From contig JAZDKB010000039.1 of NCBI GenBank assembly GCA_043803405.1, positions 1-51,307 on the forward strand: 51,307 nucleotides of DNA, given 5' to 3'. Position 1 is the stretch's first letter; every line of letters starts with the position of its first letter. Positions 1 to 51,307 of this stretch are shown here, piece after piece. Source of the stretch: Spirochaetota bacterium (GTDB taxonomy: Bacteria > Spirochaetota > UBA4802 > JAFGDQ01). The position numbers and the translations under genes were made by a program. The notes below the pieces were generated by a model. It was not told the origin of the DNA and made no database searches. It saw nothing but the letters and a program-made list of their open reading frames with translations.

Positions 1-1
1 C

Positions 2-259
2 AACCTGATCTCAACTGACGACGGGTTCGCGTTTTCTCTTGGCGCGTATGTCGGGTACTACAACAACGCATATTTTGATATGAGCGGCTGGAGCGACGCG
101 GTTGCAACTGCGGGCATAAGCAAAAACTACAAGAACATCGCGTTCATATCCGGTTTCAATTACGGCAGAACGCTCGGCAAGGATTTCAGGGAATGTTCAT
201 ATAACCTTGGCAAAAAGAATCATTTCTGGGCATCATTCGGCGTAACAGCAACATTGTAG
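2..259 (+). CDS. 3' part of a probable outer-membrane beta-barrel protein (truncated by window start)
   Basis: Manually read open frame NLISTDDGFAFSLGAYVGYYN...NHFWASFGVTATL* with alternating hydrophobic/aromatic strands; followed by a terminator. Confidence 0.6.
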   Translation, partial: NLISTDDGFAFSLGAYVGYYNNAYFDMSGWSDAVATAGISKNYKNIAFISGFNYGRTLGKDFRECSYNLGKKNHFWASFGVTATL

Positions 260-302
260 AAATACCGTGGCTTGATTCCCTCATAATAGTACCCTGTTAA
301 AG

Positions 303-340
303 ATCCGGAGGAGCGATCCTCCGGATTCTTTATTTGTTTT
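303..340 (+). terminator. Rho-independent terminator
   Basis: Perfect 10-bp stem ATCCGGAGGA-gcga-TCCTCCGGAT followed by a T-rich tail. Confidence 0.75.
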
Positions 341-509
341 TAGCTCAATCTATCCGTTCGGAAGCGGGTTTTCCCTCCGGTTGAACTAAAAGGTGCGCTA
401 AGCGAAGTTAAAGCGTAAAATCCGGACAAAAGCAGGCAACTATCCGGAAATATAGAAAGCTTATGACAGGCAGCCTTTGTGGCGCTGTGAAAGGTTTGAA
501 CTCAGCATC

Positions 510-833
510 TTAAATTATATTAACACTGTTCCTAAGAATATCTGCGAGTATGCTGGCAGGATCGTGATTATTATAATCATGCCATGTTATGCATAATGGT
601 TCAATATCTAAATCGATTTCCCTGGCATAGTGAAAAAGCCCCGATGTTATTTTTATTATATCTCCGTCTTCGGGCAAATCAATTACAACGCCTACATCAA
701 TGTCACTGTCTTCACGCGCTGTGCCTGTTGCATAAGAACCGTATAACAGCACTTTTTTTACCTGATACGTATTTTTTATTCTGTTATAAAAATCAACGAT
801 TTCGTTTTTTATTATATCTGTTTCTTTAACCAT
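510..833 (-). CDS. Minimal nucleotidyltransferase (MNT), partner of the HEPN protein
   Basis: LYGSYATGTAREDSDIDV (GS..DxD) motif; 107 aa; overlaps the HEPN gene. Confidence 0.9.
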   Translation of the reverse strand: MVKETDIIKNEIVDFYNRIKNTYQVKKVLLYGSYATGTAREDSDIDVGVVIDLPEDGDIIKITSGLFHYAREIDLDIEPLCITWHDYNNHDPASILADILRNSVNII

Positions 834-1201
834 AAATATAATGCTTCCGTTCCCTTAAAAATCAGTCTGGATTTTTTTTTTGTAAGTATAGCTGTCATTC
901 TTGCGATGTCTTCATTATATCTGCTTTGTATATAGTATGAATTTAAATCCTCTATAAATTTTTTAAATTCTTCATTCATTGATCCTGAGATGGATATACT
1001 TTCAGATAGTTTTATCAGATTGTGAGTATATGGAGGCGTTTTGCCTATTTCCTTAACATAGATTGCTTTTAATATTTTTTCTACTGTCTGATGACAGGCA
1101 AAGGCAAGATACAGGTAACGTTTGCTTTTCAGCATTGCCTTTGCAGTATCAAAGTCATATACAGCAAGCTGAATCCAGTTCTGGATTGTTTTTTCATTCA
1201 T
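812..1201 (-). CDS. HEPN domain protein (HEPN-MNT toxin-antitoxin pair)
   Basis: AFACHQTVEKILKA, PPYTHNL and SRY motifs of HEPN proteins. Confidence 0.88.
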   Translation of the reverse strand: MNEKTIQNWIQLAVYDFDTAKAMLKSKRYLYLAFACHQTVEKILKAIYVKEIGKTPPYTHNLIKLSESISISGSMNEEFKKFIEDLNSYYIQSRYNEDIARMTAILTKKKSRLIFKGTEALYLWLKKQI

Positions 1202-1280
1202 AAAAAGAAAGTAATAGTAAAATTGAACCTTGTCAAGAATAATTGCCGGGCTGGATTACGGTTGAAAGCTTGCGGACAGA

Positions 1281-2804
1281 TCACCTGAATTTTTTATAAT
1301 CGATTCCCAGCCGGCTTATTTTATAGGTGAGTATTCTTTTGGTAGTGCCCAGCTGTTTAGCTGCAAGGGTTATGTTCCCCTTTGTGGCTTTAAGGTTATC
1401 TATGATGATTTCCTTAACAAACATGTCCGTCATTTCGTCAAGAGTGTCTGTGCGCTGAGAAGGCAGTTCTGCCATCTGAAGCGATGGCGGAAGATGATAG
1501 TTCCTGATGACATCTTCCTGCGACAGTATTACAGCCCTTTCAATGCAGTTCTCCAGCTCGCGGACATTTCCGGGCCAGTGATAACTGTTGAGCATGTCTA
1601 TTGCGTCACTGCTTATCCTTTTAATTTTTTTTCCCGTTTTTTTATTATATTTATCAAGGAAATAGTCAGCCAGAAGCATGATGTCGGTTTTACGCTCCCT
1701 TAAAGGCGGAACATAAATCGGAAAAACATTCAGCCTGTAATACAGGTCTGTTCTGAACTCACTGCTATTAATTTTTGCTTCCAGATCCTGGTGGGTGGCT
1801 GCTATTACGCGCACATTAAGCGGAATAGTCCTCGTGCCTCCGACGCGTTCTATTGTTTTTTCCTGAAGCACGCGCAGCAGGTGTACCTGGAGATTCGGAT
1901 TCAGGTCGCCGATCTCGTCCAGAAAGATTGTGCCCCCGTCCGCCAGTTCAAAGCGGCCTTTCTTCTGCACAAGCGCGCCTGTAAAAGCTCCCCTCTCGTG
2001 TCCGAAAAGTTCGCTTTCTATCAGGTTGTGCGAAAGCGCCGCTATATTTACCTTGATGAGCGGCTTGTCTTTGCGCCTGCTGCTCTGATGGATCGCATCT
2101 GCTACAAGCTCTTTCCCTGTGCCGCTCTCACCGGTTATGAGCACTGTGGAATCGGTCTCAGCTACAAGTATAACTTTCTCATAAACCGATTTCATTAAAT
2201 GAGAATTCCCGACTATCATTCCCGGTTTTTTATCCGCGCCAAGCTTAATTTTAAGCAGCGTGTTCTCTTCTCTTAATTCGTGTTCCCTTCGCAGAATTTC
2301 TTTTCTGTTGTTGACCGCGTGCGCTATCATGACCGAAATCATGGAAAGCATTTCGAATTCTTCGTTAAGGGGCTCGGTCTTTTTCTTTGCAAGGTCTATG
2401 GAAATAGTGCCGATCGCTTCGCCCTCGATCTTTATCGGCACGCAGATGAACGCGGTGTTTCCTCCGGCTTTGCCGCTCCGCGCGCCTGTGCGGTTAAGGA
2501 AGCGCGGCTCGTCCAGTATCGAGGGCACTATTACCGGCTCTCCGCTCGCGATTACCGATCCCGTTATGCCCTCGCCGGATTTGTATATGCCTTTCGCGGC
2601 CTGGTCTTCCGAGTACCCGTATGATACATCCGCGAACAGCTCGTCCTCTTCCTGCTTGTAAATATTTATCATTCCTCTTTCCACAGGAAAATAGCGCGCG
2701 AGTGTTTTCAATACGTCGTTCAAAAGAGCGTTCATATCCCCGGACATGAACGCCCTGCCTATCTCGCTTATGAATTCCGTGTGTTTGCTCTTAAAGGTGT
2801 CCAT
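1281..2804 (-). CDS. GAF - sigma54 AAA+ - Fis-HTH transcriptional activator (NifA-like architecture)
   Basis: GESGTGKE, ESELFGHERGAFTGA, FLDEIGD, WPGNVRELEN; N-terminal GAF; C-terminal HTH. Confidence 0.93.
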   Translation of the reverse strand: MDTFKSKHTEFISEIGRAFMSGDMNALLNDVLKTLARYFPVERGMINIYKQEEDELFADVSYGYSEDQAAKGIYKSGEGITGSVIASGEPVIVPSILDEPRFLNRTGARSGKAGGNTAFICVPIKIEGEAIGTISIDLAKKKTEPLNEEFEMLSMISVMIAHAVNNRKEILRREHELREENTLLKIKLGADKKPGMIVGNSHLMKSVYEKVILVAETDSTVLITGESGTGKELVADAIHQSSRRKDKPLIKVNIAALSHNLIESELFGHERGAFTGALVQKKGRFELADGGTIFLDEIGDLNPNLQVHLLRVLQEKTIERVGGTRTIPLNVRVIAATHQDLEAKINSSEFRTDLYYRLNVFPIYVPPLRERKTDIMLLADYFLDKYNKKTGKKIKRISSDAIDMLNSYHWPGNVRELENCIERAVILSQEDVIRNYHLPPSLQMAELPSQRTDTLDEMTDMFVKEIIIDNLKATKGNITLAAKQLGTTKRILTYKISRLGIDYKKFR

Positions 2805-2985
2805 AAATATAAGTTGTAATTATCAGGTATTTATACAAACAATATAAACAATTATCTTGATGACCATATTAAAAGATAAAGATAAATATACTTTATTCGC
2901 CGGCAAATCTATTTATTTTACATATTTGTAATTAATCAGATTAGTATATAAAGAAAGAATGATTTATAGCAGGAATGTTATAATG

Positions 2986-3058
2986 CTGCCCGACCAGGAC
3001 TTGAACCTGGAGACTTCTGATCCAGAGTCAGACGTGTTACCAATTACACCATCGGGCA
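2986..3058 (-). tRNA. tRNA-Gln, anticodon CTG; CCA not encoded
   Basis: 73-nt cloverleaf TGCCCGA...TCGGGCA-G; anticodon arm TCTGA-CTCTGGA-TCAGA; T arm CCAGG-TTCAAGT-CCTGG. Confidence 0.97.
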
Positions 3059-3069
3059 GTAATATTGGT

Positions 3070-3099
3070 ATTATCAAATGCAGGCTTGTTATTTGTCAA
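3070..3099 (-). promoter_or_regulatory. sigma70-type promoter of tRNA-Gln
   Basis: TTGACA-18nt-GATAAT on the minus strand just upstream of the tRNA. Confidence 0.55.
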
Positions 3100-3142
3100 G
3101 AAAAAAGAAAGACATATTCAAGGATAATACGTAATTATTATA

Positions 3143-3170
3143 TTGACATCCTGAAGATTATTTGTATAAT
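3143..3170 (+). promoter_or_regulatory. sigma70-type promoter of the helicase gene
   Basis: TTGACA-16nt-TATAAT. Confidence 0.65.
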
Positions 3171-3224
3171 GCCCATTTCAAAACACTTAACCGCTAAGAA
3201 AATAATTCATTAAAAATATTAATT

Positions 3225-4904
3225 ATGACCAAACCCTTAATTATACAAAGCGACAATACACTGCTTCTTGAAGTGAATAATCCCGAGTTTGAGAATGCAA
3301 GGGATTCTGTTTCTCCGTTTGCCGAGCTTGAGAAAAGTCCTGAGCACATACACACGTACAGAATATCCGCGCTGTCGCTGTGGAACGCTGCAGCAGCAGG
3401 CCTTGAGACGAAAAAAATAGTCGATACGCTTCATAAATTCTCCCGTTATGAGATTCCAGCGAGCGTCATCACAACTATAAAAGAGCAGATGAAAAGATAC
3501 GGGCTTCTAAAGCTCGTTCTGGAAGACGGCGAACTGCGCCTTGTATCCAGGGACACCATATTAATAAACGAGCTGGTTCACGACAGGAAAATGGAGCCTT
3601 TTATAGTGAGACGCGTGGACGACATGACGCTCCATGTCAAAGCGAACCTGCGCGGCCATATAAAACAGGCGCTTATTAAAAAGGGCTTCCCTGTTGAAGA
3701 CCTGGCCGGATACGAGGATGGCGACCCGTGCGATATTAAAATGCGCACACAAATGCTGGCTAACAATCTGGCATTTGATATACGCGATTACCAGGGCAGC
3801 GCTATTGACGCGTTTTACAGGGGCGGAGGCAAAGAAGGCGGGAGCGGAGTGATAGTGCTTCCGTGCGGAGCAGGCAAAACAATTGTGGGCATTGGGATAA
3901 TGGCCATGCTGAAAACACAGACCCTTATACTTGTCACAAACACTGTCGCGCTGCGGCAGTGGAAGGAAGAGCTTATCGATAAAACATATCTTGACACTGA
4001 AACGATAGGCGAGTTTTCCGGATCAAAAAAAGAAATCAAGCCGGTCACAATAGCGACATACAATATCCTCACATACAGAAAAAATAAAAAGGAAGATTTC
4101 ATTCACTTCGGCCTTTTCAGCTCCAAGAACTGGGGACTGATAATATATGATGAAGTTCATCTTCTGCCTGCACCTGTGTTCAGGATGACGTCCGAGATAC
4201 AGTCAAAGAGGCGCCTTGGACTTACTGCTACTCTCATAAGAGAAGACGGGATGGAGACCGACGTATTCAGCCTTATCGGGCCTAAGAAGTACGACATCCC
4301 ATGGAAGACGCTGGAAAAATCGTGCTGGATCGCAACGGCGCTTTGCACGGAGATAAGAGTAGCCCTGGACGAAGACACAAGATTCCGCTATTCCATTGCA
4401 AAGGAAAGGGAGAAGTTCAGGATGGCTTCCGAGAACGAACGAAAATTCGCGATAGTTAAAAGGATAATCGACTTCCACAATGAAGCCAGCATTTTAGTAA
4501 TAGGGCAGTACCTTGACCAGTTAAAGGCTTTAAACGATATCTTTAAGTTTCCGATCATAACAGGCAGCACGCCTGTGTCCGAGCGCGAGGAACTGTACGC
4601 GAAATTCAGGAGGGGGGAGGTAAAGAGGCTCGTTGTATCCAAAGTAGCTAACTTTTCAGTGGATCTTCCTGACGCGAACGTGGCAATACAGATTTCCGGT
4701 ACGTTCGGCTCGCGCCAGGAAGAAGCTCAAAGGCTTGGAAGGATACTGCGTCCCAAGACAGGCGAGAATACGGCTTTCTTCTATACTGTCATTACTTCAA
4801 ATTCGGTTGAAGAGAGATTCGCGCAGAACAGGCATCTTTTCCTGACCGAAGAAGGATACGACTATACTATCCTGAACGAAGAGATGTTTTACGAAAGATT
4901 TTGA
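3225..4904 (+). CDS. XPB/Ssl2/Rad25-family DNA repair helicase
   Basis: N-terminal PLIIQSDNTLLLEV/FAELEKSPEHIHTY domain; LPCGAGKT, DEVH, LGLTAT, QEEAQRLGRILR. Confidence 0.95.
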   Translation: MTKPLIIQSDNTLLLEVNNPEFENARDSVSPFAELEKSPEHIHTYRISALSLWNAAAAGLETKKIVDTLHKFSRYEIPASVITTIKEQMKRYGLLKLVLEDGELRLVSRDTILINELVHDRKMEPFIVRRVDDMTLHVKANLRGHIKQALIKKGFPVEDLAGYEDGDPCDIKMRTQMLANNLAFDIRDYQGSAIDAFYRGGGKEGGSGVIVLPCGAGKTIVGIGIMAMLKTQTLILVTNTVALRQWKEELIDKTYLDTETIGEFSGSKKEIKPVTIATYNILTYRKNKKEDFIHFGLFSSKNWGLIIYDEVHLLPAPVFRMTSEIQSKRRLGLTATLIREDGMETDVFSLIGPKKYDIPWKTLEKSCWIATALCTEIRVALDEDTRFRYSIAKEREKFRMASENERKFAIVKRIIDFHNEASILVIGQYLDQLKALNDIFKFPIITGSTPVSEREELYAKFRRGEVKRLVVSKVANFSVDLPDANVAIQISGTFGSRQEEAQRLGRILRPKTGENTAFFYTVITSNSVEERFAQNRHLFLTEEGYDYTILNEEMFYERF

Positions 4905-4943
4905 CCTCACCCCCAGCCCCTCTCCTGAAACAGGAGAGGGGGG
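4905..4943. repeat. REP-like extragenic palindrome
   Basis: CCTCACCCCCAG then CCCCTCTCCTG-aaa-CAGGAGAGGGG directly after the stop codon. Confidence 0.55.
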
Positions 4944-5062
4944 ATATTATGCTTTTCTCTTTTAGTAGAAATCCCGGGCAGAAGTTTCTTACTGGATCAA
5001 GGTGGGATGGCATTTCGAATAGTCCTTATAAAATATACTAACCTTACTCCTAATTTAATTTT

Positions 5063-7024
5063 ATGAAATCATTAAACAAACTTCTTTCATCAATGACTAT
5101 AATTCTTTCCTTCTTTCTTTGCTGTCAAACGCTGTTACATTCCGAAAATTATAAGCTAGTACTACTGACATCAGACAGGGGAGTGCTTGTCTCGGATGAC
5201 AGCGGAAGAAGCTGGGACGACCTTAACAGGGGATTGCCGCAGGGTATTATTCCGGATAGGATTCAGGGCGACCGGCTGGGAAATCTTTACATGGCAACAG
5301 CCTCTTCCGGAGTATTTTACCTGGAAACAGGCAAATCCGGATGGAAGGACATCAGCTCGGATTTATTATTATCGCCGCTATATAATTTAAAAGAAAAAAA
5401 ATACAGGAAGATATCTGCCATTGCTGTAAGTAAAGACGGAAGCACGGTTATTCTTGCGACAAAGCACGGCATATTCCGCAAAGATAAAGGGAAGCAGTGG
5501 ACGCATCTTCCTGGATATACGTCCGATAAATATTATACCGCTCTGGCTGCTTCCGGGGACGCAGTTTACGCAGGGACATCCTGCGACGGCCTGTTCAGAA
5601 TAAGTGGCCAGCGTGCGCACAATATCTCTTCCAACCTTCCCAGGGAGCAGTACTCGAAAACTCATTTCTTCCGTGAGGAAATTTCCGCGATCGAGCCCGG
5701 TGAAAAGAACGCAGAAACTGTGTACGCAGGCTTCGGTTTCGGCGGAGGAGTCTACGCGTCCTGTAATAGCGGAGCATCGTGGAAGTCTCTCGGATTTCCT
5801 GGGCAAAAGGATGCGCTTTACGATGTGTTCGACATTAAGGCAAGCGGCGATGAACTTTTTGTATCCGCGGAAGGCGGCGTATACAAATTCGCCCGTGATC
5901 ATAAATGGCTGGCTTTGCCGTTCGGCGATTTGCTTAAAAAGCTGTCTTTAAAAAAAGGAAACCTGTCAGTACTGATAACGGAAAAATCGAAGAATTATCC
6001 TTCCATATTTTATTGCTTAAACCGTTACCGAAAAGATACCGGCGCTCTGGCGGAAAAAGCGCGCGGTAAAAGAGCGCTTTATACGAACGCTTATTCGGTA
6101 AATAAAAAGCTGCACCAATACATCAGCACAATAAAGAAGTGCGGGCTTAACGCTATAGTGATCGATGTGAAGGACGACTGGGGCGATGTATGTTATTCTT
6201 CGGAAAACAAAACTGCGATCGGGATAGGCGCTGTGAAGAAATATTTTGATGCAAAGAAAACACTGGAAACATTAAAGAAAAACGGGATATACTCGATAGC
6301 AAGAATTGTTGTGTTTAAAGACAAGCGTCTGTACGAAGCATATAATTCAAAATACGCGATATGGGACAGCAAAAATAATGCTCCATGGAAAGGAAATCCG
6401 CGCGAGTACTGGAACGATCCGTATTCCGGATTTGTGAGAAATTACAATATCGAGATCGCAGCAGAAGCTGAGCGTTTAGGATTCGATGAAATCCAGTTCG
6501 ATTATATTCGTTTTCCCTCGGATGGCCCTGTCGATCGCTGCCATTACAGATTTAAAGAGAATAAGGACATATACAAACCGGAAATACTTGCGTGTTTTCT
6601 TGAGGAAGCAAAAAAGAAAACCGGCGTTCCTGTTTCAGTCGATATTTACGGCTTTAACATGTGGTTCCGGTTGGGGAATGATATTGGGCAGGATGCCGAA
6701 GCTTTTTCAGAAATTGCGGATGCAGTGTGCCCAATGGTTTACCCGTCTCATTATGGCAGAAGCTTTTTTACGGACACGCCGGTTGAAAAGCGGCCTTACG
6801 GCATTGTGCTTGCAAGCGTAAGAAGAGCCCGGAAGATCACAGGTAATGCTCTTGTGCGTCCATATCTGCAGGCTTTTAATCTGCTATCGCCTACGTGGGG
6901 GCCGGAGTACATTAATAGCCAGGTTAAAGCATCTATGGCAGCCGGGGGTGACGGATACACTTTCTGGAATGCGGGCGGAAATTACGACATGGTTATAAAA
7001 GCGGCAGAGGGCGGAAGCAAATAA
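5063..7024 (+). CDS. Exported protein: N-terminal beta-propeller plus C-terminal putative glycoside hydrolase (DUF4015-like)
   Basis: Signal-like N-terminus; SDDSGRSW/SCNSGASW Asp-box repeats; NAIVIDVKDD, GFDEIQFDYIRFP, CPMVYPSHY. Confidence 0.8.
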   Translation: MKSLNKLLSSMTIILSFFLCCQTLLHSENYKLVLLTSDRGVLVSDDSGRSWDDLNRGLPQGIIPDRIQGDRLGNLYMATASSGVFYLETGKSGWKDISSDLLLSPLYNLKEKKYRKISAIAVSKDGSTVILATKHGIFRKDKGKQWTHLPGYTSDKYYTALAASGDAVYAGTSCDGLFRISGQRAHNISSNLPREQYSKTHFFREEISAIEPGEKNAETVYAGFGFGGGVYASCNSGASWKSLGFPGQKDALYDVFDIKASGDELFVSAEGGVYKFARDHKWLALPFGDLLKKLSLKKGNLSVLITEKSKNYPSIFYCLNRYRKDTGALAEKARGKRALYTNAYSVNKKLHQYISTIKKCGLNAIVIDVKDDWGDVCYSSENKTAIGIGAVKKYFDAKKTLETLKKNGIYSIARIVVFKDKRLYEAYNSKYAIWDSKNNAPWKGNPREYWNDPYSGFVRNYNIEIAAEAERLGFDEIQFDYIRFPSDGPVDRCHYRFKENKDIYKPEILACFLEEAKKKTGVPVSVDIYGFNMWFRLGNDIGQDAEAFSEIADAVCPMVYPSHYGRSFFTDTPVEKRPYGIVLASVRRARKITGNALVRPYLQAFNLLSPTWGPEYINSQVKASMAAGGDGYTFWNAGGNYDMVIKAAEGGSK

Positions 7025-7030
7025 ACACAC

Positions 7031-8257
7031 TTAAGCTTCGGGATATTTATGCCTTATCGACTCAATATACTCTATTGAATTAAAAAAAACATCAACAATT
7101 TCCGGATCGAACTTTTTACCGGAAAGGCACCTTATCTCATTTTTAACTTTTTCGTATCCCCATGCTTCTTTGTACACTCTTTTGGAGGACAGCGCGTCGT
7201 ATACGTCGGCAATAGAAACAATCCTTCCGAAGACTGGAATCTCATCTCCTTTTAACGGAGCCGGTTTTCCATGAGCATCTTTTTCAAGCGCCTGGCCTGT
7301 ATTTATGTCGATGCGTCCGGGATAACCGGTGCCGTCCCAGTTTTCGTGGTGAGTGAGCGCAATGTCTGCGGCTGCTTTGTCAAGCTCGGATTGTATGTCT
7401 CCCAGAAGCTTTGCACCCTGGACAGTATGGGTTTTCATTATCTCGTATTCTTCATCGGTCAGCTTCCCCTGTTTTTTAAGAATCAAATCCGAGATTGCTA
7501 CCTTCCCTACATCGTGCAGCATTGCAGCCATTCTGAGGGTATCCCTGTTTCTGTCGATTTCTTCTTTAGGGATTTTTTTCTGTATGGCCCAGCGTTCGTA
7601 CAGTTCAACAGCGTACGAGGCAACGCGGTTTACATGCGGGCCTGTCTCTTTCGGGTCCCTGAGCTCTGCCATGCTGATCATCCGCAGCAGAAGTGTGCGC
7701 GTCATTTGCGCCCTTTGCAGCACTATGCTTGCAGTGTTTGCAAAATGCAGTACATACGGGTTATCTTTTACGGAGAACGGGATTATATTGTTTTTATCGT
7801 CCTTTGCGTTTATCATCTGGAGAACGCCGATGATTTTTCCCAGGTTGTTTTTCATTGGCACAGTAAGCAGGGATACGGTTTTATAATTGGACACTTTATC
7901 ATAACTGGGATCAAAATGGTATGGAGCGGTTTTTTTAATTGAGTATACGTCCGGAATATTAAGCATTTCGCCTGTGCTGGCGACATAACCGGAAACGGAG
8001 CCCATGTTTATCCTGACCCGGAAAGATGTATAGGGAAGCTTCTGCCCGTACGGCAGCTCCTTTTGCTTTGTGTCGTTCTGAGCATGGCTGAAGACAAGAT
8101 AATCGTTTGTGCAGATATAGATTGATCCAGCATCAGCATTAACGACCTTTCGCGCTTCCAGCAATATCCGTTCAAGCAGCATATCAAAGTCCTGAATGCT
8201 GTTGAGTTCCGAACTCAGCCGGATGATTTCATTCAAACGTTCTGTTTCGCTCTGCAT
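7031..8257 (-). CDS. GAF + HD-GYP cyclic-dinucleotide phosphodiesterase
   Basis: HDVGK, HHENWDGTGYP, ADVYDALSSKRVYK; N-terminal GAF; ATG at 8257 preferred over the upstream TTG. Confidence 0.9.
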   Translation of the reverse strand: MQSETERLNEIIRLSSELNSIQDFDMLLERILLEARKVVNADAGSIYICTNDYLVFSHAQNDTKQKELPYGQKLPYTSFRVRINMGSVSGYVASTGEMLNIPDVYSIKKTAPYHFDPSYDKVSNYKTVSLLTVPMKNNLGKIIGVLQMINAKDDKNNIIPFSVKDNPYVLHFANTASIVLQRAQMTRTLLLRMISMAELRDPKETGPHVNRVASYAVELYERWAIQKKIPKEEIDRNRDTLRMAAMLHDVGKVAISDLILKKQGKLTDEEYEIMKTHTVQGAKLLGDIQSELDKAAADIALTHHENWDGTGYPGRIDINTGQALEKDAHGKPAPLKGDEIPVFGRIVSIADVYDALSSKRVYKEAWGYEKVKNEIRCLSGKKFDPEIVDVFFNSIEYIESIRHKYPEA

Positions 8258-8394
8258 ATATATTTTATAGAGTATATTTATCAATAAGTCAAAAGGAAAA
8301 TAAATTTTGTGATGTAATTATCGGATTAGTTTTTTTAATTCGTTAATATAAAAACAGACTGGAAGGATGCTGGAAATGAGTTAGAGTGCATAGC

Positions 8395-9357
8395 TTACTC
8401 AATATATTCCACTTTGTTTTTTCCCGATTCTTTTGCTTTGTACAGCGAAGCGTCCGCTTTTTCCCTGAATGCTTCGATTTCGGTTGCAGTATCAGGAAAA
8501 ACGCTGATGCCTATGCTTATTGTGGCGGCGATTTTTTTACCCGGTAAATCTTTCGTGAAGTCCCGCGCTTCAACATTACGCCGTATATGTTCCGCAATTA
8601 TGTAAGCTTTTCCCAGGTCGGTCTCGGGCAGAAGCACCGAATACTCATCTCCTCCGTACCTGGCAATTATTCCGTGCTTGCTTATTTTTTCCTTAATCAG
8701 GTTGACCATCTCGATCAGAATTTTATTTCCGGCATCGATTCCGTATGCTTCGTTAATTTTGCTGAAATTATCCATATCAAGCATAAAAAGGGACAGGGGC
8801 TTGTTGTTGCTTTTCGAAATATGGAAAAAATTCTCAATTGCGTCCTCAAGGAACTCCCTGTTATAAAGGCCGGTAAGTTCGTCGGTAATTACACGCCGGC
8901 TCGCGGTCTCGCCCCACTGAACAACATGAGCAAGGAATTTGTTTGTGTTGCTTAATTTCTGTATTGTACTGCTTAAAAGCTGAGAAATAAGTTTAACCGC
9001 GATCTCCGGATTAGTTTCAATAAGCGATACGACGTTCTTTTCCGGAATAACAAAAAGGTCGCTCTTCTCCATTGCGATAAAAGTATTAAAAAGAGGAGTA
9101 TATCCGAAGAGGGATAATTCACCGAAAAAATCACCGGTAATGTATTCAATGCTTTTTTTATTAATATTGCCCGGAAGATGCAATGTGCCGGTTATTTTCC
9201 CGTCCAGAACTATAATGATTTCTTTTTTTAGATTATTATTGTCCGAAACGATCTCATCTTTATTGCCGATTTTATGAGTAAAATATTTCTCAATAATGTT
9301 TAACTCATTATCAGTGAATTCGGTGAAGATTTTTAATTTTTTTAATTGTTCTTTCAT
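8395..9357 (-). CDS. cNMP-binding + GGDEF diguanylate cyclase (GGDEY)
   Basis: GDFFGELSL cNMP motif; DELTGLYNR, DMDNFSKINE, ARYGGDEY. Confidence 0.9.
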   Translation of the reverse strand: MKEQLKKLKIFTEFTDNELNIIEKYFTHKIGNKDEIVSDNNNLKKEIIIVLDGKITGTLHLPGNINKKSIEYITGDFFGELSLFGYTPLFNTFIAMEKSDLFVIPEKNVVSLIETNPEIAVKLISQLLSSTIQKLSNTNKFLAHVVQWGETASRRVITDELTGLYNREFLEDAIENFFHISKSNNKPLSLFMLDMDNFSKINEAYGIDAGNKILIEMVNLIKEKISKHGIIARYGGDEYSVLLPETDLGKAYIIAEHIRRNVEARDFTKDLPGKKIAATISIGISVFPDTATEIEAFREKADASLYKAKESGKNKVEYIE

Positions 9358-9417
9358 CTTTAAATTAGAAAAATAAATTAACCGCTTTAATTATTGGACC
9401 GGGCATTTTGCGGCATT

Positions 9418-10386
9418 TTATATCGTTATTCGGTTCCCGCCTGCCTCGCGCGCGCGGAACATTTTTTTATGTGCTGTCTCAACAAGTTCGCCGCTGCTGG
9501 CGGAATCATCAGGATACAAAGCAATTCCTATACTGACCAGTATTTTATCGTTTTTGGAAATTTTGTAATCTGAAAGATCCATTGATTTAAATGCTTTGCT
9601 GATATCTTTTGCCCGGCTAATTGCGTTGTCTTTGTCTGTATCCAGAAGGATAGCTGCAAACTCATCTCCCTTGTATCTTATCCCTATATCATATTCCTTT
9701 AGTTCGGACTGGAGAAAAATAGCCATAAGGTTCAGGACATTATCCCCTGCTTCGTGCCCGTATTTGTCATTAATGGTTTTAAAATTATCCGGTTTAATCA
9801 TAACAAGGGCAGCGCTTTTTTCCAGGTTGGGAAGCATGTTGACAAAATCTTCCTTAAGATAAGTCTGATTATAAAGACCTGTCATTTTATCCCGCAGCAA
9901 TTGTTTATGCAGGTCCTGAAGCCAGTGGCTTTTATCCTGGATCAGCTTATTCACGTTCCACATCCTTTCGGAAATAATTCCTAAAAGCCTGTAAAGCATT
10001 CGCGCAGATATAAATGAATGTTTAAGGAAAATTTCTTCAGATTTGTATTTTCTCGCCGGGAAACGAAGCAGAACGGAATCCTCTTCCACAAGCGCTGTTG
10101 CGTTTCTTCCGATCCTGCCGAAAAAATCCAGTTCCCCGAAAGATTCTTTTGCGATGATTTGCGCAATTATAACATCGTTTTCATTCTCAACGCTAATTAT
10201 GCCTATGCGTCCTTCATCGACAACATACAGCTCCTCTGCTTCGGAATTATTGCTGAAAATAATGTGGCCTTTAGGGAAACTTATAAGTTCGCTGTACTGG
10301 GCAATAATATCAAGTTCGTATTCCCGCAGCTGCGAAAATATGTCGATTTTTCTTAAAAGTTCTACTTTTGACTCGTGCGCTGCCAT
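9418..10386 (-). CDS. cNMP-binding + GGDEF-domain protein with degenerate active site (KGDEF)
   Basis: ESFGELDF...RNATA cNMP motif; DKMTGLYNQ, KPDNFKTIND, RYKGDEF. Confidence 0.88.
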   Translation of the reverse strand: MAAHESKVELLRKIDIFSQLREYELDIIAQYSELISFPKGHIIFSNNSEAEELYVVDEGRIGIISVENENDVIIAQIIAKESFGELDFFGRIGRNATALVEEDSVLLRFPARKYKSEEIFLKHSFISARMLYRLLGIISERMWNVNKLIQDKSHWLQDLHKQLLRDKMTGLYNQTYLKEDFVNMLPNLEKSAALVMIKPDNFKTINDKYGHEAGDNVLNLMAIFLQSELKEYDIGIRYKGDEFAAILLDTDKDNAISRAKDISKAFKSMDLSDYKISKNDKILVSIGIALYPDDSASSGELVETAHKKMFRAREAGGNRITI

Positions 10387-10591
10387 AATGGTGATGTTTT
10401 ACGCGGTTTATTTTTTTAGATTAGAATCACAACATAAACTCTATAACTTTTAGGATTTGATTTGCGCGGAATGTCAATTGCTTTTTTATATATAAATTCC
10501 CCTTGCTTTTTTCAAAGTGTTTTGTAGAATATCCCGTTGCACATCAACTATTGTTAAATTATGTAATTTATTAAGGATATATATCATTAAT

Positions 10592-12508
10592 ATGAAAAAG
10601 AACCATTCTTTATCTAAAAGGATACTGCATATATTTTTCAAGCAGAATAAGTTAATAAGCGAGATGAACGGCATAAGGGAGGTCTATTTCGGGCTCAGGA
10701 GCCGTGTTCTGGGACTGGTTGTGCTTGTAATGATAATTACAATCTCGATCCTGACCTTAATAATGTATCTCAATAATCGTGAACTTATTGAAGAAGAGAA
10801 GAATACCAAGGCCATATCGCTTACTCAGATATTATCCGGCCCTGCTGAATTTTACCTGGACCGGGATATTGAGACAACCAAAGATGAGGTTCAAACCAAG
10901 TATAATATCATTCAGCGCGAATCCCAGAATTTTATAACATATAACGATGATATAGTAAAGATAGTGCTTGCGGACGAGTCGGGAAGGATAAGGTTCAGCA
11001 CACAGAAGCAGGATTACGAACGCAAAAATATTTTACCTTACATAAAAAAGGGCCTGCAGCAGAATGAGGATAAGCTTCTATCCAGTGATTTTTCAATAGA
11101 AACCAGTAACAGGAAAACTAAAGCTACGGAAACAACGCGGCTAAGGGCAATTACTTATCCTGTTTTTTTAAAGACAGGCGATGTCGTTTCGATACTGAAC
11201 GATTTTACCCGCCTGTATGATGAATATCACAGCGCCGGAAAGCCCAGGAAGAACCAGATATATTTATACTTATGGAAAAAATATAAAGATATTCTTGATA
11301 AGGATTTTGATCCTGCAAAGAACAGGCAGGAGCAGGGTATCCCCGCGAAAGTGACAAAGGCGCATGACATCGATTTTGTATTTTATCATTTATTTAATTA
11401 TTGCATGACATTCCGGAAAAAATTTATTCCTGCTAACGAGTCGGCTTTATGGGATTCAAAATGGCTCTTTGCACAGAAAGACAAAAAATTAAAAGCTTAT
11501 CTTGAAGATTCTTCCGCAAAGGCAAAGGATATCGATGACGCTATAATTTCGAGAATAAGCACGCTTTCGGAACGCGTTGAGAAGAGCAGAAGGCTGGGCG
11601 TCATTGCTGTTGTGTTCAACATCGATATAATAAAACAATCATCTGCCAGGAACATAAGCCAGATAATTAAGATCGCGCTTATAATTCTGGCGCTCAGCAT
11701 TGTCGCAATATTTTTTGTGCTGAACTATAATGTCAAGAATTTGAAGAAGCTTGAGCGGTGGGCTATTGACGTGAGCAAAGGCAATCTTGACGAAAAGATA
11801 CATATTGCGACGAACGACGAAATAGGAAGGCTCGGCGATATCACTAATTACATGATCGATGAGATCAAGGTCAAATATCATCTTGAAAAATTTGTATCCA
11901 AGTCGACAAAGAGCATGATCGAGAAGCAAAAATCCGAAGCAGGAGAGCTCGACCTTGGGGTTACTGGCAGGAATAATTTCGCATTTATTTTTTCCGATGT
12001 GCGCGGGTTTACTTCTTTCTCGGAAAAGGAAGACCCTGGCACTGTTGTTGAAGTACTGAACTTTTATCTTGAACTACAGTCGAAGATCGTGAAAAGCAAT
12101 AAAGGGGATATCGACGATTATGTGGGCGACCAGATAATGGCACATTTTTCCGGCGAGAAGAGGGCCGATCGCGCAATTGAAACCGGAATCAAGATTATGA
12201 AGGAGATCGTGGCTGTAAACGCGGAAAGGAAAAAGGCCGGGCTTCCGGTTTTTGAAGTAGGCATAGGAGTTCACGGCGGTGATGTTGTTGTAGGGAATAT
12301 AGGTTCTAAGTTCAGGATGGATTTCACAAGTGTGGGCGATACAGTGAATTTAACATCGCGGCTCTGCTCGGCCGCTGATCCGGGTGAGATTCTTGTTTCC
12401 CAGGACCTTTTCCAGATGACAAAGAAGAAATTTAAAAAGATAGACTGTTCTCCTATCGACGTTAAAGGGAAAGAGAAGAAAGTTAAGATCGTTAAGATTG
12501 TTTATTGA
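10592..12508 (+). CDS. Membrane class III nucleotide cyclase (2 TM, periplasmic sensor, HAMP, cyclase)
   Basis: Two TM segments; HAMP NDEIGRLG; FSDVRGFTSFSE, YVGDQ, GIGVHGG, GDTVNLTSRL; ATG at 10592 preferred. Confidence 0.9.
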   Translation: MKKNHSLSKRILHIFFKQNKLISEMNGIREVYFGLRSRVLGLVVLVMIITISILTLIMYLNNRELIEEEKNTKAISLTQILSGPAEFYLDRDIETTKDEVQTKYNIIQRESQNFITYNDDIVKIVLADESGRIRFSTQKQDYERKNILPYIKKGLQQNEDKLLSSDFSIETSNRKTKATETTRLRAITYPVFLKTGDVVSILNDFTRLYDEYHSAGKPRKNQIYLYLWKKYKDILDKDFDPAKNRQEQGIPAKVTKAHDIDFVFYHLFNYCMTFRKKFIPANESALWDSKWLFAQKDKKLKAYLEDSSAKAKDIDDAIISRISTLSERVEKSRRLGVIAVVFNIDIIKQSSARNISQIIKIALIILALSIVAIFFVLNYNVKNLKKLERWAIDVSKGNLDEKIHIATNDEIGRLGDITNYMIDEIKVKYHLEKFVSKSTKSMIEKQKSEAGELDLGVTGRNNFAFIFSDVRGFTSFSEKEDPGTVVEVLNFYLELQSKIVKSNKGDIDDYVGDQIMAHFSGEKRADRAIETGIKIMKEIVAVNAERKKAGLPVFEVGIGVHGGDVVVGNIGSKFRMDFTSVGDTVNLTSRLCSAADPGEILVSQDLFQMTKKKFKKIDCSPIDVKGKEKKVKIVKIVY

Positions 12509-12513
12509 TTAAT

Positions 12514-13356
12514 TTAATTTTCTTTATCCCACCAGATGACAGCCCAGGTTACTTTTTGTTTGTAGTCTAATGTCCATTTCCCGCTGGCGTTAACGAGATG
12601 ATCATGAAGAAATTTTTGCAGCTTTTTTTCTTCAGGTTTTGTCAGATCCTGAAACATCCATTTGTAGGAATTCAAACCAGCTTCATAGCTGTCATATATT
12701 TTAGTAACATTTTTTTGTATAATAAAATCAATCCTGGCCCGTATCCCCATTTGATAGATAACGTTATAAACATAAAGATAATCCGGGTACGGAACGTATT
12801 TTCTCCCGATTGCTTCAAAGATATTCCTGTCGAACGGGCCGTCTCCCGCGACAGTTGAAAGATAAACGCGTTTGCGCGCAGCCTTATCCAGTTTAATAAT
12901 GGCAGCCTTTATATCCTCAACCGCAAGCGAACGCGATGCAATGGCGACGTCGTATACGCCTATGCCTGCTTTACCCCAGTCATCCTCCCAGCTTGCTTTG
13001 ATCGTTTTGATATTCTGAAAACCGCGTTTAGTTGCTTCTTCACTCAGTATCTCAATCATTTTATCGGAAAAATCTACAGCGGTTATCTCTTTCACTTTCC
13101 CTGCAAGCGGTATTGCGAGCGTTCCTCCTCCGCAGCCCATATCCAGGACTGTCCATGAACGTCGCGGTTTCATAATTTTAATGAATTCGGTCGGGTACGC
13201 GGATTTTGCCGCGTTATCCGCAAACGAAGGCGCTCTTTTGTTCCAGTATTCCCTGTGCCTGTGCCGTTTGTATTGCTGTTTCGCTTTTTGCTTTTTAAAA
13301 ATTTCGTTCCAGTCAATGTCCTGAATATCAATAATCTGATTTAATGATTTTTTCAT
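12514..13356 (-). CDS. Class I SAM-dependent methyltransferase
   Basis: VLDMGCGGGTL, AVDFSDKM. Confidence 0.88.
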   Translation of the reverse strand: MKKSLNQIIDIQDIDWNEIFKKQKAKQQYKRHRHREYWNKRAPSFADNAAKSAYPTEFIKIMKPRRSWTVLDMGCGGGTLAIPLAGKVKEITAVDFSDKMIEILSEEATKRGFQNIKTIKASWEDDWGKAGIGVYDVAIASRSLAVEDIKAAIIKLDKAARKRVYLSTVAGDGPFDRNIFEAIGRKYVPYPDYLYVYNVIYQMGIRARIDFIIQKNVTKIYDSYEAGLNSYKWMFQDLTKPEEKKLQKFLHDHLVNASGKWTLDYKQKVTWAVIWWDKEN

Positions 13357-13379
13357 ATTACACTTATTTTAAAAAAAAT

Positions 13380-13976
13380 TTATTTACCGGTTTTTGAGTA
13401 ATAGGTTGTTGTACCTGCGCATGTCCTGCATATAGTCTTATCGTCCTTTACCAGCTCTTTTGCGTCCATTACGCGTTCTCCGCAGGATGAACATACTACG
13501 GACCTGACCGGCCTCCCAGGCAGGTCTTCCGGTTTCAGTGTAACACTGACTTCATGAACGTCGAAAAGCTCTTCATCTGTTTTAACGGAATAATAGTCCG
13601 GAGTGTGCGGATTCTTTTCCATCATTTCCCTTGTAATAACCTTATCCCCGTCCCGGTTTTTTGCCGCAACCCTGACCGCTTTTCCGGTTTTCAGGTTGAT
13701 GAATGTGGCAGCCATCTTTCCGTAATCCATGATCTTCATGGTGCGTTTGCCCGGATGGCAGCCTGTAACCGCGAGAATCGCGTCGGTAGCGCATCTGTCT
13801 ATCTCGACAAAAATCATCAGGTTTTTGCGGTCTTTGCCCTTCGGGTCAAGGATGCCGACAGATTTCATCCCGACTATGGACATGCGGGTGCCGATCATTA
13901 TCCCTCCGCAAACTTCCCCGTGGAATTGTCTCGCTGTTTCAAGACAGGCGTCATAATTTAAATAATCCGTTTCCAT
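13380..13976 (-). CDS. FmdE (formylmethanofuran dehydrogenase subunit E) family protein with C-terminal Zn finger
   Basis: FHGEVCGG, EIDRCATDAI, CSSCGE...CRTC. Confidence 0.88.
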   Translation of the reverse strand: METDYLNYDACLETARQFHGEVCGGIMIGTRMSIVGMKSVGILDPKGKDRKNLMIFVEIDRCATDAILAVTGCHPGKRTMKIMDYGKMAATFINLKTGKAVRVAAKNRDGDKVITREMMEKNPHTPDYYSVKTDEELFDVHEVSVTLKPEDLPGRPVRSVVCSSCGERVMDAKELVKDDKTICRTCAGTTTYYSKTGK

Positions 13977-14164
13977 TAAAATTATCCTTAAATGATTTAA
14001 GATTTAAATGCCGCATCGTTAAGCAATCAGAAACATATCGTATACTGCTGTCAAGCAGTTAATTGTTTTTTGATTCGAAGCATATTAAGAAATTAATATC
14101 TTTTTGGATATAATAATTAGCGGTGATTTTTTAACGGGTTTAATAACCCGGATGCAGGCTCAGC

Positions 14165-15358
14165 TTAATTTCTTTTCATTATCTGGGCGACTGCTTTTTC
14201 CAATCCTTCGAGGGTCAGCTCAAACATGGGAAATACCTGCTGGATAAGGCCAATTGTATGTGTATACCTCCATTCAGTGGCCATTACAGGATTCAGCCAT
14301 ACTGAATGAGGGAAGGTTTTTGCGATAAACTTTAATCTCTCGTAACTGGGTTTTCCGGATCGTTCTTCCATGTAGATTGATCCATTTGTATACGATAGTT
14401 CGTAAGGCGCCATGCTGGCGTCACCTACAAATATAAATCTTGTTTCCGGATCTAGGCGTACCAGTTCGTCCACAGGGAATGGTTTGGAGTACCTTTGCGG
14501 ATCTTCCCATATACTGCCGTAAATTGTATTATGGAAAAAGAATGTTTTAAGATCCTTAAACTGCGCACGGGCATAATTAAAGAGGGTTTGCACCAGTTCA
14601 ATATACGGATCCATTGACCAGCCGCCGTTATCAATCACTAATACAACTTTTAACCTGTCCCTTAGGCTTCGGTCGTATATGATCTCAATTTCCCCTGCTT
14701 TTTTCATTGTTTCGTAAATGGTTTTATCGATATTTACCCTGTCTTTGGGGCCAAACGGAACCATATTGCGCAGCCTTTTAAGAGCTTCGCCAATTTGAGA
14801 CGGCGTCATAGGCCCCATCTGCGAGTAATCGCGGTACCTGCGGTCCATAGCGACCTTGATTGCCGATTTATTGTGTGATACGCCGCCGACTCTCATGCCG
14901 CCAGGATTATACCCGGAATGGCCTACAGGAGAATACCCGCCAGTGCCTATCCATTTTTTTCCGCCATGATGCTCTTCTTTCTGGTCCTTTAAACGGTCCA
15001 TAAAGTATTTTATAAGCTCTTCCGGGCTTAGCTTAGTAAGATCATTTTCATCAATACCAAGCGCATCTGCAATTCCCTTCGGGTCCTTCAGCCATTCCTC
15101 AAGCATGGCGCGTGCTATCTCTTCCATCTCGAATTCTTCAGGATCCTTTAATTCAATACCTTTAAAGTGATGCGCAAATACCTGGTCGTAAAGGTCAAAG
15201 TATTTCTCGCTTTTAACCAGGATGGAGCGGGCGCCTGTATAAAAATCATCGGTAGAATTAATAATACCCATGCTAAGGGCTTTATGAAGTCTTAAGAAGG
15301 AGGTAGGTGAAACAGGGATGCCTACTTTTTTAAGTAAAAAAAAGAAATCTATAAACAT
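14165..15358 (-). CDS. VWA-domain (CoxE-like) partner of the MoxR ATPase
   Basis: HHGGKKWIGTGGYSPVGH, DNGGWSM, FVGDASMAPYEL. Confidence 0.8.
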   Translation of the reverse strand: MFIDFFFLLKKVGIPVSPTSFLRLHKALSMGIINSTDDFYTGARSILVKSEKYFDLYDQVFAHHFKGIELKDPEEFEMEEIARAMLEEWLKDPKGIADALGIDENDLTKLSPEELIKYFMDRLKDQKEEHHGGKKWIGTGGYSPVGHSGYNPGGMRVGGVSHNKSAIKVAMDRRYRDYSQMGPMTPSQIGEALKRLRNMVPFGPKDRVNIDKTIYETMKKAGEIEIIYDRSLRDRLKVVLVIDNGGWSMDPYIELVQTLFNYARAQFKDLKTFFFHNTIYGSIWEDPQRYSKPFPVDELVRLDPETRFIFVGDASMAPYELSYTNGSIYMEERSGKPSYERLKFIAKTFPHSVWLNPVMATEWRYTHTIGLIQQVFPMFELTLEGLEKAVAQIMKRN

Positions 15359-15366
15359 GATATTTT

Positions 15367-16215
15367 TTATTCTTTAGTTCTTGCTACAGTATTTTGCGCC
15401 GTCATGTAATCCGGACTTTTTTTAAATAAAATGCCTAAAAACGGAACATCTCCTTTAAGGTCTTTAATCTTAAAATCAGGGTCTGCTTTTAATGCCCTTA
15501 TCCAGTTTATGAGTTCGCGTGTTGCCGGTTTCTTTTCAATCCCTCTTATTTCCCTGAGGCGATAAAATGTTTTAATGGCGCTCTCCAGCAATTCCCTGTC
15601 CAGATCGGTAAAATGTACCTGTACTATCCTTCTCATCATGTCAGGTTCAGGGAAAGCAATGTGGTGGAAATTGCAGCGTCCGAGAAACGGATCCGAAAGG
15701 TCTTTCTTGGCGTTTGATGTGATAATAATAACAGGGCGGTGTTTGGCTTTTATTGTCTTATCTATTTCCATTATATCAAATTCCATCTGGTCGAGAACAT
15801 CCAGCATATCATCCTGAAAATCCGTATCTGCCTTATCTATTTCATCGATTAAAAGAATCACTCTTTTATCGGAAACAAATGACTGGCCGATCTTGCCCAT
15901 CTTTATATATTCCTCAATATTGCTTACCTCTCTTTTGGAATCCCCGAAACGGCTGTCATTCAGCCTTGTAAGCGTATCATATTGATATAGAGCGTCTATA
16001 AGTTTCATGCTCGACTTTACATTAAGGATTATCAGTTTCATGCTGGAAGCGTCGGCAATGGCATGTGCCAGCATGGTTTTTCCTGTGCCAGGTTCGCCTT
16101 TCAGAAGAAGAGGCATTTCCAGCGCCATCGAAATGTTTACTATCTTTGCAAGTTCTTCATCCAGTACATATTTGGAAGATCCGGCAAATTCATTTTGTTT
16201 ATGTCCTTTAAACAT
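15367..16215 (-). CDS. MoxR-family AAA+ ATPase
   Basis: PLLLKGEPGTGKT, LLIDEIDKAD, ITSN. Confidence 0.9.
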   Translation of the reverse strand: MFKGHKQNEFAGSSKYVLDEELAKIVNISMALEMPLLLKGEPGTGKTMLAHAIADASSMKLIILNVKSSMKLIDALYQYDTLTRLNDSRFGDSKREVSNIEEYIKMGKIGQSFVSDKRVILLIDEIDKADTDFQDDMLDVLDQMEFDIMEIDKTIKAKHRPVIIITSNAKKDLSDPFLGRCNFHHIAFPEPDMMRRIVQVHFTDLDRELLESAIKTFYRLREIRGIEKKPATRELINWIRALKADPDFKIKDLKGDVPFLGILFKKSPDYMTAQNTVARTKE

Positions 16216-16500
16216 ATTATACTCCTTTATTCATTATAACAAAAATTCTAATATTCGGCTATAAAGAACACCCGAAAGCTAAAATGCAAAAACATATATG
16301 TGTTTTTTATTCGTAATGTCTTATAAGTTTACACTAAATAATTCTATTTATCTGTTAGTTCAGGAAAACAAACAAATCGTGTCAAGCTGCTTTTCAAAAT
16401 AAAAGTTAAAAAATTAACTCAATATAGCAATATGTATGGTTTTGGGATGCATCCGAAATGATGTTTTAAAACTTGTTTTTTTTAAACGAGAGATAAGTTT

Positions 16501-17532
16501 TTAATTATTCCCGTCAATTTCCGGGAACGGGTTTCTCCATTGCCATCCGGTCTCTCCTGTTTTTTTATAATGCTCTAATCTTCTAATGGTTAATTCTGCA
16601 AAAACCGGATCCATATCGAATGTAAATACCCTTCGTCCTGATTTTTCTCCGGCTATAAGAGTGGTTCCGGAATGAGAAAAAGAATCCATTATAATATCGC
16701 CTGTTTTACTGCTTGTTTCAATTATTCTTTCAATTGCTTTTAACGGTTTTTGCGCGTAGCAACCCGGCACATTCTCTTCCATCCTGTAAAATACCTGCTG
16801 AATGTCTATCCACACGTTTCCCGGCCTTATGGTGTCCGATTTGCTGCGCTCCATATTTTCCTGTCTTCTTCCGGCAACTGTTTTATAATATCCTTTAAGC
16901 ACCTTGGGAATATCGGTATAAACCACTTTAAAATCAGGGTTCCCTTTTGTATAATGCAGAAGCTCCTGCCTTATCCACATCCAGTTTTTCTGAGTGCCGT
17001 AACCTCTCTGATTACGGAGCGTAATAAAATTTTTTGGTTTAAGATTTTTGAATTCTCTCATCATAATCATAAAGTCGGGCAGAGGCTTAAAGTCGTCCTT
17101 GTAGTCCGCGCCCAGCCAAATGTAAAGATGCGCATTATCATTCATTATTTGCAAAGCGTTCCCGACCCATTTGCGCGAAAAATCCATATAATCATGATGA
17201 TCGATTTTGAATAAATTGTCCGTGTTCGCTTTCCCTACTTTTACGTTATATGGAGGATCGTTGATGATGAGGGACGGACTTTCGTCCGAAGCAATTTTTT
17301 TAAGATGATTGAAATCTGTCGCATCTAGCACGCCAACCCTGTGCCCGGAATCGCTTTCCCAAATGTCGCCCTGCTTAAGCCTGCAATAAGGCAAAATTAT
17401 TTTTCTCAGTTCATTGTCCGCATCAAGACGGCCTAGCCTTTCAGTAGTGCCATCTTTATCTTTAAAATTATTTACTATTGTCTCATCTAATTCAGGAAAA
17501 AGTTCCATATAACTATCTTTATCTTTGTTCAA
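16501..17532 (-). CDS. Orphan N6-A/N4-C DNA methyltransferase (beta order)
   Basis: DPPY precedes QKP...DSFSHSGTT; no neighbouring endonuclease. Confidence 0.85.
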   Translation of the reverse strand: MNKDKDSYMELFPELDETIVNNFKDKDGTTERLGRLDADNELRKIILPYCRLKQGDIWESDSGHRVGVLDATDFNHLKKIASDESPSLIINDPPYNVKVGKANTDNLFKIDHHDYMDFSRKWVGNALQIMNDNAHLYIWLGADYKDDFKPLPDFMIMMREFKNLKPKNFITLRNQRGYGTQKNWMWIRQELLHYTKGNPDFKVVYTDIPKVLKGYYKTVAGRRQENMERSKSDTIRPGNVWIDIQQVFYRMEENVPGCYAQKPLKAIERIIETSSKTGDIIMDSFSHSGTTLIAGEKSGRRVFTFDMDPVFAELTIRRLEHYKKTGETGWQWRNPFPEIDGNN

Positions 17533-17716
17533 TTACAGAACCCTCTTACGGTTGCATTATTAAGCAAATCGATATTTTGTGTTTTTTTGTATTGCAGAAA
17601 TTTCTATTAGCCTGGATTTATTAGCTCCTTCGATTTTAGTCAAGACCTAATAATAATTCAGCAGGATAGTATTTTTAATCATTACCGGTTTTTCTGATTA
17701 TAAGCGTATAAAAAAG

Positions 17717-17743
17717 TTAACCCACGGATAATCCGCGGGTTAA
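17717..17743 (-). terminator. Terminator of the ATP-grasp fusion gene
   Basis: Minus strand TTAACCCGCGGA-tta-TCCGTGGGTTAA (one G-U pair) followed by CTTTTTT. Confidence 0.65.
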
Positions 17744-17750
17744 TAAAAAA

Positions 17751-17795
17751 ATTTAAAATATTTTTTAATTCAAGATCATACGGCCTAAGCACTAG
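17751..17795 (-). repeat. Dispersed 45-nt repeat, copy of the left end of the 42125-42288 element
   Basis: Reverse complement CTAGTGCTTAGGCCGTATGATCTTGAATTAAAAAATATTTTAAAT matches 42125-42168 with one substitution and one indel. Confidence 0.85.
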
Positions 17796-20053
17796 CTACG
17801 GCGCATTCCGACAAAATCACTCAGTGTTGCCCTGCTCACAACGTCTTTCGGGATATCGGCAATATTCTGACTGCCTGTTAAGATCATGGCAAGTTCGAGT
17901 TCCTTTTTTAGCGCCTTGAGATAGAACGATACTCCCTTGTCGAGCATCCCGACCGCTGCGATTGTTACCGGACGCCCTATAAGCACAAAGTCCGCACCCA
18001 GCGCGAGCGCCTTCAGCACATCGACGCCTGTCCTGAACCCGCCGTCTATCAGAATTCGCACGTGTCCCTTAACAGCTCTCGCGATGTCCTCAAGAACGTC
18101 CATAGATCCAGGCATCCCGTCCAGAACACGACCCCCGTGATTGGAAACTATAATGGCATGAGCTCCTGCCTCAACCGCCAGCTCGGCGTCTTTTACGTTC
18201 ATAATGCCTTTCAGAATAAACGGGAGCTGCGTGCTGGAAATTATTTCTTTCAGCTCTTCAACGCTCTTTGGCCCTACAGACTGATTCTTCATGGCCATAG
18301 TTTTAAACACAACAGCGTCTATGTCCATGCCGACAGCAGCAGCCTGGCTTTTCTCTGCTTTCTTTATCCTCTTAATTATTTCTTTGTTGTCGCTTCTCGG
18401 CTTGAATATCGGGATTCCCATTCCGTTGTTTTCGGAAATTGCCTGAAGGCCGATCTTGTATTTTTCCGGGCTGGCGCCGTCTCCAACAAATGCGATTGTG
18501 CCTGCGTTCATACATCCGGAAACAACAGCCCTGTTGTATTCAAGTTCGTCAATTGCTCCGCACAAATTCGTTACAGTTCCGGTTATTGGCGCAGCCATTA
18601 CAGGGAAAGAAAGCGGAGTGCCGAAAAAGGCGGTTGATGTATCCGGATTAGTTATGCTGTGAATTACCCTTGTGTTTATTTTGTATCTTTTCAGGGCTTC
18701 AAGGTTTTCCCTGAACGAAGCCCCAGTGCCTATGCCTCCCATGCCCGGAACTCCGGACGGGCAATTTGCTCCGTCGCACGATTTGCACGCATAGCATACT
18801 TTTTTAAACTTTTCCCTTGCAGCATATCGAATGCTTTCCATGGAGATTTCCATATCCTGCACAACTTCAATCTTTAACACTGCTTTGCATTTGGCCACCG
18901 CCTGTTCGGCTTCCTCAAGCGTGTTTGCTACTGCAATTATATGGCCAGCCTTTTCAACATTTGAACGCGGTTTTACCACTTTATCGCCTTTTTTAACATT
19001 TAGGAAGATTTCCGCAATACCTGCGATTTTCAGAGCGTCTTCCAGTCCGTTTATATCCTTAACAATACCGGGCTCTGTTATAATTGCCCTCTCAATGCTA
19101 ACCTTGTTTCTGATAGGTTCGAGATTGCCCGGCTCCTGGCCAAGCGCGATCTCTATAACGGCGCGCATAAGATCGACTCCTGAAGAAAGCGGATAAGTGT
19201 ATGCGGACATAAATCCGCCGGAAAGCCTTGCGGCCAGTTCGCCTATTTTTGCGCCTTCGGAAGTTATTTTAATGTCGCCTTTCGCAGCACCCATGCTTAT
19301 GCCGAGCGCCTTTATGCCCATCTTCATTACATTGCACGCATCATCAATAACCTGCGCAGGCAGGTTGGACGGCATTGTATGACCTATCTCAACAAAATAC
19401 GGCTCGTAATTTATTATTCTGTCTGCAACACCGGTTATAGTAATTTCGTCGTTATATATCACAGCATCGATTGAAAGCTCGGGGCCTTGCATAAATTCTT
19501 CTATTAACACTTCGCCGTTCGGCGATGCTTCCTTCGCGAATTTGAAAGCATCCGCAAGCACATTCTTATCGTCAACACGCATTACGCCGCGCGCGCCCAT
19601 GTTGCTCGAAGGCTTGATTACAACAGGGAATCCGAGCTTTTTACACGCTGTCTTTGCTTCTGCAAGCGACCATACGGGATAAAAATACGGGCAGGGCACC
19701 TTATGCTCGGTAAGCCTTGTTCTCATCTTTATTTTATTCGTGGCAGCTTCCGCGTCCTCGAACTTGATTCCGGGAAGATTAAGCGCGTTCGCAACAGCAG
19801 CTACGGTCATAGAGGCATCGGTGCCTGCAGTGAGAACGCCGCTAATTGGAGTAAGCTGGTTTTGCGCCCTGGCAGCCCTGACCGAGCCGTCAATATCGCG
19901 CGTGCTCATCACTACAGGAATATCCGCGTATTTCATGCCAATAGCTTCGGGATTGTAGTCAGTAACAATTACATTTAAGCCCATCTTTTGCGCAGCTTGA
20001 ATGACAGGAACCTGAAGAAGTCCCCCGCCGATTACCATTACGGTTTTTTTCAT
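17792..20053 (-). CDS. Fusion of an ATP-grasp domain and an FMN-dependent alpha-hydroxy-acid dehydrogenase
   Basis: N half: VVIKPSSNMGARGV, LIEEFM, GELAARLSGG. C half: CYACKSCDGANC, PVMAAPITG, ILKGIM, VSNHGGRVLD, DGGFRTGVDV. Confidence 0.85.
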   Translation of the reverse strand: MKKTVMVIGGGLLQVPVIQAAQKMGLNVIVTDYNPEAIGMKYADIPVVMSTRDIDGSVRAARAQNQLTPISGVLTAGTDASMTVAAVANALNLPGIKFEDAEAATNKIKMRTRLTEHKVPCPYFYPVWSLAEAKTACKKLGFPVVIKPSSNMGARGVMRVDDKNVLADAFKFAKEASPNGEVLIEEFMQGPELSIDAVIYNDEITITGVADRIINYEPYFVEIGHTMPSNLPAQVIDDACNVMKMGIKALGISMGAAKGDIKITSEGAKIGELAARLSGGFMSAYTYPLSSGVDLMRAVIEIALGQEPGNLEPIRNKVSIERAIITEPGIVKDINGLEDALKIAGIAEIFLNVKKGDKVVKPRSNVEKAGHIIAVANTLEEAEQAVAKCKAVLKIEVVQDMEISMESIRYAAREKFKKVCYACKSCDGANCPSGVPGMGGIGTGASFRENLEALKRYKINTRVIHSITNPDTSTAFFGTPLSFPVMAAPITGTVTNLCGAIDELEYNRAVVSGCMNAGTIAFVGDGASPEKYKIGLQAISENNGMGIPIFKPRSDNKEIIKRIKKAEKSQAAAVGMDIDAVVFKTMAMKNQSVGPKSVEELKEIISSTQLPFILKGIMNVKDAELAVEAGAHAIIVSNHGGRVLDGMPGSMDVLEDIARAVKGHVRILIDGGFRTGVDVLKALALGADFVLIGRPVTIAAVGMLDKGVSFYLKALKKELELAMILTGSQNIADIPKDVVSRATLSDFVGMRRS

Positions 20054-20229
20054 GCTTATACCTCCATTAGCAAAACATAATCTCCGGGATTCAGGTAGAA
20101 AAATAAAGATGAAATTATGTCGCTTTTAGTATTTAAAAGATAATTAGTTACTAGATAATATCGGCATTTTTTAAAAGGTATTAAAGAAATAATATTAAAG
20201 GATTTTTTTTAAATTTTTCTGAAATAAAC

Positions 20230-20937
20230 TCAGGCGAGTCCTTTAAGATATTTAAGGCGTGTATTTTCATCGAGTTTTTCGATCGCGTATCTGAGCATCG
20301 TCCTTGGCATTTTTTTATAATGCTTATTTAAAAAGGTTTTTAGGATATTTACATTGCGCTTTCCTGCTTCACGAAGCATCCATCCCACCGCTTTGTGTAT
20401 TAAATCGTGCTTATGATTTAAAAGCAACTCCGACAGTTTAAGGGTGTCGGAAAAATCATTATTTTTTATAAATGCGTATGAAGCCAGTACAGCTATGCGC
20501 TGTTTCCATAGATTGCCGGATTTTGCAAGTTCATAAAGATACGACCTGTTTTTATCCAGCAGGTATTCACCCGCTATTTTCGGAGCTGAAAGATCCACAA
20601 GGTCCCAGTTATTAATATATTCATAATTATCCATATATAGTTCAAAGATTTCTTTTCTCAGGCCAGGGTCGGCCTTATTGAATTTTTCGCAAAGTATTAA
20701 AAGCGCGGTAAGCCTGCACTCATGAATTTTATCATGCAGCAGTTTTTCAATTTCCTTCAGTCCTGCGTCCCTGAATTTTTTCGCCGTAACACGCTGCTCT
20801 GGAACGGTAATCCCGATAAAAATATCGCCTTCGCCGTACTGGTCAGGCCCTGTTTTGAAAAACCTCTGCAGGCCTTTTGCTTTTTCTTTGTTCGCTTTGC
20901 TTAATAATTCAGATTTTATTTGTTCGAAGTTATGCAT
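20230..20937 (-). CDS. DNA alkylation repair protein (AlkD-like)
   Basis: FFKTGPDQYGEGD, INNWDLVD, HKAVGWMLREAGK, MPRTMLRYAIEK. Confidence 0.9.
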   Translation of the reverse strand: MHNFEQIKSELLSKANKEKAKGLQRFFKTGPDQYGEGDIFIGITVPEQRVTAKKFRDAGLKEIEKLLHDKIHECRLTALLILCEKFNKADPGLRKEIFELYMDNYEYINNWDLVDLSAPKIAGEYLLDKNRSYLYELAKSGNLWKQRIAVLASYAFIKNNDFSDTLKLSELLLNHKHDLIHKAVGWMLREAGKRNVNILKTFLNKHYKKMPRTMLRYAIEKLDENTRLKYLKGLA

Positions 20938-20964
20938 AAATTAGTAAAATTATGAATCTTTTAA

Positions 20965-21003
20965 TTATATCCAGACCGAAGAATCGACCAGTACTCTGCT
21001 CAT
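20965..21003 (-). pseudogene. vapC: Truncated vapC (PIN) remnant, MSRVLVDSSVWI*
   Basis: ATG overlaps the antitoxin stop (ATGA); first PIN strand VLVDSSVWI, then TAA; rest of gene absent. Confidence 0.8.
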
Positions 21004-21191
21004 CTTTTTCTCAAATGATCGAGATTGACATCAAGCTCAACTTTCCCCTGATACTTTTTAATATTACGTATCTTTTCTTTCTGTACCAGGTTTATTAAAG
21101 CAGCTTCTAATACATCTGTTTTTGTTTTAATTTTTGTTATCTTCATTGCATCGCATATAAGTTCTTCCGGAAGTTCAACAGTTGTTCTCAT
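21000..21191 (-). CDS. vapB: VapB-family antitoxin
   Basis: MRTTVELPEEL...KTKTDVLEAAL ribbon-helix-helix pattern; 63 aa. Confidence 0.8.
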   Translation of the reverse strand: MRTTVELPEELICDAMKITKIKTKTDVLEAALINLVQKEKIRNIKKYQGKVELDVNLDHLRKR

Positions 21192-21377
21192 AGCATTCTC
21201 CTCTGTGCATATTATATTTTCAATTGATATATATTATTAATATTATTTATCGAAATCATGAGCTGGACTTGCGACTGTAAGCAAAGGTAAATAATAGCTA
21301 AAATATTTTGAACCACTTATGAATTTTTTAAACAAATTGACCGGGCAAGTATCCGACACATGCAATGTTATGTTTTT

Positions 21378-21770
21378 TTATTTTATAACTTTTAATCCCA
21401 AATGTTGTTCCATGGGATCAAAATCTTTATCGTTATGGATTAGTGGAAAATTATTTTTAATACAAAAGGTAGCAATAATAACATCTATTGTTTTTCGTAC
21501 TGTTATTCCCTGTTTTCTTAATTTCCTAAAATTTTGGGCAGCTTTAAACGCGATTTCTTTACCAACAAAATCAAAATATTCGAGAGAGTTCATGATCTCT
21601 TTTGCCTGATTATAATCCTTTTCATCTTTAAATCCCTGGAGGAATTCTGCTATAATTATATCTCCAGTGATAATTCGATAATTTAGCAATTCTCGATCTA
21701 AAATATCTGTATGTGGAGCGCTTATACCTTTAAAATAATCTATCCAGACTGAAGTATCTGCTACTATCAT
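21378..21770 (-). CDS. vapC: VapC PIN-domain toxin
   Basis: IVADTSVWID, AEFLQG, TIDVIIA, HNDKDFD. Confidence 0.92.
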   Translation of the reverse strand: MIVADTSVWIDYFKGISAPHTDILDRELLNYRIITGDIIIAEFLQGFKDEKDYNQAKEIMNSLEYFDFVGKEIAFKAAQNFRKLRKQGITVRKTIDVIIATFCIKNNFPLIHNDKDFDPMEQHLGLKVIK

Positions 21771-21961
21771 TTGTCTGTTCTCATTTTATTTAGATCACCT
21801 TCCCAGTTAAGCTTTCCGCGATATTTACGAATTTTAGATTGATTCTTCATAGTGATCAATAGCTTAAGCGCTTCCTCAACAGTTTCCTTCTTCGTCTTAT
21901 ATCCCGAAGCATTAATTGCTTTTATCATTAGATTATCGTCGATTACAATATTAGTTCTCAT
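21767..21961 (-). CDS. vapB: VapB-family antitoxin
   Basis: MRTNIVIDDNL...TKKETVEEAL; 4-nt overlap with vapC; GTGTAT..ATACAC inverted repeat upstream. Confidence 0.88.
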   Translation of the reverse strand: MRTNIVIDDNLMIKAINASGYKTKKETVEEALKLLITMKNQSKIRKYRGKLNWEGDLNKMRTDK

Positions 21962-22187
21962 CTCGTTCTCCTGTGTGTATTATTTGATTATAACATACAC
22001 ATTATATGAAATAATTTCAAGTGAGATTTTTATTTCAACGCCTTGAAACATAATACCCCGCCGACACCGCAGGTGGCGGTTGATACATCAGTATCAGGGG
22101 CTTGCCCCGGGAAATTTTATTTTTACTGTACCCTTCTAGAACCTAACATGTTATTATACGGCAATAAGGAGAATAAAATGCATTGCT

Positions 22188-24680
22188 TTACTTCGCCACT
22201 ACGAGCTTCTGTGTAGAATTTAATATGATGCGTCCGTCCCGCGCGCGTTTTGCCTCAAAGCGTATAAAATAAAGTCCCACGCCCAGCTTTTTGCGCGCTT
22301 TGTTCTCGCCCGACCACCCGCCTTCCTTTATGTTCTGGCCGCCTTTGCGAAAACCGTTGTCTATGAGTGTAGCCACAGGCCTGCCTTTCACATCGTGTGC
22401 AGTGATCGTTACGTAAGCATCATCCGAGAGATAATACGCGGGATAGCATACAGGATGTTCATCCGTAAGCACGTTGTTAAGAATACGAGTGGGCCAGGGT
22501 GTAAAGACAGTGGGAGTCTGGACCATGAATGTATATTCAAAATTGTTTGGATCGCCATCAGTGGTAGAGTCAATATCTGAATAAGTTGGGGTACTATTCC
22601 TAATTGATTCAATAACCAATCTGCAATATAATCCTTCTATAAGAAACTGATTATTACTTGGGATATATCCTTGCCAGGTATTAGGACCTGATTTAGAACA
22701 GGAAATTCTAGAATAATTTATTCCTTCTGTTCCGTTAACTGCTGTTCCAGAAACATTAACTAGATTAGTCCCTGTGGTTCCTGATCCATCATCCTGTGCT
22801 AAAATTATGTTTACGTTATCTGGCTGATCCCCGGCAGATACGATATAAGTTGTTACTCTAAGTGAAGATTTTCTGAGCGGTCTTGTTGATGCATTAATAC
22901 TAGCTGCAAACTGAGCATAAGTATAATTAGTAATTCCATCTGTAATTAAAGCTTCAATGGTGGTAGGACTTGTTTGTATTGTGGCAAATCCATAAGTGTT
23001 TGGCGCTCCTGAAAAACAAGCATCGCTAGTGCTTATAGAAGGAGACGCAGCAAGAGGTGGTGAAGTTGATGAGACAGGGTGTTCAACCTCCTGACCAAAT
23101 AGGTCAACAGCCGTAATAAAATAATCATATCTTGTTAGCGGGACAAGGCCGGTTATTGTGGCGGACGGTGTGCCAATAAGACCTAAATTCGCATACCCAA
23201 TAGTACCTGTGTCCACAATAGTCCATATAGAAGCAGTACTTAATTTGTAATATACTCTGTATGTAAAAAAGTCCTCGTCAGGTGCAACTGATACAAGAGG
23301 TGTCCAATTCAATGTAAATGATGTTGCTCCTATAGGATTAACACTTACAAAACCCGTAAACCGCGTCTCACCAACTCCGGGTGCATTATTATCCCCCGGC
23401 GGGTCATTGCGGTCCCAGAGAATAGCAGGGCTGGCCGGCTGAGTAACTCTGCCGGCAACGTTCTGCTCACTATCGAAAACGCTTCCGGAAATTGCTATTA
23501 CCTGATAGGATATTGAAGTTGTTTGCCCTGTGGGTGTTTGAGCAAGCGCCGGGATTGTTACAGTACCGGTGCCGCTCCCGGCACTATCGGCAATCACAAC
23601 AGGAAATGTGTTTGTCCCATCGGATACTGTAATTGTGGTGGTACCAATCATTAGAGCACCACCGAATTGTCTGCTAGCACCGATTGTTATCTGTGTTCCT
23701 GGAACATTTACACTGCGATAAAAAGTAGGCGGAGTTGTAACACCACCTCCGTTAACAAAAGTAATAGTATCAATTTGAACCCGGTCACAGATAAGTCCAA
23801 GGCTATTTTGAGATGTTTCACTTGCTCCCCCGGTGGTCATGCTGGCGACTACAGTCCATGAATGGTTGCCGACGCCCAATGCGGTTGGAACCGCAATGAA
23901 TGACGGCACTGTGAACGAGAGATCATCGTCAGCTATAGTTCGCCATCCGGCTCCGCGATAAGTCGTTAGTCCATCAGTGTATAGTGTTGATAAACTAAGT
24001 TCACCGGGATCAATGGCGTTTATTTTATCTGAAACTGTTGCACCTGTAACGTTATAAACAACAACTCCGGTAACATTAAAAGAACTATGCCATGGATTTA
24101 CATACCCGTCTGCAGCAACTGTAGTAGCTCCGGTATTCTGCGCAAAGCTTGCAACCCATATTGAAGAGCAAACGCCAAAGGAAAAAGTTTTAATATCTGA
24201 ATCGTTTGATGGAGTAGTAGTCTCGTTAACAGTAGCCGTGACGCTGTTCGGGCCTGCGGCAGTTTCCGCCATATTCCACGCAAATGTAATATCGATTTGA
24301 TAGTTAAGGTTTGACCAACTGGATGAGCTGTCGAGGGTAACGGTAGCTGTAGATGAGTCCGTACCTGCTGTGAATACTCCTGTTCCGCCTATAGCGATTG
24401 AGGAGATCGGTATGGTAAATGTTATTGGACCTGTAATTGTAAGAAGAATATTGCCGGTTCCCCAGTATGCCTGATTTGTTGCAGCCGGGTCGGATACCTG
24501 CACCCTAAACCTGTATCCATCGGTTGCAGGTTGATGCCCAGCCAGATAATATGAATTTCCGTTTGAGAGCGTCCTAGGGAGTGCAGGTGTCAGTGTTACT
24601 GATGTAGCAGTAAGCGCAGCATGAAGCGATGCCGCGGGCAGTAAAAGAGCTATTATTAAAAATATAATTTGTTTTTTCAT
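22188..24680 (-). CDS. Large secreted Thr/Ser/Gly-rich protein with an FN3 domain and a C-terminal FlgD-Ig-like domain
   Basis: Signal peptide MKKQIIFLIIALLLPAASLHA; FN3 TLNW...YRVYY...LVPLTRYDYFITAVD; C-terminus VTITAHDVKGRPVATL...WSGEN...GLYFI. Confidence 0.7.
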   Translation of the reverse strand: MKKQIIFLIIALLLPAASLHAALTATSVTLTPALPRTLSNGNSYYLAGHQPATDGYRFRVQVSDPAATNQAYWGTGNILLTITGPITFTIPISSIAIGGTGVFTAGTDSSTATVTLDSSSSWSNLNYQIDITFAWNMAETAAGPNSVTATVNETTTPSNDSDIKTFSFGVCSSIWVASFAQNTGATTVAADGYVNPWHSSFNVTGVVVYNVTGATVSDKINAIDPGELSLSTLYTDGLTTYRGAGWRTIADDDLSFTVPSFIAVPTALGVGNHSWTVVASMTTGGASETSQNSLGLICDRVQIDTITFVNGGGVTTPPTFYRSVNVPGTQITIGASRQFGGALMIGTTTITVSDGTNTFPVVIADSAGSGTGTVTIPALAQTPTGQTTSISYQVIAISGSVFDSEQNVAGRVTQPASPAILWDRNDPPGDNNAPGVGETRFTGFVSVNPIGATSFTLNWTPLVSVAPDEDFFTYRVYYKLSTASIWTIVDTGTIGYANLGLIGTPSATITGLVPLTRYDYFITAVDLFGQEVEHPVSSTSPPLAASPSISTSDACFSGAPNTYGFATIQTSPTTIEALITDGITNYTYAQFAASINASTRPLRKSSLRVTTYIVSAGDQPDNVNIILAQDDGSGTTGTNLVNVSGTAVNGTEGINYSRISCSKSGPNTWQGYIPSNNQFLIEGLYCRLVIESIRNSTPTYSDIDSTTDGDPNNFEYTFMVQTPTVFTPWPTRILNNVLTDEHPVCYPAYYLSDDAYVTITAHDVKGRPVATLIDNGFRKGGQNIKEGGWSGENKARKKLGVGLYFIRFEAKRARDGRIILNSTQKLVVAK

Positions 24681-24928
24681 TGCTATATACAGCGATTCGT
24701 TTAATTTTATTAAATATTTATAAATATCCAATTAAAATAACAAAATAACATCGCTTTTTACAACATTTTTTTATGTTTAATTTAAAAAATTCAAAATAAT
24801 GCGTATCTGAGGATTAAATTTCATGGGAATCATTTAATAAGCTATCATAGGTCATAGAAGCAATCAGATGCTTTTAATCCTGAGAAAAATAGTTTCTCTA
24901 CAATATTTAAGATTTAAAATTAGCACAC

Positions 24929-25168
24929 CTATAAAATCTTTTTTAGTAACTGTTCTTTTGTTATTTTAAAATGATTCGCTACGTCTGTGAGAATTGAATT
25001 TAAAGTGCCGACTTATATGTTTTTATGCGCCGGGATAGTTACGTGGTGTTCGCCATTTTCTTTTGTAGTTAATCTGATGTGACTGCTGGTTTGCCTTGTG
25101 ACAATATAACCAAGTTTCCCAAGCAGTTTTGTGAGGGATAAACCACTGATATCGCGTGGCAATTTCAA
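24929..25168 (-). pseudogene. hicA: hicA toxin with a premature in-frame TAA
   Basis: TTG start overlapping the upstream stop; MKLPRDISG...RQTSSHIRL...HHVTIPAHKNI*VGTLNSILTDVANHF...KKIL; stop at 25013-25015. Confidence 0.85.
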
Positions 25169-25374
25169 AGAGCAATAGCCTCCTCTTTAACAAAGTGAAG
25201 TTTTATTATTTGTGGACTTTCTTTTTCATCAAAATGACACTTTACTGCATCCCTAATGTTTTCTTTTAATTCATCAATATTATCACCTTCTGTAAAAATT
25301 GAATGACCCAGAGCCTTTGCTTCATATCCGTCTTCGATCGATTCTTCAATGTAAAATATAATTTCATTTTTCAT
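25165..25374 (-). CDS. Short HicB-like antitoxin
   Basis: EIIFYIEESIEDGYEAKALGHSIFTEGD...NIRDAVKCHF; coupled to hicA. Confidence 0.8.
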   Translation of the reverse strand: MKNEIIFYIEESIEDGYEAKALGHSIFTEGDNIDELKENIRDAVKCHFDEKESPQIIKLHFVKEEAIAL

Positions 25375-25759
25375 TTGTCCGCCTTTATGTTTAAAAAAAA
25401 TTTGTTTTATCTTTTGGCTGCATTTGATCTTAATGTATTTATTTTTTATTAAAAATCAACAATATTTTTTTCCGGGTAATCATCATTTACAGGTGATTAA
25501 AAAGCTATCCAGGACTTGTTTTTATCCGACCGGCTGCAATTATTATACTGAATAAAGTAAAAAGCGAATCTGAAACGGTGTGGATATGTATTTGTTTGCA
25601 GGATGTCTTATGCAGGTAGATAAAAGAACAGTTCTCTGTATTGTGAAAAAGTTTCTTCTATAGGATAATATACAAAAATAGCTTACAGAAATTAGTAAAA
25701 ATCAGCCGGTTTTTTTATTTTTTAATATATATCTGCTTTATTTATAAAAAAATAATTTC

Positions 25760-25788
25760 TTGACACTACATCATATATGACGTATATT
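25760..25788 (+). promoter_or_regulatory. sigma70 promoter with a palindromic operator in the spacer
   Basis: TTGACA-17nt-TATATT; near-perfect palindrome TACATCATATATGACGTA (25767-25784). Confidence 0.7.
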
Positions 25789-25795
25789 TCATTTA

Positions 25796-26185
25796 ATGGA
25801 AAGCAAATGGCATATCATCTACTATGAAACAGCAAAAGAAGAATGCCCTATCGAGGATTTCATCAATTCAAGAAGTATAAAAAACCGAGCTAAAATATTT
25901 AGCTGGCTTGAACAGCTCGAAGCACATGGACCGAACCTGCCGAGACCTTACGCGGATCTGCTTGAAGACGGGGTCCATGAACTTAGAATAAAACTGTCCG
26001 GGGATCAGGTTAGAATAATTTATTTTTTCTGTTATAAAGATTTCATAATCCTGACCCACTCGTTCATTAAAACTACTGATAAAGTCCCGAAAATCGAAAT
26101 TGAAAAAGCAAAAAAATTCAGATATGACTTTATTGCCAGATACAGCGAAACCGAATTAAGGAGCAAACACAATGAGAACCTTTAA
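25796..26185 (+). CDS. RelE/ParE-superfamily (Gp49/HigB-like) toxin
   Basis: GPNLPRPYADLLEDGVHELRI, RIIYFF, ILTHSFIKTTDKVP. Confidence 0.85.
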   Translation: MESKWHIIYYETAKEECPIEDFINSRSIKNRAKIFSWLEQLEAHGPNLPRPYADLLEDGVHELRIKLSGDQVRIIYFFCYKDFIILTHSFIKTTDKVPKIEIEKAKKFRYDFIARYSETELRSKHNENL

Positions 26186-26429
26186 AAAACAACTGGCCGA
26201 ACAAAAGAAAAATCCAGAATTCGCCAAGGTCTATGATGAAGAAAAAAAAATTATAGAATTAGCAGTGAAGATTGCTGCGGAAAGGAACAAACAGGGGATT
26301 ACACAGGCTGAGCTTGCAAAAAAAGCTCATGTAACTCAGCAACAGCTTTCAAAAGTTGAAAATGGCGCTAATTATACAATTAAAACTTTCTTGAGAATCA
26401 CCGCAGCGCTTAGAATGCATCTACTTTAA
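26172..26429 (+). CDS. XRE HTH antitoxin (HigA-like)
   Basis: GITQAELAKKAHVTQQQLSKVENG; downstream of and overlapping the toxin. Confidence 0.88.
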   Translation: MRTFKKQLAEQKKNPEFAKVYDEEKKIIELAVKIAAERNKQGITQAELAKKAHVTQQQLSKVENGANYTIKTFLRITAALRMHLL

Positions 26430-26626
26430 TCTGTATGCCGGCAGAACCTGCTTTACGGTCACTGCAAACTATATTGAGTGCTTTTGATGCGATCAATAGA
26501 ACGTAATTAACATTTTTCTAATTAATCACCAAAAACAATTGCAGTTTTACACGCGTTTTTATATATTTAGTTGGTAGCTCTTATCAGGTTTGTATTTGTA
26601 ATATTAATGTTTTTACGGTTAGCTAT

Positions 26627-29600
26627 ATGAAAAACTTAAAGAAATATTATCACATAATAACTATTCTGTTTTTATTTTTGCTTGCTTCTTCGTGCGGCAA
26701 AAACGCGTCTACGGTAAATCCGGGGGATTATACTGAGGGCGGAGGCGGTGGTGAGCCGGGGTATTCCTATCCTTATGTAACTGAAGTATATCCGGCGAAT
26801 GCGACAACCGCGCCTATTAATACCGACTATGTTATTCTTTTCAATATACCTGTAAATATTGCTACTTTAACTGATACTAATTTAATTGTAACATCAAACA
26901 TGAGGCCAACGTTGATACAAGGGGTAGATATGGATCTTTATCCCGGATTAAATTACGCGAGATTAGACTTTACTCCAGATTTAAGCTATGGCGAAATTAT
27001 AACTGTCACAACAACTGCAGGGATCCGCGACAGTGCCAATAATATAGCTCTTAATAATCCGCAGTCAAATACTTTTACTGCTGATACCGCACCGGATACG
27101 GCTGATCCGGATGTGAACGCGGGTACAGCAAATCCCGCAAACACCGCAACAGACATAGCAATAAATACGACTGTATCTATCGACTTTGACGAGACAACTA
27201 TTGATCCTTCTACAATCAACAGCAGTACATTTTATCTTGAACGCGTATCCGACAGCACGCTGGTTACTGCAACATATACTTATTCAGCTCCGACAGCCAC
27301 TCTTACTCCATCTGCGGATCTGTTGAACTATACGTGGTATAGGGCCTGGGTAACAACAGGAATTAGAGATCTTTCGGGAAATTACCTCCCGGGAAATTAC
27401 TTCTGGACTTTTAGAACAGTCCAGTTCCCCGATGCACCGTCGGGGAATCCGGGGATTGAAGGTTCACCCTCAATCAGCTCTGTTACAGATGTTTCTGCAA
27501 CAATAAACTGGACAACAAATGAAGCAACAAATTATACAATAAATTACGACACAGGCTCATCTTTCGGTTTAACATCAAGCAGTGCTTCTTATACTACTGT
27601 GCATTCTGTTGCTTTAGGCGCTTTAAACGACGGGAAACGCTATTTTTATAATATCGTATTTGACGACCAGTTCAGCGGAGTCCCTGCAGTAACATCAATC
27701 ACATACCAGTTCAACACAGCAACAGCTGAAACTCCGACTACAATAAGCGGCGGAGCAAACTACCAGATGCTTGCGAGGTATATTCCACGTAAAGCAGGCG
27801 TTACAAATTCGGGAGCTTTTATGTTCTGGTCCGATGTAAATGCTGGTGTTGGACACATCAGCGGCAAACTCTATAACAGTACTTTTACTCAACAATGGTC
27901 GAGCGGTATTTATACTGAAGCTGGACAGACTTATACTTATCAGTCCGCAGTTGAAGACGATGCGGGCGGAGTGATTGTCTTAGCTTCCCACAGTACAGGA
28001 CTTTTCGCGAAACGCTTAAACAGCGGAGGCACCTTTGTAAACTGGGGAACAGATGCTGATCAGGCAACCGATAGAGGTCTGCCTATTAAGCTTACGGCAA
28101 CCGGTACAAAAATATCCGCTGCTCCTGTATACAGTGGATTTTTTACGGCGAGAAGAACTGGCAATGCCACGATGAATATACCGGCAAATCCATTTTATGA
28201 TTTTACTCAAAACTTAATAGCAGGAATCACGGATGGAGATATTGTCTACAATGAGGATACATATGGTGATGCAACTCTTACAAGAAGTACTAACTACAGA
28301 CATGTCATTGGACAAAGTTCAGTTGTAATTACAACAGCTGATCCAAACTATGTTATTGCTGATCAAACTGCTGATGGCAGCGGGACTGCTTTTGACCATC
28401 ATACATATACAACTAATCCAAATGCACTTGTAACTCCTTATGCGAGTGGGAACGATTATGTATATACGGACCATGGAGTAACAACGACAGCTGCTTTGAC
28501 TAATCTAGCAGGATTTGGCGGAAATTTTGCTCGAGTAATTGCTATTACTAACTCTGTAGGTGGAATTACGCGTATATTCAACGGGGTTGAACAAAACAGC
28601 ATAGCAGCACCTCCCATTCATGTTTATGATCCCGGAGCTAACTATACAGGAGTCCCGATTGATGTAGGAGACTACATTCTAAATACGAGTAATCCTTCAG
28701 TAACAACAATTACTGATGTAACCACTGGACATCCTTCCTATCCGACTCCTCCTTATCCAGGCCCAGATGAGTATTTATGGCTAACCAATGATATTTTTAA
28801 TATCACAACCAACGAAAATTACAATATATATGACAGATACTGTCTCGATCATTCATCAGACACTGATCAATTTACAGCATTTGATCAAATACAATTTGAT
28901 AATGCTACAATCAATATAACAGCAGGCAATTCTTACAATATTTATAATACAGGTATTGAAAGTTCAGCACAGAGTCCGCCAAGTAATCCTCTGTTTGTTG
29001 ACGGAGTAGACTTTTCAACAGGCAATGCAGTTATTTCAGGAGATATAGTATTTAATTACGCAACCGGTACTGTTGGTGTAGTAAACAATGATGCATATAG
29101 AGCTTATGGCGCACTTGGAATTAATGGGCCTGCTACTATGTTTTCAGGTACAAATGGATTCAGAATTTTACGATTAGCCACAGGCTATACATTCAGTGAT
29201 ATTATAGATAGCGGGATTGCCGCTGCAGGTACTACTACGACTGTACTGAGAGACGCAACTATCAGCGGAGCTGCAGTAGGCGATGTTGTTTACAATGTCA
29301 CGGATGCTACTCATTCTGTAATTGTATCGATTTCCGCACCAGATTATACTTTAGCGGGTAGTCCATCCTTTGCCGTTAATGATCGTTACATCATTCTAAG
29401 GCCTACTACTGGTATTTTATATGCGTGGGAAGAAGGGACTACTGTTCGCTGGAGGATTTACACTGCTTACGGGACACCGCCTACTCCATTGAATACAGAA
29501 CAAACTATTAATAATGCACGCAATCCGATTGTAATCTCAAATGGATTAGGAAGTGCGTTTATTGTATATGAGGATACAAGTGCTATTAGTGATATCAATG

Positions 29601-30358
29601 CCAGATTAATCAATGCGATTGGTACTGTTGTTTCCAATACTCCTATCGATACAGTTAATAGCAACGAAACAATAGTAAAAGTTATTAGCGATAATACCGG
29701 CGGATTTGTTGTTCTATATAGATTAAACGCAACAAGTGCTCTTCGTGTTCAACGAATAGACAATGCCGGTGCAGCACAATGGGGCGCCGGCGCAGGACTT
29801 GCTGTAGGAAATCCAGCAAACATCGACACTACAACTCCGATTAGTGATGCAGTTGATATAGTTTACGACGGCGCAAATAGTGTAATAGTTGTTGCACAGA
29901 TAGGCAATGATATCTGGGCAAGAAGAGTCGGCACTGTATGGACGGACGGAGCAGTAGCTGCCGGTCAATACATTTCCAATCCTGCAGGCACAAGCATTCA
30001 GCAGAAACCGAAAATCTACACGAACTGGACAGATGCGATCATTACATGGGAAGACAACAGATTCGTAACAGGCTGTGGTTACGGCATATTCGGCATGCGA
30101 ATTGGCGCTGCTACGGGAACAAAAAGCGCTATCGCGACATGGGATGCAGATTCGGATGCTGGCACAGACATGAACGGCGTATCGATCATTTTAAACTCAG
30201 CTAACGGGTACTGGCCTAATGCGCTCATAGTACCGTATAACAATAATGGCAGAGCAAAGCTGATATGGGATGACTGGCGAAACAGCGCTTTAGAGGACAG
30301 TAATATAGAATCATACGACCTGTATGACGGAACTACATGGTTTGCGCCTTACCCATAA
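26627..30358 (+). CDS. Large surface lipoprotein with tandem Ig-like (Big_5/SbsA-type) and FN3-like domains
   Basis: Lipobox LASSC; two ...TTGIRD..GN..L repeats; ATINWTTNEA FN3-like motif; Thr/Asn/Gly-rich. Confidence 0.75.
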   Translation: MKNLKKYYHIITILFLFLLASSCGKNASTVNPGDYTEGGGGGEPGYSYPYVTEVYPANATTAPINTDYVILFNIPVNIATLTDTNLIVTSNMRPTLIQGVDMDLYPGLNYARLDFTPDLSYGEIITVTTTAGIRDSANNIALNNPQSNTFTADTAPDTADPDVNAGTANPANTATDIAINTTVSIDFDETTIDPSTINSSTFYLERVSDSTLVTATYTYSAPTATLTPSADLLNYTWYRAWVTTGIRDLSGNYLPGNYFWTFRTVQFPDAPSGNPGIEGSPSISSVTDVSATINWTTNEATNYTINYDTGSSFGLTSSSASYTTVHSVALGALNDGKRYFYNIVFDDQFSGVPAVTSITYQFNTATAETPTTISGGANYQMLARYIPRKAGVTNSGAFMFWSDVNAGVGHISGKLYNSTFTQQWSSGIYTEAGQTYTYQSAVEDDAGGVIVLASHSTGLFAKRLNSGGTFVNWGTDADQATDRGLPIKLTATGTKISAAPVYSGFFTARRTGNATMNIPANPFYDFTQNLIAGITDGDIVYNEDTYGDATLTRSTNYRHVIGQSSVVITTADPNYVIADQTADGSGTAFDHHTYTTNPNALVTPYASGNDYVYTDHGVTTTAALTNLAGFGGNFARVIAITNSVGGITRIFNGVEQNSIAAPPIHVYDPGANYTGVPIDVGDYILNTSNPSVTTITDVTTGHPSYPTPPYPGPDEYLWLTNDIFNITTNENYNIYDRYCLDHSSDTDQFTAFDQIQFDNATINITAGNSYNIYNTGIESSAQSPPSNPLFVDGVDFSTGNAVISGDIVFNYATGTVGVVNNDAYRAYGALGINGPATMFSGTNGFRILRLATGYTFSDIIDSGIAAAGTTTTVLRDATISGAAVGDVVYNVTDATHSVIVSISAPDYTLAGSPSFAVNDRYIILRPTTGILYAWEEGTTVRWRIYTAYGTPPTPLNTEQTINNARNPIVISNGLGSAFIVYEDTSAISDINARLINAIGTVVSNTPIDTVNSNETIVKVISDNTGGFVVLYRLNATSALRVQRIDNAGAAQWGAGAGLAVGNPANIDTTTPISDAVDIVYDGANSVIVVAQIGNDIWARRVGTVWTDGAVAAGQYISNPAGTSIQQKPKIYTNWTDAIITWEDNRFVTGCGYGIFGMRIGAATGTKSAIATWDADSDAGTDMNGVSIILNSANGYWPNALIVPYNNNGRAKLIWDDWRNSALEDSNIESYDLYDGTTWFAPYP

Positions 30359-30441
30359 TATTGAAAAGGTGTCGGCACAATTGCGTTAATTTTTGGAAGA
30401 CTGGAGAAACGTAAACGCGACAATGCCAGACCTGGTATACC

Positions 30442-31632
30442 TTAAAAACGTATTCCTGTCGGCTTTTTGTTTTTACTGTCCCAGAAAGGCGAAATTTCGA
30501 GCAGCCTTTCGATTATGGCAGGCAGCACGGACAGCGTATAGTCTATCTCTTCTTCAGTAGTGAACCTGCTAAGGCTGAACCTTATGGAACCGTGCGCAGA
30601 AGTAAAGGGAACGCCCATCGCCCTTAAAACGTGCGAAGGCTCAAGCGAGCCGGATGAGCACGCGGAACCCGATGATGCTGCAATGTTTTTTTCGTTCAGG
30701 TAAAGCAGTATCGATTCGCCCTCAATATACTCAAACCCTACATTGGTTGTGTTGGGCACACGCCTGTTTTTTGCGCCGTTAAGCCCGCAGTTCGCAAATT
30801 TTTTAAGTATACCGCTCTCGAGCTTATCACGCAGTTCCTCTATTCTTTGTTCTTTGTCCATATTTTTTAAAACAAGCTCCGCGGCCTTGCCCATGCCTAT
30901 AATGCTGGCCACGTTTTCAGTACCGGGCCGAATGCCCTTTTCCTGATGCCCGCCGTGCAGGAGAGGCTGTATCTTTGTACCCATCTTAATATAAAGCGCA
31001 CCGACTCCTTTCGGAGAATGAAATTTGTGCCCCGAGATAGAAAGCATGTCGCAGTTTATTTTTTTTACATCTATCGGAATTTTACCTACAGCCTGAACAG
31101 CATCTATGTGAAACGGAACATTCTTCTCTTTAAGAAAAGCGCCTATCTCTTCAACAGGGAAAATGACGCCGGTTTCATTATTCGCATACATAATGGAAAC
31201 GACCGCAGTGTCGGCATCCACAGCTTCCTTCAGCTTGTCAAGGTTCAGGAGCCCTTCACGGTCTACAGGTATGTATGTGACGCGGTAACCGTCTCTCTCG
31301 AGCTTTTTGCACAGGTTAAGCACGGCCGGATGCTCAACCCTGGAAGTAATGATATGCTTTTTATCGTGATTCTGCGTCAATACGCCCATGATCGCCATGT
31401 TGTCGCTTTCTGTGCCGCAGCTCGTGAATACGATCTCGCGCTCGTGCTCTGCGCCCAGCATCTCAGCTACCTGCATCCTCGCTTTCGCGATAGATTTCGC
31501 AACGCTGCCTCCGAAATCGTACATGCTCGAAGGATTGCCATAGCGCTCGCAAAAATATGGCAGCATCTCCTCAAGCACAAGCGGGTCAACCATCGTAGTC
31601 GCGTTATTATCAAGATAAATTATTTTTTCCAT
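30442..31632 (-). CDS. nifS: Cysteine desulfurase NifS/IscS
   Basis: YLDNNATT, SGHKFHSPKG, SSGSACSSGSLEPSHVL. Confidence 0.95.
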   Translation of the reverse strand: MEKIIYLDNNATTMVDPLVLEEMLPYFCERYGNPSSMYDFGGSVAKSIAKARMQVAEMLGAEHEREIVFTSCGTESDNMAIMGVLTQNHDKKHIITSRVEHPAVLNLCKKLERDGYRVTYIPVDREGLLNLDKLKEAVDADTAVVSIMYANNETGVIFPVEEIGAFLKEKNVPFHIDAVQAVGKIPIDVKKINCDMLSISGHKFHSPKGVGALYIKMGTKIQPLLHGGHQEKGIRPGTENVASIIGMGKAAELVLKNMDKEQRIEELRDKLESGILKKFANCGLNGAKNRRVPNTTNVGFEYIEGESILLYLNEKNIAASSGSACSSGSLEPSHVLRAMGVPFTSAHGSIRFSLSRFTTEEEIDYTLSVLPAIIERLLEISPFWDSKNKKPTGIRF

Positions 31633-31685
31633 ATAAATAAGCCCTCTCGGAAAGTAACCTCACCTCCATAACATTCCTGCTCATG

Positions 31686-31753
31686 ACCCCTTCTGGCCTG
31701 ACGGCCATCTCCCCCTTAATAAGGGGGAGAAACCGCGAAGCGGCAGAGGGGGT
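31686..31753. repeat. Nested REP-like palindrome between nifU and nifS
   Basis: Outer ACCCCTTCTG/CAGAGGGGGT enclosing GGCC-tgac-GGCC, CTCCCCCTT-aat-AAGGGGGAG and CCGC-gaa-GCGG. Confidence 0.6.
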
Positions 31754-31792
31754 TAATAAAGAATATTACGGGGCGAAGTTTATATATATATT

Positions 31793-32632
31793 TTACTTCT
31801 GCTCAATCACCTCTATGTCGCTCTCGACAAACTCTCTCAGCTTTTCCTGTACAAGGTGTTTTAGTGTGACGCTGGAAGCAACACAACCCGAGCAATGCCC
31901 GCGAAGCGACACATAAACCTTTTTATTATCAACGTCCACAAGCTCAATGTCACCGCCGTCCTGCTGAAGCTGCGGCCGTATAACGTCACTGATCGTTTTC
32001 TCGACAAGCTGCATTCTCTTTATGTTGGAAAGAGGCGCTTTCTTCTCCGGCGTTTCGGATTTTACCGAAATATGCAATTCCTCCTCAAGTATCCTTTCGA
32101 TATCGGGAATGCACGAGCCGCATCCGCCGCCTGCCTTGGTATAATTCGTAACATCCTCAACAGTTTTTAAATTATTCTCGTGGATTGCTTTTCTTATCAA
32201 TTGATCCGTAACCCCGAAACATTTGCAGATTATTTCGCCTTCCTGTTCAAGCTTGTCCGGCATCTTAATCCCTTTGTAAGATGCTATGGCTTTTTCAAGA
32301 GCCTCGCTTCCCATTACAGAACAGTGCATTTTCTCTTCCGGCAATCCGCCCAGGTAATCCACAATGTCTTTATTGGTAATTTTTTGTGCTTCCTCGAGCG
32401 TTTTTCCCTTTATCATCTCAGTGAGGGCTGAAGAAGAAGCAATGGCGCTTCCGCATCCGAATGTCTGGAACTTTGCGTCCGTGATGACATTGTCTTTTAT
32501 TTTAAGGAATACTTTTAAAGCGTCGCCGCATACAAGGCTGCCCTCTTCACCGACTGCATCAGCGTCCTCAATTACGCCCACGTTTTTGGGATTCTTGTAC
32601 AGTTCCTTTACTTTATCTGAATAATCCCACAT
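31793..32632 (-). CDS. nifU: Fe-S scaffold NifU (three domains)
   Basis: [28 protein letters not shown]...GCGSC; DGGDIEL...GHCSGC. Confidence 0.95.
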
Positions 32633-33063
32633 ATATAACCCCCGGAAATTATTTTCTTTATTATTTTTAATGCAATAGAAATATATACCCTATTATTTTA
32701 ATATAACAGGAATAATTTTAAATATATAATATTTTCAACCAGAAAAAATAAAAATTGCAGAGTTTATTTACAACTCATTTCAATATCGGATTTATTTTTT
32801 GTATTTTTGAGATGAGTTATAATACATGGGTGTCCGATTTTTGCAACTTAGATTGCAAAAATAAATAAAAATTATTATTTAATCCGTTAATAAATTCTAA
32901 TGTGCACTAATTTATTAGATCTACTATAGTTAAAATTGTTGATTTTTTATTAATAATAATTCATCTTTTATGCTTATTAGTGGTTATAAAAAATATTGAC
33001 GTTAAAAAGAAAAAGCAAACCTGTTAAATCAAGAATAAAATTTTAAAAATAAAGAGATAAACC

Positions 33064-34035
33064 ATGAATCTTAAAAGATATTTTACCAGAAAATCTTTTT
33101 TGGCAAAGGCCGCCGGAGTCGCGGGCGGCATTATGCTCCCATCTATTTTAATGAAAATATCCGGCAATTATTCAGACAGCGCACGGAATTCAGCACAGCT
33201 GAATGCAGCGCTCCCTGCAAATGACAGACTTGTAGTCGTAACGGGCCGTAATATTGCAAAACCGACAATTGAAAAGATGGCGCAAAAAGCCCTCGCTCAG
33301 TTTGGAGGTATCAGCCAGTTCGTAAAAAAAGGAATGAATGTTGTCATTAAACCCAATATAGCTTGGGATGCGCCCCCGGAAAACGCCGCTAATACTAATC
33401 CGGATTTAGTCGAGTACGTAGCAAGAATATGCAAAGAAGCAGGCGCAAAAGTTACTATATTCGACCGCACATGCAGCAGCGCGAGGCTCAGCTACAAACA
33501 TAGCGGTGCTGAGGATGCGGCAAAAAAAGCTGGAGTTAAGCTGGAGTATATAGATGAGAGAAAATTTGTCGACGTAAAAGTCCCAAAGGGATTAAACCTG
33601 GAAACGCTTTCCGTGTACAAACCTATACTCGATGCCGATTTCGTAATTAACATGCCGATAGCGAAGCATCATTCAATAGCCGGGCTGACAATTTCGATGA
33701 AAAACCTGATGGGCGTAATAGGTGGAAATAGAGGCGCTTTGCACCGAAATATGGATGAGAACCTGGTTGACTTTGTAAAGGCAATAAGAAGCGATCTGGT
33801 CATTTGTGATTGTCTAAGGATACTCACAAATCACGGCCCAAACAGCGGAACTGCTGAAGACGTAAAAGAAACAAGAACTATAATCGTAGGCCGTAATCCT
33901 GTGAGCGTGGACGCATACGCATCTACATTGTTCGGAAAATCACCTTCCACTATTAAATTCCTTGCTCTTGCTCATAAAGAAAAAATGGGCGAGATAAATC
34001 CGGGTAAAATGAATATCCAGAAATTTGCTGTATGA
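33064..34035 (+). CDS. DUF362 domain protein with a Tat-like signal
   Basis: TRKSFL; VVIKPNIAWD, TNPDLV, AKHH, MKNLMG, PVSVDA. Confidence 0.85.
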   Translation: MNLKRYFTRKSFLAKAAGVAGGIMLPSILMKISGNYSDSARNSAQLNAALPANDRLVVVTGRNIAKPTIEKMAQKALAQFGGISQFVKKGMNVVIKPNIAWDAPPENAANTNPDLVEYVARICKEAGAKVTIFDRTCSSARLSYKHSGAEDAAKKAGVKLEYIDERKFVDVKVPKGLNLETLSVYKPILDADFVINMPIAKHHSIAGLTISMKNLMGVIGGNRGALHRNMDENLVDFVKAIRSDLVICDCLRILTNHGPNSGTAEDVKETRTIIVGRNPVSVDAYASTLFGKSPSTIKFLALAHKEKMGEINPGKMNIQKFAV

Positions 34036-35597
34036 AAAATAAACACTGGGCAAGAATCAGGGCAGCAGCCCAGCTCGTAATCTGGATTGCTTTTATTGCC
34101 GTGATCTTTGCAGGCAAAGACACAACAGACAATACTTTACTTTCAAACCTGCCGCGTCTCTCGCCGTTTCTCGGCATCAGCATATCCATTGCAACCCGTT
34201 CCATAGCGGATGTATTCTTTCCGGCTCTCGTGTTTCTTGCGCTTGCGGCAATACTAGGCAGATTTTTCTGCGGGTGGATCTGCCCCCTGGGAGCCACGCT
34301 GGATTGTACTGATAAATCGATTGCAAAAAAGGAAAGGATATCATCTGAAAAAAAAATATCCATTAAGTCATGGAAATATGTTGTTCTGCTCACTGCAATT
34401 ATTCTTTCAGTTTTCGGCATCCAGGTTTCCGGCATAATCGATCCGATCTCTCTTTCAATACGAAGCTATGGCACGGTTATTTTCTCGTATCTCGATACAA
34501 TTCTTAAAAATATATTTAATGCGCTTTATTATGTGCCCGGCTTAAATATCGTTTCTGAATTCATTTTTTCATTTTTAAAGGACCACCTGCTCGACTACAA
34601 TCCGACACAGTATAATAACCATATTCCGGTTTTCTTATTCTTCGCAGGCCTTCTTATGCTCTCGGCGCTTACCCGCAGATTCTGGTGCAAGGCCTTGTGC
34701 CCGCTCGGAGCGATTTACTCGCTTACAGGCAAGGTCGCGTTTTTTAAAAGATATGTTGATACGGGGAAATGCACAAATTGTCTTGCCTGCGAAAAAAATT
34801 GCCGCATGGACGCCATTCATAATAAAGGAACAAAAACGCTCGAAGGCGAGTGCATCAAGTGTTTTGATTGTTTAAAAGCATGTAAGTTCGATGCAGTGAA
34901 ATTTAAGTTCTCATTATCATTCCGTAAAAAAAATTTGGAAGATATTTCCGACAACGCGGAAGAGTATCCCGGCATTCAATTCACCCGGAAGAAATTATTA
35001 TACTCGATCGCCGGGTCGCTGGTGGCAGTTCCTGTTCTTAAACAAAAGCCCGCATTCGCAATGGACTATTCCCATCTGCTACGTCCCCCGGGCGCGCTTC
35101 CGGAGCAGGACTTTGTGAATGCCTGCGTGCGCTGCGGCGCGTGCATGAAAGTATGCCCGACCAACGGACTTCATCCTGTGCTGTTCGAGTGCGGCCCGGA
35201 CGCTGTTTTTACTCCGCAGCTAATCCCGCGCCTCGGCTACTGTGAAAAGAACTGCAACCAGTGCAGCGCTGTGTGTCCCAGCGGCGCGCTTAAGCTTGTG
35301 CCTATTCCGGAGAAAGAAACGACAGTGATCGGCACTGCATACATTATCCGCGATCTTTGCATACCATGGTCGGAATTCACAGACTGCCTTGTCTGCGAAG
35401 AAATGTGCCCCACAAAAAAGAAGTCCATCATGTTCAGGGAGGAAAACCTTGTGAACAAAGCAGGGCAAAGGGTGCGAATAAAGCTTCCGTATGTGCGTGA
35501 AGATACCTGCATAGGCTGCGGAACATGCGAAAATAAATGCCCTGTCCGCGGCAGCGCTGCCATACAGGTACGGACGACGAAAAAGACCTCTTTGTGA
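34032..35597 (+). CDS. Membrane polyferredoxin (NapH/MauN-like fused to NapG/MauM-like)
   Basis: GRFFCGWICPLG, RRFWCKALCPLG, several CxxCxxCxxxCP, LLRPPGA. Confidence 0.87.
   Translation: MKNKHWARIRAAAQLVIWIAFIAVIFAGKDTTDNTLLSNLPRLSPFLGISISIATRSIADVFFPALVFLALAAILGRFFCGWICPLGATLDCTDKSIAKKERISSEKKISIKSWKYVVLLTAIILSVFGIQVSGIIDPISLSIRSYGTVIFSYLDTILKNIFNALYYVPGLNIVSEFIFSFLKDHLLDYNPTQYNNHIPVFLFFAGLLMLSALTRRFWCKALCPLGAIYSLTGKVAFFKRYVDTGKCTNCLACEKNCRMDAIHNKGTKTLEGECIKCFDCLKACKFDAVKFKFSLSFRKKNLEDISDNAEEYPGIQFTRKKLLYSIAGSLVAVPVLKQKPAFAMDYSHLLRPPGALPEQDFVNACVRCGACMKVCPTNGLHPVLFECGPDAVFTPQLIPRLGYCEKNCNQCSAVCPSGALKLVPIPEKETTVIGTAYIIRDLCIPWSEFTDCLVCEEMCPTKKKSIMFREENLVNKAGQRVRIKLPYVREDTCIGCGTCENKCPVRGSAAIQVRTTKKTSL
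35527..35576 (+). repeat. Direct repeat copy 1 (3' end of the polyferredoxin gene)
   Basis: 45/50 identical to 36150-36199 by manual alignment. Confidence 0.85.
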
Positions 35598-35667
35598 AAT
35601 TCCGATTCGAACTAACTCCTATTGAAAATTAGTTGACCAATTAGACCATATTGGTTTCATTCATTAT

Positions 35668-35907
35668 ATGAAAATACTGCAATTAAATGAAGTAAAAACA
35701 AACCTTTCCGCAATTTTAAAAGAAGTAGGGACAGGAAAAGAAATAGGAATTTCCTATGGAAAGAAAAAAGAAACCATTGCCGTTATTGTCCCTATTAAGA
35801 ATTATAATAAATTAAAAAAGCGGGTTCTTGGTACACTCAAAGGGAAAATGTCCGTTGAATTTAAACCGGGTTATAGAATGTCCGATAAGGAATTGCTTCG
35901 ATCGTGA
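35668..35907 (+). CDS. Phd/YefM-family antitoxin
   Basis: MKILQLNEVKTNLSAILKEV...IAVIVP...KRVLGTLKGK. Confidence 0.82.
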   Translation: MKILQLNEVKTNLSAILKEVGTGKEIGISYGKKKETIAVIVPIKNYNKLKKRVLGTLKGKMSVEFKPGYRMSDKELLRS

Positions 35908-36026
35908 ACTTCCTCGTTGATACACACATGCTTATCTGGCAGTCAATCGAAAACAGCCTCACCCTGATATCTTCTGATAAGGCAATCTCTAAATATCAGA
36001 AATATGGTTTAAAGATTATTTCTTAA
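35904..36026 (+). pseudogene. vapC: vapC (PIN) with a large internal in-frame deletion
   Basis: 40 aa MNFLVDTH-MLIWQSIENSLTLISSDKAISKY...; PIN N-terminus joined directly to the PIN C-terminus. Confidence 0.78.
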
Positions 36027-36077
36027 AGTTTGGCTTAATGCACATGTGTCAGGTGAATACTATCATTAAACAACAAC

Positions 36078-36104
36078 AAAAAGGGCTGCCCTTATTGGCA
36101 GCCC
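36078..36104 (-). terminator. Terminator-like hairpin between convergent genes
   Basis: GGGCTGCC-cttatt-GGCAGCCC with an A-run on the left (U tract on the minus strand). Confidence 0.6.
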
Positions 36105-36149
36105 GTGTGTGAGCTCGTAAACCCAGCCGGCTTTTTACAGTATTTGTTC

Positions 36150-36199
36150 GCGAAAACAAATGCCCCGTACGCAGCAGCGCAGCCATACAGGTACGGACG
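36150..36199 (+). repeat. Direct repeat copy 2 (orphan 3' fragment of a polyferredoxin allele)
   Basis: Encodes ENKCPVRSSAAIQVRT versus ENKCPVRGSAAIQVRT in the gene. Confidence 0.85.
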
Positions 36200-36361
36200 C
36201 AGAAAAAAGCACTCAGGAGCTATGAAGGATACTCGTAAAATAGCTCCAAAAATTTAAAAAGCAAATCATTTATGTTATAAAATCAGCCCGGTAACACAAA
36301 CCTTTATCCGCAATCGTTCGTTCAAAAGAAAGATTGCAGATGCAAAGTGATTCTATGTATA

Positions 36362-38338
36362 CTAGTCATTATATTCATATACATACATGTGTCCATAACC
36401 GCTTCTGGTTATTATTGCTATCTTGCCATCTGCACCATTTGCAATACTTCTGCAACGATTATCAAAAGTATATGAACTAAAATTAATATCAGCTAATAAC
36501 ATATCAGTCGAATCATAGATTGCCAGCTTATTATAATAATAGTAGCCAATCTCATATTGATATATTAAAGCAAAATTTCCATCGCCTTGTAACGCGACTG
36601 ATACATCATCAATTCCTTCCCCGGAGTTGCTTTCAAAAGTTATCGGGCCGGTTACTTTAACCCCGGCAGAACTGTAAACTGAATATTTTCCTGACAGATA
36701 GTCATTGCTGTCAGAATATACAAAGACAAAATTTCCGTTAGAAATCTGGGAAATTGACAATACCGATGAGGTTGATGTATTTACGGTTCCTGAAGTAACA
36801 GTAGCACCTGCACTATTGAAGACAACAAAAGCCTGCGAACCAGTAAGACTATAACCGATTACAAAATTGCCATTTGTCAATGGACTGGTCATGATTAAAT
36901 AAACATCATTATTTAAAAATATTGCTGAGTTCTTTACAATTGTACCGCTGGAATTATAAATCATGTACAGACAACGGGAATTATTGCTGTCACGAAATGC
37001 GAGGACAAAATTCCCGTTAATTAATGTACATATTGCAATGTTACGCGAATCGCCGCTGTAGAAAACTGCAGGCGTGGTCACAGCTGTTCCGGATGAATCG
37101 TAAATAATAAAAGTTCCATAATCACTGTTGCTGTAATCTCTGTAAGCTACAACAAAGTTACCGTTGTTAAGGCTAGCAACAGCCGAGTCAGCAGAACCGC
37201 TGCCACTATTATAAGTTGTCTGTTCCTTTACTGTCTGACACAAAGAATTGACAATAACAAATTTGCCTTTACCTGAATCGTTGTTATCCTGGTAAATAAT
37301 TACATAGTTTCCGTTTGTCAATGCGGCTATCTGGCAATTTTGTATAGAGCTAGTACCAAATGTATTTGTAGCGTATAATGTTAATTTATTTGTTTCTGCA
37401 TTTGCAACTGCACCGAATCCACTTGTTCCTGCTGAATTTTTTGCTTTTAGCCATATATAATATTCTGTCCCATTTGCTAATCCGGTTATTGTATAATTGG
37501 TTGAAGTAATGTCTCCGCCCTGTTGAATTGCTGTACCTGAATTATTTTCAGTATTATACCATACTTCATATGCTGTCGCGCCTGTTACAGCTGTCCAAGT
37601 TAATGCAAGCTGACCATTCCCAGATGTCACAGTCGGTGCTCCGGGTGCTGCCGGTATGGGCAAAGGTGCTCCATTTGCCATTGCGCCGAATCCGCTTGTG
37701 CCTGCTGAATTCTTCGCTTTTAACCACACATAATATGTTGTTCCGTTAGTCAATCCGGTTATTGTATGACTTAGATCTGTGATGTCTCCATCATGCTGAT
37801 CTGATGTACCTGAATTATTTTCAGTATTATACCATACTTCATATGCTGTCGCGCCTGTTACAGCTCCCCAGCTTAATGAAAGTTGACTATCTCCAGGTAT
37901 TACACTTGGTGTTCCGGGAGCATCTGGTACAGATAAAGGTAATTCAGGTGTCCCGCTTGCCATTGCGCCAAATCCGCTTGTGCCTGCTGAATTCTTTGCC
38001 TTTAGCCACACATAATATGTTGTTCCGTTAGTTAGTTCGGTTATTGTATGACTTGTACCTGAAATGTCTCCATCATCCTGTATAGCAGTATCCGAATTAT
38101 TTTCTGTATTATACCATACCTCATACGCTGTCGCACCTATTACAGCTGTCCAGCTTAATGTAAGCTGCTCACTCGCCGCTGTTACAATCGGCACGTCAGG
38201 TGCACCCGGTACGGATTGACCTCCCCCATTCCCGCCTTCACCCATCGTGTCACTTGAACAAGCAACAAATAAAAAGCTTAAACATAGAACATATCCTAAA
38301 ATTACCAGACGATTAAAGATTCTCACATATACCTCCAA
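36362..38338 (-). CDS. Lipoprotein with three tandem FN3 repeats and a C-terminal beta-repeat (propeller-like) region
   Basis: Lipobox FVAC; 3x W.AV.GATAYEVWYNTENNS...NGT.YY.WLKAKNSAGTSGF; repeated L.NGNFV motifs. Confidence 0.85.
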   Translation of the reverse strand: MEVYVRIFNRLVILGYVLCLSFLFVACSSDTMGEGGNGGGQSVPGAPDVPIVTAASEQLTLSWTAVIGATAYEVWYNTENNSDTAIQDDGDISGTSHTITELTNGTTYYVWLKAKNSAGTSGFGAMASGTPELPLSVPDAPGTPSVIPGDSQLSLSWGAVTGATAYEVWYNTENNSGTSDQHDGDITDLSHTITGLTNGTTYYVWLKAKNSAGTSGFGAMANGAPLPIPAAPGAPTVTSGNGQLALTWTAVTGATAYEVWYNTENNSGTAIQQGGDITSTNYTITGLANGTEYYIWLKAKNSAGTSGFGAVANAETNKLTLYATNTFGTSSIQNCQIAALTNGNYVIIYQDNNDSGKGKFVIVNSLCQTVKEQTTYNSGSGSADSAVASLNNGNFVVAYRDYSNSDYGTFIIYDSSGTAVTTPAVFYSGDSRNIAICTLINGNFVLAFRDSNNSRCLYMIYNSSGTIVKNSAIFLNNDVYLIMTSPLTNGNFVIGYSLTGSQAFVVFNSAGATVTSGTVNTSTSSVLSISQISNGNFVFVYSDSNDYLSGKYSVYSSAGVKVTGPITFESNSGEGIDDVSVALQGDGNFALIYQYEIGYYYYNKLAIYDSTDMLLADINFSSYTFDNRCRSIANGADGKIAIITRSGYGHMYVYEYND

Positions 38339-38569
38339 TAAAAAAATATTTAATATATATAAGTAGTGGCAATTTTCTTTAAATGTGACAAAAAAATACT
38401 ACGATATTAATTTTTTCCGCCAAACAGTACTTAATAACTTTAGTTTTTATATTTTTCCAGCCTTATCAAAAAGGCGTCAATATAAAAAGACGTTGACGAT
38501 ATAATAAGTATAAAATAAAAATTACTGTATTTTTAAGAAATAGAATACTCCATCCTGGACGACGCGTAT

Positions 38570-39553
38570 ATGACTAAAAAATTTGCATTAATAATCGCGT
38601 TCTTTTTATTCTCAGGAAGTGTCTATGCAGAGGACTATAAAAAGATAAGCCTTGCTATAATGGAATTCCGGGCTAATAACACAAAAGATTCGTTCGGAAA
38701 CGCGTGCCTGGACATACTCTCCGAAAAACTTTTTGCTTCAAAGCTCTTCACTCTTATGGAAAAAAGCCAGATGGATAAAATCGCGCGGCTTAATGGTTTC
38801 AAAGAGTTTAATAGCATAGATCCTAAGCAGATCGCGAAACTCGGCAGGATACTCAAAGTCGATAAAATGCTTGTAGGGTCCATTACGTATCTTGATTCAT
38901 ATATAATAGATGTAAAAGTCTTTGACGTGGGAAACGGCGAGATAGAATTCAATGCAAATAAAAAAATAAACTCCATAGAGAAACTGGAATCCGCGCTTGA
39001 TGATATTTCAATTACTATCGAGAGGCATTATCTCGGATATTACAGGCTTAGCGGAACATTCGACATCGCGCTTGAGGCGCATTATCTTAATCCTTTCGGG
39101 ACATTCGGAAAAGCAGTTGATCGCGGGCTCGGAGTACAGGCGGTTATCACGTTAAATTCTGCTTTCCGATTGCCTTTTGACGTTCAGGCTATAACAGGAT
39201 ATTACTGCTTTAGGCCGGGCAATGAATCGATCGATAATTTTAATATGTTCCCGCTTTATTTATGCGCTGCATACAAATTCGGCGTAGCGAGAAATATCAA
39301 ATTTATCCCGTCGGCCGGATTCGGATACGTATTTTCCAGAATTTCCACTAATGACTCGGCGAACAAGGACGATTTATACTGGCGTGATAAAAAATTGTAT
39401 TATAATCCTGCCATAGTAATAAGAACTGAATTCGATCTTTTTCTGATAGACAGATGGTATATTGTTTTTACGCCGCAGTATAATATTTTTTTTGTGAGTG
39501 ATAAAGTCGGACAGTTCGCGTCCCTCGGTCTTGGCGTAAAAATGCTTTTTTAA
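38570..39553 (+). CDS. Exported CsgG/FlgO/TolB-N-like domain fused to a C-terminal outer-membrane beta-barrel
   Basis: Signal peptide; LAIMEF...AKLGRILKVDKMLVGSI; terminal SLGLGVKMLF. Confidence 0.7.
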   Translation: MTKKFALIIAFFLFSGSVYAEDYKKISLAIMEFRANNTKDSFGNACLDILSEKLFASKLFTLMEKSQMDKIARLNGFKEFNSIDPKQIAKLGRILKVDKMLVGSITYLDSYIIDVKVFDVGNGEIEFNANKKINSIEKLESALDDISITIERHYLGYYRLSGTFDIALEAHYLNPFGTFGKAVDRGLGVQAVITLNSAFRLPFDVQAITGYYCFRPGNESIDNFNMFPLYLCAAYKFGVARNIKFIPSAGFGYVFSRISTNDSANKDDLYWRDKKLYYNPAIVIRTEFDLFLIDRWYIVFTPQYNIFFVSDKVGQFASLGLGVKMLF

Positions 39554-39609
39554 TTCTTTAATATTTTTTTGTCATAATTCTTAAATTCCGCCACTATAAT
39601 AATAAAGAA

Positions 39610-40137
39610 ATGAACCTCCTTTCGGATAAAGTTAAAAAGTTTACTGATATCTACAGCGATTTCTATTCTGTGGTTTATAATGGAATATACTCGAAAGTAC
39701 GAAACATTGAAATTGCAGGCGACCTGGCACAGGAAGTCTTTACAAGATTTTATGAGAAGATGGACGAAGTAGAAAATCCGCGCAAATGGCTTCTCGGCAC
39801 ATCGAGATTCGTACTGCTTGAACATTATAAAAAAAACAGCACTGACAATGTAGATATTGACCGGATTTTTAACGACGCGAATCTCCATTATGTAAACGGG
39901 TTCAGAGATACGAGAATAATTTTACAGGAAGCCCTCGATGCATCGGAGAATTACAGGGACGATAAAGACAGGATCATTTACGAGCTTATCGCTATTAAAA
40001 ATTATTCTTATTATGAAGCTTCTAAGCAAACGGGGCTTTCAATGCGACAGGTCAGGTATAGATATAATCTCATAGTTGAAAGAATAATGAAGTATCTTAG
40101 TACAAAAGGAATAAATAATCTGGAGGAATTGCTATGA
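39610..40137 (+). CDS. ECF-type sigma-70 factor
   Basis: AGDLAQEVF, RKWL, SYYEASKQTGLSMRQVRYR. Confidence 0.8.
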   Translation: MNLLSDKVKKFTDIYSDFYSVVYNGIYSKVRNIEIAGDLAQEVFTRFYEKMDEVENPRKWLLGTSRFVLLEHYKKNSTDNVDIDRIFNDANLHYVNGFRDTRIILQEALDASENYRDDKDRIIYELIAIKNYSYYEASKQTGLSMRQVRYRYNLIVERIMKYLSTKGINNLEELL

Positions 40138-40886
40138 ACGCGGGCGAACTCCTCAAAGCAGTAATCGACAGATACGAACTCAGCGAACCGGTACCTCAGG
40201 ATGTCCGCTTAGCCATGGATAGATCCAGAAAAGAAAACCTGGTTAAGATACTGAAAAAAGACGCGCGCCGATTCATATTCATCTCTACGGTTGTATCCTT
40301 CTTTCTGTGGATAAAGAAATTCGGCATATCGCTTTCGATCGCAAAGAGCGCTGTAACAGTTACAACAGCCTGTATCATTAGCGCTGGCGCGCTCACAACT
40401 GCCGGCGTTTATACTACTAAAAAGATTATTGAACACTTTTCTGCCGGAATGCCGAATACCGAAGAAAAGATTGAAGAAATGAAGAAGACGAAAACCGGAT
40501 CGCTTGAAAGACGAATAGTCCCCGGAATTTTGACTTACGCAGTTGCTGTTTCCCAAATTGAGATGGACGAAATTTCAAATGACAGGCTTTACGAATATAC
40601 AAATAAAATAATAAGGGATCTGCGTAATATTAAAGGCGCTCAGGCCGCGATAAACATAAACAATCTTGATAAAAAACACTTTTCAGATAAAATTCTATCT
40701 ATATCGATCATTAAGCTTAAAGAATCCCAAACAACTGGCAGTAAAAGTGAATTCAGAATATCTGCTAAGATTGTAAATTCAAATAACTCGCAGGTATTGA
40801 TGTACGCATCTGAAACTGCGGATAATGAAAGCATGATCCAGGATTCACTACGAAAGCTTGCAAAAAAAATCTCTGATAAATTGTAG
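40134..40886 (+). CDS. Putative membrane anti-sigma factor
   Basis: 4-nt overlap with the sigma gene; hydrophobic segments; C-terminal extracytoplasmic domain. Confidence 0.5.
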   Translation: MNAGELLKAVIDRYELSEPVPQDVRLAMDRSRKENLVKILKKDARRFIFISTVVSFFLWIKKFGISLSIAKSAVTVTTACIISAGALTTAGVYTTKKIIEHFSAGMPNTEEKIEEMKKTKTGSLERRIVPGILTYAVAVSQIEMDEISNDRLYEYTNKIIRDLRNIKGAQAAININNLDKKHFSDKILSISIIKLKESQTTGSKSEFRISAKIVNSNNSQVLMYASETADNESMIQDSLRKLAKKISDKL

Positions 40887-40939
40887 GCCTTGGAAAAGTA
40901 CCGGTCGAATTCAAACTTAGTTTTAAGTTGATCACTATT

Positions 40940-42058
40940 TTACTTCGCCATTGCTTCCGCGAGCGGCGTGTATGGAATACCAAGGCTGTCTGCTACATTC
41001 TTATATGTGCAGCACCCGCGGTACAGATTTACCCCGCTTGCAAGAGCGGCGCTTTCCTTGATTGCCGAGTTAAGGCCTTTGCTGGCAACGGCAAGCCCGT
41101 ACGCGTAAGTGACGCTGGTCAGAGCAATCGTAGACGAAAGCGCGACAGCGCCAGGCATGTTGGCTACGGCATAGTGCACAATCCCTTCTTCCACGTAAAC
41201 AGGCTCCTTGTGCGTTGTAGGCCTTGAGCTCTCGAAGCATCCTCCCTGGTCTACAGATACGTCTACAAGCACAGCGCCCTTCTTCATCATCTTAAGATGA
41301 TGCCGTTCGATAAGTTTCGGCGCTTTTGCTCCGTGCTTCAGCACTGCTCCGATCACTAGATCTGCCTGCTGTATCTCTTCTTCTATGTTGCTTTCAGTAG
41401 AATAAAGAGTGGTTATGTGAGTCGAGAACAGATCGTCCAGGTACGCCAGTCTTTTCGGATCAACATCGAGTATTGTCACGTCAGCCCCGAGCCCTACCGC
41501 CATTTTGCACGCGTTAAGTCCTACTACTCCCCCGCCAAGTATTACAACCTTGCCGCGCTTTATACCAGGCACTCCGCCAAGCAGTATGCCCCTGCCTCCG
41601 AATGGCTTTTCAAGATACTTCGCGCCTTCCTGCACGGCAAGCCTTCCTGCTATCTCGCTCATCGGCGTAAGAAGCGGAAGAGTGCCGTCTGCAAGCTCAA
41701 TGGTCTCGTATGCTATGCCGATTATCTTTCTTTTAAGAAGAGCAAGGGTCAGGTCGTATGCTGCAGCAAGGTGAAGATATGTGTAAAGTATCTGTCCTTC
41801 ATGGAACAGGCCGTACTCTTCCGGCAACGGCTCTTTTACTTTTATGATTAATTCGCTTTGATCAAAAAGCGACTTTTTATCCGATATGATTTCCGCGCCT
41901 GCTGCCTCGTATTCGCTGTCCTCAAATCCGCTTCCGTGGCCTGCATTCTGCTCAATAAGCACGCGGTGGCCGTTCTTGGCAAAAGGCTTAACAGTCATGG
42001 GCGAAAGCCCAACGCGGTACTCATCCTTTTTTATCTCAGCAGCAACACCTATTATCAT
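40940..42058 (-). CDS. ald: Alanine dehydrogenase
   Basis: MIIGVAAEIKKDEYRVGL, KVKEP, YLHLA, PMSEIAGR, DQGGCFE, VANMPGAV. Confidence 0.96.
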   Translation of the reverse strand: MIIGVAAEIKKDEYRVGLSPMTVKPFAKNGHRVLIEQNAGHGSGFEDSEYEAAGAEIISDKKSLFDQSELIIKVKEPLPEEYGLFHEGQILYTYLHLAAAYDLTLALLKRKIIGIAYETIELADGTLPLLTPMSEIAGRLAVQEGAKYLEKPFGGRGILLGGVPGIKRGKVVILGGGVVGLNACKMAVGLGADVTILDVDPKRLAYLDDLFSTHITTLYSTESNIEEEIQQADLVIGAVLKHGAKAPKLIERHHLKMMKKGAVLVDVSVDQGGCFESSRPTTHKEPVYVEEGIVHYAVANMPGAVALSSTIALTSVTYAYGLAVASKGLNSAIKESAALASGVNLYRGCCTYKNVADSLGIPYTPLAEAMAK

Positions 42059-42124
42059 TTAATCCTCCATGGAATAATACTTATATGTTTGCATATTATC
42101 ATAATTCAGATATAATTTCAAGAA

Positions 42125-42288
42125 CTAGTGCTTAGACCGTATGATCTTGAATTAAAAATATTTTAAATCTTGCCACAGAGTCACAGAGATACTGAGTTTT
42201 TTTATTATAAAAATAATTAATTTATCTTCTCTGTGACTCCGTGTCTCTGTGGCAAATTCAATTTGAATTTATACAGTCAAGACACTAG
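42125..42288. mobile_element. 164-bp MITE-like element bounded by CTAG
   Basis: Imperfect terminal inverted repeats CTAGTGCTTAGACCGTAT / ATACAGTCAAGACACTAG; internal inverted repeat TTGCCACAGAGTCACAGAG / CTCCGTGTCTCTGTGGCAA; left end recurs at 17751-17795. Confidence 0.6.
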
Positions 42289-42444
42289 ATATAATATAAG
42301 AATTCACACAATAAAAAAAACTTTATTGACGTAAAATACGGGATTTAATATTTTTGCTTTATTAGTGGCAACATCCGGTTTGTAAAAGCAGCCTTAATAA
42401 ATTAAAAATAAAACCAGAAAAAACAATTTTATAATAAATAAACA

Positions 42445-42549
42445 ATGTTAAATAATAAATACAAAATATTTATTTTGTCTCATTGAGAGATTTATCGGGA
42501 GCCCGTGCGGTTTCCCTTAATGCATCTTACCGCCTTACTCACGCCCTAG
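42445..42549 (+). CDS. Putative Sec-containing leader peptide 1: MLNNKYKIFILSH-U-EIYREPVRFPLMHLTALLTP
   Basis: In-frame TGA 42484-42486; SECIS-like hairpin 42497-42516; 20 more codons to TAG; same layout in copies 2 and 3. Confidence 0.7.
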
Positions 42550-42623
42550 TGCCTCAGCTCACCTCCTGAGATACCGGCGCCGAAAAAGGCGGCCGGATTT
42601 TTAATATCTTAAGGAGGTTTTAA
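42484..42623 (+). promoter_or_regulatory. Attenuator-like structured leader, copy 1
   Basis: SECIS-like hairpin; CTCAG/CTGAG hairpin; anti-SD ACCTCCT 42561-42567; GC hairpin 42574-42596; SD AAGGAGGT 42611-42618. Confidence 0.8.
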
Positions 42624-43169
42624 ATGTTAAACAATTTAAAAAATTCAATATCGTCCAAACGGACGAAATGCGCTTCAGTTATCACGCTTTTTATAGTAAT
42701 AGCGTTCGTGCTTGCAGGATGCGCATCATTCCCGCCTTACGGCACATCCACAAAAGGCCTTGAACTGCCTATTGAAAAGGCGACTCTTAAGTTCATGGAG
42801 GATGTAAAAGCCGGCGGATACAAGATCGTAAATACAAGCGAGCTGAAGAAATGGTATGCCGAAGGCAAAAAGATGATCGTCATCAGCACGTTTCCGCCGG
42901 CGGACGACAAAGCATTGGGTACTCTTCCCTCTGCTGTAAGCGGCCCTATGCCTATGACGGAAAAAGAAGTTACCCAGGCAGTGAAGGACGGCATAATTAA
43001 GACAGCAGGCAAAGATAAGGATATGACTATTGTTGTGTATTGCGGTTTTGTGGCCTGCAGAAGGAGCCATCTGGGAGCAAAGACGCTCGCGGAAAGCGGA
43101 TATAAAAATGTTTACCGCTATCCTGGAGGCATTGCGGGCTGGAAGGAAGCATCTGCTCCTGCAAAATAA
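42624..43169 (+). CDS. Rhodanese-domain lipoprotein (sulfur/selenium transferase-like)
   Basis: Lipobox LAGC; IVVYCGFVACRRSH; VYRYPGGIAGWK. Confidence 0.88.
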   Translation: MLNNLKNSISSKRTKCASVITLFIVIAFVLAGCASFPPYGTSTKGLELPIEKATLKFMEDVKAGGYKIVNTSELKKWYAEGKKMIVISTFPPADDKALGTLPSAVSGPMPMTEKEVTQAVKDGIIKTAGKDKDMTIVVYCGFVACRRSHLGAKTLAESGYKNVYRYPGGIAGWKEASAPAK

Positions 43170-43187
43170 TTATTGAAAATATATTTG

Positions 43188-43222
43188 TGCCGGATAGACC
43201 GCTTTATGCGGTTTATCCGGCA
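43188..43222. terminator. Long hairpin after the rhodanese gene
   Basis: TGCCGGATAGACCGC-tttat-GCGGTTTATCCGGCA. Confidence 0.6.
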
Positions 43223-43232
43223 TTATGCAACC

Positions 43233-43691
43233 ATGAAGAAATTACAAATATCTCTTTCTTTTATATTGGTTTTTCTAGCTGTGTGTTGCGCCGGAAAACA
43301 GATAGAAGATGATAAGATAAAAAGACAAATAGATGTCTTTGGCGTTTATCTCTCTTCCAGTGTTGAGTATAAAGAAATTAACGGCGACCCTGCGGTTGAG
43401 GAATCGTGCTCATGTTCCGATGGATATGATCTCAATTTTGATGTACTTGATATAACAATCGGATATACGGCAAACAAAAAAATAAGAAAGATCACTACAT
43501 ATAATCCGGGTACAAGCATGTTCGGCATACGGCCGGGCATGTCTTTCAGCAGCAGCAGGCAAAAGATACTTGATGCTGGATTTAGCGAATCCGGCCGGTC
43601 TTTTATGTTCACTAACGGCAGGTATTTAGTTACTTTTCTTGTTGAGAAGAAGGATGATATTTTCGGGCTGATTATTGAAACGGCCGAATAA
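43233..43691 (+). CDS. Hypothetical exported/lipoprotein
   Basis: MKKLQISLSFILVFLAVCC signal; start moved from TTG 43173 to ATG 43233. Confidence 0.6.
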   Translation: MKKLQISLSFILVFLAVCCAGKQIEDDKIKRQIDVFGVYLSSSVEYKEINGDPAVEESCSCSDGYDLNFDVLDITIGYTANKKIRKITTYNPGTSMFGIRPGMSFSSSRQKILDAGFSESGRSFMFTNGRYLVTFLVEKKDDIFGLIIETAE

Positions 43692-43727
43692 AATTATATT
43701 TAAAGTTAAATTAAAAACAAAAACACG

Positions 43728-43835
43728 ATGTTAACAAAACAAAAAATCAAAATATTTATCGCGTTACAGTGAGCAACGCTTAGGAAGCCGGTGCGGCTTC
43801 CTAATATTGTCCTAACCGCCATAACTACGCCTTAA
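43728..43835 (+). CDS. Putative Sec-containing leader peptide 2: MLTKQKIKIFIALQ-U-ATLRKPVRLPNIVLTAITTP
   Basis: In-frame TGA 43770-43772; perfect hairpin 43780-43804; 20 more codons to TAA. Confidence 0.7.
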
Positions 43836-43912
43836 AACCTCAGTCAACCTCCTGAGATTCCGGCGCCTAAGCAGGCGGTCGGGATTTTAATATCATAAGG
43901 AGGTATTCAATT
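43770..43912 (+). promoter_or_regulatory. Attenuator-like structured leader, copy 2
   Basis: Same motif order as copy 1; anti-SD 43847-43853; SD 43897-43904. Confidence 0.8.
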
Positions 43913-44057
43913 ACTAAACAATCAAGAAGTTTGTTATCGGGCTGTAAATCCGTACGGCTACTATACGCTTTTTCCAGTGATATAATCTACAGGGAAGATT
44001 ATATTATGGCAAAGATTAATAATAATTTTATTATAAAATGAATTACAGGAGAGTAAA

Positions 44058-46754
44058 ATGAGTGATACCTTTATATTAAACGGAGAAGAAACGCCATTTA
44101 AGCAGGGTCAGATGATTCTGGAAGCGGCGCAAAATGCCGGAATCAAAATACCTACTTTATGCTATCTGAAAGGAACTACGCCTACCGGCGCATGCAGGGT
44201 TTGCCTGGTAGAAGTCAAAGGCGCGCGTTCGCTGATGGCATCATGTTCCACTCCGGTTACACCGGGGATGGAAGTAAGGACGGATAGCGGTCTTGTCCAT
44301 AGAGCGCGAAAAATGAATATTGAACTGCTGCTTGCCGGCGGCAGGCATAATTGTCTTGTCTGTGAAGCAAATGGCGATTGCCACCTGCAGGATCTGGCAT
44401 ATTCCTATAAAATCACCAATTTACGATTTAAAGAAAAAGAACGAAACAATATTTATCCGACAGAGGATCAAAACTCTTTCATTATCCGTGATTTTGGACG
44501 TTGTATCCTTTGCGGACGCTGCGTTCAGGCATGTAACGAGCTTGTAGTAAACCGCGCAATCTCGCAAGGCTATCGCGGTTCCGAAAGCAAAATTGTTACA
44601 GGCGGCGATCTGCCGTACGATAACAGCGAATGCGTATTCTGCGGTCAGTGCGTGCAAGTATGTCCTGTCGGAGCGCTGACGGAAAAGAAAGGCAAGGGAC
44701 TGGGACGATCATGGGAAGTCAAAAATGTCCGCACGACGTGTCCTTACTGCGGCGTAGGATGCCAGCAAAACCTTCATGTCAAGGGTGACCAGATAGTAAA
44801 AATTACAGCTGTTGAAGACGGTGCGCCGAACTATGGCAGATTATGCGTTAAAGGACGCTTCGCTTATGATTTCATTTACTCAAAAGACAGACTTACAACT
44901 CCGCTGATTCGTCAGAAAAACGGAGAGTTCAAGGAGGCTTCCTGGGACGAAGCGCTTGACCTTGTAGCGAAAAAATTCACAGAAATAATAAAAGAATCCG
45001 GCCCGGATTCAGTTGCCGGTATCAGCTGCGCTCGCAGTATCAATGAAGATTCTTACAATATGCAAAAGCTGTTCAGAGCCGTTTTCCAGACAAACAATAT
45101 CGACCATTGTGCCCGTGTCTGCCATGCGCCTACAGTCGCAGGTCTTGCAGCATCGTTCGGATCAGGCGCTGGCACCAACTCGATCAGCGAGTATAAAGAT
45201 GCAAAGATGTTCTTCATTATCGGATCGAACATGACAGAAGCTCATCCGGTTGCCTCCTATTATGTAAAGCAGGCAAAATTGAAGGGTGCAAAACTCATTG
45301 TTGTGGATCCCAGATACCACGAACTGGCAAAGATGTCTGATATTTATGCACAGATCAAGGTTGGTTCTGATGTGGCCTTTTTGAACGGCATAATGAATGT
45401 CCTGATAAACGAGAATCTGTACGACAAAAAATTTGTTGCTGATAACTGTACTGGCTTTGAAGATCTTAAAAAGACAGTCATGAATTATACGCCCCAAAAA
45501 GCAGCCGAGATAAGCGGAGTACCTGCTGAACAAATAATCCAGATAGCTCATCAAATGGCTGCCATAAGGCCGTCAATGCTGATTTACACATTGGGAATAA
45601 CGGAGCATTCCTGCGGTACAAACAACGTAATGAGCTGCGCCAATCTCCAGATGCTGCTTGGAAACATGGGCATTGAATTTGGCGGCGTAAACCCGCTTCG
45701 CGGACAGAACAACGTACAGGGCGCCTGCGACATGGGCGCGTTGCCGGTTGTTTTCCCTGGTTATCAGAACGTAACCGTGCCCGAGAACAGAGAAAAATTC
45801 ATAAAGGCATGGGGAGTTAAAAATCTTCCGGACAAGCCGGGATTGATGATAAACGCCATGATGGAAGGATTGCTCACCAAAAAAATACGGGCACTTTGGG
45901 TGTTCGGGGAAAATCTGGCCAATGCAGAGCCGAATATTACCCATACTGAAAAATGCCTGAACTCTGCCGAGTTTTTAGTTGTGCAGGATATTTTTCCAAA
46001 TGAAACGACAAAATTTGCTCATGTAATTCTTCCTGCCGCTGCATGGTGTGAAGACGAAGGAACATTCACAAGCCTGGAAAGGCGCGTAAGCATGGTAAGA
46101 AAGATAAAAGAAGCTCCTGGTATTGCGAAACCGGATTGGTGGATATTCAAGGAAGTCGCCAGGAAGATGGGACATGACTGGGCATCAAACAGCGCACGGG
46201 AAATCTGTGACAATGAACTGGCCGTATTGTGCCCGATGTTTGCAGGAATTAAATTTTCCAGGATTGAAAAGGACGGACTGCAATGGCCGTGTCCCGGCGA
46301 AGAACATCCCGGCACGCCGATTGTTCATAAAGACGGGAAATTCACCCATGGGAAAGGAATAATGAAAGGCATCGAATGGACCCCGCCGGAGGAAATCGCA
46401 GACAAAGATTATCCGTTGGTTTTGAGCACAGGCAGAAGGCTTTCCCAGTATCATACAAGAACGCAGACCGGCCGAAGCGGCATGGATGCTATTTACAGCC
46501 AGGAAACCGCCGATGTTTCCATTGCTGATGCAAGGGAAAAAGGAATAAAAGATGGAGAAATGATTGTCGTGAAATCCAGACGCGGGAAAGTAACTGTTCC
46601 TGCCCGGGTTACAGATGAAGTCCCCAAAGGCGTTGTCTGGATGACATTTCATTACCGCGACGGAAATTGCAACTGGCTTACCAATAATGCGTATGATACT
46701 GTAACAAAGACGCCTGAATACAAGGCCTGCGCGGTACAGATTGAAAGAGTTTAA
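44058..46754 (+). CDS. fdhF: Cytoplasmic Mo/W-bisPGD formate dehydrogenase alpha subunit, Cys-type, with N-terminal Fe-S domains
   Basis: IPTLC, GACRVCLV, CILCGRCV, CPYCGVGC, NIDHCARVCHAP, PLRGQNNVQGACDMG, TPEYKACAV; no Tat signal. Confidence 0.93.
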   Translation: MSDTFILNGEETPFKQGQMILEAAQNAGIKIPTLCYLKGTTPTGACRVCLVEVKGARSLMASCSTPVTPGMEVRTDSGLVHRARKMNIELLLAGGRHNCLVCEANGDCHLQDLAYSYKITNLRFKEKERNNIYPTEDQNSFIIRDFGRCILCGRCVQACNELVVNRAISQGYRGSESKIVTGGDLPYDNSECVFCGQCVQVCPVGALTEKKGKGLGRSWEVKNVRTTCPYCGVGCQQNLHVKGDQIVKITAVEDGAPNYGRLCVKGRFAYDFIYSKDRLTTPLIRQKNGEFKEASWDEALDLVAKKFTEIIKESGPDSVAGISCARSINEDSYNMQKLFRAVFQTNNIDHCARVCHAPTVAGLAASFGSGAGTNSISEYKDAKMFFIIGSNMTEAHPVASYYVKQAKLKGAKLIVVDPRYHELAKMSDIYAQIKVGSDVAFLNGIMNVLINENLYDKKFVADNCTGFEDLKKTVMNYTPQKAAEISGVPAEQIIQIAHQMAAIRPSMLIYTLGITEHSCGTNNVMSCANLQMLLGNMGIEFGGVNPLRGQNNVQGACDMGALPVVFPGYQNVTVPENREKFIKAWGVKNLPDKPGLMINAMMEGLLTKKIRALWVFGENLANAEPNITHTEKCLNSAEFLVVQDIFPNETTKFAHVILPAAAWCEDEGTFTSLERRVSMVRKIKEAPGIAKPDWWIFKEVARKMGHDWASNSAREICDNELAVLCPMFAGIKFSRIEKDGLQWPCPGEEHPGTPIVHKDGKFTHGKGIMKGIEWTPPEEIADKDYPLVLSTGRRLSQYHTRTQTGRSGMDAIYSQETADVSIADAREKGIKDGEMIVVKSRRGKVTVPARVTDEVPKGVVWMTFHYRDGNCNWLTNNAYDTVTKTPEYKACAVQIERV

Positions 46755-46764
46755 TTGAAGCAGC

Positions 46765-46797
46765 AAACCTTCCCGCTGCAAAAAGCGGGAAGGTTTT
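46765..46797 (+). terminator. Rho-independent terminator after fdh
   Basis: AAACCTTCCCGCT-gcaaaa-AGCGGGAAGGTTTT. Confidence 0.75.
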
Positions 46798-46852
46798 ACA
46801 AAATCGAATATATTATATGAGGAGTTAAATCAATTTTAACGTTTAATAAATT

Positions 46853-46960
46853 ATGTTAACCGGACAAAACAACAAAATAATTTTTTCCCAATATTGAGAA
46901 ACAGACCGGAAGCCCGTGTGGTTCCATAATATGTTTCCAGCCGCCTTAACTACGCCATAG
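46853..46960 (+). CDS. Putative Sec-containing leader peptide 3: MLTGQNNKIIFSQY-U-ETDRKPVWFHNMFPAALTTP
   Basis: In-frame TGA 46895-46897; hairpin 46908-46925; 20 more codons to TAG. Confidence 0.7.
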
Positions 46961-47038
46961 AACCTCAGAATACCTCCTGAGATTCCGGCGCCGGAAAAGG
47001 CGGCCGGACTTTTAATATCTTTATGGAGGTTTAAAATG
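46895..47038 (+). promoter_or_regulatory. Attenuator-like structured leader, copy 3
   Basis: Same motif order; anti-SD 46972-46978; GC hairpin 46984-47008; SD GGAGGT 47025-47030. Confidence 0.8.
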
Positions 47039-47152
47039 TTAAACAATCGCAAAAGTTTACTGTCGTGCTGTCGAACCGCACAGTCGCGATTCGTATCTTT
47101 CATTAATATAATGAACAGGGGGATTATGCTATGGAAAACGAACTATTGCTAA
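47036..47152 (+). CDS. 38-aa second uORF overlapping the hdrA start (possible translational coupler)
   Basis: Strong SD + ATG TTA AAC AAT, as at the rhodanese start; ends at TAA 22 nt inside hdrA in another frame. Confidence 0.45.
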   Translation: MLNNRKSLLSCCRTAQSRFVSFINIMNRGIMLWKTNYC

Positions 47153-50100
47153 AAGAAAAAATGCAGGAGCTTTACCGAACTTTTGGAGAGAGCAATTTTG
47201 GCGATGTTATGATAGTAGGCGGAGGGATCAGCGGCATTCAGGCAGCGCTCGATCTTGGAACCGCTGGATTTAAGGTTTACTTTGTCGAAAAATCACCGAC
47301 TGTAGGCGGCAAGATGGCCCATCTTGACAAAACATTCCCTACCAATGACTGTTCTATGTGCATTGAATCCCCTAAGTTTGTTGAATGCAACAGACATCCT
47401 AATATTGAGATCATGTCCTATTCTGAAGTTGAACGCGTAGAAGGGGAAGCGGGAGATTTCAAGGTTACTGTGATTAAGAAACCGAGATATGTAGACGAGG
47501 CTAAATGCACGGGTTGTACTGTATGTGTAGAGTACTGCCCGGTTAAGTACCCTGATGATTTTAACCAGAATATATCGAATAACAAAGCAATTCATATTTA
47601 TTTTGCCCAGGCTATTCCTTTAAAGCCTTACGTAGATGAAAGCTGTCTTTACCTTAAAGAAGGTAAATGCCGTATGTGCGAAGGAGTATGTAAGAATAAT
47701 GCAATAAATTTTAACCAGGTACCGGAGAAGGTTGAAATAAAAGTAGGGGCAATAATATTATCTCCTGGCATTGAGGCATTTAATCCTGAGATAATGAAGG
47801 AATACCATTACGGCGACTTTAAGAATGTTGTGACTGCCCTTGACTACGAAAGGCTGTTATGTGCCACCGGGCCGTACGAAGGCGAGATATTGCGTGCTTC
47901 AGACAAAAAGCATCCGCATAATATAGCATGGATTCACTGCGTCGGTTCCAGAAATGCTACAGAAGGGTCTAATAGTTATTGTTCGTCTGTGTGCTGCACA
48001 TATACCCAGAAACAGGTTATACTTACAAAAGACCATGACGGGGACGCGAAGTGCACTGTATTCCATAACGATATCCGTTCCTTTGGCAAGGATTTTGAGC
48101 GGTTTTACCAGAGAACAGCGGACCTTTCAGGGGTCCGCTTTTTCAAAAGCTATGTATCGATAATGAAAGAAGATCCGATAACCAGGAATGTAACAATACG
48201 GTATTATACACCGGATGAAGGGCTAAAAGAAGAAGAATTCGATATGGTAGTATTATCTGTCGGATTGGCTCCGCCTGCCAATGTTCAGAACCTGGCAAAT
48301 GTATTCGGGATAGAACTCAATTCCCACGGATTCTGCAAAAAAAATCCTATGAATCCAATGGAGACAACACGTCCGGGGATTTTCGTAAGCGGGGCATTCC
48401 AGGGGCCTATGGACATCCCTGAGGCGGTTCTATCCGCCAGCGGAGCAGGTTCTCAATGCGGCGAGCTCCTTTCCTACCGGAGGGGGAACCTTTCCAAAGC
48501 TAGGGTATACCCGCCGGAAAAGGATGTATCCAGTGAAGAACCAAAGATAGGAGTCTATGTGTGTCATTGCGGAGCCAATATAGGAAGGATAGTAAATGTA
48601 CCTTCCACTGTTGAGTATTCCCTTACATTGCCGAATGTTGTCCACGCAGAGGAAAGCCTCTTCATTTGTTCTACCGAAGCAGCCGCGATGCTGGCAAAAG
48701 ATATCAAAGAAAGAGGGCTTAATCGCGTAATTGTCGCTGCATGTACGCCCAGGACACATGAGCCGTTATTCAGGGATACGCTTCGTGAAGCCGGAATTAA
48801 CCAATATTATTACGACATGGCAAATATAAGAGAACATTGTTCGTGGGTACACTCAAAAGAGAAGGAAGCTGCAACACAAAAGGCAAAGGATATAATCCGG
48901 ATGTCGGCAGCGCGTGCCTGCTTTCTGGAGCCTTTGCAGGAATTTGAGCTGCCAGTCAATAAAGTTGCCATAGTAGTCGGCGGCGGCGTAGCAGGCATGA
49001 CCAGCGCTCTCTCCATAGCCAGGCAGGGACACGAGGTTCATTTGATCGAAAAGGAAAAACAGCTTGGAGGACTGGCGCGTAAACTTCATTACACCATGGA
49101 AGGACATGATGTCCAGGCATTCCTGAATGATCTTATAAAAAAGATTTATAAAAATCCTTTAATACATGTATACACAGACGCATCCATTCCGGAAGCTTCA
49201 GGTTATGTTGGAAATTTCATTACAAAAGTAAAGTCCGACAGAGGGATCGTAGAGATAAAACACGGAGCGATAGTCATTGCTATAGGCGCTGACGTTTATA
49301 AACCCACTGAATATCTTTATGGGCAGGATGACAGGGTGTTAACCCAGCTTGAGCTGGAAGAAAAGATAACCAATAAAGATGAAGTGATAAAAAATGCAAA
49401 AAATACTGTGATGATCCAGTGCGTAGGCTGCAGGAATGAAGAAAGAAATTATTGCAGCAAGATATGCTGCGGAGAGTCTGTAAAGAATGCCTTAAAACTG
49501 AAAGAAATAAATCCTGAGATGGATATCTACATACTATTCAGGGATATGAGAACATACGGATTTAATGAGGATTATTACAGGGAAGCAAGAGGCAAAAATG
49601 TAAGATTTATCCGTTATGAGACGGATGACAAACCCCTGGTTGAAGCTGTTAAGGAAAACGGCAAGAGTATTCTTAGGATTACCGTAACAGATCAGACATT
49701 AAATAAGAAGGTAGCCATAGATGCCGATGTGATTGCCCTGGCTGTGGCAATAATTCCATCTGCCGGCAGCCAGGAAATATCACGGTTGTTTAAAGTGTCT
49801 ATGGGGCCGGATGGTTTCTGCCAGGAGGCACATGTTAAATTAAGGCCTGTTGACTTTGCCGCGGAAGGCGTTTACCTGTGCGGTATAGCGCATTACCCCA
49901 AGCTTATATCTGAAACTATCAACCAGGCTTACGGGGCAGCAGGACGTGCATTAACTCTTCTTGCAAATGATACTGTCGTGGCATCGGGCTCTGTTTGTAC
50001 TGTAGATGAAAAAATGTGTATGGGATGTGGGGCATGTGCTCCTGCGTGTACATATAACGCGGTAACGCTTAACGAAACAAAACAGGGAAGAAAAGCCTCG

Positions 50101-50226
50101 GTTATCCCTGTGCTTTGTAAAGGATGCGGTCTTTGCAACTCAAAATGTCCGACAGGGGCTATACAGCTGAAGCATTATACCGATAAAGAGCTTTTCGGCC
50201 AGATTCTTGCCGGTCTTTCCGAATGA
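47131..50226 (+). CDS. hdrA: Heterodisulfide reductase subunit A-like flavo-iron-sulfur protein with duplicated FAD modules
   Basis: GGGISG, LDKTFPTNDCSMC, CVGSR...YCSSVCC, VYVCHCGANI, ANIREHCSWVH, second GGGVAG, EAHVKLRPVD, C-terminal ferredoxin. Confidence 0.93.
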   Translation: MENELLLKEKMQELYRTFGESNFGDVMIVGGGISGIQAALDLGTAGFKVYFVEKSPTVGGKMAHLDKTFPTNDCSMCIESPKFVECNRHPNIEIMSYSEVERVEGEAGDFKVTVIKKPRYVDEAKCTGCTVCVEYCPVKYPDDFNQNISNNKAIHIYFAQAIPLKPYVDESCLYLKEGKCRMCEGVCKNNAINFNQVPEKVEIKVGAIILSPGIEAFNPEIMKEYHYGDFKNVVTALDYERLLCATGPYEGEILRASDKKHPHNIAWIHCVGSRNATEGSNSYCSSVCCTYTQKQVILTKDHDGDAKCTVFHNDIRSFGKDFERFYQRTADLSGVRFFKSYVSIMKEDPITRNVTIRYYTPDEGLKEEEFDMVVLSVGLAPPANVQNLANVFGIELNSHGFCKKNPMNPMETTRPGIFVSGAFQGPMDIPEAVLSASGAGSQCGELLSYRRGNLSKARVYPPEKDVSSEEPKIGVYVCHCGANIGRIVNVPSTVEYSLTLPNVVHAEESLFICSTEAAAMLAKDIKERGLNRVIVAACTPRTHEPLFRDTLREAGINQYYYDMANIREHCSWVHSKEKEAATQKAKDIIRMSAARACFLEPLQEFELPVNKVAIVVGGGVAGMTSALSIARQGHEVHLIEKEKQLGGLARKLHYTMEGHDVQAFLNDLIKKIYKNPLIHVYTDASIPEASGYVGNFITKVKSDRGIVEIKHGAIVIAIGADVYKPTEYLYGQDDRVLTQLELEEKITNKDEVIKNAKNTVMIQCVGCRNEERNYCSKICCGESVKNALKLKEINPEMDIYILFRDMRTYGFNEDYYREARGKNVRFIRYETDDKPLVEAVKENGKSILRITVTDQTLNKKVAIDADVIALAVAIIPSAGSQEISRLFKVSMGPDGFCQEAHVKLRPVDFAAEGVYLCGIAHYPKLISETINQAYGAAGRALTLLANDTVVASGSVCTVDEKMCMGCGACAPACTYNAVTLNETKQGRKASVIPVLCKGCGLCNSKCPTGAIQLKHYTDKELFGQILAGLSE

Positions 50227-50350
50227 GGAGATGGCATAGTAAATCAATGCAATGGCTGGAGAGCTATAGGACAGAAATATGTCCAGCAGGGCGGACAGCT
50301 GATCTTCCCTGGAATAGTGATTTAAAATTAATAAAGGAGGTAAAATAAAA

Positions 50351-51196
50351 ATGAGTTCAGAAGGTAAATTCACGCCAAAGATGTTAGGTATAATCTGTAA
50401 CTGGTGCTGTTATGGGGGAGCTGACCTATGCGGAGTTTCGCGCTTTCAATATCCTACTTATATTAGATTGATAAGGGTGATGTGCTCAGGCAGGGTTGAC
50501 CTGAAACACATATTTCTTGCTTTTGCGAACGGAGCGGACGCGATGTTTGTCGGCGGATGCCATATTAATGACTGCCATTATAATCCGGAAGGAAATTATG
50601 ACGCGCTTAGTATGGTAAATCTATGCAGGAAATTGCTGGAACACATTGGAATAAACCCGAAACGCTTAAGACTGGAATGGGTATCGGCAGGTGAGGGTAT
50701 CCGTTTCGCAAATATTATGAATGAATTTGCCAAAGAGATTGAGGGTTTGGGGCCTTTGGGCAAAAGCGAAGGAATAGATGCGAATGAATTAAAATCCAGA
50801 GTTGAGGAAATCACAAAGCTCATCCCGTACTTTAAACTGGTAAAAATGAAGGAACTGGCGCTGCATAATCAGGATCAGGAATCGTATACTAAACTTTACA
50901 CAACTGAAGAAGTGGAAAAACTAATCCGCGAAGTACCTGCTTACTATATCGAACCGGAGAAATGCCAGGCATGTATGACCTGTGCCAGAAGATGCCCAGC
51001 AGACGCGATAATAAGCGCAAAGCAGGAAGTGCATATAATAGATCAGGAAAAATGCATAAAATGCGGGACATGCATAGAAGCCTGTCCGCCGAAATTCAAG
51101 GCAATTACAAAGATAGTTGGTGCACCTGTTCCGCCATCACTTCCTGAAGGAAAAAGAGCCGTAATCAGAAAGAGTAAAGAAAAAGAGGTTGCATAA
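50351..51196 (+). CDS. mvhD: MvhD/FlxD (2Fe-2S) subunit fused to a C-terminal 2x[4Fe-4S] ferredoxin
   Basis: CNWCCYGGAD, RVMCSGRVD, GCHINDCHY, WVSAGEG; CQACMTC...CP, CIKCGTC...CP. Confidence 0.9.
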   Translation: MSSEGKFTPKMLGIICNWCCYGGADLCGVSRFQYPTYIRLIRVMCSGRVDLKHIFLAFANGADAMFVGGCHINDCHYNPEGNYDALSMVNLCRKLLEHIGINPKRLRLEWVSAGEGIRFANIMNEFAKEIEGLGPLGKSEGIDANELKSRVEEITKLIPYFKLVKMKELALHNQDQESYTKLYTTEEVEKLIREVPAYYIEPEKCQACMTCARRCPADAIISAKQEVHIIDQEKCIKCGTCIEACPPKFKAITKIVGAPVPPSLPEGKRAVIRKSKEKEVA

Positions 51197-51199
51197 CCT

Positions 51200-51307
51200 A
51201 TGACAGAAGCAGTGATAAATTTAAATGATAAGAGTTATAATTTTAGTAATGCCATGGTAGCAGTTGGGGGAGTTGATGTTTGTTATTGCTACCAGTGCGG
51301 TAAATGC
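51200..51307 (+). CDS. 5' part of an HdrC/HdrD-like Fe-S protein (truncated by window end)
   Basis: MTEAVINLNDKSYNFSNAMVAVGGVDVCYCYQCGKC; CYQCGKC motif; GAGG SD upstream. Confidence 0.7.
   Translation, partial: MTEAVINLNDKSYNFSNAMVAVGGVDVCYCYQCGKC

What the first reader, a model, noticed from the sequence alone, without database searches (positions are those of the whole stretch)
42445..47038. Candidate selenium-sensing attenuator: three leader uORFs with an in-frame UGA
Seen: three diverged homologous leaders precede the rhodanese, fdhA and hdrA-mvhD units. Each starts ATG TTA and has TGA at codon 14, 15 and 15 (42484, 43770, 46895). Each then has exactly 20 sense codons ending Thr-Pro and a non-UGA stop (TAG, TAA, TAG). 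The surrounding codons have diverged, yet the UGA, the frame and the spacing are kept. Established: in bacteria UGA plus an adjacent 3' SECIS is decoded as Sec by SelB/Sec-tRNA, and amino-acid attenuators sense charged tRNA through control codons in a leader peptide. Inference: this is the equivalent attenuator for selenocysteine. With Se, the ribosome reads through to the distal stop, covers the activating strands and the downstream gene is off. Without Se, it halts at UGA and the gene is on. The Se-control mechanisms I know are different (HrsM repression of Cys isoenzymes in Methanococcus; SelB binding a SECIS-like element in the E. coli selAB leader). I cannot confirm novelty without a literature search.
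Basis: partly seen in the sequence, partly recalled or inferred. Interest (0 to 1): 0.97.

Follow-up and report, generated by a model that had tools for sequence, protein, structure and literature searches.

The report
Selenocysteine-codon leader gating selenium-free back-up enzymes
A small conserved RNA leader with a tiny reading frame interrupted by a selenocysteine-type UGA codon sits in front of the selenium-free copies of three enzymes, and most likely lets the ribosome itself report whether the cell can still make selenocysteine.

Summary
Three about 175-nt leaders precede the rhodanese, fdhA and hdrA-mvhD genes. Each has ATG, 13-14 codons, UGA, 20 codons, then a stop. A fourth copy in the genome precedes a double-cubane reductase operon.

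A covariance model that excludes the UGA and the ATG found 25 elements in 18 of 122 genomes of the order, and 6 more in metagenomes.
- All 31 keep the UGA at the same offset.
- In 24 of 25 an in-frame ATG lies 10-16 codons upstream, against 0 of 25 in either other frame.
- In 25 of 25 a GC-rich hairpin starts 11 nt after the UGA; 24 of 25 have GU in the loop.

The distal stop lies on the 5' strands of a covarying antiterminator that competes with a conserved terminator and anti-Shine-Dalgarno hairpin.

The genome has selD, tRNA-Sec, selA and selB. It also holds Sec-containing paralogues (63-73% identical) of the three Cys-type enzymes; none carries the leader. Elsewhere the leader precedes a YedE selenium transporter.

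Best reading: a ribosome-mediated attenuator with a recoded UGA as control codon. Sec insertion switches the genes off; selenium lack switches them on. There is no Rfam match and I found no paper describing it. Nothing here is experimental.

The parts
42445..42549 (+). Leader 1 small reading frame: ATG 42445, UGA 42484-42486, 20 further codons, TAG 42547-42549
   Evidence: Read. Frame conservation across 25 elements.
42497..42515 (+). Leader 1 SECIS-like hairpin: 7-bp stem, 5-nt loop CGUGC; the 6-pair core begins 11 nt after the UGA
   Evidence: 95.3% of cells paired; 11 nt in 25 of 25.
42530..42545 (+). Leader 1 antiterminator 5' strands inside the distal part of the frame: Pa CCGCCUU 42530-42536 and Pb CGCC 42542-42545. 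They pair with 42586-42592 and 42576-42579.
   Evidence: RNAalifold on an unguided MAFFT alignment. Covariation counts (Pa: 5 of 7 pairs changed on both sides).
42552..42572 (+). Leader 1 small hairpin Pc (CCUCAG...CUGAG) carrying the anti-Shine-Dalgarno stretch ACCUCCUGAGAU at 42561-42572
   Evidence: helix 4, 74.8% paired. The pairing to 42606-42618 was read by eye.
42574..42608 (+). Leader 1 terminator-like hairpin: CCGGCGCC 42574-42581, loop, GGCGGCCGG 42588-42596, then the tail AUUUUUAAUAUC
   Evidence: Read. The core pairs are 89.6-97.3% paired across 25 elements. The simple scanner did not call it, which may be because its stem has a bulge.
42611..43169 (+). Shine-Dalgarno AAGGAGG 42611-42617 and the rhodanese-domain gene 42624-43169
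   Evidence: Pfam Rhodanese, E 9.1e-10. Weak, sub-threshold likeness to selenoprotein rhodanese families.
43728..43905 (+). Leader 2: ATG 43728, UGA 43770, TAA 43833-43835, terminator arms 43860-43867 / 43874-43882, U-run to 43894, Shine-Dalgarno 43898-43903 with no start codon behind it
   Evidence: 142.8 bits.
44058..46754 (+). fdhA, Cys type (formate dehydrogenase alpha); Cys355 codon TGC at 45120-45122 stands where the paralogue has UGA
   Evidence: TIGR01591, 840 bits. tblastn finds a 72.8% identical paralogue on contig C4 with TGA at this residue. Coordinates.
46853..47031 (+). Leader 3: ATG 46853, UGA 46895, TAG 46958-46960, terminator arms 46985-46992 / 46999-47007, U-run to 47019, Shine-Dalgarno 47025-47029
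   Evidence: 139.1 bits.
47036..47152 (+). 38-codon frame behind the Shine-Dalgarno of leader 3. It starts MLNN like the rhodanese gene and overlaps the hdrA start.
   Evidence: I read it as a remnant of the copied 5' end of the rhodanese gene (inference).
47131..51196 (+). hdrA-like gene (47131-50226; Cys77 codon 47359-47361) and mvhD/FlpD gene (50351-51196; Cys19 codon 50405-50407), both Cys type
   Evidence: Pfam and NCBIfam. Paralogues on C4, 71% and 63% identical, have TGA at these residues. Coordinates.

Best explanation
Each leader is a ribosome-mediated attenuator whose control codon is a selenocysteine-type UGA.

Proposed steps (all inferred from sequence):
1. A ribosome starts at the leader ATG and reaches the UGA after 11-14 codons.
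2. A SECIS-like hairpin lies 11 nt downstream. If SelB carrying Sec-tRNA(Sec) is available, Sec is inserted and the ribosome translates 20 more codons.
3. It then stops on top of the two 5' strands (Pa, Pb) and the small hairpin (Pc) of an antiterminator.
4. With those strands covered, the downstream partners fold instead into a GC-rich hairpin followed by a U-run. That hairpin's base extends into an anti-Shine-Dalgarno:Shine-Dalgarno helix. The downstream genes are off.
5. If selenium, and hence Sec-tRNA(Sec), is short, release factor 2 ends translation at the UGA, 46 nt before the first antiterminator strand. The antiterminator forms and the genes are transcribed and translated.

The regulon is what a selenium-starved cell needs: Cys-type back-ups of its Sec enzymes (FdhA, HdrA, MvhD); in relatives a YedE selenium transporter; and a double-cubane reductase operon that probably serves selenium acquisition.

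Shown: the anatomy, its conservation, the covariation, the sel genes and the Sec paralogues. Not shown: translation of the small frame, Sec insertion, SelB binding, termination at the U-run, and the response to selenium.
For: Conserved small frame:
- UGA at a fixed offset in 25 of 25 genomic and 6 of 6 metagenomic elements. The models that found them do not contain the UGA or the ATG.
- In-frame ATG 10-16 codons upstream in 24 of 25, against 0 of 25 in each other frame.
- The distal stop is kept as a stop while its identity varies (TAA 17, TAG 4, TGA 4 of 25). It follows exactly 20 codons in 19 of 25.
- Within the window's family, the Ile codon four codons before the UGA appears as ATT, ATC or ATA (read).

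SECIS-like hairpin:
- The stem starts 11 nt after the UGA in 25 of 25 and 95.3% of cells are paired.
- GU is present in the 5-nt loop in 24 of 25 (read).
- The true SECIS of the genome's own FdhA-Sec is a 6-bp GC-rich stem 12 nt after the UGA with loop GGUCU.

Switch:
- RNAalifold on an unguided alignment predicts the hairpin plus Pa and Pb.
- For the ON structure, 88.9% of cells are paired, against 39-56% when the partners are slid. 35 cells changed on both sides, against 13.9 in shuffles (0 of 500 shuffles reach this).
- The terminator core and the Shine-Dalgarno core are 92.6% paired.
- The distal stop lies 2 nt after Pb in 20 of 25; Pa starts 46 nt after the UGA in 24 of 25.
- Leader 2 has no start codon behind its Shine-Dalgarno, and fdhA starts 152 nt further on. 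There only termination can regulate.

Biology:
- selD, tRNA-Sec, selA and selB are present.
- Sec paralogues of FdhA, HdrA and MvhD have TGA at the very Cys residues and carry no leader; the genome has only four copies.
- In the two same-genus genomes the leaders also precede Cys-type FdhA and HdrA.
- One leader precedes TIGR04112 YedE. yedE transcripts rise on selenium starvation in Methanococcus maripaludis (PMC11097638, passages).
- 14 of 25 leaders precede NF040772 double-cubane genes or their remnants. That family occurs almost only in SelD-positive genomes (955 of 970; preprint 10.1101/2022.07.06.499078, passages).
- All 18 leader-bearing genomes have SelA, and none of the 22 SelA-negative genomes of the order has a leader.
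Against: - There are no experimental or expression data; no RNA run was listed.
- Equilibrium folding is ambiguous. Without a ribosome the terminator core dominates in 12 of 25 and the antiterminator in 10 of 25. A footprint at the UGA changes little (10 and 12). The loss of Pa with a footprint at the distal stop (0 of 25) is partly built into the constraint. The predicted accessibility of the Shine-Dalgarno does not differ between states (0.20, 0.18, 0.21). So ON without read-through rests on covariation and on co-transcriptional order, not on energies.
- The simple scanner did not call the leader hairpins as terminators. In the f4-family members the U-run is weak (read), so control there may be translational only.
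- The small frames in the window's own family have no Shine-Dalgarno.
- Rfam's SECIS models do not match the leader hairpins at E up to 10.
- One loop lacks GU (L038).
- 82 of the 100 SelA-positive genomes of the order have no such leader.
- The SelA association is weak statistically, because 82% of the order has SelA and the genomes are related.
Confidence: 0.7

Rival explanations
1. The small frame encodes a genuine 34-35-residue selenopeptide with a function of its own. The downstream structures are an unrelated terminator or riboregulator.
For: The frame, the UGA and the hairpin are conserved. Hydrophobic residues before the UGA recur: I-F-I-x-L-x in the window's family, with synonymous Ile codons.
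Against: The N-terminal halves differ widely between families. The C-terminal half coincides base for base with the hairpin and the antiterminator strands, which covary as RNA. The stop moves (17, 20, 21 or 25 codons) but always stays on the switch. The element was copied as a unit in front of unrelated genes.
Confidence: 0.08
2. The element is a translation-independent SelB-binding regulator, like the SECIS-like element recalled for the E. coli selAB leader. The SelB complex binds the hairpin and shifts the fold; the small frame is not decoded.
For: The hairpin top and loop are far more conserved than a plain hairpin needs (invariant C-G pairs, GU in the loop in 24 of 25).
Against: This does not explain the in-frame ATG (24 of 25 against 0 of 25 in the other frames), the fixed UGA 11 nt upstream, or the conserved distal stop with its 3-nt indels.
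Confidence: 0.07
3. The UGA is an ordinary stop. The short frame only reports general translation or release factor 2 activity, and the hairpin is a pause or structural element. Control is not specific to selenium.
For: UGA is read only by release factor 2 (general knowledge). Equilibrium folding shows no difference between no ribosome and a ribosome at the UGA.
Against: The open frame after the UGA and its conserved stop, the SECIS-like geometry, and the narrowly selenium-related set of regulated genes would all be coincidences.
Confidence: 0.07
4. The Pa/Pb/Pc junction is the aptamer of a small-molecule riboswitch (for example for a selenium compound). The small frame overlaps it by chance or adds a second input.
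For: A three-helix junction with covariation and conserved unpaired bases precedes an expression platform.
Against: No Rfam family matches. The junction strands are coding and the stop is placed on them. The conserved frame features are left unexplained.
Confidence: 0.04

Closest known systems
Leader-peptide transcription attenuators of amino-acid operons (trpL, hisL and others in enteric bacteria; recalled, and described in the introduction of PMC3892789, passages seen)
   Same: A short translated leader frame. The ribosome's position chooses between an antiterminator and a terminator. What is sensed is the supply of one charged tRNA.
   Different: There is a single control codon and it is a stop codon. 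The choice is between termination at the UGA and SelB-dependent recoding, not between stalling and progress. The logic of the ribosome's position is also different: here the ribosome that gets further turns the genes off by sitting on the antiterminator at a fixed distal stop. A dedicated mRNA hairpin (SECIS-like) is part of the sensor.
SECIS-like element in the 5' leader of E. coli selAB (recalled: Thanbichler and Bock 2002; not read here)
   Same: A SECIS-type hairpin in a leader is used for regulation tied to the SelB/Sec-tRNA complex.
   Different: As recalled, that element has no decoded in-frame UGA or leader peptide, and it controls the sel genes themselves. Here there is a conserved small frame with a UGA. 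The sel locus of this genome carries no copy, and the targets are Cys isoenzymes and selenium-acquisition genes.
Translation-coupled control inside fdhF(Sec) of Treponema primitia (PMC3892789; abstract and passages)
   Same: Selenium status is read at a Sec UGA, and transcription downstream depends on whether the ribosome passes it.
   Different: There the UGA is that of the selenoenzyme gene itself, and passing it keeps the gene on. Here the UGA is in a separate leader, and passing it turns Cys-type genes off. That paper states that an attenuator based on a rare amino acid, as built synthetically by Liu et al., had not been reported in nature.
Polycysteine leaderless short ORFs as cysteine-responsive attenuators in mycobacteria (bioRxiv 10.1101/834739; title and start of abstract only)
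   Same: A short upstream frame senses the supply of one amino acid chemically close to Sec and controls operon genes.
   Different: Those use runs of sense codons. They have no stop-codon recoding and no SECIS.
HrsM repression of Cys isoenzyme genes in Methanococcus maripaludis (PMC11097638; passages)
   Same: The physiological outcome is the same: Cys isoforms and yedE go up when selenium is short.
   Different: That is a protein repressor acting on DNA, and how it senses selenium is stated there to be unknown. Here the sensor would be the mRNA leader and the ribosome.

Membership tests
Ribosome-mediated (leader-peptide) transcription attenuator | A short reading frame in the 5' leader that is translated | tested here: inconclusive
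   The frame is conserved: an in-frame ATG in 24 of 25 against 0 of 25 in the other frames, and indels in threes. Translation itself is not shown, and the window's own copies lack a Shine-Dalgarno.
Ribosome-mediated (leader-peptide) transcription attenuator | Control codon(s) for the sensed amino acid inside the frame | tested here: met
   One UGA at a fixed place in 31 of 31 elements, followed by a SECIS-like hairpin. That it is read as Sec is inferred.
Ribosome-mediated (leader-peptide) transcription attenuator | Mutually exclusive antiterminator and terminator, with the choice set by the ribosome's position | tested here: met
   Pa and Pb share their 3' partners with the two arms of the terminator hairpin. 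Pa and Pb covary and the terminator core is conserved. The distal stop lies on Pa/Pb.
Ribosome-mediated (leader-peptide) transcription attenuator | An intrinsic terminator (GC-rich hairpin plus U-run) before the regulated gene | tested here: inconclusive
   The window's copies have an 8-bp GC-rich stem with one bulge followed by 4-6 U, but the scanner did not call them. In the f4-family members the U-run is poor.
Bacterial SECIS element | A hairpin at a fixed short distance 3' of an in-frame UGA (about 11 nt to the minimal stem in E. coli fdhF; recalled) | tested here: met
   11 nt in 25 of 25. The genome's own FdhA-Sec has a 12-nt spacing.
Bacterial SECIS element | An apical loop with conserved G and U (G23/U24 in E. 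coli; recalled) | tested here: met
   GU in the loop in 24 of 25. The loops are CGUGC, CGUGA, CGUGU, GGUGC, AGGUU and AGGUC; the exception is CGGGC in L038 (read).
Bacterial SECIS element | A match to curated SECIS models (Rfam SECIS_2 to SECIS_5) | tested here: not met
   No match on the leaders at E up to 10. The only SECIS_2 hit (23.9 bits against a gathering score of 70) lies inside fdhA at the Cys codon. As I recall, these models were built from particular selenoprotein genes.
Bacterial SECIS element | Binds SelB and directs Sec insertion | not testable with these tools
   Needs binding assays or 75Se labelling.
E. coli selAB-type SECIS-like leader | Lies upstream of the sel genes and acts without decoding of a UGA (recalled) | tested here: not met
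   The only four copies in the genome are not at the sel locus on contig C26. A conserved decoded frame is present.
Known ligand riboswitch or other Rfam family | A match at the gathering threshold | tested here: not met
   Across the whole window only a tRNA matches. Matches at E up to 10 that overlap the leaders are far below their gathering scores: rli47 at 17 against 200, ncr952 at 16.5 against 100 on the opposite strand.

The most novel reading that the evidence does not exclude
Bacteria measure their capacity to insert selenocysteine directly on the ribosome. A leader UGA with its own SECIS sets up a race between release factor 2 and SelB carrying Sec-tRNA(Sec), and the winner decides whether a selenium-starvation regulon is transcribed. 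This would be the first natural attenuator built on stop-codon recoding. It would also define by regulation, not by homology, which genes belong to selenium starvation. On that reading the double-cubane reductase operon, with its activase, its MetNIQ-like transporter and its NifB-like radical SAM gene, would be a selenium-scavenging system.
Probability: 0.6. Interest if true: 0.92.

Novelty: new variant of a known kind. Interest (0 to 1): 0.88.

Why it matters
- **An open question.** How bacteria sense selenium is not settled. [quoted passage not shown] I recall no mechanism for the switch between Sec and Cys isoenzymes in bacteria.
- **A testable sensor.** This leader is a compact, cis-acting sensor of about 175 nt, with clear predictions for single mutations.
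- **A new kind of attenuator.** If confirmed, it adds stop-codon recoding to the inputs of ribosome-mediated attenuation.
- **A genomic marker.** It would mark selenium-starvation genes. This gives the first regulatory link between double-cubane reductases and selenium, a link so far suggested only by co-occurrence (preprint 10.1101/2022.07.06.499078).
- **A possible tool.** It could serve as a natural selenium- or Sec-responsive switch.
- **An evolutionary point.** In this genus the module was copied, together with the first codons of the rhodanese gene, in front of fdhA and hdrA. This shows how a regulon grows by duplicating a leader.

Tried and rejected
- **Long-range helix.** A helix between the leader start (AUGUUAA) and UUAAUAU after the terminator was predicted from the three window copies. 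The fourth copy does not keep it, so I dropped it.
- **Genome contigs pattern scan.** My degenerate GC-rich pattern gave 120 stretches, mostly from high-GC genomes. Of the 80 loci fetched, 0 matched model R2 as true elements (one chance hit at 18.3 bits). The scan was wasted.
- **Class-level search.** It returned the same 122 genomes as the order search and added nothing.
- **Weak R2 hits without the UGA.** Two in genomes (L181, L183; 27.5 and 25.5 bits) and three in metagenomes (L251, L257, L275; 20.7 bits each) lack the UGA. The two genomic hits read as other hairpins. I counted all five as false and left them out of the 25 and the 6.
- **Analogous leaders elsewhere in the phylum.**
  - R2 matched 0 of 134 sampled genomes outside the order.
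  - A crude scan for ATG / UGA / GU-loop hairpin upstream of 28 double-cubane loci and 30 yedE loci found only the element already known.
  - That final filter recovers only 17 of the 25 known elements, and a cruder first filter missed the known positive. So this means 'not found in those searched', not absence.
- **Simple terminator and promoter scan.** It did not call the leader terminators. Promoter-like sites were no more frequent than in shuffles (13 against 10.4).
- **Equilibrium folding with ribosome footprints.** It did not separate ON from OFF, except for the loss of the antiterminator that is partly built into the constraint.
- **Sequencing runs.** No RNA holder was listed.
- **Literature.** Eight full-text searches found no description of such a leader. 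The library lacks most subscription journals, so this is not proof that none is in print.

Full report
**What is there.**
The window (42% G+C) holds three homologous leaders of about 175 nt (mean identity 81%).
- Leader 1 (42445-42619) precedes a rhodanese-domain gene (42624-43169) and a 172-codon frame with no family match.
- Leader 2 (43728-43905) precedes fdhA (44058-46754).
- Leader 3 (46853-47031) precedes an hdrA-like gene (47131-50226) and mvhD/FlpD (50351-51196).
- Each leader has ATG TTA, an in-frame TGA at codon 14, 15 and 15, exactly 20 further sense codons ending Thr-Pro, and a TAG, TAA or TAG stop.
- A fourth copy lies on another contig of the same genome, at G000:C15:17490-17670. 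Its frame starts ATG ATA but keeps the UGA (codon 13), the 20 codons, Thr-Pro and TAA.
- That fourth copy precedes an operon: a double-cubane-cluster reductase (NF040772, 463.5 bits, cut-off 350), its activase, a MetN/MetI/MetQ-like ABC transporter, and a NifB-like radical SAM protein.

**Is it more than chance?**
Agreement among paralogues proves little, so I built a covariance model from the 130 nt that begin 6 nt after the TGA. The model therefore contains neither the TGA nor the ATG.
- It found 21 elements in 15 of 101 related genomes.
- A second model built from those 21 found 27 matches in 20 of the 122 genomes of the order.
- The two weakest matches read as other hairpins and have no TGA. 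I dropped them. That leaves 25 elements in 18 genomes.
- All 25 have TGA exactly 6 nt before the model start.
- 24 of 25 have an in-frame ATG 10-16 codons upstream with no stop in between (the other has GTG). Neither of the other two frames shows this in any element (0 of 25 each).
- After the UGA the frame stays open for 20 codons in 19 elements, 17 in 2, 21 in 1 and 25 in 3. In the other frames the first stop is scattered from 1 to 125 codons.
- The distal stop is TAA in 17, TAG in 4 and TGA in 4. This is the pattern of a triplet selected to be a stop.
- Length differences come in threes.
- A metagenome pattern scan added 6 further true elements out of 66 loci. All have the UGA and 20 codons; five have ATG, and in the sixth I read TTG at the aligned start position.

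**The hairpin after the UGA.**
- In 25 of 25 elements a 6-7-bp GC-rich stem begins 11 nt after the UGA.
- 95.3% of its cells are paired.
- The loop has 5 nt with GU in 24 of 25.
- The true SECIS of this genome's FdhA-Sec gene has the same build: a 6-bp stem 12 nt after the UGA with loop GGUCU.
- From memory, this matches the minimal E. coli fdhF SECIS (11-nt spacing, G23/U24).
- Rfam's SECIS models do not match the leaders. As I recall, those models come from particular selenoprotein genes.

**The switch.**
- RNAalifold on an unguided MAFFT alignment of 21 elements predicts two more helices besides the hairpin.
  - Pa: CCGCCUU pairs with AAGGCGG.
  - Pb: CGCC pairs with GGCG.
  - Together they enclose a small hairpin, Pc.
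- On the 25-element alignment this ON structure has 88.9% of cells paired, against 39-56% when the partners are slid by 1-3 columns.
- 35 cells changed on both sides, against 13.9 in shuffles (0 of 500 shuffles reach this). Pa has 5 of 7 pairs with double changes.
- That alignment was fitted to a model containing Pa and Pb. The unguided alignment gave the same helices.
- The 3' partners of Pa and Pb are the two arms of a GC-rich hairpin (CCGGCGCC / GGCGGCCGG). In the window's copies it is followed by 4-6 U.
- The stretch just 5' of that hairpin (ACCUCCUGAGAU) can pair with the Shine-Dalgarno region just 3' of it. The OFF form is therefore one long hairpin that both ends in a U-run and buries the ribosome-binding site (read).
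- The core pairs of the OFF form are 92.6% paired, with little variation.

**Geometry ties the frame to the switch**.
- Pa starts 46 nt after the UGA in 24 of 25. From general knowledge, that is well beyond the footprint of a ribosome sitting at the UGA.
- The distal stop begins 2 nt after Pb in 20 of 25.
- In the other five elements the stop still lies within the Pa-to-Pc region.
- The last codon is Pro in 19 of 25. Slow release at Pro-stop is a recalled fact and would prolong occupancy. The Pro codon is also part of Pb, so this point stays open.

**Limits of the structural argument.**
- Equilibrium folding does not decide the default state. Without a ribosome the terminator core dominates in 12 of 25 and Pa in 10 of 25.
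- A footprint at the UGA changes little (10 and 12).
- A footprint at the distal stop removes Pa (0 of 25) and gives the terminator in 18 of 25, but removing Pa is partly built into that constraint.
- The predicted accessibility of the Shine-Dalgarno is the same in all three states.
- The simple scanner did not call the hairpins as terminators.
- In members of another family of the order the U-run is weak.
- Two points nevertheless argue that termination is the regulated step in the window:
  - Leader 2 has no start codon behind its Shine-Dalgarno, and fdhA starts 152 nt later with its own ribosome-binding site.
  - Leader 3's Shine-Dalgarno serves only a 38-codon remnant frame.

**Biological context.**
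- The genome has selD (with one in-frame TGA), tRNA-Sec, selA and selB side by side on contig C26.
- tblastn with the window's proteins finds a second locus on contig C4. It holds FdhA (72.8% identical), HdrA (71%) and MvhD (63%).
- In each of these paralogues a TGA stands exactly where the window's protein has Cys. The Cys codons are at 45120-45122, 47359-47361 and 50405-50407.
- That Sec locus has no leader; the genome has only four copies.
- In both other genomes of the genus the leaders again precede Cys-type FdhA and HdrA, and in one of them a DUF169 gene.
- Across the order, the gene immediately downstream of the 25 elements is:
  - the double-cubane reductase or its remnant in 14;
  - FdhA in 3;
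  - HdrA-like in 3;
  - rhodanese in 1;
  - DUF169 in 1;
  - a YedE family putative selenium transporter in 1 (TIGR04112, 499.6 bits);
  - a 67-codon frame with no Pfam match in 1;
  - no adjacent gene in 1.
- SelA is present in 100 of the 122 genomes. All 18 leader-bearing genomes have it, and none of the 22 SelA-negative genomes has a leader. This is consistent but weak, given the high base rate and shared ancestry.

**Mechanism I commit to (about 70%).**
- This is a ribosome-mediated attenuator with a recoded UGA as the control codon.
- With selenium, Sec is inserted and the ribosome runs on to the distal stop. There it covers Pa, Pb and the 5' arm of Pc. The terminator/anti-Shine-Dalgarno hairpin forms and the genes are off.
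- Without selenium, translation ends at the UGA, the antiterminator forms and the genes are on.
- The direction follows from where the stop lies. It also fits the nature of the regulated genes.
- yedE transcripts rise strongly on selenium starvation in Methanococcus maripaludis (PMC11097638, passages).
- The rivals are listed in their own section. Each leaves the conserved frame, the recoding geometry or the gene set unexplained.

**Comparison with what is known.**
- The element works like the classical leader-peptide attenuators. It differs in using a stop codon plus a SECIS, and in using termination versus read-through instead of stalling.
- It is not the selAB-type SECIS-like leader: it is not at the sel genes, and it has a decoded frame.
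- It is not the intragenic control of fdhF(Sec) in Treponema primitia (PMC3892789). That paper says an attenuator based on a rare amino acid had not been reported in nature.
- No Rfam family matches.
- Eight full-text searches found no description. The library lacks most subscription journals.
- Earlier AI notes of this scan report similar UGA/SECIS leaders in other genomes, before yedE, double-cubane and Cys-type fdh genes.
  - I treat these as leads only.
  - With my model I found nothing outside this order (0 of 134 sampled genomes of the phylum).
  - My crude motif scan upstream of 58 double-cubane and yedE loci found only the element already known.
- A feature that stands out here is the long, fixed read-through segment that ends on the antiterminator. 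The titles of those earlier notes mostly describe frames that end at the UGA.

**Evolution in this genome.**
- Leaders 2 and 3 carry, behind the Shine-Dalgarno, a decayed copy of the first codons of the rhodanese gene. In leader 3 this is the frame that starts MLNN; in leader 2 the ATG is lost.
- This shows that the leader was copied together with the start of its gene and placed before fdhA and hdrA.
- Elsewhere in the order there is usually one copy, before the double-cubane gene. That is probably the ancestral site (inference).

**Verdict.**
It is a new variant of a known kind of regulator, of high interest.

Noticed in passing
window 45115-45169: The Cys-type fdhA keeps a SECIS-like stretch right at its Cys codon (TGC at 45120-45122). 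It gives a sub-threshold Rfam SECIS_2 match: 23.9 bits against a gathering score of 70, E 0.24. This may be a fossil of a Sec ancestor, or it may simply reflect protein conservation.
   Followed up: partly
G000:C15, locus L051 7667-13279: The operon behind the fourth leader joins a double-cubane reductase and its activase to a MetN/MetI/MetQ-like ABC transporter and a NifB-like radical SAM protein (TIGR01290, 278.9 bits, below the cut-off of 343.65). As I recall, NifB fuses two 4Fe-4S clusters, so this protein could mature the double-cubane cluster.
   Followed up: partly
L036/L253, L041, L178, L044, L038, L179, L305: The double-cubane gene behind the leader is damaged in several genomes and metagenome contigs. 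In L041 and L178 it has an internal deletion that joins the N-terminal HDALL motif to a later DALL(I/V)NQVFFYD motif. In L036/L253 the N-terminus joins straight to the C-terminal end. L044 has a TAG nonsense codon. In L038, L179 and L305 only remnants are left. This is either recurrent decay or assembly artefacts.
   Followed up: no
window 47036-47152 and 43906-43950: Behind leaders 3 and 2 lies a decayed copy of the 5' end of the rhodanese gene. In leader 3 it is a 38-codon frame starting MLNN that overlaps the hdrA start. In leader 2 the ATG has become ATT. About 100 nt further on, both leaders share a conserved TATAAT-like stretch that could be a second promoter.
   Followed up: partly
window 46768-46800: A strong hairpin (a 10-bp stem, CCUUCCCGCU paired with AGCGGGAAGG) followed by UUUU lies directly after fdhA. 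It is probably the terminator that separates the fdhA unit from leader 3. The simple scanner did not list it.
   Followed up: no
window 43173-43691: The 172-codon frame between the rhodanese gene and leader 2 has no Pfam or NCBIfam match. From the ATG at 43234 it reads like a lipoprotein signal peptide. A strong hairpin (43200-43232) lies just before that ATG.
   Followed up: no
whole genome G000: The window's genome shows no YedE family selenium transporter (TIGR04112) at E up to 1e-40, although both other genomes of the genus have one. The assembly is 94% complete.
   Followed up: no
L265 and L289 (one metagenome contig, about 9 kb apart): Two leader-plus-double-cubane units lie on the same contig. 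This is a second case of the leader being duplicated within one genome.
   Followed up: no
window 2986-3058 (- strand): A tRNA gene, the only Rfam match at the gathering threshold in the window (67.4 bits).
   Followed up: no

What the first reader, a model, noticed from the sequence alone, without database searches (positions are those of the whole stretch)
42484..46925. SECIS-like hairpin at a fixed distance after each leader UGA
Seen: 10 nt after each TGA come GGGAGCC-CGTGC-GGTTTCCC (42497-42516), (TTA)GGAAGCC-GGTGC-GGCTTCC(TAA) (43780-43804) and GGAAGCC-CGTGT-GGTTCC (46908-46925). The apical GU sits at +19/+20 after the UGA in all three, while the 10-nt spacer is unconserved. Established: the E. 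coli fdhF SECIS has an ~11-nt spacer and an apical GU contacted by SelB. The geometry matches a bacterial SECIS, here in a leader rather than an enzyme gene.
Basis: partly seen in the sequence, partly recalled or inferred. Interest (0 to 1): 0.88.

Follow-up and report, generated by a model that had tools for sequence, protein, structure and literature searches.

The report
Selenocysteine-sensing leader before selenium-free backup genes
Three copies of a conserved RNA leader, each with a tiny reading frame interrupted by a selenocysteine-type UGA codon and its insertion hairpin, sit before selenium-free versions of selenium enzymes and probably let the ribosome report whether the cell still has selenium.

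Summary
All three hairpins lie where stated, 10 nt after an in-frame UGA.

They belong to three homologous ~180-nt leaders. A fourth copy lies elsewhere in the genome. I collected 106 distinct copies from one spirochaete order and one deltaproteobacterial-type class:
- 104 of 106 keep the UGA.
- The loop G is invariant.
- The frame stays open after the UGA in 104 of 104.
- It ends at +63 nt in 86 of 104.

Covariation supports three structures: the hairpin, a terminator, and a competing antiterminator. The 5' strands of the antiterminator lie inside the read-through frame.

Downstream genes are of two kinds:
- Cys versions of FdhA, HdrA and FlpD, whose Sec versions lie elsewhere in this genome.
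- Selenium-handling genes: YedE, YedF, DUF3343, SelB, and double-cubane reductase operons.

Best reading (about 0.7): a selenocysteine-sensing transcription attenuator. With selenium, Sec is inserted, the ribosome covers the antiterminator and the genes are OFF. Without selenium they are ON. No experiment or RNA data supports this yet.

I found no such switch in print. This scan noted the same idea earlier on other, unrelated DNA.

The parts
42445..42483 (+). Leader 1: upstream reading frame, ATG plus 12 sense codons (MLNNKYKIFILSH)
   Evidence: in frame with the UGA
42484..42486 (+). Leader 1: in-frame UGA, the proposed Sec codon
42497..42516 (+). Leader 1: SECIS-like hairpin with loop CGUGC
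42487..42549 (+). Leader 1: read-through extension of 20 codons, ending in the second stop TAG at 42547-42549
42530..42545 (+). Leader 1: antiterminator 5' strands. Box 1 (CCGCCUU, 42530-42536) pairs with the terminator 3' arm. Box 2 (CGCC, 42542-42545) pairs with the terminator 5' arm.
42553..42570 (+). Leader 1: small hairpin CUCAG/CUGAG, with CCUCC in its loop and 3' arm
42574..42608 (+). Leader 1: intrinsic terminator, CCGGCGCC-GAAAAA-GGCGGCCGG followed by a T tract
42624..43169 (+). Controlled gene: rhodanese-domain lipoprotein. Its Shine-Dalgarno GGAGG lies at 42613-42617, only 16 nt after the leader.
43728..43772 (+). Leader 2: upstream frame of 14 codons plus the UGA at 43770-43772
43780..43804 (+). 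Leader 2: SECIS-like hairpin (core 43783-43801)
43816..43835 (+). Leader 2: box 1 (43816-43822), box 2 (43828-43831) and the second stop TAA (43833-43835)
43839..43894 (+). Leader 2: small hairpin (43839-43856), terminator (43860-43882) and T tract
44058..46754 (+). Controlled gene: FdhA-like formate dehydrogenase with Cys355. The paralogue on contig C4 has UGA at that position.
46853..46897 (+). Leader 3: upstream frame of 14 codons plus the UGA at 46895-46897
46908..46925 (+). Leader 3: SECIS-like hairpin with loop CGUGU and a bulged G
46941..46960 (+). Leader 3: box 1 (46941-46947), box 2 (46953-46956) and the second stop TAG (46958-46960)
46964..47019 (+). Leader 3: small hairpin (46964-46981), terminator (46985-47007) and T tract
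47131..51196 (+). Controlled genes: HdrA-like (47131-50226, Cys77) and FlpD/MvhD-like (50351-51196, Cys19). Both are Cys counterparts of Sec paralogues on contig C4.

Best explanation
Each leader is a ribosome-mediated transcription attenuator whose sensing codon is a selenocysteine UGA.

Anatomy. A short frame (ATG plus 12-13 sense codons) runs into a UGA. A SECIS-type hairpin follows 10 nt later.

With selenium. When Sec-tRNA(Sec) and SelB are available, the UGA is read as Sec. The ribosome translates 20 more codons to a conserved second stop, usually preceded by Pro. There it sits on two short boxes, CCGCC and CGCC. These boxes would otherwise pair with the two arms of the terminator. With the boxes covered, the terminator folds and transcription ends before the downstream genes. 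The genes are OFF.

Without selenium. When selenium is scarce, the ribosome stops or is released at the UGA and the boxes stay free. The antiterminator forms and RNA polymerase reads into the downstream genes. The genes are ON.

The genes. They are Cys-containing substitutes for selenoenzymes (FdhA, HdrA, FlpD) and selenium uptake or trafficking functions.

What is shown and what is inferred:
- Shown: the conserved anatomy, the open frame past the UGA, the two mutually exclusive structures with covariation, the gene content, and the presence of Sec machinery.
- Inferred: that Sec is actually inserted, the polarity (selenium means OFF), and the timing between ribosome and polymerase.
For: 1. 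Family and conservation.
- There are 3 copies in the window and 1 on contig C15, each exactly 131 nt from -6 of the UGA to the T tract, with no indel.
- I collected 106 distinct copies.
- 104 of 106 have the in-frame UGA.
- The upstream frame is 12 codons in 62 of 104 and 14 codons in 16 of 104.
- The second stop lies at +63 nt in 86 of 104.
- Pro precedes the second stop in 85 of 104.

2. Translation past the UGA.
- 0 of 104 copies have an in-frame stop in the 51 nt after the UGA. The other two frames have one in 52 and 25 copies.
- In the 28-sequence alignment, indels between the UGA and the second stop are 3 nt long.
- The conserved Ala at +16 and Pro at +20 each use all four codons.

3. 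Structures on 106 sequences.
- Hairpin: 96.9% paired.
- Box 1 with the terminator 3' arm: 86.3% paired, 5 of 6 pairs changed on both sides.
- Box 2 with the 5' arm: 93-96% paired.
- Terminator: 89.5-96% paired.
- One terminator column covaries with both of its alternative partners.
- 0 of 500 shuffles reach any of the five measures for either structure.

4. Energetics.
- In all 4 own leaders the antiterminator is the minimum-energy fold, by 5.2-8.0 kcal/mol over a forced terminator.
- Masking a ribosome at the second stop gives the terminator in 86 of 93 copies.
- In the transcript cut just before the 3' arm, the 5' arm pairs with box 2 in 68 of 106 copies.

5. Regulon.
- Downstream FdhA (10 of 10), HdrA (23 of 23) and FlpD (2 of 2) homologues have Cys where this genome's paralogues on C4 have UGA.
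- Other downstream genes score over NCBIfam cut-offs as YedE putative selenium transporter, selenium metabolism protein YedF, SelB, (seleno)protein ArsS and double-cubane reductase. Pfam Se_S_carrier/DUF3343 also occurs.
- The abstract of PMC5322559 names YedE, YedF and DUF3343 as candidate selenium genes.

6. No room for a separate promoter. 58 of 103 first downstream frames start within 40 nt of the leader's end.

7. Sec trait.
- The own genome has tRNA-Sec, SelB and a SelD with an in-frame UGA.
- All 8 leader genomes found have SelB over the cut-off. None of the 15 genomes without SelB has a leader.
Against: - No experimental or expression data exist here; no RNA run was listed.
- The window's leaders show no Shine-Dalgarno sequence before the upstream ATG. 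The sequence there is A/T-rich. I did not test this across the family.
- At equilibrium, with a ribosome at the UGA, the minimum-energy fold is the antiterminator in only 44 of 93 copies and the terminator in 45 of 93. For about half of the family the switch must therefore rely on folding order.
- Two of 106 copies lack the UGA: one has TAA and one has CGA.
- Leader loops (CGUGC or CGGGU) are not identical to this genome's real SECIS loops. No Rfam SECIS family matches the leaders.
- The simple terminator scan did not list the leader terminators, whose stems are bulged.
- Some downstream genes have no evident selenium link, such as B12-binding/URO-D and a C92 peptidase.
- In the class sample, 6 of 11 assemblies without a SelB match still carry leaders. 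However, 5 of the 5 tested have SelA.
Confidence: 0.7

Rival explanations
1. SelB-operator model. The hairpin binds SelB, with or without Sec-tRNA, as the SECIS-like element in the E. coli selAB 5' region does. Occupancy alone shifts the RNA fold or blocks ribosomes, and no Sec is inserted.
For: A SECIS-like hairpin lies in a 5' leader. A SelB paralogue is itself downstream of the leader in 5 loci. Precedent: Thanbichler and Bock 2002, seen only as an entry in the reference list of PMC3892789.
Against: This model does not explain four conserved features: the in-frame UGA at a fixed 10-nt distance (104 of 106), the 12-codon frame before it, the open frame after it (0 of 104 with stops, against 52 and 25 in the other frames), and the second stop at +63 nt sitting on the antiterminator boxes.
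Confidence: 0.08
2. Ordinary upstream-frame or RNA switch that senses something other than selenium. The UGA is just the stop codon of a 12-14 codon frame. The hairpin is a polymerase pause site or part of a ligand- or protein-binding fold.
For: A terminator and antiterminator pair is common to many switches. Part of the regulon could serve sulfur metabolism: Met-type ABC transporter, cysteine desulfurase, TusA/DsrE, rhodanese. The hairpins are not exceptional when folded singly.
Against: Conservation of the frame beyond the UGA and of the second stop. The stop is always UGA, never UAA or UAG, in 104 of 106 copies, with an invariant loop G at SECIS distance. Control of Cys isoforms of selenoenzymes is exclusive, 35 of 35. 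Named selenium genes are controlled. No Rfam riboswitch matches.
Confidence: 0.1
3. A genuine small selenoprotein gene of 33-35 residues with a function of its own, for example selenium storage or carriage, followed by its own terminator. Any regulation of the downstream genes is incidental.
For: A complete frame with UGA, SECIS and a conserved length. Residues around the UGA (F-x-P-L-G/S/D before it, E/G after it) are conserved with synonymous codon variety.
Against: In the hairpin region the peptide changes radically while pairing is kept (V/G and R/W alternate with loop CGUGC/CGGGU). The antiterminator covaries with the terminator. Downstream genes start within 40 nt of the leader's end in 58 of 103 cases, so they must be read through the terminator.
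Confidence: 0.05
4. Same parts, opposite polarity: Sec insertion turns the downstream genes ON.
For: Polarity is inferred, not measured. The SelB paralogue and selenium-trafficking genes could also be wanted when selenium is present.
Against: The strands that the reading-through ribosome covers are the antiterminator strands, not the terminator strands. The controlled FdhA, HdrA and FlpD are the Cys forms. The Sec operon on C4 carries no leader: the models found only 4 leaders in the own genome.
Confidence: 0.05

Closest known systems
Leader-peptide transcription attenuators of amino-acid operons (trpL, hisL, leuL, pheL); named from my own knowledge, with the trp case described in the introduction of PMC3892789
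   Same: A short upstream frame; the position of the ribosome chooses between an antiterminator and an intrinsic terminator; the sensed quantity is the supply of a charged tRNA.
   Different: The sensing codon is a recoded stop (UGA) that needs SelB and a SECIS hairpin. The alternative to decoding is termination or stalling at a stop codon, not a stall at sense codons. The output is not a biosynthetic operon for the amino acid but selenium-free isoenzymes and selenium uptake or trafficking genes.
Bacterial SECIS elements of selenoprotein genes, for example fdhF/fdhA (E. coli details recalled; real examples in this genome)
   Same: A hairpin 10-14 nt after an in-frame UGA, a G-rich apical loop with a conserved G, and a reading frame that continues.
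   Different: It sits in a 33-35 codon leader frame, not an enzyme. Its sequence is conserved in its own right across two phyla. It matches no Rfam SECIS family.
SECIS-like element in the 5' region of E. coli selAB (Thanbichler and Bock 2002; seen only as a reference-list entry, mechanism recalled)
   Same: A SECIS-type hairpin used for regulation rather than for making an enzyme.
   Different: That element works by SelB binding near the start site and needs no in-frame UGA or read-through frame. Here the UGA, the frame and the second stop are all conserved.
Selenium control of fdhF(Sec) transcription by translational coupling in Treponema primitia (PMC3892789; passages read)
   Same: Selenium status is read through success or failure of UGA decoding and is passed on to transcription elongation.
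   Different: There the UGA/SECIS lies inside the selenoenzyme gene and lack of selenium truncates that same transcript. Here a dedicated leader with a terminator/antiterminator switch controls other genes, with inferred opposite polarity. That paper states that a natural attenuator based on a rare amino acid had not been reported.
Selenium-dependent switch between Sec and Cys isoenzymes in Methanococcus maripaludis (PMC11097638, abstract seen in the listing)
   Same: The same physiological logic: Cys isoforms are used during selenium depletion.
   Different: An archaeal system. I did not read its mechanism here, and a protein regulator is recalled only. No leader, UGA or SECIS sensor is described in the abstract.

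Membership tests
Bacterial SECIS element | In-frame UGA within a translated frame directly upstream of the hairpin | tested here: met
   All 3 in the window; 104 of 106 family members
Bacterial SECIS element | Hairpin starting about 10-14 nt after the UGA | tested here: met
   10 nt in all 3. The alignment of 106 copies shows single-base length changes in this stretch in only a few rows. Real SECIS elements in this genome have spacers of about 11-14 nt.
Bacterial SECIS element | Conserved G (often GU) in a small apical loop | tested here: met
   Loop G in 106 of 106; next base U in 64 and G in 42. [quoted passage not shown]
Bacterial SECIS element | Reading frame continues after the UGA | tested here: met
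   0 of 104 with a stop in the 51 nt after the UGA; second stop at +63 nt in 86 of 104
Bacterial SECIS element | Host has tRNA-Sec, SelB and SelD | tested here: met
   tRNA-Sec at C26:8475-8566; SelB at C26:10389-12197, over the cut-off; SelD with an in-frame UGA. SelA was not searched in the own genome.
Bacterial SECIS element | Binds SelB and directs Sec insertion | not testable with these tools
   Needs a gel shift, 75Se labelling or mass spectrometry
Bacterial SECIS element | Match to a curated Rfam SECIS model | tested here: not met
   SECIS_3 and SECIS_2 hit only the real fdhA-Sec site, below gathering score. They do not hit the leaders. These models include enzyme coding sequence.
Ribosome-mediated (leader-peptide) transcription attenuator | Short upstream frame with a start codon ahead of the switch | tested here: met
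   An ATG at least 8 codons before the UGA in 99 of 104; 12 codons in 62
Ribosome-mediated (leader-peptide) transcription attenuator | Ribosome-binding site for the upstream frame | tested here: inconclusive
   No GGAGG-type site before the three window ATGs. Some relatives have purine-rich stretches. Not tested systematically.
Ribosome-mediated (leader-peptide) transcription attenuator | Intrinsic terminator before the controlled gene | tested here: met
   GC-rich bulged stem plus T tract; 89.5-96% paired with covariation; -11.8 to -14.6 kcal/mol alone. Not listed by the simple scan.
Ribosome-mediated (leader-peptide) transcription attenuator | Mutually exclusive antiterminator whose 5' strand lies within reach of the translating ribosome | tested here: met
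   Boxes 1 and 2 lie inside the read-through frame and pair with both terminator arms. Covariation; minimum-energy fold in the 4 own leaders.
Ribosome-mediated (leader-peptide) transcription attenuator | Expression responds to supply of the sensed aminoacyl-tRNA | not testable with these tools
   No RNA data; needs reporters or 3'-end mapping with and without selenium
selAB-type SECIS-like SelB operator | Acts by SelB binding without UGA decoding | tested here: inconclusive
   The conserved UGA, frame and second stop argue for decoding, but binding-only control cannot be excluded by computation.

The most novel reading that the evidence does not exclude
This is a natural genetic switch in which the ribosome, SelB and a SECIS hairpin together act as the sensor. 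A recoded stop codon in a leader peptide measures the cell's Sec-tRNA(Sec) supply and sets a whole selenium-starvation regulon, in at least two phyla.

By association, the switch assigns a physiological role in selenium scavenging or trafficking to genes of unknown natural function. These are the double-cubane-cluster reductase with its ATPase, a nitrogenase-like NifB/H/DK set, DUF169, MauE-rhodanese pairs, and a second, starvation-induced SelB.
Probability: 0.45. Interest if true: 0.95.

Novelty: new variant of a known kind. Interest (0 to 1): 0.88.

Why it matters
How bacteria sense selenium and switch between Sec and Cys isoenzymes is largely unknown. This element offers a simple, testable mechanism in which no dedicated regulator protein is needed and the decoding event itself is the measurement.

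If it holds:
- It extends classic attenuation to a recoded stop codon.
- It gives a computational marker for selenium-starvation genes.
- It points to candidate selenium-acquisition functions for the double-cubane reductases and a nitrogenase-like system.
- It could serve as a compact selenium- or SelB-dependent expression switch.

Tried and rejected
- **Rfam.** At gathering score and at E up to 10, no family covers the leaders. The only SECIS hits are to the real fdhA-Sec site.
- **Sequencing runs.** No RNA holder is listed. One DNA run holds a small share of the words. I did not lay reads.
- **Simple promoter/terminator scan.** The leader terminators are not listed, because their stems are bulged. 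Promoter-like hits are no more frequent than in shuffles (13 against 10.4).
- **Anti-Shine-Dalgarno idea.** The conserved CCUCC could pair with the downstream GGAGG. The pairing is 79% complementary but shows no covariation (176 of 500 shuffles do as well). I dropped it as unsupported.
- **Short HGD-D frames after some leaders** (81-193 aa). I suspected Sec codons. Reading them through showed frameshifts, deletions or a TAA, not a conserved UGA.
- **SelB co-occurrence inside the deltaproteobacterial-type class.** This is uninformative because SelB is present in 85 of 96 genomes. Of the 11 assemblies without a SelB match, 6 have leaders. 5 of the 5 tested have SelA and 2 of 5 have a SelB wing domain.
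- **Equilibrium folding as the sole test of the switch.** It gives a clear antiterminator-to-terminator change in 40 of 93 copies only.
- **Single-sequence hairpin stability** is not significant.
- **Earlier notes by sequence.** No look-alike stretch was found, so this leader family differs in sequence from those noted before.

Full report
**1. Observation**

- UGA codons lie at 42484, 43770 and 46895.
- Each is followed by exactly 10 nt and a 6-7 bp hairpin with a 5-nt loop (CGUGC, GGUGC, CGUGU). The loop G and U therefore fall at +19/+20.
- Each UGA is in frame with an ATG 13 or 14 codons upstream.

The hairpins are not isolated features. They are parts of three homologous leaders of about 180 nt, with 78% column identity. 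A core pattern from the leader occurs 3 times in the window against 0 expected. A fourth copy lies on contig C15 of the same genome. From 6 nt before the UGA to the end of a T tract, all four copies are exactly 131 nt with no indel.

**2. Anatomy**

In order, each leader has:
- an ATG;
- 12-13 sense codons;
- the UGA;
- a 10-nt spacer;
- the hairpin;
- box 1 (CCGCC);
- box 2 (CGCC);
- a second in-frame stop, in the same column in all four copies;
- a small hairpin (CUCAG/CUGAG);
- a GC-rich bulged stem followed by a T tract;
- GGAGG;
- the start of the next gene.

RNAalifold on the four copies predicts the hairpin plus a long-range fold. In that fold box 1 pairs with the 3' arm of the terminator stem and box 2 pairs with its 5' arm. 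This is an antiterminator that excludes the terminator.

In all four own leaders this antiterminator is the minimum-energy structure. It beats a forced terminator fold by 5.2-8.0 kcal/mol.

**3. Genomic context**

The leaders precede four sets of genes:
- a rhodanese-domain lipoprotein (42624-43169);
- an FdhA-like formate dehydrogenase (44058-46754);
- an HdrA-like protein followed by FlpD/MvhD (47131-51196);
- on contig C15, a long operon that begins with a double-cubane-cluster reductase and its ATPase. It continues with a Met-type ABC transporter, NifB-like, NifH and NifDK-like genes, a second reductase, a cysteine-desulfurase-family enzyme and a TusA-DsrE (YedF-like) protein.

The genome holds a second FdhA-HdrA-FlpD set on contig C4, 63-73% identical to the window's set. 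There an in-frame UGA replaces Cys355, Cys77 and Cys19 respectively. The window cluster is therefore the Cys counterpart of a Sec operon.

The Sec machinery is present:
- tRNA-Sec;
- SelB over the NCBIfam cut-off;
- a SelD that itself carries an in-frame UGA.

The real SECIS elements in this genome have spacers of about 11-14 nt and G-containing loops: GGC, GGUCU and AGGU. They resemble the leader hairpins in geometry but not in sequence.

**4. Relatives**

- A covariance model of the four copies found leaders in 8 of 61 related genomes, the own genome included.
- A pattern scan of one genome per species returned 80 loci (the cap). 21 of them matched the model. By their record titles they are uncultured Leptospirales/Spirochaetota, Syntrophorhabdaceae/-ales, a Syntrophus MAG and 'Deltaproteobacteria' MAGs. 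The other 59 were chance matches, mostly in GC-rich genomes.
- A second model built from 28 sequences found leaders in 5 of 151 genomes sampled across the own phylum. All five belong to the own order.
- The same model found leaders in 50 of 96 genomes of the class that holds the Syntrophorhabdaceae MAG, with 86 matches and 1-3 per genome.
- After removing duplicates I had 106 distinct leaders.

**5. Conservation in the 106 leaders**

- 104 have the in-frame UGA. The exceptions carry TAA and CGA.
- The frame before the UGA is 12 codons in 62 and 14 codons in 16.
- No copy has an in-frame stop in the 51 nt after the UGA. The other two frames have one in 52 and 25 copies.
- The second stop lies at +63 nt in 86 of 104 copies and at +60 nt in 7.
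- Pro precedes the second stop in 85 of 104, most often as Pro-Pro encoded by box 2 itself.
- The residues before the UGA (I-F-I/V-P-L-G/S/D) are conserved with synonymous codon variety: Phe TTT 47/TTC 20, Pro with all four codons, Leu TTA 43/TTG 25. This suggests that the nascent peptide matters when the ribosome reaches the UGA.
- Inside the hairpin the peptide changes radically (V/G, R/W) while pairing is kept. There the RNA is what is under selection.
- The loop G at +19 is invariant, 106 of 106. The next base is U in 64 and G in 42.

**6. Covariation**

On the MAFFT alignment of 106 sequences:
- The hairpin is 96.9% paired. One pair, for example, reads AU 41, GU 28, GC 27.
- Box 1 with the 3' arm is 86.3% paired, and 5 of 6 pairs changed on both sides.
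- Box 2 with the 5' arm is 93-96% paired.
- The terminator is 89.5-96% paired.
- One terminator column covaries with both its antiterminator partner and its terminator partner.

For both structures, 0 of 500 column shuffles reach any of the five measures. Sliding the partners by 1-3 columns drops pairing to 30-56%. The 28-sequence alignment gave the same picture. As the tool's text warns, related sequences can beat the shuffles for percentage paired and covariation score without any structure. The slid controls and the counts of pairs changed on both sides are the stronger evidence.

**7. The switch**

- Masking a ribosome at the second stop gives the terminator in 86 of 93 evaluable leaders.
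- With a ribosome at the UGA, the equilibrium fold is the antiterminator in 44 and the terminator in 45.
- In the transcript cut just before the 3' arm emerges, the 5' arm is already paired with box 2 in 68 of 106 copies.

For part of the family, then, the decision must be kinetic, as in classic attenuators. This is an inference.

**8. Regulon**

I took up to three downstream frames of at least 70 aa per leader. That gave 208 frames from 103 leaders. I clustered them by BLASTP and named each cluster from one representative.

| Cluster | Frames |
|---|---|
| Double-cubane reductase (HGD-D) | 52 |
| HdrA-like | 24 |
| Reductase activator ATPase | 19 |
| FdhA-like | 11 |
| Cysteine-desulfurase family | 10 |
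| TusA/YedF-like | 9 |
| Rhodanese | 8 |
| MauE | 6 |
| ABC transporter parts | 6/4/3 |
| Se_S_carrier (DUF3343) | 5 |
| Full-length SelB paralogue | 5 |
| FlpD | 2 |
| DUF169 | 2 |
| GT2-DUF2064-ArsS '(seleno)protein' | 2 |
| YedE putative selenium transporter | 1 |
| A few unrelated genes | — |

Every downstream FdhA (10 of 10), HdrA (23 of 23) and FlpD (2 of 2) that covers the site has Cys where this genome's paralogues have Sec.

The first downstream frame starts within 40 nt of the leader's end in 58 of 103 cases. Those genes must be transcribed through the leader terminator.

YedE, YedF and DUF3343 are the candidate selenium-metabolism genes named in the abstract of PMC5322559.

**9. Sec trait**

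- All 8 leader genomes have SelB over the cut-off. So do the two further ones found.
- None of the 15 genomes without SelB in that set has a leader.
- In the other class SelB is nearly universal (85 of 96), so the comparison says little there.
- Of the 11 assemblies there without a SelB match, 6 have leaders. The 5 that I tested all have SelA.

**10. Mechanism**

The best-supported reading is a Sec-sensing attenuator.
- With selenium, SelB and Sec-tRNA decode the UGA. The ribosome runs to the second stop, where a Pro or Pro-Pro end may slow release (recalled, not tested). It covers box 2 and part of box 1, and the terminator forms.
- Without selenium, the ribosome ends at the UGA. Its footprint reaches only to the foot of the hairpin. 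The boxes pair with the terminator arms and transcription continues into the Cys isoenzymes and selenium-acquisition genes.

The polarity fits the gene content. Neither the polarity nor Sec insertion is shown.

**11. Known systems and print**

The closest kinds are:
- leader-peptide attenuators;
- ordinary bacterial SECIS elements;
- the selAB SECIS-like operator;
- the coupling effect at fdhF(Sec) in Treponema primitia.

The paper on T. primitia (PMC3892789, passages read) states that a natural attenuator based on a rare amino acid had not been reported.

Six full-text searches found no description of a UGA/SECIS leader. Term look-ups in a 2026 review of prokaryotic selenoproteomes (PMC13188914) and in PMC1794560 also found none. 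Subscription journals are not covered by the library.

Earlier AI notes of this scan describe the same concept on other genomes, among them Dehalococcoidia, and also before double-cubane and yedE operons. A sequence look-up found no look-alike of this leader among them. This is therefore a further, sequence-distinct family.

**12. Verdict**

The leader is most likely a selenium-starvation attenuator. It ranks high in interest. What is missing is any experimental or expression evidence.

Noticed in passing
L175 (G258:C172), L183 (G210:C131), L188 (G211:C10), L142 (G266:C5): In 5 leader loci a full-length SelB lies downstream of a leader, usually followed by HdrA-Cys. The one representative scanned (L175) scores 326.9 bits on TIGR00475, over the 242 cut-off. 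These genomes hold two SelB matches, so it may be a second, starvation-induced Sec elongation factor.
   Followed up: partly
G000:C15:17490-30100 (L019:3490-16083): The fourth own leader heads a long operon: double-cubane reductase, activator ATPase, MetN/MetI/NlpA-type ABC transporter, NifB-like radical SAM, NifH (over cut-off), two NifD/K-like proteins, a second reductase, a cysteine-desulfurase-family enzyme and TusA-DsrE. It may be a selenium (or sulfur) scavenging pathway with nitrogenase-like chemistry.
   Followed up: partly
window 42624-42650, 43909-43935, 47036-47152: After the terminator, leaders 2 and 3 repeat the first codons of the rhodanese gene (ATGTTAAACAAT...). In leader 2 the repeat is degenerate (ATT ACT AAA CAA T). 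In leader 3 it is a 38-codon frame overlapping the hdrA start. This suggests that the leaders spread by duplication together with the 5' end of a gene.
   Followed up: no
L178 (G213:C160) and L187 (G208:C35): Two natural variants have replaced the leader UGA, one by TAA and one by CGA. If the model is right they should be constitutively ON and OFF respectively. L187 lies at a contig end.
   Followed up: no
L171:201-339 and 538-676 (G220:C1): Two identical leaders in tandem, 337 nt apart.
   Followed up: no
L009, L010, L012, L035, L053, L072, L091 against L013: The double-cubane reductase after the leader looks nearly the same over its first 230 residues in spirochaete and Syntrophorhabdales-type genomes (seen by eye, no identity computed). 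This suggests lateral transfer of leader plus operon between phyla.
   Followed up: no
window 43173-43691: A frame of 152-172 aa, with no Pfam match, lies between the rhodanese gene and leader 2. It is co-directional and so probably also under leader 1.
   Followed up: no
G000:C4:208375-219502 (L020): The Sec operon of this genome holds FdhA (UGA at 209431), HdrA (UGA at 215690) and FlpD (UGA at 218702). It has no leader of this family, and the contig ends just after flpD.
   Followed up: partly
window 42624-43169: The only NCBIfam match of the rhodanese protein is to the rhodanese part of the 'rhodanese/DsbD fusion-like selenoprotein TsoB', at 66.7 bits, far below the 805 cut-off. It may be a Cys counterpart of a selenoprotein domain. 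tblastn found no Sec paralogue in this genome.
   Followed up: partly

Follow-up and report, generated by a model that had tools for sequence, protein, structure and literature searches.

A candidate trp-like attenuator leader that may sense Sec insertion at an upstream UGA in a spirochaete

In attenuators of the E. coli trpL/hisL/leuL type, a leader ORF carries the sensing codon and the position of the ribosome on it picks the terminator or the antiterminator; a ribosome at the leader stop masks the 5' strand of the antiterminator, and amino acid supply switches the genes off. In translational attenuation of the ermC/cat type, the helix occluding the SD of the following gene is refolded according to where the ribosome stands on the leader ORF, and it is a ribosome stalled by the drug that opens this SD. 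In the E. coli selAB leader no UGA is known to be decoded; according to work by Thanbichler and Bock in 2002, a SECIS-like element there reportedly regulates selAB, with SelB binding by the start site repressing translation.

Leader-peptide transcription attenuators of amino-acid operons are described in the introduction of PMC3892789, and an engineered attenuator governed by unnatural amino acid incorporation is cited there (Liu et al.). The sections of this paper used here further describe translation-coupled transcription of fdhF(Sec) in the spirochaete Treponema primitia, in which selenium acts via UGA decoding on transcript elongation, and a rise of fdhF(Cys) transcripts on selenium limitation for which these sections give no mechanism. 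We describe here a leader that we believe, with a probability of roughly two in three, to be a trp-like, ribosome-mediated attenuator sensing the capacity for Sec insertion.

Leader copies and the genes behind them

Three copies of the leader lie in the window (the whole 51,307-nucleotide stretch that was analysed, contig JAZDKB010000039.1), and one further copy elsewhere in the genome makes four; copies 2 and 3 are colinear with copy 1 at offsets of +1286 and +4411 (Table 1). Each has an ATG, 12-14 codons, an in-frame UGA, a SECIS-type hairpin 10 nt on, ∼20 codons and a stop. All three window copies fold better than shuffled sequences (z = -3.6, -4.0 and -3.1). A covariance model matched 26 sites in 18 of the 122 genomes of the order, and one of these matches is false; the 25 true matches and one metagenome copy form the set of 26 leaders used below. 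There were no matches in 134 genomes of the phylum outside the order, and searches of Rfam returned no family at the gathering threshold or at E <= 1. We found no published description of the leader in the literature.

Every leader stands immediately upstream of a gene in its own orientation. In the window these genes encode a rhodanese, a Cys-type FdhA and a Cys-type HdrA; Sec-type paralogues of FdhA and HdrA are encoded on another contig (C4) and have no leader, and the rhodanese has no Sec paralogue in the genome at E <= 1e-5. In relatives the leader precedes DCCP genes (15 cases), yedE-like genes (2 cases) and other genes, while many DCCP genes of the order have none.

Table 1. Positions of the leader elements and associated genes in the window
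Feature	Position	Strand	Details
Copy 1 uORF	42445-42549	+	ATG, 13 codons, UGA 42484-86, 20 codons, TAG 42547-49
Copy 1 SECIS-type hairpin	42497-42516	+	7-bp stem, 5-nt loop CGUGC, 10-nt spacer from UGA
Copy 1 H1, 5' strand (antiterminator)	42530-42536	+	CCGCCUU; partner 42586-92; 7 pairs
Copy 1 H2, 5' strand	42542-42545	+	CGCC; partner 42576-79 in hairpin 5' arm; 4 pairs
Copy 1 H3 hairpin	42553-42570	+	CUCAG/CUGAG, 42553-57 with 42566-70; 5 pairs; loop contains part of anti-SD
Copy 1 anti-SD strand	42561-42572	+	ACCUCCUGAGAU; OFF partner 42606-42618; 6 + 5 pairs, 1x2 internal loop
Copy 1 GC hairpin, candidate intrinsic terminator	42574-42602	+	CCGGCGCC / GGCGGCCGG, 42574-42581 with 42588-42596; 8 pairs, one bulged G; then A + UUUUU (42598-42602)
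Copy 1 SD strand and start	42606-42626	+	GGAGG 42613-17; ATG 42624 of rhodanese-like lipoprotein gene (42624-43169)
Copy 2 uORF	43728-43835	+	ATG, 14 codons, UGA 43770-72, 20 codons, TAA 43833-35
Copy 2 SECIS hairpin	43783-43802	+	
Copy 2 switch	43815-43903	+	H1 ACCGCC 43815-20 with GGCGGU 43874-79; hairpin 43860-67 with 43874-82; UUUU 43885-88; SD GGAGG 43899-43903
Cys-type FdhA	44058-46754	+	898 aa; Cys354 aligns with U353 of the Sec paralogue on C4
Copy 3 uORF	46853-46960	+	ATG, 14 codons, UGA 46895-97, 20 codons, TAG 46958-60
Copy 3 SECIS hairpin	46908-46927	+	
Copy 3 switch	46940-47038	+	H1 GCCGCCUU 46940-47 with AAGGCGGC 46997-47004; MFE is the ON fold; hairpin 46985-92 with 46999-47007; UUUU 47010-13; SD 47025-29; ATG 47036 opens a 38-codon ORF overlapping the hdrA start
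Cys-type HdrA-like protein	47131-50226	+	1031 aa; Cys aligns with U77 of the Sec paralogue on C4
MvhD/FlpD-like gene	50351-51196		Downstream of the Cys-type HdrA-like gene

The uORF, its UGA and the SECIS-type hairpin

All 26 leaders have a start codon in frame upstream of the UGA (ATG in 25 and GTG in one), mostly at a distance of 11-14 codons and of 16 in one leader (G095), where another ATG sits at 14; the stretch after the UGA is 17-25 codons long, and 20 of the 26 leaders have exactly 20. The uORF frame is open in 26/26 leaders, as compared to 6 and 13 of 26 for the other two frames upstream of the UGA and 11 and 15 downstream, and the single indel seen between UGA and stop in close copies spans 3 nt. 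No clear SD was seen before the uORF ATG in leaders of the window genus. Peptide conservation is confined to the parts under RNA constraint, at the hairpin (R-x-P-V-R-x-P) and, through H1 and H2, at the C-terminus; the N-terminus varies freely. The leader thus possesses an attenuator's uORF with a sensing codon, whose translation is predicted, judging by the open frame, and the UGA is probably decoded as Sec.

The SECIS-type hairpin is likewise found in 26/26 leaders, with a fixed 10-nt spacer, a 7-bp stem that covaries and a 5-nt loop whose second position is G in every case. G at loop position 1 or 2 is given for 100% of the Sec-type SECIS elements of one paper, in the part of it drawn on here (PMC13582414). 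The SECIS of the Sec-type fdhA of the same genome has similar geometry (7-bp stem, loop GGUCU, one nt further from its UGA), and the genome encodes tRNA-Sec, SelA and SelB. Given a UGA spacing within the ∼10-13 nt of bacterial SECIS elements, the loop G and this machinery, the hairpin qualifies, on sequence, as a putative bacterial SECIS. SelA is present in 18/18 leader genomes and no leader was found in the 22 genomes without a SelA match, a co-occurrence that is weak because 100 of the 122 genomes have SelA.

Two folds: covariation and energetics

The earlier note had proposed that two mutually exclusive folds control the downstream SD: an ON fold of nested helices (H1, H2 and H3), and an OFF fold in which a GC hairpin forms and an anti-SD strand pairs with the SD. 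Each of these helices was found in copy 1 where the note had placed it (Table 1), as was the U-run after the hairpin, which has 4-5 U in the window copies. The folds exclude each other via common strands, and both are conserved in 25 related leaders. The compensatory change claimed for the outer helix H1 held in part. The pairings in copy 2 (ACCGCC/GGCGGU) and copy 3 (GCCGCCUU/AAGGCGGC) are real, but copy 1 and the fourth copy have an A.C mismatch at the varying position, so within the window there are two single changes, each making a pair, and no double change. True double changes in H1 are found in relatives, where 6 of its 7 pairs show two-sided changes.

With the alignment fitted to the covariance model, 92.5% of cells of the ON fold are paired and 14 of 23 pairs show two-sided changes (39 cells), a result matched by 0 of 500 shuffles for two-sided changes and approached by slid controls only to 53.6% paired at most. 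An alignment blind to structure (MAFFT) gave 85.2% paired and two-sided changes in 9 of 16 pairs, with 32 cells. None of 500 shuffles reached this cell count, and slid controls did not go above 55.3% paired or 7 cells. RNAalifold, also structure-blind, recovers H1 and H2. The OFF fold is conserved with weaker covariation (16 cells, as compared to 10-14 in slid controls). A single lineage has a C-to-U change at one nucleotide of the common 3' strand, accompanied by a G-to-A change of the partner in each fold (ON pair: GC 18, AU 4; OFF pair: GC 18, AU 5). Comparative sequence data therefore support the reading of this region as a putative two-fold switch.

In copy 1, H1 and H2 have their 5' strands in the last six uORF codons and that of H3 lies 4-8 nt past the stop, as the earlier note had it. 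The stop falls on H2, flanked by H1 just before and H3 just after, in the copies of the window as well as in 20 of 26 leaders. The earlier note's suggestion that a ribosome having read through the UGA would sit on these strands thus fits the window copies and most relatives but fails in G005a, G005b and G006a, whose uORFs run 25 codons past the UGA to a stop ∼15 nt beyond the H2 5' strand, so that a ribosome there would not cover H1 and H2.

Control of the downstream SD, which the folds had been said to exert, was supported, with qualifications. The ON and OFF ensembles are nearly isoenergetic (median difference -0.3 kcal/mol), and the median cost of opening the SD is 2.2 kcal/mol with ON enforced versus 8.0 kcal/mol with the GC hairpin enforced, OFF exceeding ON in 21 of 23 leaders. 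In transcripts cut at the 3' arm of the hairpin, free RNA adopts ON in 21 of 25 cases, and the hairpin wins without a ribosome in 3 of 25 (G056, G018, G071). Under unconstrained folding, however, the SD is mostly paired, its median unpaired probability being 0.10 in free RNA, 0.06 with a ribosome at the UGA and 0.27 with a ribosome at the stop. Modelling thus does not support a thermodynamic SD switch, and because the SD is mostly paired at equilibrium in every state, the switch would have to be kinetic (kinetic trapping). Moreover, no ATG, GTG or TTG follows the SD of copy 2, and fdhA has its own SD ∼150 nt further downstream, so control there would have to be by termination or polarity and not through that SD. 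A simple terminator scan listed none of the three window hairpins, because their stems are bulged, and several relatives lack the U-run (G069, G062, G106, G041, G027). The leader would act by termination or by translational control.

Proposed mechanism, rival readings and known systems

A ribosome on the uORF would reach the UGA with the SECIS hairpin behind this codon. If no SelB/Sec-tRNA(Sec) is available, translation would stop at the UGA, ∼45 nt ahead of the switch, and the nascent RNA would fold in order of synthesis (H3, H2, then H1) into the antiterminator, leaving no GC hairpin, an SD that is cheap to open and downstream genes that are expressed. If Sec is inserted, the ribosome would go ∼20 codons on to the uORF stop and cover the 5' strands of all three ON helices. 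This would let the GC hairpin form; transcription should then end at the U-run in the window copies, and the anti-SD, now released, would pair with the SD in every copy. Selenium supply would probably thus switch OFF Cys-FdhA, Cys-HdrA/MvhD and the periplasmic rhodanese and, elsewhere, DCCP and yedE/yedF. We lean, with some reserve, toward the broader view that the leader is a natural recoding-based sensor, in which release versus Sec insertion at the UGA gauges the SelB/Sec-tRNA(Sec) pool and sets a selenium-starvation regulon. With the same reserve, this regulon would comprise Cys isoenzymes of FDH and heterodisulfide reductase, periplasmic rhodanese, YedE/YedF and the double-cubane reductase DCCP.

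Because every leader carries the hairpin, and the selAB leader is reportedly a precedent, SelB (with or without Sec-tRNA) could bind it and shift the fold without read-through, leaving the uORF past the UGA untranslated. We consider this unlikely: the hairpin is ∼13 nt from the nearest switch strand and ∼110 nt from the regulated SD and does not pair with H1, and such binding leaves unexplained why all 26 leaders keep a UGA at a fixed 10 nt, an in-frame start and 17-25 open codons, and why the sole UGA-to-stop indel among close copies is 3 nt. It is distinctly unlikely that the sign is opposite, Sec insertion and read-through turning the genes ON by, for example, melting the anti-SD or the hairpin. 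A G005-type stop, 6-15 nt before the anti-SD, would indeed let the ribosome mask the anti-SD rather than H1/H2, and a mask at the stop leaves the SD more open on the median (0.27 versus 0.10). The stop lies on H2 in the window copies and in 20/26 leaders, however, so that the ribosome would remove the antiterminator, and the targets, selenium-free substitutes and genes for selenium uptake, are those a cell needs when it is short of Sec. The rise of T. primitia fdhF(Cys) transcripts on selenium limitation, as given in the sections used of PMC3892789, points the same way.

A conserved frame with a proper SECIS would also be expected of a working small selenopeptide, the hairpin being its terminator or part of an ordinary structured 5' UTR with no switch. 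This we find very improbable, as the peptide is conserved only in RNA-constrained parts and is free at its N-terminus, the leader is always directly ahead of a same-strand gene, and a plain terminator would not be expected to show the ON covariation, including a nucleotide that has changed in step with its partners in both folds. It is hardly credible that the leader is a metabolite riboswitch whose aptamer overlaps a short ORF by chance: two exclusive folds with an expression platform are riboswitch-like, but Rfam gave no match at the gathering threshold or at E <= 1, there is no conserved multi-helix pocket, and strong conservation upstream is limited to a simple hairpin, with a 7-bp stem and a 5-nt loop, whose distance to an invariant in-frame UGA is fixed.

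If the attenuator reading is correct, the leader targets are a candidate selenium-starvation regulon, and DCCP would be assigned to selenium scavenging. Double-cubane proteins have been linked to selenium, a link left unexplained in the part of the report drawn on (10.1101/2022.07.06.499078), to which the leader targets would lend regulatory support. For the choice between Sec enzymes and Cys back-ups in bacteria, the leader would be a concrete and mutationally testable mechanism needing no protein regulator, and it would bring the 21st amino acid and the recoding of stop codons within the reach of leader-peptide attenuation.

With the trpL/hisL/leuL type the leader shares the ORF with a sensing codon, the mutually exclusive candidate terminator and antiterminator, and, as proposed, the choice of fold by ribosome position, the masking at the stop and the OFF response to supply. 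It would differ in sensing release versus Sec insertion at a UGA (SECIS and SelB) rather than stalling at hungry codons, its targets are selenium-free substitutes and selenium-acquisition genes rather than Sec biosynthesis, and its OFF fold also sequesters the SD, some relatives having no U-run. In the ermC/cat type the stalled ribosome opens the SD, whereas read-through of the leader would close it. As in selAB, a SECIS-type hairpin would tie expression to the Sec machinery, but here a conserved uORF contains the UGA, and the two-fold switch is a separate element further downstream; as a selAB-type SECIS-like operator the hairpin was rejected, since the regulated SD is ∼110 nt away from it and a conserved in-frame UGA precedes it. 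T. primitia is also a spirochaete whose Cys isoenzyme is up-regulated when selenium is scarce, but there the UGA and SECIS are inside the selenoprotein gene, Sec supply gives more transcript, and the sections used describe no leader for the Cys gene (PMC3892789). The attenuator of Liu et al., as cited in that paper, is alike in that attenuation hinges on whether a special tRNA reads through a stop codon; it is synthetic, whereas the leader described here would be a natural one.

Anatomy and distribution of the leader

The window carries three colinear copies of the leader, each ∼180 nt long and with a column identity of 83% across the three, and the host genome holds a fourth on another contig, C15. 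From its 5′ end the leader consists of an ATG and 12–14 codons, a UGA in frame with this short reading frame (uORF), a 10-nt spacer, a hairpin with a 7-bp stem and a 5-nt loop, ∼20 further codons and a stop, the H3 hairpin CUCAG/CUGAG with the anti-Shine-Dalgarno (anti-SD) sequence ACCUCC within its loop and 3′ side, a GC hairpin (CCGGCGCC / GGCGGCCGG) followed by 4–5 U, and finally the SD sequence GGAGG. The base pairs listed in the earlier note were all present where it had placed them. An Rfam scan of the leaders at the gathering threshold and at E ≤ 1 matched no family.

Features of the window and of contig C15, with their positions
Feature	Position (nt)	Remark
Leader copy 1	∼42445–42626, + strand	rhodanese-domain lipoprotein gene downstream
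Leader copy 2	∼43728–43903, + strand	Cys-type FdhA downstream
Leader copy 3	∼46853–47038, + strand	Cys-type HdrA, then MvhD/FlpD-like gene downstream
Leader copy 4 (C15)		425-aa protein, then activase-like partner downstream
H1, copy 1	42530–36/42586–92	antiterminator helix
H2, copy 1	42542–45/42576–79	antiterminator helix
H3, copy 1	42553–57/42566–70	antiterminator helix
Duplicated unit past the SD	42624–42680, 43905–43965, 47036–47100	copies 1, 2 and 3
Long inverted repeat	∼42172–42256	between alanine dehydrogenase gene and copy-1 leader
SECIS-like hairpin	45115–45169	directly 3′ of the Cys codon of fdhA
Hairpin followed by TTTT	46771–46798	3′ of fdhA
C15 gene cluster	17666–29373 of C15	from the fourth leader (L002/L076) onward

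The duplicated unit reaches ∼60 nt beyond the SD and takes in the 5′ part of the rhodanese gene (ATGTTAAACAAT...), a stretch that forms a 38-codon ORF overlapping the hdrA start in copy 3 and whose ATG has decayed to ATT in copy 2. The long inverted repeat (GCCACAGAGTCACAGAGA ... TCTCTGTGACTCCGTGTCTCTGTGGC) was noticed by eye. The hairpin 3′ of fdhA (CTTCCCGC-TGCAAAAA-GCGGGAAG) is likely a terminator separating fdhA from the copy-3 leader; it was not among the calls of a simple terminator scan.

BLAST and exact-pattern scans recovered few relatives. Exact patterns gave no loci in genome contigs beyond those known from the genome sequence search, and in metagenome contigs they added a single new copy (L047), besides a duplicate and two loci (L048 and L049) that were dropped as probable chance matches in GC-rich coding DNA. 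A covariance model (R1) built on 10 sequences returned 26 matches in 18 of the 122 genomes of the order, one of them false (L072 on contig C38 of genome G006, where the hairpin is present without a UGA) and one partial (L066 of G006a, which was kept in the uORF table and excluded from fold counts); the same model gave no match in 134 genomes sampled from the remainder of the phylum. The leaders studied (n = 26) are the R1 matches, less the false one, plus one metagenome copy. SelA was present in all 18 leader genomes, and 22 genomes without a SelA match gave no leader, but this is weak support for a selenocysteine (Sec) link because SelA occurs in 100 of the 122 genomes.

A start codon lies in frame upstream of the UGA in every leader (ATG in 25, GTG in one), with the ATG mostly 11–14 codons away (16 in G095, which has another ATG at 14), and the distance from UGA to stop is 17–25 codons, being exactly 20 in 20 of 26. 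Over the 12 codons before and 17 after the UGA, all 26 leaders keep the uORF frame open, as compared with 6 and 13 for the other two frames before the UGA and 11 and 15 after it, although these counts are not independent because the leader sequences are related. Nineteen of the 26 uORF peptides end in Pro, which may slow release at the stop; we give this no weight because the same bases make H2.

Selenocysteine use and the genes behind the leader

The host genome groups tRNA-Sec, SelA, and SelB on contig C26, and on contig C4 it has paralogues of the window FdhA (73% identity) and HdrA (71%), each with an in-frame TGA in exact alignment with the Cys of its window counterpart (U353 for FdhA, U77 for HdrA). 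A leader was looked for upstream of both Sec paralogues and was absent from both. The leader hairpin and the SECIS of the host fdhA-Sec gene agree in stem length (7 bp), in loop length (5 nt), and in having G-U at loop positions 2–3; the leader stem begins one nt nearer the UGA. Loop position 2 is G in all 26 leaders; a 2026 paper reports that loop position 1 or 2 is G in 100% of its Sec-type SECIS elements (PMC13582414). The Cys-type fdhA of the window also retains a SECIS-like hairpin, which Rfam SECIS_2 matches weakly (23.9 bits, E 0.24; gathering score, 70); it may have been inherited from a Sec ancestor or be a consequence of the conserved peptide.

The gene after the leader encodes a double-cubane protein (DCCP, some truncated) in 15 of 26 cases; it is fdhA-type in three and hdrA-type in three (part of these assignments being based on N-terminal likeness alone), a yedE-like transporter gene in two, and a rhodanese and a DUF169 gene in one each, while in one case (G017) the target is degenerate, with no gene directly downstream. 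6ENO and 7YYL, both double-cubane proteins of solved structure, match the 425-aa protein behind the fourth host leader (E ∼ 1e-138). Both yedE-like genes (PF04143) stand behind a leader variant that has 25 codons between UGA and stop (L065 in G005, L066 in G006), and in G006 a TusA/YedF-like gene lies 3′ of the yedE-like gene, as checked in G006a only. Together the targets look like a selenium-starvation set. Going by the available text of the preprint 10.1101/2022.07.06.499078, in which the words leader, attenuat-, and regulat- are absent, double-cubane proteins are almost confined to SelD genomes.

When the regions preceding another 21 DCCP genes of the order were searched for the motif, one divergent leader came up, in G004, and the remaining 20 genes gave none. 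This leader (L086), overlooked by R1 and situated ∼170 nt 5′ of the DCCP gene, has 11 codons, the UGA, a hairpin (GAAACC-UGUUU-GGUUUC), 20 codons, a stop, and an anti-SD pairing with the SD region. At five loci the leader is intact and the DCCP gene is truncated, internally deleted, or interrupted (L053, L056, L057, L061, and L063, from G056, G071, G105, G069, and G064, respectively). The possibility that DCCP is itself a selenoprotein was rejected, as the in-frame TGA in G038 is only the natural stop. On C15, the DCCP and activase-like genes behind the fourth leader are followed further on by ORFs provisionally assigned from their N-termini only: a putative MetNIQ-type ABC transporter, a nitrogenase-like NifB/H/D/K set, a putative second HGD-D paralogue, and a putative class-V aminotransferase.

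Conservation and energetics of the two folds

The antiterminator (ON) fold comprises H1, H2, and H3, and the OFF fold comprises the GC hairpin and the anti-SD:SD helix. In an alignment fitted to the ON fold, 92.5% of its cells were paired and 14 of 23 pairs had two-sided changes (39 cells); none of 500 shuffles was as high, and slid controls reached at most 53.6% paired. In a blind alignment, made with MAFFT on the 3′ part of the leader and ignoring structure, the RNAalifold consensus was H1 plus H2, 85.2% of ON cells were paired, and two-sided changes occurred in 9 of 16 pairs (32 cells, as compared with no more than 7 in slid controls). For the OFF fold, the paired share of cells was 88.5% in the fitted and 83.4% in the blind alignment, but its covariation is weak, scarcely exceeding the slid controls (16 cells versus 10–14). 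One lineage has a C-to-U change at one position of the 3′ strand shared by the two folds, matched by G-to-A changes in its ON partner and its OFF partner (ON pair, GC in 18 and AU in 4; OFF pair, GC in 18 and AU in 5). This is the prediction of dual constraint, although it probably represents a single event. The compensatory change that the earlier note had described between copies 2 and 3 holds insofar as the pair is A-U in copy 2 and G-C in copy 3; however, with A.C at this position in copy 1 and in the fourth copy, it amounts to two single pair gains rather than a double change within the window.

The minimum free energy fold of the full-length leader is OFF in copies 1 and 2 and ON in copy 3. 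When the folds were enforced (23 of 25 rows, excluding L065, whose OFF-model match began elsewhere, and L067, which has no SD), the ON and OFF ensembles differed by a median of −0.3 kcal/mol, and opening a 7-nt SD window cost a median of 2.2 kcal/mol under the ON fold as against 8.0 kcal/mol under OFF, which was the costlier in 21 of 23 rows. Transcripts truncated at the hairpin 3′ arm, our proxy for the moment of the termination decision, adopted ON in 21 of 25 cases and the hairpin in G056, G018, and G071; that of G005b was scored on the wrong hairpin. With a ribosome masking the uORF stop, the hairpin was kept in 23 of 25, a count with some circularity, since a masked fold had served to define the stems. 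In unconstrained folding the SD is predominantly paired in each of the states, which speaks against a simple equilibrium switch; as modeled, the switch has to rest on folding order and on the passage of the ribosome.

Proposed control and its relation to attenuation

We propose that the leader would act as a trp-like attenuator with the UGA and its SECIS as the sensing codon. Without Sec, release at the UGA, ∼45 nt upstream of H1, would let the antiterminator form first and leave the genes ON; with Sec inserted, a ribosome at the uORF stop would cover H1, H2, and H3, so that the hairpin and the anti-SD:SD helix would form and the genes would be OFF. The 5′ ON strands do lie at the end of the uORF or just past it, as had been claimed: H1 falls in codons −6 to −4 and H2 in codons −2 to −1, and the H3 strand is placed +4 to +8 nt past the stop. 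The established ribosome footprint, assumed here, extends from about −12 to about +15 nt relative to the P site. A uORF that runs past its UGA into the antiterminator shows how read-through could become a change of fold.

The mode of control probably varies among copies. Leaders of the window genus have a good U-run, but several copies no longer have an intact start codon downstream of the SD (it is ATT in copy 2, where fdhA is served by a separate SD ∼150 nt further on), which points to termination. Several DCCP-linked relatives lack a U-run and have an SD and ATG that belong to the DCCP gene itself, which points to SD sequestration. Several observations do not fit the model: the late stop of G005a, G005b, and G006a (25 codons after the UGA and ∼15 nt beyond H2), the weak OFF covariation, the three hairpin-first transcripts, the lack of a clear SD before the uORF start in the window genus, the rhodanese, which has no Sec paralogue in the host genome, and the many DCCP genes of the order that are leaderless.

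A full-text literature search, with subscription journals outside its coverage, found no description of a Sec-codon leader or attenuator, and a 2013 paper, in its available text, gives attenuation via rare amino acid incorporation as unreported in nature (PMC3892789). We class the leader, which we liken to leader-peptide attenuation of the trp type with UGA/SECIS in the place of the sensing codon, as a putative variant of leader-peptide attenuation that is new to the searched literature.

Follow-up and report, generated by a model that had tools for sequence, protein, structure and literature searches.

In leader-peptide attenuators of the trp and his type a uORF carries the control codon, two helices of the leader are mutually exclusive, and ample charged tRNA turns the operon off. 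Mycobacteria possess a 'Cys ribulon' of polycysteine leaderless sORFs, which sense cysteine by runs of sense codons and ribosome stalling, according to the available part of 10.1101/834739. With regard to selenium, Methanococcus maripaludis has Cys isoforms of selenoproteins beside the selenocysteine (Sec) forms. They are regulated by HrsM, a LysR repressor, and putative transporters are also upregulated on Se depletion; the accessible text of PMC11097638 states the mode of Se sensing to be unknown, and how prokaryotes sense Se for the induction of Cys isoenzymes is by this source an open question even in Methanococcus. The spirochaete Treponema primitia has fdhF-Sec and fdhF-Cys, and the Cys transcript increases on Se limitation; the portion of PMC3892789 at hand describes no mechanism for the Cys gene.

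Since Cys backups are already known from Methanococcus and Treponema, the Cys/Sec pairing reported here is a new example of a known thing. The window, i.e. the whole analysed stretch of 51,307 nt, also carries three copies of a leader. The UGA-containing uORF of each is in our judgement probably a selenocysteine-sensing attenuator, which would switch its operon on when Se runs out. The genes are:

42624..43169, forward strand: rhodanese-domain gene (PF00581), probable lipoprotein, CxxxxC at C140/C145
43173..43691, forward strand: ORF of no known family (no match in Pfam and NCBIfam)
44058..46754, forward strand: fdhA, Cys form, N-terminal Fe-S domains, C355 at 45120-45122 (TIGR01591 above cut-off)
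47131..50226, forward strand: large hdrA of the BamE type in its Cys form, with C77 encoded at 47359-47361 (twin comparison by tblastn)
50351..51196, forward strand: BamF-like mvhD with an MvhD/FlpD domain and two 4Fe-4S, in its Cys form, with C19 encoded at 50405-50407 (profile match and tblastn)
51200..51307, forward strand: start of a putative HdrC/BamD-like gene truncated by the contig end, judged by likeness to a 383-aa gene in L159/L162

A sequence-only reading had taken the genes behind the leaders for Cys versions of selenoprotein families, with Sec paralogues elsewhere in the genome and induction on Se starvation. Its TGC at 45120-45122 in fdhA is present and encodes C355 in NIDHCARVCHAP, and the motifs CNWCCYGGAD and GGCHINDC of MvhD and VCHCGANI of HdrA were all found again. 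Rhodanese, FdhA, HdrA and MvhD genes have no internal TGA, only their terminal stop. The FdhA of locus L109 is likewise without internal stop. Tblastn against the source genome (G000; C4, C15 and C26 are contigs of it) returned the expected Sec paralogues of FdhA, HdrA and MvhD on C4, and the sel genes all lie on C26:

G000:C4:208375-211068: fdhA(U), Sec twin of the window fdhA, TGA opposite C355, 73% identity (tblastn)
G000:C4:215462-218593: hdrA(U), Sec twin of the window hdrA, TGA opposite C77, 71% identity (tblastn)
G000:C4:218651-219505: mvhD(U), Sec twin of the window mvhD, TGA opposite C19, 63% identity (tblastn)
C26:6378-12215: selA, selB, selC and selD, all above cut-off

The window fdhA, hdrA and mvhD are thus Cys duplicates of three selenoprotein subunits of the C4 locus. 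Two of the four implied Sec positions were correct, namely C355 of FdhA and C19 of MvhD. At VCHCG of HdrA the twin has Cys, its TGA being opposite C77 (NDCSM-U); among 14 related HdrA loci 8 have a stop at the C77 column, and VCHCG was rejected as Sec site with no stop in any aligned C480 column. At the second MvhD position, GGCH (C70), the C4 twin likewise has Cys, and a stop at this column was seen once, in the MvhD of another genome (L126). The rhodanese did not turn out to be the Cys version of a selenoprotein: it is a single copy with no twin, and its 35 homologue matches (122 + 301 genomes searched) contain 0 TGA and no Sec form.

By its gene content the C4 locus appears to be of the formate dehydrogenase/class II benzoyl-CoA reductase type. 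Like BamBCDEF it has genes resembling bamB, bamC, hdrA(U) and mvhD(U), the last two of which recur in Cys form in the window; its bamB-like gene, with E 4.8e-293 against PDB 4Z3W, adjoins the Sec twins. It differs from BamBCDEF in that fdhA(U) adjoins and in that the Sec-bearing subunits alone are duplicated while bamB and bamC are single in the genome. The BamE/BamF-like twins sit next to bamB and bamC, where for BamB overall similarity to 4Z3W was what was scored. BamE and BamF of class II benzoyl-CoA reductase are selenoproteins. For the HesB selenoprotein on C4 no leader-led twin was found in the genome.

The leaders share 81% mean column identity within the window, and a fourth copy is on C15 (E 1e-30; next-best genome match E 1.1). 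Their elements are:

42445..42549, forward strand: uORF 1, ATG, 13 codons, UGA 42484-42486, 20 codons, TAG
42497..42515, forward strand: SECIS-like hairpin of leader 1; its stem of 7 bp begins at +11, and its 5-nt loop, which contains GU, is at +18
42574..42596, forward strand: switch hairpin of leader 1, the OFF fold, with the anti-SD and the SD (42612-42617) on its flanks
43728..43835, forward strand: uORF 2, ATG, 14 codons, UGA 43770-43772, 20 codons, TAA
43783-43801, forward strand: SECIS-like hairpin of leader 2
43860..43882, forward strand: switch hairpin of leader 2
46853..46960, forward strand: uORF 3, ATG, 14 codons, UGA 46895-46897, 20 codons, TAG
46908-46925, forward strand: SECIS-like hairpin of leader 3
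46985..47007, forward strand: switch hairpin of leader 3
47036..47152, forward strand: linker ORF of 38 codons that begins from the switched SD, its end 19 nt beyond the hdrA ATG; not conserved in relatives

None of the leaders matched an Rfam riboswitch or T-box model with E values up to 5 considered, and both assignments were dropped on this ground. For comparison we assembled 28 copies from 19 genomes; L099 (G123), which has the same anatomy, and L100 (E 3e-4) stand outside this set. An ATG in frame with the UGA lies 10-15 codons upstream in 27/28 copies and is a GTG in the 28th, the other frames scoring 0/28 each. The TGA precedes the loop by exactly 20 nt in 28/28, which is partly circular as the TGA belongs to the search model; a pattern without TGA yielded 5 HMM-supported leaders, 5/5 with TGA, against 1/24 of chance matches. 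From UGA to stop there are 20 codons in 21/28 copies and 17, 21 or 25 in the others. The SECIS-like stem (+11 to +17, loop at +18) is 95.7% paired across leaders and has a G in its short apical loop. The loops of the genuine SECIS elements of the genome are at +18 (selD), +19 (fdhA) and +23 (hdrA). The leader hairpin has bacterial SECIS geometry and is a predicted element of this kind. From this anatomy we infer that the uORF is translated and Sec inserted at its UGA. No SD was found before the three window uORFs, for which we assume leaderless starts.

Two rival helices covary across leaders in matched versus permuted duplex tests. The antiterminator duplex had -22.1 vs -18.0 kcal/mol for permuted partners (0/20000; one leader per genome, n=19; upstream control 3596/20000), and the anti-SD:SD pairing -12.6 vs -10.8 (0/20000; n=24/28 leaders with an SD-like match), both tests being weakened by kinship because related genomes are not independent. 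With a ribosome modelled at the UGA the hairpin was lost in the nascent transcript in 24/28 copies. Equilibrium folding of the full-length RNA usually favoured the OFF fold in both states, the SD being freer in only 2/28 and the hairpin lost in 14/28. Even when the ON fold of the nascent transcript was kept locked, the SD reached a mean accessibility of only 0.35, with values above 0.5 in 3/21. Because the OFF fold usually wins at equilibrium and SD accessibility is low with the ON fold locked, the switch must be kinetic.

The sequence of events may be as follows. A ribosome would start at the uORF ATG and meet the UGA with the SECIS hairpin at its mRNA entry. When Sec-tRNA and SelB are available it would read through the UGA and translate 20 codons to the stop, covering a strand (about +44 to +72) that otherwise pairs with the downstream GC hairpin. 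Hairpin and anti-SD:SD extension would then form and the operon would be off. In the absence of selenium the ribosome would be released at the UGA; the free strand could capture the hairpin arms during transcription and enclose the anti-SD, and the operon would be on. The control-codon uORF, the exclusive helices and the strand beneath the terminating ribosome are common to this leader and the trp/his attenuators, as would be an OFF state under ample charged tRNA. Here, in contrast, the part of the control codon is played by a stop codon that SECIS/SelB would recode, shortage probably leads to release of the ribosome and not to stalling, the genes controlled serve as isoenzymes or in uptake instead of in biosynthesis, and a terminator scan flagged none of the window hairpins. 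According to the sources as far as available, the leader shares with the 'Cys ribulon' several operons with a common sensory short ORF, sequestration of a downstream RBS and probably leaderless starts, but has one UGA plus SECIS instead of cysteine codon runs and stalling (10.1101/834739); T. primitia, also a spirochaete, likewise has Sec and Cys formate dehydrogenases, and in it translation across UGA/SECIS controls transcription, yet there the UGA/SECIS is within the Sec gene and read-through turns it on, whereas here a dedicated uORF would invert the signal (PMC3892789). M. maripaludis resembles the source genome in retaining Cys isoforms alongside Sec forms, but is archaeal and uses a LysR repressor at the DNA level and no leader ORF (PMC11097638, accessible part).

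The level of control may be transcription or translation. A terminator scan flagged none of the three window hairpins; 2-7 U per 9 nt follow the hairpin in the 28 copies (5-6 in the window), and Rho is present in the genome. The distance from the hairpin to the gene start is 175 nt for fdhA and 123 nt for hdrA, and each of these genes has its own SD. In 2/12 cases, both within the window, a linker ORF extends to the start of the gene, and on this count a linker-ORF relay was discarded as general mechanism.

All 4 leaders of the source genome precede Sec-free genes and none is on C4 or C26. Cys at such a site alone is not unusual; its pairing with Sec twins and leaders exceeds chance. The same pairing, with the leader only before the Cys copy, recurs for fdhA and hdrA in two genomes of the genus (G001, G002) and for hdrA in a deltaproteobacterial MAG (G122). 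G005 and G006 have a close hdrA in Sec form only, and their leaders head other genes. Of the 28 leaders, 14 are followed by a double-cubane start, broken in several cases, and 8 by Cys forms of selenoprotein families, among them a Cys HesB; the others head 1 rhodanese, 1 DUF169, 2 sulfur-transport-like genes and 1 unassigned gene, and for 1 no target was found. Within the order every genome with a leader also has selA (18/18), and both are missing from family f3 (selA 0/12, leader 0/12); selA occurs in 100/122 genomes overall, kin not being independent in this co-occurrence. At further double-cubane loci the motif was found within 450 nt in 0/20, in a strict scan that missed 3/10 loci from leader-bearing genomes.

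Could the leader act without translation? SelB-GTP-Sec-tRNA might bind the conserved SECIS-like hairpin and repress without read-through. Thanbichler and Boeck (2002) reportedly described such repression at the E. coli selAB leader, and it would suit window uORFs with no SD. We regard it as quite improbable: the hairpin is >100 nt from the SD with no overlap with the switching strands, and the in-frame ATG (27/28 vs 0 and 0) and frame-keeping lengths require translation. A uORF sensing Sec in the opposite direction, or merely damping expression, with genes on in the presence of Se and Cys copies serving another purpose, would agree with the OFF fold dominating at equilibrium in both states and with yedF, desulfurase and double-cubane reductase as Se-handling genes wanted with Se. 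It appears less probable still, as the antiterminator strand lies beneath a ribosome that has reached the uORF stop (modelled hairpin probability 0.93-0.95 vs 0.14 in the nascent UGA state) and Cys forms of selenoprotein families make up 8 of the targets; moreover Cys isoforms rise when Se is limiting, both in T. primitia and in M. maripaludis, by the available parts of those reports.

Finally, the Cys copies may obey some other signal, such as sulfur or substrate, or a transcription factor, the leader being a copied double-cubane remnant of little function. The decayed donor codons MSDHTYM* before hdrA in L097, the MLNN before the window hdrA, which resembles the rhodanese start, the uncalled terminators and the HrsM precedent in Methanococcus (as far as that source was available) speak for copying or for other control. 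Yet 7/7 fdhA/hdrA copies from 4 genomes have retained the ATG, the UGA, the SECIS stem, the stop and the two helices while spacer letters diverge, which makes a remnant unlikely. We favor the Sec-sensing attenuator; Se-starvation induction of the window genes would follow from the leader anatomy.

The C15 leader heads a double-cubane/TIGR01977 cysteine-desulfurase/yedF operon; therefore this is not a backup regulon alone. The Se-free backup regulon proposed earlier is supported for fdhA, hdrA and mvhD by their Sec twins, while rhodanese and C15 operon go beyond backups, so that 'backups plus probable Se scavenging' is the probable description. The same switch would head probable Se-acquisition genes, i.e. 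the rhodanese and the C15 double-cubane reductase, desulfurase and yedF, and a sulfur-transport-family gene in a relative would be a further such target. We tentatively consider a selenocysteine 'ribulon', possible rather than probable, in which isoenzyme genes would have received a copy of the UGA/SECIS uORF of the double-cubane operon, acting as a kinetic latch. Its ON fold would be metastable and a single read-through would flip it to OFF; in this Se-starvation programme double-cubane reductase, rhodanese lipoprotein and a methylthio-alkane-reductase-like nitrogenase homologue with a MetNIQ transporter would scavenge Se from organoselenium compounds.

If the leader reads Sec-tRNA supply directly, a protein-free circuit would answer how Se is sensed in these bacteria. 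In the literature searched, main texts with few subscription papers among them, we found no description of a Sec leader attenuator, and the parts available of PMC13188914 and 10.1101/2022.07.06.499078 do not mention leader or attenuation. The leader could serve as a label for Se-starvation genes, flagging double-cubane reductases, whose tie to selenium was previously statistical only (10.1101/2022.07.06.499078, available part), and the nitrogenase-like cluster.

The rhodanese is a probable S/Se carrier, and the ORF behind it is probably cotranscribed. The CxxxxC spacing of the rhodanese fits the UxxxxU listed in the accessible part of PMC13188914. A TsoB-type selenoprotein (NF045694) was considered and rejected, the score of 66.7 bits being far below the cut-off of 805 and a Sec form lacking. 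At 4 inspected loci of rhodanese homologues no leader was convincing. The last 141 nt of the window contig are identical to the end of contig C4. An inversion between Sec and Cys operons found no support, as G001 and G002 continue with different genes; a collapsed repeat is the likelier origin of the shared end.

The rhodanese, FdhA, HdrA and MvhD genes of the window had been read from sequence alone as Cys versions of selenoprotein families, a backup for selenium starvation with Sec paralogues elsewhere in the genome. The observation is real and the description was right in part. All quoted Cys motifs were found, and none of the four genes contains an internal TGA. FdhA scored over the TIGR01591 cut-off in a profile search, HdrA (1031 aa) is of the HdrA family with scores under the cut-offs of the methanogen models, and MvhD combines an FlpD domain with two 4Fe-4S clusters.

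The four proteins were searched by tblastn against the host genome (G000; most probably an anaerobic, uncultured spirochaete; 3.98 Mb, 94% complete, the window being the entire contig C39). Contig C4 carries twins of fdhA, hdrA and mvhD with 73, 71 and 63% identity and a TGA opposite C355, C77 and C19 of the window proteins, respectively; clear hairpins follow the UGA in fdhA and hdrA. Contig C26 holds a cluster of selD, selC, selA and selB, where selD itself contains a UGA. Thus the main prediction, Sec paralogues in the same genome, holds. The Sec site of HdrA had been misplaced at VCHCG, while of the two sites proposed for MvhD C19 has its TGA in the twin and the second (GGCH) is Cys in the twin too. 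PMC13188914 lists CxxU motifs for both proteins, and these agree with C74xxC77 in HdrA and C16xxC19 in MvhD. The sequence-only reading was not supported for rhodanese, the first gene of the four, which has no paralogue in G000 by tblastn and no internal stop in 4 + 31 homologue matches.

A protein of the C4 cluster matched the benzoyl-CoA reductase BamB (PDB 4Z3W, E 4.8e-293). Because its gene and the adjoining ferredoxin gene are each single-copy in G000, the window duplicates just the Sec-bearing subunits of the C4 locus. The last 141 nt of the window (51167-51307), the start of a HdrC/BamD-like gene, are identical to the end of C4; the remainder of this gene is absent from the assembly. On contig C13 (39401-39544) a short selD fragment with TGA adjoins a yedE-like remnant, apparently a decayed selenium operon.

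In a midpoint-rooted tree the Cys HdrAs that follow leaders in four genomes formed one clade (100/100) among Sec forms. The Cys FdhAs had a longer stem than the sister Sec forms, again with a midpoint root and with clade support untested. These shapes are compatible with an origin of Cys from Sec forms but do not prove it. All four leader-led HdrAs read CSMCIESPKFVEC (window 47350-47390) versus CSMUILAPKLVEV, and MvhD of G000 and the same-genus genomes G001 and G002 reads CNWCC (window 50396-50410) versus CNWUA in the Sec form; the extra cysteines are possibly compensatory. A weak SECIS_2 match directly after the FdhA Cys codon (45115-45169; 23.9 bits, cut-off 70) is perhaps a SECIS relic or merely protein constraint.

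Three leaders lie in the window and a fourth on contig C15, none matching an Rfam family. Each opens with a small upstream ORF (uORF): an ATG, 12-14 codons, a UGA, a 7-bp hairpin from 11 nt on and a TAA or TAG 20 codons past the UGA. A covariance model gave 26 matches in 18/122 genomes of the host's order and two more in the deltaproteobacterial MAG G122 (3/151 genomes matched across its phylum). In these 28 copies the UGA is invariant, and 27 have an in-frame ATG versus none in each of the two other frames. A search pattern without UGA still found it in 5/5 true leaders versus 1/24 chance matches. The loop position of the leader hairpin is identical to that of the G000 selD SECIS and 1 nt short of fdhA's. 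Between alanine dehydrogenase and the first leader, a long imperfect inverted repeat (42164-42245) was the source of spurious miRNA-family hits.

A GC hairpin lies 25-50 nt downstream of the uORF stop, and both its arms can pair with the last uORF codons. Matched uORF-end:hairpin duplexes were more stable than permuted ones (-22.1 vs -18.0 kcal/mol, n=19, 0/20000 permutations; control, 3596/20000), and matched anti-SD:SD pairs flanking the hairpin also beat permuted pairs (n=24, 0/20000). Pairing is kept though leader sequences differ between families. In a folding model of the nascent transcript the mean hairpin probability was 0.93 with RNA masked up to the uORF stop versus 0.14 with masking to UGA+12 only, which sets the direction: Sec read-through would bring the ribosome to the uORF stop, let the hairpin form and turn the genes OFF, while release at the UGA would disfavour the hairpin and turn them ON. 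Half of the full-length copies relaxed to the OFF fold in the model, the SD was rarely free at equilibrium and the locked ON fold lay 0-9 kcal/mol above the minimum. We infer a kinetic switch, in which Sec insertion, even if inefficient, could latch the message OFF.

Where the leader lies directly against its gene, the anti-SD helix remains strong and the U-tail is sometimes missing. Copies far from their gene (G000, G001, G002, G122) keep 4-7 U, and a simple scan called no terminator there; Rho is present. Frames start 6 nt past the switched SD at 43910-44041 (ATT, 43 codons, ending 19 nt before fdhA) and 47036-47152 (ATG, 38 codons, ending 19 nt inside hdrA); none was seen in 10 related leaders.

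Cys backup of selenoproteins is already documented. PMC11097638 and PMC3892789 describe its induction by selenium shortage in M. maripaludis and T. primitia, respectively, and the Cys copies of the window are therefore another case of a known kind. The leader would work like a trp-type attenuator or the mycobacterial Cys ribulon (10.1101/834739), yet with a recoded stop codon. No description of such a Sec-codon leader was found in the literature searched, most subscription journals lying outside that search.

In G000, G001 and G002 leaders precede the Cys, not the Sec, copies of fdhA and hdrA. One G122 leader precedes Cys, not Sec, hdrA and the second heads a Cys HesB; none was detected upstream of the G122 Cys fdhA genes. 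G000 has no leader-led twin of its HesB selenoprotein. G005 and G006 are without a close Cys hdrA, and leaders there head double-cubane and sulfur-transport-family genes. Each of the order's 18 leader-bearing genomes carries selA, and a selA-less family has no leaders, a weak test because selA occurs in 100/122 genomes.

The C15 leader heads a same-strand run of double-cubane reductase, activase, metNIQ-like ABC, nifB/H/D/K-like, second double-cubane, TIGR01977 desulfurase and yedF genes.

Within this operon the nifB/H/D/K-like genes form a cluster that also contains metNIQ (L022:6356-10963; G000:C15:22355-26965).

Its D-like subunit matched PDB 9FMG and 9D9U at E 1e-134, while matches to true nitrogenases reached 1e-34; we take both entries, under the search label 'Nitrogenase', to be methylthio-alkane reductase. 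The double-cubane gene after the leader is deleted internally or interrupted in L074, L079, L082 and L086 (G056, G071, G069, G064), where leader and downstream genes remain. Because decayed double-cubane start codons follow some hdrA leaders, their sequences suggest the double-cubane operon as donor of the hdrA leaders. The motif was near 0/20 other double-cubane loci.

In G002 (C49; L161:12955-20000) a leader heads tandem DUF169 genes and then ABC-transporter genes, a candidate selenium-uptake operon. A minus-strand gene pair in the window (30442-32632) is a candidate nifS-/nifU-like pair.
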